Below, piece after piece: positions 1 to 20,000 of a stretch of 20,000 bases of DNA. Where the stretch lies: assembly GCF_004010195.1 (NCBI RefSeq), contig NC_057718.1, positions 44,157,660-44,177,659 on the forward strand, in the 5' to 3' direction. The stretch's first letter is position 1. Every line of letters starts with the position of its first letter. A program made the translations under genes and the position numbers. Origin of the DNA: Chiloscyllium plagiosum. Its lineage: Eukaryota. Below the pieces are notes generated by a model that was not told where the DNA came from, made no database searches, and worked only from the letters and a program-made list of their open reading frames with translations.

Positions 1-1909
1 GTAAAAATGCTAAGATGCTAAAAGCCCAGAAAAGAACAAAATAAGATAGAAATCAAAAATAAAATATTAACACATTGTAGAAGTTAACAGAAAATGTTGA
101 AAATGCATGGAGATACATCACCATCTCAAATAGACTCATGAAAGTTGATAGTAAATCCATCACGATTACTTCAGTTTTGATGAAGATTTCTAGCTGAGGT
201 GTTAGTTACCTTTTTTTTTCAAATGCTAATAAATCTGCTGTCTCACTTCAACGTATTCTGTTCAAGAGTCAAAATCCAGGTTGCTGGAGATTTCTTGCGT
301 GGAATGGAGTAAAGGAAGAGTTGATAATCAATCACTTTTAAAAGCCAGGAGACAAAAAATTAGTGTGAGTCCTTTCCTAGATTCAGACTTGATGATGCAC
401 AAGCAACATATAGTAAAGGCAAGCCCAAGGTATGATGAATGTGCCTCAACAGGAAACTCACCTAAACACAAGACATTGCTGTCAGCTTCCCTGCCTCATG
501 ATCAGAAGGCCTCAGTCAAGTGCCAGGATGCAGGATTTGGAGAAAACAATTAGGAAAGGTGATCGCGACCAATTCTGACACAACAGGACGAGTTTTTCAT
601 TAAAATTACTCAGAGCTGGCAGGAGTAATATTACTGAACAAAACCACTGACTTACTCATCATCAACAAAATTCTCAATGGGGCACAGCAAATTTGCAGAC
701 CCCATCAGCCCTTGTGAAAAGGACTCCAAAAATTCAACACTTAGAAAGTTTTACAAAAAGCTGTTCCACCACTGAGTTGGTGTGTCCCCTGATAATCGAC
801 AGTCATAGTTTAGTCCTGTTGTAATGTATTTGCAACTTTTGCGCTATCCTATTTCATTTTATGCTCATCCTTTTTTCAAAAGTCCAATTTGCGAAAATTG
901 CATTCTTCAAAATGTATCCTGGTTTTATATTTGCATTATTACTGCCTTTACCAGATTGCCGGAATCACAAATGATAAAATTCTAACCCAACAGAAAACTC
1001 TGACATAAGTACTGAATATTCACTATTTTAAAGATCCACAGTATGTTGCAAGAGCTATAATTTCAGATCCAGTACTTATATTTGTGTGGTCAGAAACTCC
1101 TACTGTTGTGAATAAAGAATTGAGGGAAAAGCTTTGCTTTTTGTCAGAAAAGATTATATACACAGGAGGTTCCAGCAGAGATTTATAGGTATCTAAAATA
1201 CTGTAATATTTATTTCTTGTCATGTTTTCAATTTCTGTATTTAGAATGTATTTCTTAGGACAAGATGTAAGTATCTTTCATTGTGTTTGAAATATTTCTG
1301 TACCAGGAAACAAAACTCTAAATTCTCAAGGCCTAATTATGTACAAAGACCAAGTTGCCACTTTGCTGCATGTTACTGAACTGATACAAGTGCTCACTCA
1401 TCTTTTAGCATTTATTAATGTGGTTTGATGTAAAACTATTTGGGCTACCCTGCAGACAGTGCAACAATGGCATTATAATACATAAGACACGGTGCAAATC
1501 TGTATGTGGGGTTCAACAAAATGCCATATTCTTATTTTATTTGATATCTCTGTGGAAATTGTTGCCTGTTGTTAAAGTTATGTTTGGGGATTGAATCTTA
1601 TATTCTTTTGGCTAAATACAAAATGCATCTGGTTTTTTTGGAGGGATTTCCATTATTAGGCCTAGCAAGGTTTCTCACTGTATCTTACAAAACTTACCTC
1701 ATTAACTAACTACCCTTCCGTATAGCGTCGATCACATCCAATTCCGGCCCCATTTTATCTCGTGTTATTTCCAGAGAAACTCACCACTCACCAGATCTTC
1801 CCTGAAAAACTGGAACTCATGCCATCTTTAAAAGTCCTTGTACATGGTCAGTATGGATCTGCCTTGTATTTTCCTGATGGTTGTCCCGGTCTTGGCAGAC
1901 TTGTGAAAC

Positions 1910-2112
1910 TCGGCATCCCACTGTGTGTACAGTGTCCTGGAGCTCTGGCTGGACAGTTTGATGCAAAGTCAGGGCGTCATCTACCCTCAGGACCAGCAAT
2001 AGAGACCAACACACCAGACCATGCCAGCCTAATCCAAGGTTAGCACCCGGATCAGTGAAGTCTCAGCCATCTGGAGAAGTGCTCAGCTCTGTAGGATAAG
2101 GTCAATGTCCTT
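1910..2112 (+). pseudogene. Degenerate Myb/SANT-like (Myb_DNA-bind_5/MSANTD-type) DNA-binding domain, probable PIF/Harbinger transposon relic
   Basis: Manual translation SASHCVYSVLELWLDSLMQSQGVIYPQDQQ*RPTHQTMPA*SKVSTRISEVSAIWRSAQLCR../VNVL fits the pattern APRF..DLE.L...V......L.P......P......AW..VA..VSA.S...R...QCRKKxNDL of Harbinger Myb-like proteins; two stops and a frameshift. Confidence 0.65.
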
Positions 2113-2211
2113 TCCCACTCATGATTTGGAGATGCCGGTGTTGGACTGGGGTGTACAAAGTCAAAACTCACACAACACCAGGTTATAGTCTAACAGGTTT
2201 AATTGGAAGCA

Positions 2212-2246
2212 TACTAGCTTTCGGAGCGTTGCTCCTTCATCAGGTG
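2212..2246 (-). ncRNA. Minimal type I hammerhead ribozyme motif (PLE-type)
   Basis: Minus strand reads cac-CTGATGA-a-GGAGC-aac-GCTCC-GAAA-gc-TA-gta: intact CUGAUGA and GAAA core, perfect 5-bp stem II, palindromic AGCT in place of stem III. Confidence 0.75.
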
Positions 2247-2297
2247 ATAGTGCAGGGCTCAATCCTATCTGTGTGTTAGGATTGAGCCTTCCACTAT

Positions 2298-2332
2298 CAT
2301 CTGATGAAGGAGCGACACTCTGAAAGCTAGTG
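2298..2332 (+). ncRNA. Minimal type I hammerhead ribozyme motif (PLE-type)
   Basis: cat-CTGATGA-a-GGAG-cgaca-CTCT-GAAA-gc-TA-gtg: core intact; stem I cat/gtg and stem II each contain a G-U pair. Confidence 0.7.
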
Positions 2333-3814
2333 TGCTTCCAATTAAACCTGTTGGACTATAACCTGGTGTTGTGTGATTTTTGACTTTCCCACTCAGCCAG
2401 TGTAAGTGCTACCACCTTCTTTCTGATACCTCACACTTTAAACCTGCTACTGTACCCATTTGCCCGAAAGGTTCATGCTCTACCACTCTCAATAATGACA
2501 GCAACATTTTCTCTCCCACCACAAACCCTGGCACCACTAACCCTTCATGCCCACTGTGCTGCCTGATCTCTGACTCATGACACCACTCCACCTGCACTAA
2601 CCGTAACAGCTGTACCGCACACTTACATCTCCCTTATTACCTGTGTCTCTCCCAATAAAGGAGGAAAGATCTGTCTAGTATAGCAGTTGGGTAATGGACT
2701 GCCTGACATTCAACTCCTCACCCCAATATGGAGAGCTTCCTGTCTCTGACTGTCCTGAATGACTGACTGGACTAGTATCGGAGGCTGCCCTTGACTTATT
2801 GTGCTGGGATCTCCTGAGAGGAAGCTTCCTTTGTGTCTGTGCTAAATAGCAAGACAAGACAGAACCAATATGGGCCTCATACCTCTGGCTGAGTGGCAAC
2901 ATCCTAAGAAGGCAATGCTAGGCAGGGATGCTATGGGCATCTGGGTAGGATCTGAGTGAGAGAATGCTATAACATTGAACAAAAGCCTGTAGATGTAGCC
3001 TGGTCCAGTCCATGAGCTGATGTAGTGTCCCTGAGCAGACAGTATCCATACTGAGCATTACATTGCTAGTTGCTGGTACAGCCCAAGTTGCAGCATTGAA
3101 TTGCTGAAACATCCTGCAAGTGGATTGGAGATGTGCCATGCAGGTTAATAGAGGGTGGCACATATCTGATGCCAGTGCCCATGAAGATTGGGTGTATATG
3201 GTCTGTACTCATGAAGCTTATCCTGAGATCTTGCTGCTTAGTGTTCAACATGGTGTTTGTTCAGACCAAATAGTGAAATGTGCTCACCAGGTACCTGCTC
3301 TAGTTTCCATCTTGAATTTTCTCGACATTAAGCATGTTTGGAGAGATGGAAAGCTGAATATTAATGGGGCTACTTGGGTCATGAACAAGGTGTTTAACAA
3401 ACAATATTGCCCCTTAACTGGCAACTCGCTGCTATTTAGCAAGAAACTCCATAACATCATATCTACCCACCTTACCTACTTAGCTGCTACTCAACTGCTG
3501 CTCATCTATCATCCTCCTCCTTCACCCATTTACCTACCATTCTACTTCTTCAACCACCTGCCACCCTAAATACCTCATCCAGCCACCAGTCCAAATCCAT
3601 CTCTTGGTTTCTTACAAGTCTTAGATATTTCAGGCATGGCATAATAGACTAAATCAATTGAGGAGTAGCATACCCTTACTTAACCCCTTCACCCAACTAC
3701 TTGCCACCCTGCTACCTCATCCACTTACCAAATAGCCCATCTGCTCAGGAAGTTACTGTGAGCACTCACCATTTCTCTGTAGATTGTTACATTTTTCCAG
3801 TTAAATAAAGGGCT

Positions 3815-4300
3815 GTAGTGCTGTTTCTACATTGCCGTGGAAGGCTCTGAGAATGGGTACACTCCACACGTCTCAAGAGATCTGATTTAGATATCTAAGC
3901 CAGAAATGCTGAACTCCTGGGCACAGTAACAGACACAAAGTGGAATAGCAACCAGATAGTGGTTGCCACTCTTCGGTAGATTTAGTCAATTATGTCATTC
4001 CTAAAATACCTTAAATCTGTAAGGCATGAAGAGATGGGCTTGAACTGAATTTTCAAATACCAGTAGGGTTATGAATGTGGTTGTGAAGTAAATAAATAGT
4101 TTCTTTACTGCAACTTCAAATTTGCAAAGGCTTCTCAATACCATGCTATTTTTGTCTGGCATTTTCATGATTAAGGAAGGCCTTGTGTAGCATACACTCC
4201 TTCTGAATGGCGAAATTGGCATTGTCAGTGCCATAGGAAATGTGAATGTCCTTCTCTGCATTAATTTTGTGTGCTGGTGAGTTTTGGAACATCTAACCTA
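3815..4300. repeat. Old unclassified interspersed-repeat relic (possibly DNA-transposon derived)
   Basis: Resembles, from recollection only, sequence recurrent in shark non-coding DNA (e.g. ATTAAGGAAGGCCTTGTGTAGCATACACTCCTTCTG); no recognisable protein motif in any frame. Confidence 0.3.
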
Positions 4301-5019
4301 AATCCACCAGGTTCAAAGTTTGTAACCATTGGGAAAAACTGAAACTGAGTAGTCTGAAAGAATCTTATAGATAAGTGTTAAATGTTTTGACAGCTTCAGG
4401 TGTCAGTATTATATATTGTGCTGTAACATAGATGTGTTTTTAATGTAATGATTAATCATAGGGCTGTGTCCTGCCAAGTAAGTTGATCATTGTATTGACC
4501 ACCATTGTGTAACAGTTGACATACAAGACAGTACTTCTACATTTTGTGAAAGTGCCATAACGCATTCAAACTGTGGAAAAATCTATTGAAAAGTGCAGGG
4601 ATTTAAATATCCAGAAATCTTTTTCACAAAGTAACTCGAAGCTAATATAAAATTATAATGCCATGAATGCAAGACACTTAATATAAGAACAATTCTAGAA
4701 AAATTCTAGATATTTGGCTAAATCTGCAAAGTTCACTTTTTGAGTAGAAGATAAAATGTTTTATACAGTTGAAAGTGGAAGGGGTACATAGGAAAATAGG
4801 GGATGCTCAGAATAGAGTGGAGGGTGGGAGAATTTAACTATCAAAGGTGTCATGGAACACAACACAAAGGATGTGGTAGTGTTTTCAATGAAGAAGCAAA
4901 ACATTTTTGGTGTAGGTGATAATAGCAGAATAAAGAGTATCTTTGTTTGAAAGTGAAAACATGGAAATGACACAGCCTCACGCTTGACAAAAGAAAAGAA
5001 TCAAACCAGGGTACAGAGC

Positions 5020-5300
5020 TCATGGTATGAAATGTTGAACTTTATGTTGAGGCCAGAAAGCTATAAAGTGGTTATTCTTAAGCATGCATTGACCTTTGAT
5101 GCACCATTGTAGAAGGCTGAAGACAGAAAGTAAGCATGAGACTAATGTGATGAATGAAATAGCAAGCCTCCTGAAGGTCAGGATTATGATTCCGGTCTGA
5201 GCGGAAACATTTTGCTGAACAGATACTCAGTCTGCTTTTGGTCAGCCCAATGTACAGGAGACCACATTGTGAGTGACAGCGATCACAGTATACCAAATTA
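5020..5300 (-). mobile_element. Penelope-like element fragment, GIY-YIG endonuclease region
   Basis: ORF 5078..5296(-) VYCDRCHSQCGLLYIGLTKSRL...RNHNPDLQEACYF matches the PLE endonuclease pattern VY.I.C..CGLLYIGET.R.L..RF.EH......P...VA.HF. Confidence 0.8.
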
Positions 5301-5483
5301 AAATAAGTAAATCACCAAAATAAATCTAAGCACTTACTCTGGTCCATCGATTGACAAATAACCTGTTTTGAAATGGAAATTAAGAATTACCTGAAGGTTT
5401 GAAAGGGTCATCTGGTTTACTAATTTCTATGTTTACATTCCATTTTTTGTTTTAATATTATGACTACTTAACTGATTATTATC

Positions 5484-5586
5484 CCAGAAAGAAAAAGGGT
5501 CACTGAAGCTGAAATGTCAACTCTGTTTTCCCTCCACAGATCCTGCCAAAACTGCTGAGTTTCTCCAGCAATTTTTGGTTTTGTTT
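5484..5586 (+). mobile_element. PLE-derived terminal-repeat fragment with decayed hammerhead
   Basis: AAGGGTCACTGAAGCTGAAATGTCAACTCTGTTTTCCCTCCACAGATCCTGCCAAAACTGCTGAGTTTCTCCAGCAATTTTTG is similar to 13690-13775(+) and to the reverse complement of 11270-11359. Confidence 0.65.
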
Positions 5587-6250
5587 AAGGTGATGTGTGT
5601 GCATTTTTGAGAGGTTATTAAATAGTTTTTTTTATGCGATAGGTGGGCATGTTTTACAAAAATTAGCCACTTGTGTAATTTTTACAATTTTTGAATGCCT
5701 GCATGAATAAGAATTTTATTATGTCGAGTGTCTTCAATTATGACACTATCTTAGATTGTACACAGCCTGCTTTTTTCTATATATCTATTTCAAAGACATG
5801 GTGATGTCTGCCCAGGTGAGTGGCTTTCAAGGATATATGGGGGGGGGGGCATGAGGGGACATGGGAGTATGAAGGAACATAGAAAGGCTTGACAAAATGA
5901 GGGGGCATGGAGGGTATGAGGGATATAATGGGTCATGGATATGGCATAGAGGCTTTAAGAGGATGTGGATGGGCTGTGGTTGTAGGTGAGGGTAAGGGGC
6001 AAGAGCTAGGATCTATATGAACAAATTGAAGAGCTGAATTGATATCTTAGGTTTTCTAACCAGATAGCCTGATTCCCTGAACTTCTTTGACACCAGTGCA
6101 GAACTGAGTACACTTAAACTCTGCCCATTCTCACCTACAGGAGATAGAAGTCTGGTGGCTATGGGCAGGGGTAGAAGACTCAAGTTTCCAAACACAGGAA
6201 ATGACACAGGAAATTTCTTGAATGCAGCACAAATAACCAGTTCCATTTAT

Positions 6251-6283
6251 CTGCTGGAGAAGCTCAGCAGATCAAGAAGGATG
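6251..6283. mobile_element. Left part of a PLE-derived palindromic element split by the provirus
   Basis: GCTGGAGAAGCTCAGCAGATCAAGAAGGATGTG aligns to the reverse complement of 13727-13760 (CACAGATGCTGCCAGACCTGCTGAGTTTCTACAAC) and to 11283-11317. Confidence 0.55.
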
Positions 6284-7058
6284 TGTCATATTCAAGTGAC
6301 CATGGGCCCGTTTGGATATTCTAAATGGACCCACAGTTGGAGAAATCAGACATGACAGAAAATTGGACAAATTAACCAGCAGCTATCAGCTACAAAGAAC
6401 AATGGAAATCAAAATCAAAAATGTTATGGAGGTTCATCGGGAAACAATTACAATAAACCCGAGGGTTGTGTATTGGAGAAGCATTGATTAGACATTCTGA
6501 TATCTTTGCTGCCTGAGAATGTGCACTTTGTACCTCGTGGCATAGCAATAGTGAAGGGTATTGGCAGGACCCCATTGGATGATTTGACCCCAGCTCATCA
6601 CCCCATTGACCAAAGGCCACAGAACATTTCAGAAGGTCAGGGGTGAACAGGAATAAGAACGCACAACTTGATGTCACCCCCTCAGTGAAGGCTTACAGCA
6701 GAAGGCCACGCAGAAACCGAAGAAGACCCAGGATAAGATCCTCCCTGATCTGTGAGACCCACCTTCATGGAAGAGAGCCATCCCTACATCAGAGAGGGAA
6801 AGAGACTTCAACAGCTCAGCTCAAGGATCATGGCAGGTAAAAGCCTCTCCTCAGCCTGATAATGCTAGATAAAGATTAAATATTGTGGGAATTTGGAAAA
6901 TACTCCCATAGTGTTTTTACAAAGGAATATTTTGTTCGTAAAATCAAGTTGAATTGCAAACCAAAGTTTCAGTCTTTTTGTCCACCTCACCAACAACAGC
7001 ACTTGGGTAAAGTGTTATTAATACATAAACTGGTCAAAGTGTCCAAAGCACAGATACA
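6284..7058 (+). repeat. 5' LTR
   Basis: Begins TGTCAT, ends ..CACAGATACA; colinear with 11463-11549 plus 12910-13646, e.g. the shared CCCGAGGGTTGTGTATTGGAGAA and TAATACATAAAC.GGTCAAA blocks. An ungapped block 6568-6647 vs 13107-13186 has 16 mismatches in 80 nt. Confidence 0.88.
6568..6665 (+). promoter_or_regulatory. Putative U3 promoter: two inverted CCAAT-like boxes followed by a degenerate TATA-like element
   Basis: CCCATTGG at about 6571 and CCCATTGA at about 6602 (both CCCATTGG in the 3' LTR); AATAAGAA at about 6652 corresponds to TCTAAGAG in the 3' LTR, giving an inferred ancestral TATAAGA. Confidence 0.4.
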
Positions 7059-7565
7059 ATGTTATCTCTGGATGATCTTCAACTAGAAGTGTCTGTATAA
7101 CCTCCAAAGTCGAACAAACACCACCCACCTTTCTATCTGACCTCTCAGACATCCAGCCTGAGCCCAAAAGAAGAGGGTAAATGCCTATATGATGGCCAGG
7201 ATTCAAAAGGTTGAAAGAGGATGAAGGTTTCTGACCAGTGATTTGATCATTAACCAAGTGCTTGTAATGTGAGGGGGAAAACACAGTTAGAGTTTGTACA
7301 GAATCAGAACCCACAGAAAAGGAAATCTAGCATAGGCTAGTGCAGGTCAGGGATTTTGTGCAATGAACAGAGGCAAGGAGCCAAACAAAGGATCAGAGGA
7401 CGAACAAGGTGGCAAGATGCCAGATATTGGAGACAAGGACTCACAAGGATACAGAAAAGTTAGAGTAGGTCTAGGTCCCAGAGCTGTAGAGAAGCACAAA
7501 GGAAGCTAATATAGGGGCAGGAACCCATGAGAGAGAAAGCGAAATTGAGAGAGAGAGAGCAGTAA

Positions 7566-9233
7566 ATTATAAGAAAACATACATAAGAAGTTCCCAGGTG
7601 GGTCAACTATTGCAGTGAGCAAATATTTGGTCCAAGATCCATAGGACACAGATGCTGGGAGACTCCAGAAAGCTGAAGAGAAGCACACTGTGTGAACATC
7701 AGCAAGGTTTCAGCAATAACCATCTACATGGGAGCTACAGAAGTGAAGCTGAATGAAATGAAACAAGAGCTGGAACCAGTAAGAGTCAAAGCAGCAAAGC
7801 AGGAGCAGAGGAACCATGAGAATGTGGTACACTTGGGATAGATTTTGACCCAGTGTGATAGACTGTACCAGGAGGAGTAGCGCTTGGTCAGTGATCAGGA
7901 CATAGCCCAGAAGCTATGAATGAGCTGACCAAGAAAGTAAAAACCCATCGATTGTGCTCAGAGTCCTGCACCAGGCAGGCAAAGAAAACAGACCCCCATA
8001 CTGTGGACTCTACAAAATGTCAGTGCAAGATTGAAAAATTAAAGTTCAAACATTCCATGCATTTAGGACAATAGAATCAGTTGGGAACAGCAATTATGGG
8101 TTAGACTGGGAGGAAATGGAAGACCAAGTTTTTTGATACGCCAAGAGTAGCGAAGATTGGGAATCTGTTCCTCCTTTTCCAGAGGGAGTAAATCTTCAGC
8201 AACTCCAGGTTCTTACCCTGGCCTGAAGAACCAACTGATCACAACCTATCAGCATGCCCAGAGTAATAATCCAATCACTTATACAGCCCCCGTTTTCAGT
8301 GGCATAATTGGTGGAGAGAGCAAAATAATCCCGTTTCTGAACCCACTGCTGACAACGTATGTTTAACCCACCAACAAAGGGTTCTCCATGGGCTCGATAG
8401 TGTCAAGGAGATAAAATTAATGTTAATGTACCTGAACCCCCATGATCCATTCTGCCTTCCACAATCCTTAGCATATGAGAGGACAGGAGCTGCAGTCCAT
8501 GACAACAGCAATCCTAGCCACTGTACAGTACAATTGGGGAAATGCTGTGGATGGATTAAATCAGCATAGGCAGCAGAAGGAGCAGCACCTAATTGTATTT
8601 GTCAAGAACCTGTAGAACAATTCACGGGAGTCTTCAGTAACTGAGATTGAATTAGGCTGACACCACAAAACAGGGTAAATTGGAACCAAATGCTTGTCTC
8701 ACACACCACTGAGAGCACGAGGAAAGCCTGCAAAACCTTTGATCCCACAGACAACATCCAGACAAAATAATAGGTGATAAGGAAGATAACCCAAGCCTGG
8801 GAGAAAGATTCATGAATCAGAACACCCCAAATCAGGCCAAGGGAAAAATGCACCCAATAAAAGCTCCAAACCCCAGTCCTGTGTGCAGGAATGAAGGGAG
8901 AAACAAGGGGTGTTATTATCACAGCCATCCACCTGTATACACCCATCCTGCAGAAAGAGGTAGGGATTGCCAATAGGAGGTCTGAGGCAGTAGCAGCTAC
9001 CACAAGAGAAATGCTACAATTGTGGGCACACAGAGCACTTCTAAGGGACTCCAGGGTACCTAGGGCAGTTAGTGCAGGAGCCAGGCTTCAGACCCCAGTT
9101 CATGCCAGTGGAAGAACCAGAAAGAAAACCAGCAGGTAGTTTGGTGAGGAAGATCATGCAGCCAAATTCAGAGGAGGAAACCCTGCTGTCTAAAACCTTA
9201 TACCTCTGGTTGGATCCATTCCCCAAAGCATGA
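7566..9233 (+). pseudogene. gag: Decayed gag (many stops and frameshifts)
   Basis: E/K/Q-rich helical segment at about 7735-7950; capsid-like QQRVLHGLDSVKEIKLMLMYLNP and NAVDGLNQHRQQKEQHLIVFVKNL (8541-8612, MHR-like Q...E....F...L); zinc knuckle CYNCGHTEHF-/RDS at 9012-9052; ends KTLYLWLDPFPKA-TGA (9231-9233). Start position approximate. Confidence 0.75.
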
Positions 9234-10914
9234 TGGAGCCATGCCTCTCCCCAGTGGGTGTGCAGCACCAGATGGGCCAGTCCTGGTAAATGGAAAGAAT
9301 GAAGGCTGCCCCATTGTGTTTATAAGGGACATAAGGGGGTCCAGAATGAACACATCCTGAGATTTTGATAATGCACAGTGCACCCATTAAAAACCTTTTT
9401 CGAGTGGACTCATTGAAGGAAGGGGGCAGAGAAAGATGCCTTGAGTTTAAACTGGGAGAGTTAGTTTGCCATCACCCAGCAGTGTTGGTTAATCTCCACA
9501 TGGATGTTGAGCACATTTTAAACTCAAATCTTATGAGGGCATGTTTTTTTTTGTTTCGATTTGGCAATTCCCTGAACTCGATGAAGCCCCAGTGGAGATT
9601 GTGACAGGCACATGCACACAGGGAATTTGTACCAAAGGGAACTGTGGATAAGACCCACCAAAATGACTGAGGATCCAGCAACACAGGTAATTCTCGCAGA
9701 GCATAACTGTACATTCACCAACACAACTGCGAATCGTATCGAGGGTGAGATAGTGATGGACAGACCTGACCCAAAACCACAAAGAAAATACACTTGCCGC
9801 AAGTAGGCAAGAGGGGGAGGTGGCCAAGATCATTAGCAACTTGTTAAAACAAGGAGTACTATGTCCGATTGCATCTACCAATAACTCACCAATGTGGCCA
9901 GTTAAAAAACACATGGCTTTTGACAGCTCACCATTGATTACAGGAAATTAAATAAAACACCCCAATCACATCACCAACAGTAGTAGCAACTAGCCTCAAA
10001 ACCATGATGAGACAGTGCCCCATGGGCTAAAATATTTCACTGTACTGGACATTAGTAATAGATTTTACTCCATCCCCCTCCACAACCACTATCAATATAA
10101 ATTCACCTTCACATTTCCAGGCCAACAATGCACACGGACCTGCTTGCCCCATGGATTTCATAATTCTCCATCAATAGTTCATCAGTGGTGATTTAAAGGA
10201 CTGGAGAGGTTTTCCTGACTGGACTGCTTGGTACAACATGTGGAACATATCTGCCTGCCCTTCAGAGACAATGACCAAACACTTGGTACTGTTAAAGAAA
10301 TTGTCAACCATCCTCACTAAACTAAGACTAAATGTTAACCCCAAGAAAGCACAGATCACAAGGTTCCACCTCTCATACTTCAGAACTGAGAACCCTCTGG
10401 AGAAAAAACGGGAGCTATAGGGAGAGGCTGAACAGGCTGGGGCTGTTTTTCCTGGAGCGTCAGAAGCTGAGGGGTGACCTTATAGAAGTTTATAAAATTG
10501 CGAAGGGCATGGATAGGATAAACGTCTCTGGGGTGGGGGAGTCCAGAACTAGAGGGCATAGGTTTAGGGTGAGAGGGCAAGTTTTTCATTCAGAGGGTGG
10601 CACATGTATGGAATGAGTTGCCAGAGGAAGTGATGGAGGGTAGTACAATTGCAACATTTAAAAAGCATCTGGATGGGTATATGAATAGGAAGGGTTTGGA
10701 GGGATATGGGCCAGGTGCTGGCAGGTGGGACTAGATTGGGTTGGGATATCTGATTGGCATGGACGAGTTGGATCAAAGGATCTGTTTCGGTGGTGTACAT
10801 CTCTATGACTCTGAGGCCATAATCCTCCCCAGGGATCTGAGCTCGTTGTGTTCCTTTCTGGGCTTAGTGAGATACTGTCAGAATCACATCGACGTTTTCA
10901 CCACTAAAACTATG
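9234..10914 (+). pseudogene. pol: Decayed pro-pol: aspartic protease plus reverse transcriptase, interrupted by a CR1 fragment at 10412-10812 and truncated after the RT thumb
   Basis: Protease PIVFIRDIRGSR (GAC ATA AGG GGG TCC at 9328, two transitions from DTGGS) and EHILNSNLM (ILGxD-like). RT: IISNLLKQGVLCPIASTNNSPMWPVKK (to 9909), LTIDYRKLNK (9927), YFTVLDISNRFYSIPL (10033), YKFTFTF..QQCTRTCLPHGFHNSPS, LVQHVEH (decayed YVDD, 10237), LNVNPKKAQI, then LSSLCSFLGLVRYCQNHIDVF after the CR1. Confidence 0.92.
10412..10812 (+). mobile_element. CR1 (HER1-type) LINE, 5'-truncated 3' end inserted in the proviral RT
   Basis: SYRERLNRLGLFFLERQKLRGDLIEVYKI is the CR1 ORF2 C-terminus; 3' UTR ends CTCTATGACTCT; highly similar to the reverse complement of 19665-20000. 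Confidence 0.92.
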
Positions 10915-11007
10915 TTGTTCAGCCTGTTTACTTTGATCTACCTCACTGTCCTCCGTTGGAAGAAGAAACTCAATGAGAAACTAACCACGGACTCTATGCT
11001 ATTATAG
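10915..11007 (+). pseudogene. Possible env C-terminal remnant (partial transmembrane helix plus basic cytoplasmic tail)
   Basis: LFSLFTLIYLTVL-RWKKK-LNEKLTTDSMLL*: a hydrophobic run followed by a basic stop-transfer cluster, located between the RT break and the 3' UTR/LTR; no connection/RNase H-like sequence in any frame. Confidence 0.4.
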
Positions 11008-11269
11008 TGGGAACCAAGCACTTAATGAACACACACTGCATCATGAAAGGATGATGCCAATTGTTCAGTGGTATGAATTTTACTCTATTGAGAGCTGCTA
11101 ATCACCTAAGAGGCTTAAGGGCTATCAAGTGAATGGAATTAGTAACTAATTCTTAACTTCTATATTATTTGTATATAGCACTGTTAAGCTTGTTTATGTG
11201 CATATGGAAGATAGTTAATGTCTGGGATACAGCTGTCTATGTGCAATGGGGAATCTAGATAGTGAGGGA

Positions 11270-11359
11270 CAAAAACAGGAATTGCAGTAAAAGCTCAGCA
11301 GGTCTGGTAGCATCTGTAAAAAGAAATCAGAGTTTTGGGTCCAGTTACCCTTTCTCAGA
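11270..11359 (-). mobile_element. 90-bp mini PLE terminal-repeat insertion with 9-bp TSD
   Basis: AGTGAGGGA is duplicated at 11261-11269 and 11360-11368; the interior CAAAAACAGGAATTGCAGTAAAAGCTCAGCAGGTCTGGTAGCATCTGT..GGGTCCAGTTACCCTTTCTCAGA is the reverse of the PLE end with a decayed hammerhead. Confidence 0.8.
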
Positions 11360-11739
11360 AGTGAGGGAGTTAGGCTAGCTGCCTGAGTCTTGACAAGTGC
11401 CTGCACAAGAGTATGATCAGAGTCTGTGATCTCATTTTTGCTTGACACTTCAAGGGATCAACTGTGGTCAAATGACCATAGGCCCAAAATTGGACATTCT
11501 AAATCAACCCACAGATGGAGAAATTGAGCTTGACAGAAAACTGGCCAAAAGGTGTGCCGCTGGAAAAGTACAGCAGGTCAGGCGGCATCTGAAGAGCAGG
11601 AGAGTCGACATTTTTGGCATAAGCCGTTCATCAAGAATGTTGGGATGGGCAACCAAAGGGCTTGAGAGATAAATGGGAAGGGGGATGGGGCTGGGGGAAG
11701 GTAGCTTGGAAGGCAATAAGTAGATGAAGGTGTGGGGTG

Positions 11740-12069
11740 ATTAGATTAGATTCCCTACAGTGTGGAAACAGACCCTTTGGCCCGACAAGTTAATACTGAT
11801 CCTCCGAAGAGTAACCCCCCCCCAGACCCATTCCCCTACCCTACAGTTACCCCTGATTAATACACTTAACACCAGGGGCAATTTAGCATGGCCAATTTAC
11901 CTGATCTGCACATCTTTGGACTGTGGGAGGAAACCAGAGCACCCAAAGAAAATCCACGCAGACACAAGGAGAACGTGCAAACTCCACACAAACAGGTGCC
12001 CGAGGCTGGAATTGAATCTGGGACCCTGGTGCTGTGAGGCTGCAGCGCTAACCACTGACCCTCTGTGCC
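11740..12069 (-). mobile_element. HE1-type tRNA-derived V-SINE
   Basis: Minus strand: A-box-like CAGTGGTTAGC, B-box-like GATTCAATTCC, V-domain TGTGTGGAGTTTGCACGTTCTCC..GGTTTCCTCCCACAGTCCAAAGATGTGCAG, CR1-like 3' tail GGGTCTGTTTCCACACTGTAGGG and (AATCT)n end. Confidence 0.92.
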
Positions 12070-12303
12070 AATGATAGGTTGGAGTGCAGGGTGGAGTGGA
12101 TAGGTGGGAAGGAAGATGGATAGGGAGGACAGCTCAAGAATGCGGTGCCGAGTTAGAAGGTTGGATCTGGGATGAGGTGGGGGGAGGGGAGATGAGGAAA
12201 CTGGTGAAGTCAACATTGATGCCGTGTGGTTAGAGGGTCCCAAGGAAGGAGATGAGGCGTTCCTCCTCCAAGTGTTGGGTGGCTTGAATTTGGCAGTGAA
12301 GGA

Positions 12304-12570
12304 GGCCTCCTCTATATTGGGGAGACAGGATATCAACTTGTGGAATGGTTCAGGGAACATCTCTGGGACCCACACACACCCAACAATCCCAATGCCATGT
12401 GACCGAGCATTTCAATTCCCCCTCCCACTCCACCAAGGACATGCAAGTCCTGGGCCTCCTCCACCGCCAAATCCAAGCCACCCGATACCTGGACGAAGAA
12501 CGCCTCATCTTCTACCTAGGGATCCTCCAACCACATGGGATCAATGTTGATTTCATCAGTTTCCTCATCT
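12304..12570 (+). pseudogene. PLE GIY-YIG endonuclease C-terminal fragment
   Basis: GLLYIGETGYQLVEWFREHLWD, frameshift, then CHVTEHFNSPSHSTKDMQVLGLLHRQIQATRYLDEERLIFYLGILQPHGINVDF. Confidence 0.85.
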
Positions 12571-13267
12571 CCCCTCCCCCCACCTTATCCTGGATCCAAC
12601 CATCCAACTTAGCATCACCTTCTTGAACTATCCCACCTGTCTATCTTCCTTCCCGTCTATCTGCTCCACCTTCAGCTCTGACCTATCACCATCATCCCCC
12701 ACCTTCATCAACTTATTGCCTTCTAAGGTACCTTCCTCTCAGCCCCACACCCCTCCCATTTATCTTTCAACCCTTTGGACTGCCCCCTACCCTCCCCATG
12801 CCCAAAACATTGACTCTCCTGCTCCTCAGATGCTGCCTGACCTACTGTGCTTTTCCAGTGCCACACTTTTTGACTCTGTTCTCCAGCATCTGCAGTCCTC
12901 AATTTCTCCGACAAAATTGGCCAAACTAATTTAAACAGCAAGATCATAGAGGTTATAAAACTTCAGGGGAATCAGTTACAACCAGCCCGAGGGTTGTGTA
13001 TTGGAGAACTTTTGATCAGACTTCCAGGCATCTTGCCTTCCAGCCAATGCCTGAGACCATGCACTTTACACCTCCTCAGAATGGCAACAGTGACTGGTGT
13101 TGGTGCGACCCCATTGGATAACTTGAACCCAGCCCATGATCCCATTGGTCAAAGACCAGAGAACATTCCCGAATGTCAGGAGTAAGGGGGTCTAAGAGCA
13201 CACACCTGGATGTCACTCCCTCAGTGCAAACCCAACCTGACCCAGCAATGGAGCTCCAACCATCTGG

Positions 13268-13320
13268 AGGGAGAGAGAGGCAGAGAGACAGAGACACAGA
13301 GACAGAGAGGGAAAGAGAGA
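13268..13320 (+). repeat. Imperfect (GA)/(GACAGA) microsatellite within the 3' LTR
   Basis: AGGGAGAGAGAGGCAGAGAGACAGAGACACAGAGACAGAGAGGGAAAGAGAGA; not present in this form in the 5' LTR. Confidence 0.8.
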
Positions 13321-13646
13321 ATATCCATTCTGACCTGCAAGTGGCACCTTCATAGGAGACAGCCAGCCCTACATTGGAGAGGAAGGAGATTCCAACAGCC
13401 CAGCTAAAACGCATGAGTCATTGTAGGTAAAATCTTTCACAGATTGATTGAGCTAGACAAAGAATAAATATTGTGGTAATTTGGGAAAGGCTCACAAAGT
13501 GTTTTTAATAAGGAATATTTCATTAATAAAATCGAGTTGACCTGCAAACAAATTTTGTGTTCCCTTGTCTACCTCATTGACAAAACTGCATGGGTAAATT
13601 ATTTTTAATACATAAACAGGTCAAACTGTCAAGACCACAGACAATA

Positions 13647-13775
13647 ATGTGAAAACAGAAGCAGAATGAACAGAGTTCCAAGAAGACTCACACTTGACTT
13701 GACCCTTTAACTCTTTTTTGCTCAACACAGATGCTGCCAGACCTGCTGAGTTTCTACAACGTATCCTGATTTTGT
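13647..13775. mobile_element. Right part of the PLE-derived palindromic element split by the provirus
   Basis: ATGTGAAAACAGAAGCAGAATGAAC continues the arm broken at 6283; then CACAGATGCTGCCAGACCTGCTGAGTTTCTACAAC forms the opposite arm. Confidence 0.6.
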
Positions 13776-14605
13776 ATCCATTGATTGCATTCACCTATGA
13801 TAGGACAATACATAACTTGGATAATTCTACAACCAAAACAAAGATATTTGCAAAATTTAGTCCAGAGAGAGATTACTAGAGTTGAGAATGATGGCCATAA
13901 TTCTACTTGTGTTTTCCTTTATGATGCAAATAAAATAATGCTTGTAGAGTTGCTTACATCTGACAGAAGTTAACATTCTGGAGGTCAAGATTTCATATAT
14001 TGACTTTAGGCAGATAAGCATTGATGATAGTGTCGGGCAGTCTAATGGCATGATATGACTGAATTTGAGTTGCTAACATGTACAGATAATTTCAGCATTT
14101 ACATATTTCAAAGGGGGAACTTTATTCAAAGCAAAATGGATCAAAGAATGAACACAACATTGCCCAATCTCTCACATGTCTTATCTTCAAGGTTGATTTC
14201 CCACAGTGGGATCAGCAATGCTGAAATTTTGCACACACTTTGGACTTTCAAAAGTATCAAGTTTACTTCATTGTCTTTATAGAAAAGCATATAACATGAC
14301 ATTAAGACATTAAGGGACTTGGATAATAGAGTCTAACAGTGTTTATATCAACTTCTTTCAATATGTTTGTAAGCCTATAAAGAGACACTTGTTGTGCGTG
14401 TTTCACTGAATTAGAGCAGTAAGTTAAACACAATCCTTTAGGATGGTTCAAGTTGTAGTGTTCTTGGACTTGTTACAGTTCAGTGAGTGGACTTTCATTT
14501 CACTGAATAGTAAAGCAATTTCATGCAATTTGTTGACATGAGAAAAGTGCAAGCAGAAGCAATTTTTCATATACTTTTTGATTAAAAGTAATGACCTAAG
14601 GTATT

Positions 14606-15350
14606 TTTCTTATTCATTCATGGGATGAGGGTGTTGTTGGCCAGGTGAGCATTTATTGTCCATCTTAAGGAGGTGTTTTCTTGAAATACTGCAATTCATC
14701 TGGTGCATGTACATCTACAATGCTGTAAGGAAGGAGTTCTAGGATTTTGATACAACAACACTAAAGAAACAACAATATATTTCCAAGTCAGGATGCTGAA
14801 TGGTTTGCAGGGGAACTTGCAGATGGTCGTGTTCCCATGTATCTGCTGCCCGTGTTCTTCAAGATGGATATAGACATAGTTTTACAAAGGTATTGACTAA
14901 GGAGCTTTGGTGAATTTAAGAACTATATCTTGTACATGGTATACATTGCTGCTAAAGATCACCAGTAATAGAGGGAGTGAATGTATGCAGATGTGGTGCC
15001 AATCAAGCAGGCTGCTTTGTACTGCGTGGTGTTAGGCTTCTTGAGTATTGTTGAAGCTTTGCACATTCAGGCAAGTGTGAAGTATTCCTACTTTAGTCAT
15101 GCACCTATTTGTGCCTTGTAGACATAGACAGGCTTTCGGGAGTCAAGAGGTGAATTGCAGAATTCCCAACCTCTTACATTTATATATTAGTCTAGTTCAG
15201 CATCTGGCCAATGATAACCCCATGATGTTGGTGGCATTCAGCAATAGTAATGCCATTGATTGTCATGGGGTAATAGTTAGATTCTTTGTTGTTGGAGATG
15301 GTCATTCCCTGGCATTTGGGTGGTAAAAAACCTGCCAAGATATTGCCCAG
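14606..15350 (-). mobile_element. Old LINE 3' fragment (CR1/L2-group family distinct from the HER1-type copies)
   Basis: Minus strand ends in a (TGAA)n/A-rich tail (TTTTTCTTATTCATTCATGGGATG on +) and encodes decayed ORF2 C-terminal pieces such as HPDLEIYCCFFSVVVSKS*NSFLTAL and PKCQGMTISNNKESNYYP. Confidence 0.65.
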
Positions 15351-15724
15351 TTATTGCTACATTTGAACATGGACGCAGCATGGGTTTATGTGTTAATGTA
15401 CTGGTATTGATGCAATACAATACACTCCTGACTGGTCTCCCATGTTGTACCCTCCACTTGTAGGTGGTGCAAAGGTGAATAGATGTTGTCCACACATGTA
15501 AGAAACCCAAACGTCAGTCTAATTGAACTCAATGGTGAGTTCAGAGTCCATTTTGCTGTGGCAGTGGCCTTAATCCACAGGAGTTATACATTTTTTCCAC
15601 TCCACTCCCATTTCTCAGCATTTAGAGTCACAGAGTATGACTTCACCTTTGGCCCAAACTGGTCCACGCCAACCAAAATGTCTGTCCACACTAACCCCAT
15701 TTCCCTGCACTAGACCCATATCCT

Positions 15725-18380
15725 TGTATTTGTCCAAATGCCTTTTAAATGTTGTTAATGTATCCACCTCAACCACTTCTGCTGGCAGCTCATTCCATAT
15801 GTGTACCACCCTCTGTGTAAAAGATGTTGCCCCTCAGGTTCCCTTTAATCCTCGGTACCCCAACCTGGGAAAAAGACAGAGTGCATTCCCCCTATCCATG
15901 CCTCTTATGATCTTATACACCCTATAAGGTCCCCCCTCAGTCTCCTACGTGCTAAAGAAAAAAGTCCCAGCTTGTCCAACCTCTCCCTATAACTCAGACC
16001 ATTGAATCCTGGCAACATACTTGTAAATTTCTTCTGCACTGTTTCCAGTTTAATAACACCCTTCTAATAACAAGGTGACCCCCAAAACTCTAACTGCAGC
16101 CTCACCAACATCCTGTATAACTGCAACATAACTTTCCAACTTCTATACTCACTACCTTGACTGATAAAGGCCGTTGTCCCGAGAGCCTTCTTCACTGCCC
16201 TGTCTACCTATGACTTCACTTGAACTCCAAGATTCCTCTGTTCCACTTCATTCCTTAAGGCCGTATGATTCACCATGAAACTCCTACCTTGATTTGACGT
16301 TTCAAAATGCAAGACATCATACTTATCTATATTAAAGTCCATTTGCCATTTCTCAGCCCACTTCCCCAGCTGATCAAGGTCCTGCTGCAATTTCTGATAA
16401 CCTTCCTCACTGCCCATGATACTGCCTATTTTAGTGTCATCAGCAATACTAATCACACTTTGAACATTCTCATCCAAATCATCGATATAGATAACAAATA
16501 TTAATGGGCCCAGAAATGACCCCTGAAGCAGTCCACAATTCACAGGCTTCCAGTCTAACAAAATCCTTCCACTATTACCCTCTGCTTCCTACCATAAAGC
16601 CAATTGTGTATCCAATTTGCCAGCTTGTCCCAGATTCCATGCAATCTAATCTTCCAGAGCAACCCACATGTGGAACATTATCAAAGGCCTTACTGATATC
16701 TATATAGACTACATCCACCGCCCTGCCCTTGTCAACCTTCCTGGTCACTTCATCAAAGAACTCGAACAAATTTATGAGACATGATCTCCCACTCACAAAG
16801 CCATGCTGAATACTCCTAATCAAACCCTGTCTTCCCAATTGCATGTATACCTTAATCTTCAGAATCTTCTCAAGTAACTTACCCACCACAAATGTTGGAC
16901 TTACTGGTCTATAGTTCCCAGGCTTTTCTTTGCAGCCCTACTTGAATAATGGCACAATATTCACTACCCTTCAGTCTTCCAGGATTAACAATGATGCAAA
17001 AATATCAGCCAGGGCCCCCACATTTCCTCTCTAGCCTCTTGCAGTGTTCTTGGATATATCTGGTCAGGACCAGGAAATTTACCCACCTTCACACATTCTA
17101 ATACAACCAACACCTCCACTACTGTGATATGAACTATTCCCAGGATATCATCACTAACTTCCCCAAGTCCCCAAGTCTTCATGTTTTTCTCCATAGTAAA
17201 CAGAGAGGAGAAATATTCATTAAGAACCTCGCCCATCTCCTGTGGTTCTACACATACTTGTCCACTTTGGTCCTTGAGGGGCCCTATTCTCTCTCTAGTT
17301 ATTCTTTTTTCTTTAATACACTTAAATTATCTCTTTGGATTCACCCTAATCTTCTCAGCCAAGACTATCTCGTGTCCCCTTCTGATTTCCTTCTCCAGTA
17401 AACTCCTATGTTCCCCATATACCTCCAGGCATTCCCTCGGTCCCAGCTACCTTCACCTGAGTCACACCTGTTTTCTGGTCAAAGCCTCAATATCTCTTGT
17501 CATCCAGGGTTCCCTATTCCTGCCAACCTTGTTCTTCATCCTCACAGAAACATGTAGACCTTGAATTTGAGTGATCTCACTTTTAAAGGCCTTCCACTTG
17601 CCAGAGCTTCCTTTGCCTGCAAACAAACTACTCCAGTCAACCCCTCCAAGTTCCTGTCTAATTCCATCAAAATTCGTCTTACCCCAATTTAGAACTTAAA
17701 CCTGTGGACCAGTTTTGTCCCTCTCCATAACTATTTTAAAATTAATAGAACTATTGCCACTGGTCCCAAAATGCTCCCCCACTGTCATCTCCATCACCTG
17801 TCCTGCCCTATTTCCCAAGAGTAGGTCAGGTTTGCCCCTTCCCAAGTAGGACCCTCTATATATTGTTTGAGGAGTCTTTTCTGAATGCACTTAACAAATT
17901 CCACCCTATCTAAGCCCTTAACGCTCTGGCAATCCCAGTTTATGTTAGGAAAATTAAAATCCCCTACTATGACAACCATATTGCTCCTGCAAGTCTCCCT
18001 AGTCTCCCTGTATATTTGTTCCTCTAATTTCCGTTGACTATTTGGGGGCCTGTAATATAACCCCAATAACATCACCATCCCCTTCTTAGCTCCACCCGCA
18101 AAGCCTCACTGGATGATTCTTCAGTTATTTCATCTCTGACTACTGCTGTGACACTCACCTTAATCAAAAATGCAAGTCCCCCTCCCCTCTTTCCACCACC
18201 TCTGTCCCACCTAAAGCACCTGTACCCTGGCACATTAAGCTGCCAGTCCTGTCCCTCTCTTAGCCATGTTTCTGTAATGGCTATAATATCCCAATCCCAT
18301 GTACCTAACCATGCCCTAAGTTCATTGGCTTTACCTGTCAGCCCTCTTGCATTGAAATAGGTGTAATTTAATCCAACAGA
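15725..18380 (-). pseudogene. CR1 ORF2 (APE endonuclease plus RT), frameshifted with internal deletions
   Basis: YFNARGL..DIIAITETWL; LYYRPP; VIVGDFNFPNINW; KFPGPDQIYPR; QHGFVSGRSCLINLFEFF; YIDISKAFDNVPH; QGSFLGPLIFVIYIDDL; IADDTK; WNELP..FKRHLD. Confidence 0.95.
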
Positions 18381-18494
18381 CATTTCTTGCTCCATGTCAT
18401 GCTCCAGCCTGACCTGTCTCTTCATCTTACTATTTCTGATTACTGTATCTCCTTTGAGCCTTGCATTTGCCTCCCTGTTTTGTGGATCCCACCC

Positions 18495-19356
18495 TTAACC
18501 CTCCCTGGTAGCACTAGCAAACCTGGCTGCCAAGATATTGGTCCCCCTCTATTTCAGGTGCAACTCGTCCCTCTTGAACAGGTCACTTCTGCCCCAGAAA
18601 AGATCCCAATGATCTAAAAATCTGAATCCCTGTGCCCTGCACCAATTCTTCAACCATGCATTCATCTGCCCTAATCTCCTGTTCTTACACTCACTAGCGT
18701 GTGGCACTGGAAGTAATCAGGAGATTATCACCAATGAGGTCCTGGTTTTTAATTTTTGTTCTTAGCTTTCTATAAACACTCTGCAGGACCTCATTCCTAT
18801 TTCTACCCATGTCATTTGTACCAATGTGCACAATGACTTCTGGCTGCTCCCTCATGAGAATGTTCTGCAGCCACTCTGAGACATCCTGGACACTGGCACC
18901 TGGGAGGCAACACACTATCCTGGATTCACATTTGCCACCACAGAATCTCCAATCTGTCCCCCTAACTATCGAATCTCCTATCAGTAAGGTCCTGTTTGCC
19001 CTTACCCTTTCCCACTGTGCCCCAGAGCCAGTCATAGTGCCACCAACCTGGCTACTGTTGCTTTGGCCTGAATGGTCATTCCCCTCCCCACCCCTCCAAT
19101 AGTATCGAAAACAGAATCCTTGTTTTCAAGAGGAATGGTCGTAGTGCATTGCTGTACTCTCTGCCTTTGCCTTTCCTGGTGGTCACCCAGTTACTCTCTG
19201 CCTGCACCTTAGGTGTGACTACCTCACTAAAACTCTTATCTATGAGGTGGTCAGCATCTCAGATGATCCTGAGTGCATTCAGCTCCAGATTCAGCTCCAG
19301 CTACCTAACATGGTCTCCCAGAAGCTGCATTTCTCACAGGTGTAGCCATCAGGGAT
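18495..19356 (-). pseudogene. CR1 ORF1 (zinc finger/leucine zipper plus SGNH esterase)
   Basis: PDGYTCEKC then LEL..LRII; esterase blocks LLIGDSIVRG, CCLPGA, VIVHIGTNDMG and GTNILAARF. Confidence 0.9.
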
Positions 19357-19664
19357 AACGGTCCCAGGGATATTTGGTCCCAGCCTTTTATGCAATGGCA
19401 TTTCAATTGTTCAACTAAATATTTCTTAATATTTCAGGCAGAGTTTTAGACACTCACCACTCTTTGGATGAAAAACATTTTACTTAGATCCCTCATAATC
19501 AATTGAGACAGTAAGATACTGAGGTAGAATTTGACAATCATTTGATATTTTTCTTGTTTCCTAATAAGAGGAGCATGGATATCTGATTGACAGATTTGAA
19601 TCCTAATATTTCTTAAATAAATATACTTTGATTTTTTTTGTCATTCAGATACCAATTTAGATCC

Positions 19665-20000
19665 ATATAGAGTCATAGAGTCATAGAGATGTAAAGCATA
19701 GAAACAGACCCTTCAGTCCAACCTGCCAACGCCGACCAGATATCCCAACCCAATCTAGTCCCAACTGCCAGCACCCGGCCCATATCCCTCCAAACCCTTC
19801 CTATTCATATACCCATCCAAATTCCTCTTAAATGTTGCAATTGTACCAGCCTCCAACACATCCTCTGGCAGCTCATTCCATACATGTACCACCCTCTGCA
19901 TGGAAAAGTTGCCCCTTAGGTCTCTTTTATATCTTTCCCCTCTCACCCTAAACCTATGCCCTCTAGTTCTGGACTCCCCGACCCCAGGGAAAAGACTTTG
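19665..20000 (-). mobile_element. CR1 (HER1-type) LINE 3' end, continuing beyond the window
   Basis: RGNFSMQRVVHVWNELPEDVLEAGTIATFKRNLDGYM; tail (CTATGACT)n seen as ATAGAGTCATAGAGTCATAGAG on +. Confidence 0.93.

What the first reader, a model, noticed from the sequence alone, without database searches (positions are those of the whole stretch)
6284..13646. Cryptic ancient retrovirus-like provirus, possibly from a basal (lokiretrovirus/spuma-related) lineage in a shark
Seen: paired LTRs around gag-pro-RT remnants that only emerge by stitching frames. Established: LDISN(G)F.SIPL, LP(Q)GFHNSP and (Y)V(DD) are retroviral or spuma-like RT signatures, whereas Ty3/gypsy RTs typically read LDL.SGY.Q, MPFGL.NAP and YLDD. 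True foamy virus Gag lacks a CCHC knuckle, which this element has (CYNCG..H). Inference: a spuma-like RT with CCHC Gag, a long coiled-coil Gag N-terminus and a DTGGS protease fits a deep-branching group such as lokiretroviruses. It may be an undescribed elasmobranch family. I cannot establish novelty without a search.
Basis: partly seen in the sequence, partly recalled or inferred. Interest (0 to 1): 0.85.

Follow-up and report, generated by a model that had tools for sequence, protein, structure and literature searches.

The report
Decayed snakehead-retrovirus-like endogenous provirus
This is a very old, broken and partly deleted copy of an abundant endogenous retrovirus family related to snakehead fish retrovirus, a lineage already known from sharks, so it is an ordinary genomic fossil and not a new kind of virus.

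Summary
The paired LTRs and the gag-pro-RT remnants are real. The LTRs are 6284-7058 and 11463-13646, 72.6% identical, and the 3' LTR is split by a 1.35 kb repeat insertion. RNase H, integrase and env are absent from this copy.

Two details are overstated. The protease site reads D-I-R-G-S, not DTGGS. The zinc knuckle is only CX2CX4H.

The family is abundant, with at least 1275 LTR candidates in this 3.56 Gb genome.

In an RT tree (70 rows), the window copy and its family sit in a clade with snakehead retrovirus (SnRV) and frog and coelacanth ERVs (support 98/96). They lie inside the retroviruses and away from Ty3/gypsy (100/100). An exclusive grouping with true foamy viruses is rejected (p-AU 0.006). 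A sister relation between the whole SnRV-like clade and foamy viruses is not rejected (p-AU 0.31).

An intact catshark Gag homologue shows the same layout.

Verdict: a new member of a known kind (SnRV-related, "clade Huo"). It is not a lokiretrovirus. Interest is low.

The parts
6284..7058 (+). 5' LTR (775 bp), TGT...ACA ends
   Evidence: Aligns with the 3' LTR. Other genomic copies match from LTR position 6 to 771. At least 1275 candidate copies in the genome, of which 40 were scored, at 70-75% identity apart from the window's own LTR and one 62-bp piece.
7059..8068 (+). Leader and N-terminal, charged/helical part of gag. Heavily broken, purine-rich.
   Evidence: Frameshift-tolerant local alignment to catshark Gag P0083 residues 31-200 scores 78, against 43.2 +/- 3.6 for 10 shuffles (maximum 47). 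There are 9-15 stops per frame in 7250-7900. No primer-binding site was recognised.
8330..8848 (+). gag capsid-like region, read through stops
   Evidence: tblastn with P0083 residues 288-459 gives E 6e-12. phmmer of 8270-8905 against 1.84 billion proteins gives 5 hits at E<=1e-3; the best is P0083 at E 1.7e-10.
9012..9038 (+). Remnant of a single CCHC zinc knuckle (CYNCGHTEH; last Cys missing)
   Evidence: Regex hit. Copies L028 and L032 show CYNCGFTGH and CCNCGHTGH. The intact relative P0083 has CYNCGQLGHFAREC, Pfam zf-CCHC E 1e-7.
9319..9568 (+). Protease remnant: mutated active site FIRDIRGS at 9319, C-terminal part at 9413-9568
   Evidence: copy L025 reads WDTGD at the same place. P0001 residues 9-60 align to 9413-9568 at 54%.
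9559..10411 (+). Reverse transcriptase fingers and palm: 5 frameshifts and 2 stops, YVDD mutated to HVEH
   Evidence: Pfam RVT_1. tblastn with P0001/P0089. Frameshift-aware reading.
10412..10812 (+). Inserted 3' tail of a LINE. Not part of the provirus.
   Evidence: Matches 19990-19677 (81.5%) and 15995-15733 (68%) in the window. RT homology continues on both sides.
10825..10923 (+). RT thumb remnant (LPRDLSSLCSFLGLVRYCQNHIDVF...). This is the last pol homology.
   Evidence: P0089 residues 361-393, 67% identity, E 5e-9.
10924..11462 (+). Family-specific stretch that lies just before the 3' LTR in other copies. The junction of the internal deletion that removed RNase H, integrase and env lies within about 10911-11070.
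   Evidence: In copies L026 and L029, 1.8-2.1 kb separate what is 160 nt apart here. Those and other copies keep RNase H and integrase remnants. There is no such homology in the window.
11463..11550 (+). 3' LTR, first 88 bp
   Evidence: 79% identical to 6292-6371. It is continuous with the rest of the LTR in copy L026.
11551..12905 (.). Insertion into the 3' LTR: two inverted copies of a roughly 600-bp interspersed repeat
   Evidence: Inverted repeats. The unit has 30,680 first-look candidates in the genome at about 80% identity. Flanking duplicated target.
12906..13646 (+). 3' LTR, remainder

Best explanation
The region 6284-13646 is one dead copy of an old, high-copy endogenous retrovirus family of a cartilaginous-fish-like genome.

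Inferred history: the ancestor was a retrovirus of the snakehead-retrovirus (SnRV)-related lineage. It had a Gag with a long helical N-terminal region, a capsid and one CCHC knuckle, followed by protease, RT, RNase H and integrase. It integrated in the germ line and multiplied to more than a thousand LTR-bearing copies.

Shown: this copy has since lost everything between the RT thumb and the pre-LTR region. It took a LINE tail in RT and two copies of a 600-bp repeat in its 3' LTR. It accumulated about 27% LTR-LTR difference, and frameshifts and stops in every gene. It cannot encode any protein.

Inferred: it has no function beyond being repeat DNA.
For: - Anatomy.
- Retroviral domains: RVT_1; gag homology to catshark Gag P0083.
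- Decay.
- Abundance: 1275 first-look LTR candidates, 40 scored, all but one 62-bp piece matching at E<=1e-71.
- Full pol in the family: RNase H and integrase remnants in copies L026, L028, L030, L033-L036.
- Lineage, from the careful IQ-TREE RT tree of 70 rows x 242 columns:
  - window + 6 copies, 100/96
  - plus the intact shark RT P0001, 97/83
  - plus L035/L036, 100/97
  - all inside a 23-row clade with SnRV and frog and coelacanth ERVs, 98/96
  - retroviruses against gypsy, 100/100
- Reference identity: L041 is SnRV, because its gag is exactly NP_043925.1.
- Bit scores of P0001's RT segment: frog/coelacanth ERVs 245-313, SnRV 227, foamy 131-152, epsilon-type 107-138, gamma 80-104, gypsy 53-97.
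- Gag layout:
  - SnRV Gag has a coiled coil plus one zinc finger (PMC2717909).
  - P0083 has predicted helices over residues 26-202 plus one CCHC.
Against: - The window's own RT, read without frameshift correction, does not discriminate: MLV 47.4 bits, foamy 45.6.
- The read-throughs used in the tree were guided by P0001, which may pull the degraded rows towards it.
- The tree held no lokiretrovirus, ERV-L, class II or teleost foamy-like reference.
- No sequence similarity was found between the window's gag or env space and SnRV gag or env. The SnRV coiled coil scores 36 against a shuffled mean of 39.
- The two LTRs are no more alike (72.6%) than either is to LTRs elsewhere (67-74.5%), and the target-site duplication is weak (4 of 6). 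A single integration event is therefore likely but not proven.
- The P0083 model is of low confidence (mean pLDDT 43).
Confidence: 0.85

Rival explanations
1. It is a foamy-like endogenous retrovirus in the strict sense: a member or immediate sister of the Spumaretrovirinae lineage.
For: - Among solved structures, foamy virus PR-RT is the best match for intact relatives: P0001 151 bits against MLV 90; L027 80.5 against 61.
- The SNGFW and LPQGF-NSP motifs are shared with foamy RT (alignment).
- A clade of the whole SnRV-like group plus foamy viruses is not rejected (delta lnL 9.0, p-AU 0.31).
- Aiewsakun & Katzourakis 2017 call shark and Xenopus pol sequences that cluster together 'FLERVs' (PMC5512871, passages). 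Xenopus tropicalis proteins sit in the same clade as this family. That they are the same elements is inferred.
Against: - Family plus foamy as an exclusive clade is rejected (delta lnL 36.9, p-AU 0.006).
- In the free tree, foamy viruses fall elsewhere.
- SnRV (227 bits) is much closer than any foamy virus (131-152).
- No Spuma_A9PTase match in P0001, which covers the protease C-terminus, whereas all 6 foamy contigs scanned match it at E<=1e-63.
- Gag has a CCHC knuckle. Foamy Gag has none (PMC2717909).
Confidence: 0.08
2. It is a lokiretrovirus or another lineage basal to all retroviruses, which would be new for cartilaginous fish.
For: - Lokiretroviruses are reported from lampreys, bony fishes, amphibians and reptiles but not from chondrichthyans (PMC7947760, section 5 and passages), so a shark member would be new.
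- The closest full-length relatives are annotated 'NYNRIN-like', and lokiretrovirus integrase is said to be close to CGIN1. That CGIN1 equals NYNRIN is recalled.
Against: [quoted passage not shown] This family nests with the exogenous retrovirus SnRV at 98/96.
- 'NYNRIN-like' is a generic automatic label.
- No lokiretrovirus sequence was available for a direct test.
Confidence: 0.02
3. It is a Ty3/gypsy or other non-retroviral LTR retrotransposon.
For: - Pfam names the relatives' integrase zinc domain Integrase_H2C2, and UniRef calls some of them 'Gypsy retrotransposon integrase-like'.
Against: - Gypsy outgroups separate from all 60 retroviral rows at 100/100.
- Relatives have the retroviral tether plus RNase_H arrangement.
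- Ty3 RT scores 88 bits against 151 for foamy.
Confidence: 0.01
4. The unit is a composite, with two LTRs from different insertions or a recombinant of two proviruses, and not one integration.
For: - LTR-LTR identity (72.6%) is no higher than LTR identity to copies elsewhere.
- The candidate target duplication matches at only 4 of 6 positions.
Against: - Same orientation and correct order: LTR, gag, pro, RT, pre-LTR stretch, LTR.
- Both junctions are shared with other copies.
- Equal divergence is expected if the family burst and this insertion are of similar age.
Confidence: 0.1

Closest known systems
Snakehead retrovirus (SnRV) and SnRV-related ERVs ('clade Huo' of Xu et al. 2018; CmiERV lineage I of Han 2015)
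   Same: - RT clusters with SnRV at 98/96.
- Gag has an N-terminal helical or coiled-coil region and a single CCHC knuckle.
- The protease is of DTG type.
- The lineage is already reported in cartilaginous fish.
   Different: - No detectable gag or env sequence similarity to SnRV itself.
- RT is only about 46% identical between the shark relative P0001 and SnRV.
- This is an endogenous, high-copy, long-dead family, and this copy lacks RNase H, integrase and env.
- SnRV's same-frame gag-pol read-through cannot be checked here.
Frog and coelacanth ERV Pol proteins annotated 'NYNRIN-like' (P0002, P0003, P0005, P0009; Xenopus tropicalis P0006/P0008)
   Same: - These are the nearest full-length relatives of the family's RT: 45-50% identity and 272-335 bits to P0001.
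- They lie in the same starred clade.
- Domain order is PR, RT, tether, RNase H, integrase.
   Different: - Different host classes.
- They are intact, while this copy is not.
- Whether the Xenopus ones are the published XtrFLERV is not verified.
Foamy viruses (Spumaretrovirinae) and foamy-like ERVs
   Same: - RT motif style (SNGFW, LPQGF-NSP).
- Best match among solved RT structures.
- A sister relation of the wider clade is not excluded.
   Different: - CCHC Gag.
- No spumapepsin (A9) signature.
- An exclusive clade is rejected.
Catshark Gag-like proteins (Scyliorhinus torazame XP_072337111.1 = P0083; P0084; P0087)
   Same: - The only proteins among 1.84 billion that match the window's capsid region.
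- They match family copies at up to E 4e-24 (P0084 on L028; P0083 on L028 7.6e-22).
- Same CYNCG..GHF knuckle.
   Different: - They are open reading frames annotated as host genes.
- 25-51% identity only.

Membership tests
Retroviridae-type endogenous provirus | Two direct LTRs in the same orientation with TG...CA ends | tested here: met
   The LTRs are 6284-7058 and 11463-13646. blastn E 2e-73. 72.6% identity over 763 columns. TGT...ACA ends read.
Retroviridae-type endogenous provirus | Target-site duplication, primer-binding site, polypurine tract | tested here: inconclusive
   AGGATG against ATAATG, 4 of 6. No recognisable PBS after 7058. Only AAGGGA before 11463.
Retroviridae-type endogenous provirus | gag (capsid, CCHC), aspartic protease, RT in that order | tested here: met
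   All are present as remnants in the right order. All are broken.
Retroviridae-type endogenous provirus | RNase H, integrase, env | tested here: not met
   Absent from the window. RNase H and integrase remnants exist in other family copies. Env was not found in any copy examined.
Retroviridae-type endogenous provirus | RT inside the retroviral clade, outside Ty3/gypsy | tested here: met
   100/100 split between 60 retroviral rows and 10 gypsy rows.
SnRV-related retroviruses (clade Huo) | RT clusters with snakehead retrovirus | tested here: met
   23-row clade with SnRV, 98/96. SnRV identity of L041 confirmed by exact gag look-up.
SnRV-related retroviruses (clade Huo) | Gag with coiled-coil region and one zinc finger | tested here: met
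   - Window: partial knuckle, and an N-terminal region homologous to P0083's long-helix region.
- P0083: helices over residues 26-202 and one zf-CCHC (model confidence low).
- SnRV.
SnRV-related retroviruses (clade Huo) | gag-pro-pol in one frame, read through a stop codon | not testable with these tools
   The frames in the window are scrambled by indels. SnRV itself shows it.
Spumaretrovirinae / strict foamy-like ERV | RT forms a clade with foamy viruses | tested here: not met
   The exclusive clade is rejected, p-AU 0.006. A wider SnRV-like plus foamy clade is not rejected, p-AU 0.31.
Spumaretrovirinae / strict foamy-like ERV | Spumapepsin (Pfam Spuma_A9PTase) protease; Gag without a Cys-His knuckle | tested here: not met
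   No PF03539 match in P0001 at E<=0.01, against 6 of 6 foamy contigs scanned. CCHC remnant in gag.
Lokiretroviruses | RT sister to, and outside, all sampled retroviruses | tested here: not met
   The family nests with the exogenous retrovirus SnRV. This is indirect, because no lokiretrovirus sequence was in the tree. Definition taken from PMC7947760.
Lokiretroviruses | Paramyxovirus-F-like Env; CGIN1-like integrase | not testable with these tools
   No env or integrase survives in the window. Family copies are too decayed.
Ty3/gypsy (Metaviridae) | RT inside the gypsy clade | tested here: not met
   (100/100 separation). Ty3 RT scores 88 bits against 151 for foamy with P0001.

The most novel reading that the evidence does not exclude
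The family could be an uncatalogued ERV family with more than 1000 copies, shared among ground sharks and belonging to the SnRV-related lineage.

Two further possibilities would add interest. First, the SnRV-like clade may be the true sister of foamy viruses, which the data do not reject (p-AU 0.31). In that case its Gag type, a coiled coil plus one CCHC knuckle, would suggest that the foamy lineage once had an orthoretrovirus-like Gag and lost the knuckle later. Second, the intact 543-residue catshark Gag homologue, annotated as a gene with three isoform records, could be a domesticated copy.
Probability: 0.12. Interest if true: 0.5.

Novelty: new member of a known kind. Interest (0 to 1): 0.18.

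Why it matters
In itself it matters little. It is one decayed copy among more than a thousand, from a retroviral lineage already recorded in cartilaginous fish.

It is useful as a worked example. 'Spuma-like' RT motifs together with a CCHC Gag point to the snakehead-retrovirus-related clade and not to a new basal lineage. Shark and frog elements published as 'foamy-like' on pol alone may belong to that same clade.

The abundance of the family shows that this lineage has contributed appreciably to a large shark-type genome. The open catshark Gag homologue is a lead for a possible co-opted gene.

Tried and rejected
- Pfam on the three whole forward frames found only RVT_1, and nothing for gag, protease or env.
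- The window's uncorrected RT against solved structures could not separate MLV from foamy.
- tblastn of SnRV gag, pol and env against the window and 20 genomic copies gave pol hits only.
- The SnRV coiled coil against the window's gag N-terminus scored no better than shuffles.
- The young relatives with the longest open frames (L021-L024) turned out to be partly masked with N. Only their visible gag, protease and RT-start parts were used.
- The structure prediction of catshark Gag P0083 was too poor for a fold search (mean pLDDT 43, pTM 0.25). Only its secondary structure is quoted, and no fold search was run.
- A first own-genome protein search failed on the server. It was repeated with a shorter query.
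- Hart et al. 1996 on SnRV is not held.
- Three look-ups of earlier findings returned nothing.
- Primer-binding site and target duplication: no convincing result.
- Age from LTR divergence depends wholly on the assumed rate:
  - 79 Myr at 2.2e-9 per site per year
  - 174 Myr at 1e-9
  - An impossible 789 Myr at the 2.2e-10 used for elephant shark in PMC4422223
  - So only 'roughly 10^8 years' is claimed.
Full report
WHAT IS THERE

The window is part of a 3.56 Gb assembly.

- LTR pair. A self-comparison shows two direct repeats, 6410-7054 and 12939-13641 (blastn E 2e-73). Their ungapped blocks are 74-80% identical.
- Split 3' LTR. A further match, 6292-6371 to 11468-11549 at 79%, shows that the 3' LTR really begins near 11463. 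It is split at 11551-12905 by an insertion flanked by a roughly 16-bp duplicated target.
- The insertion. It is made of two inverted copies of a roughly 600-bp repeat. That repeat has 30,680 first-look candidates in the genome.
- Boundaries. With the insertion set aside, the LTRs are 6284-7058 and 11463-11550 plus 12906-13646. They have TGT...ACA ends. Other genomic copies start and stop matching within about 5 nt of these ends.
- Divergence. The two LTRs are 72.6% identical over 763 aligned columns (116 transitions, 93 transversions, K2P 0.347).
- Weak or missing signals. The candidate target duplication (AGGATG / ATAATG) matches at 4 of 6 positions and is not convincing. No primer-binding site is recognisable.

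INTERNAL REGION

Between the LTRs lie, in order:
- A purine-rich, much-broken stretch (7059 to about 8070).
- A capsid-like stretch (8330-8848).
- A knuckle remnant, CYNCGHTEH, at 9012.
- A protease remnant: FIRDIRGS at 9319, with the C-terminal part at 9413-9568.
- RT (9559-10411).
- A LINE tail insertion (10412-10812).
- A short RT thumb remnant (10825-10923).
- 540 nt that precede the 3' LTR in other copies as well.

The supporting results are these.
- Pfam sees only RVT_1 (E 8e-7).
- A frameshift-aware reading of RT, with X at each break, needs 5 frameshifts and 2 stops. It is 63% identical over 215 residues to P0001, an intact 331-residue PR-RT fragment. Without any correction, the match to P0001 is 57% identity at E 1.9e-33.
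- A longer member of P0001's cluster, P0089, aligns up to residue 352 at 10411 and resumes at residue 361 at 10825.
- No RNase H, integrase or env homology exists in the window.
- Several other copies keep RNase H and integrase remnants. They have 1.8-2.1 kb where the window has about 160 nt. This copy therefore carries an internal deletion.

- LDISNRFYSIPL, LPHGFHNSP and HVEH are there.
- 'DTGGS' is not. No D[TS]G occurs in any forward frame of 7059-11462. Of three loci hit by a probe of that site, only L025 shows DTG. L029 does not, and L032's match does not reach the site.
- The knuckle lacks its last Cys at the canonical spacing in the window and in L028 and L032. The other two of the 4 loci hit show no motif (L030) or only partial coverage (L025).

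THE FAMILY

- The 616-bp LTR core has 1275 first-look candidates. Of these, 40 were scored; apart from the window's own LTR and one 62-bp piece they are 70-75% identical.
- A 65-residue RT probe has 1598 candidates, of which 150 were scored. These include other ERV families.
- Ten fetched loci (L025-L034) share 66-85% nucleotide identity with the window's LTR and internal parts.
- The window's LTRs are no closer to each other than to LTRs elsewhere (67-74.5%). The insertion is therefore about as old as the family's expansion.
- LTR divergence gives 79 or 174 Myr at 2.2e-9 or 1e-9 per site per year. It gives an impossible 789 Myr at the rate assumed for elephant shark in PMC4422223 (main text read). 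I claim only an age of the order of 10^8 years.

LINEAGE

Scores against solved structures:
- P0001 scores 151 bits against chains named Pr125Pol and Peptidase A9/RT/RNase H. Their assignment to foamy viruses is recalled. It scores 90 against MLV RT, 88 against Ty3 and 66-74 against HIV.
- Family copy L027 gives 80.5 against 61.
- The window's uncorrected RT gives 47.4 (MLV) against 45.6 (foamy), so it has no discriminating power.

The Protein Data Bank holds no fish retrovirus, so natural references were fetched from the viral contig collection.
- One, L041, encodes a gag identical to NP_043925.1, 'gag polyprotein [Snakehead retrovirus]'.
- Foamy contigs were recognised by Pfam Spuma_A9PTase (6 of 6 scanned).
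- Gamma-type contigs were recognised by MLVIN_C and zf-H2C2.
- Epsilon-type contigs were recognised by a weaker MLVIN_C.

P0001's RT segment scores as follows:

| Reference group | Bits |
|---|---|
| Frog and coelacanth ERV Pol proteins | 245-313 |
| SnRV | 227 |
| Foamy | 131-152 |
| Epsilon-type | 107-138 |
| Gamma | 80-104 |
| Gypsy | 53-97 |

The careful IQ-TREE analysis used 70 rows and 242 columns under LG+C20+F+G4. The rows were:
- the window
- 8 family copies
- 7 other ERVs of this genome
- P0001
- 24 vertebrate ERV proteins
- 8 foamy, 6 gamma and 4 epsilon-type contigs
- SnRV
- 10 gypsy rows

Left out were 5 chance metagenome hits, 5 further foamy and 5 further gamma contigs, 41 further gypsy-type or lower-scoring proteins, and 6 fragmentary or partial-match proteins (P0017, P0018, P0024, P0026, P0027, P0038).

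The tree gives:
- window + 6 copies, 100/96
- plus P0001, 97/83
- plus L035/L036, 100/97
- all within a 23-row clade holding SnRV, the frog proteins (including Xenopus tropicalis) and a coelacanth protein, 98/96
- retroviruses against gypsy, 100/100
- foamy viruses monophyletic (100/100), placed elsewhere on an unstarred branch (85/90)

Two AU tests followed.
- Forcing the family and foamy viruses into one exclusive clade costs 36.9 lnL (p-AU 0.006).
- Forcing the whole SnRV-like clade together with foamy viruses costs 9.0 lnL (p-AU 0.31), which is not rejected.

Caveats:
- The degraded rows were read with P0001 as guide.
- No lokiretrovirus, ERV-L, class II or teleost foamy-like reference was available.

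GAG

- The capsid-like stretch (8270-8905, stops as X) finds 5 proteins at E<=1e-3 among 1.84 billion. The best is P0083 at E 1.7e-10. P0083, P0084 and P0087 are Scyliorhinus torazame proteins.
- P0083 also matches family copies, up to E 7.6e-22 on L028.
- P0083 has one zf-CCHC, CYNCGQLGHFAREC.
- In a low-confidence model (mean pLDDT 43; pLDDT 62-77 over residues 81-160), P0083 has long helices spanning residues 26-202.
- The window's 7059-8100 aligns to P0083 residues 31-200 with score 78, against 43.2 +/- 3.6 for 10 shuffles, none of which reached it.
- SnRV Gag shows the same layout: a long charged helical region, one CCHC, and gag and pol in one frame. The literature describes it so (PMC2717909, passages). 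Its sequence, however, is not detectably similar beyond the knuckle.

COMPARISON WITH WHAT IS KNOWN

- Xu et al. 2018 (PMC6001957, passages) define a major retroviral clade related to snakehead retrovirus with the widest host range. It is separate from the foamy-related clade.
- Han 2015 (PMC4422223) found elephant-shark ERVs clustering with SnRV.
- Aiewsakun & Katzourakis 2017 (PMC5512871, passages) named shark and Xenopus pol sequences 'foamy-like'. They found no foamy-type gag or env in them, and the passages searched never mention SnRV. These may be the same clade; this is inferred.
- A 2023 paper reports 'Spuma' ERVs in catshark, with no Gag domain detected (PMC10699275, passages).
- Lokiretroviruses are defined as lying outside all sampled retroviruses and are not listed from chondrichthyans (PMC7947760, section 5 and passages).

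The element is therefore a new, or at least here unnamed, member of a known kind. Searches of the paper library found nothing that names this family. Dfam and Repbase could not be consulted, and no supplements were opened.

VERDICT

This is an ordinary, ancient, internally deleted ERV copy of the SnRV-related lineage. The 'basal or lokiretrovirus' reading is not supported. Interest is low.

Noticed in passing
window 11551-12905: The insertion in the 3' LTR is two inverted copies of a roughly 600-bp interspersed repeat. That repeat has 30,680 first-look candidates in the genome at about 80% identity. It is probably one of the genome's dominant short repeats.
   Followed up: partly
window 16208-19125 (- strand), tails at 15733-15995 and 19677-19990: A LINE with endonuclease-like and RT-like open frames (YIDDL motif) lies downstream on the minus strand. 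Its tail type is the same as the fragment inserted in the provirus RT.
   Followed up: no
window 2157-2387: A 231-bp stretch that is its own reverse complement at 89%, i.e. a perfect-register palindrome.
   Followed up: no
L021-L024, L031, L037-L040 (own genome): The genome also holds a second, younger ERV group. In L021 the LTRs are 96-97% identical, and gag carries a CCHC knuckle and a DTGA protease. This group falls outside the SnRV-like clade, on an unstarred branch with foamy, gamma and epsilon-type viruses. Parts of these loci are masked.
   Followed up: partly
P0083 (Scyliorhinus torazame XP_072337111.1-113.1): An intact 543-residue Gag homologue of this family is annotated as a catshark gene with three isoform records. 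It is a possible co-opted gag, or simply a young ERV gag.
   Followed up: no
P0018 (Mustelus asterias): A gene model named 'sodium-dependent lysophosphatidylcholine symporter 1-like' contains a stretch 95% identical to the shark RT P0001 over 24% of it. This is probably ERV sequence fused into a gene prediction.
   Followed up: no
window 5526-5584 and 13717-13775: A 59-bp motif, 75% alike, lies on both sides of the provirus. It looks like the common tail motif of another repeat and is not a target duplication.
   Followed up: no
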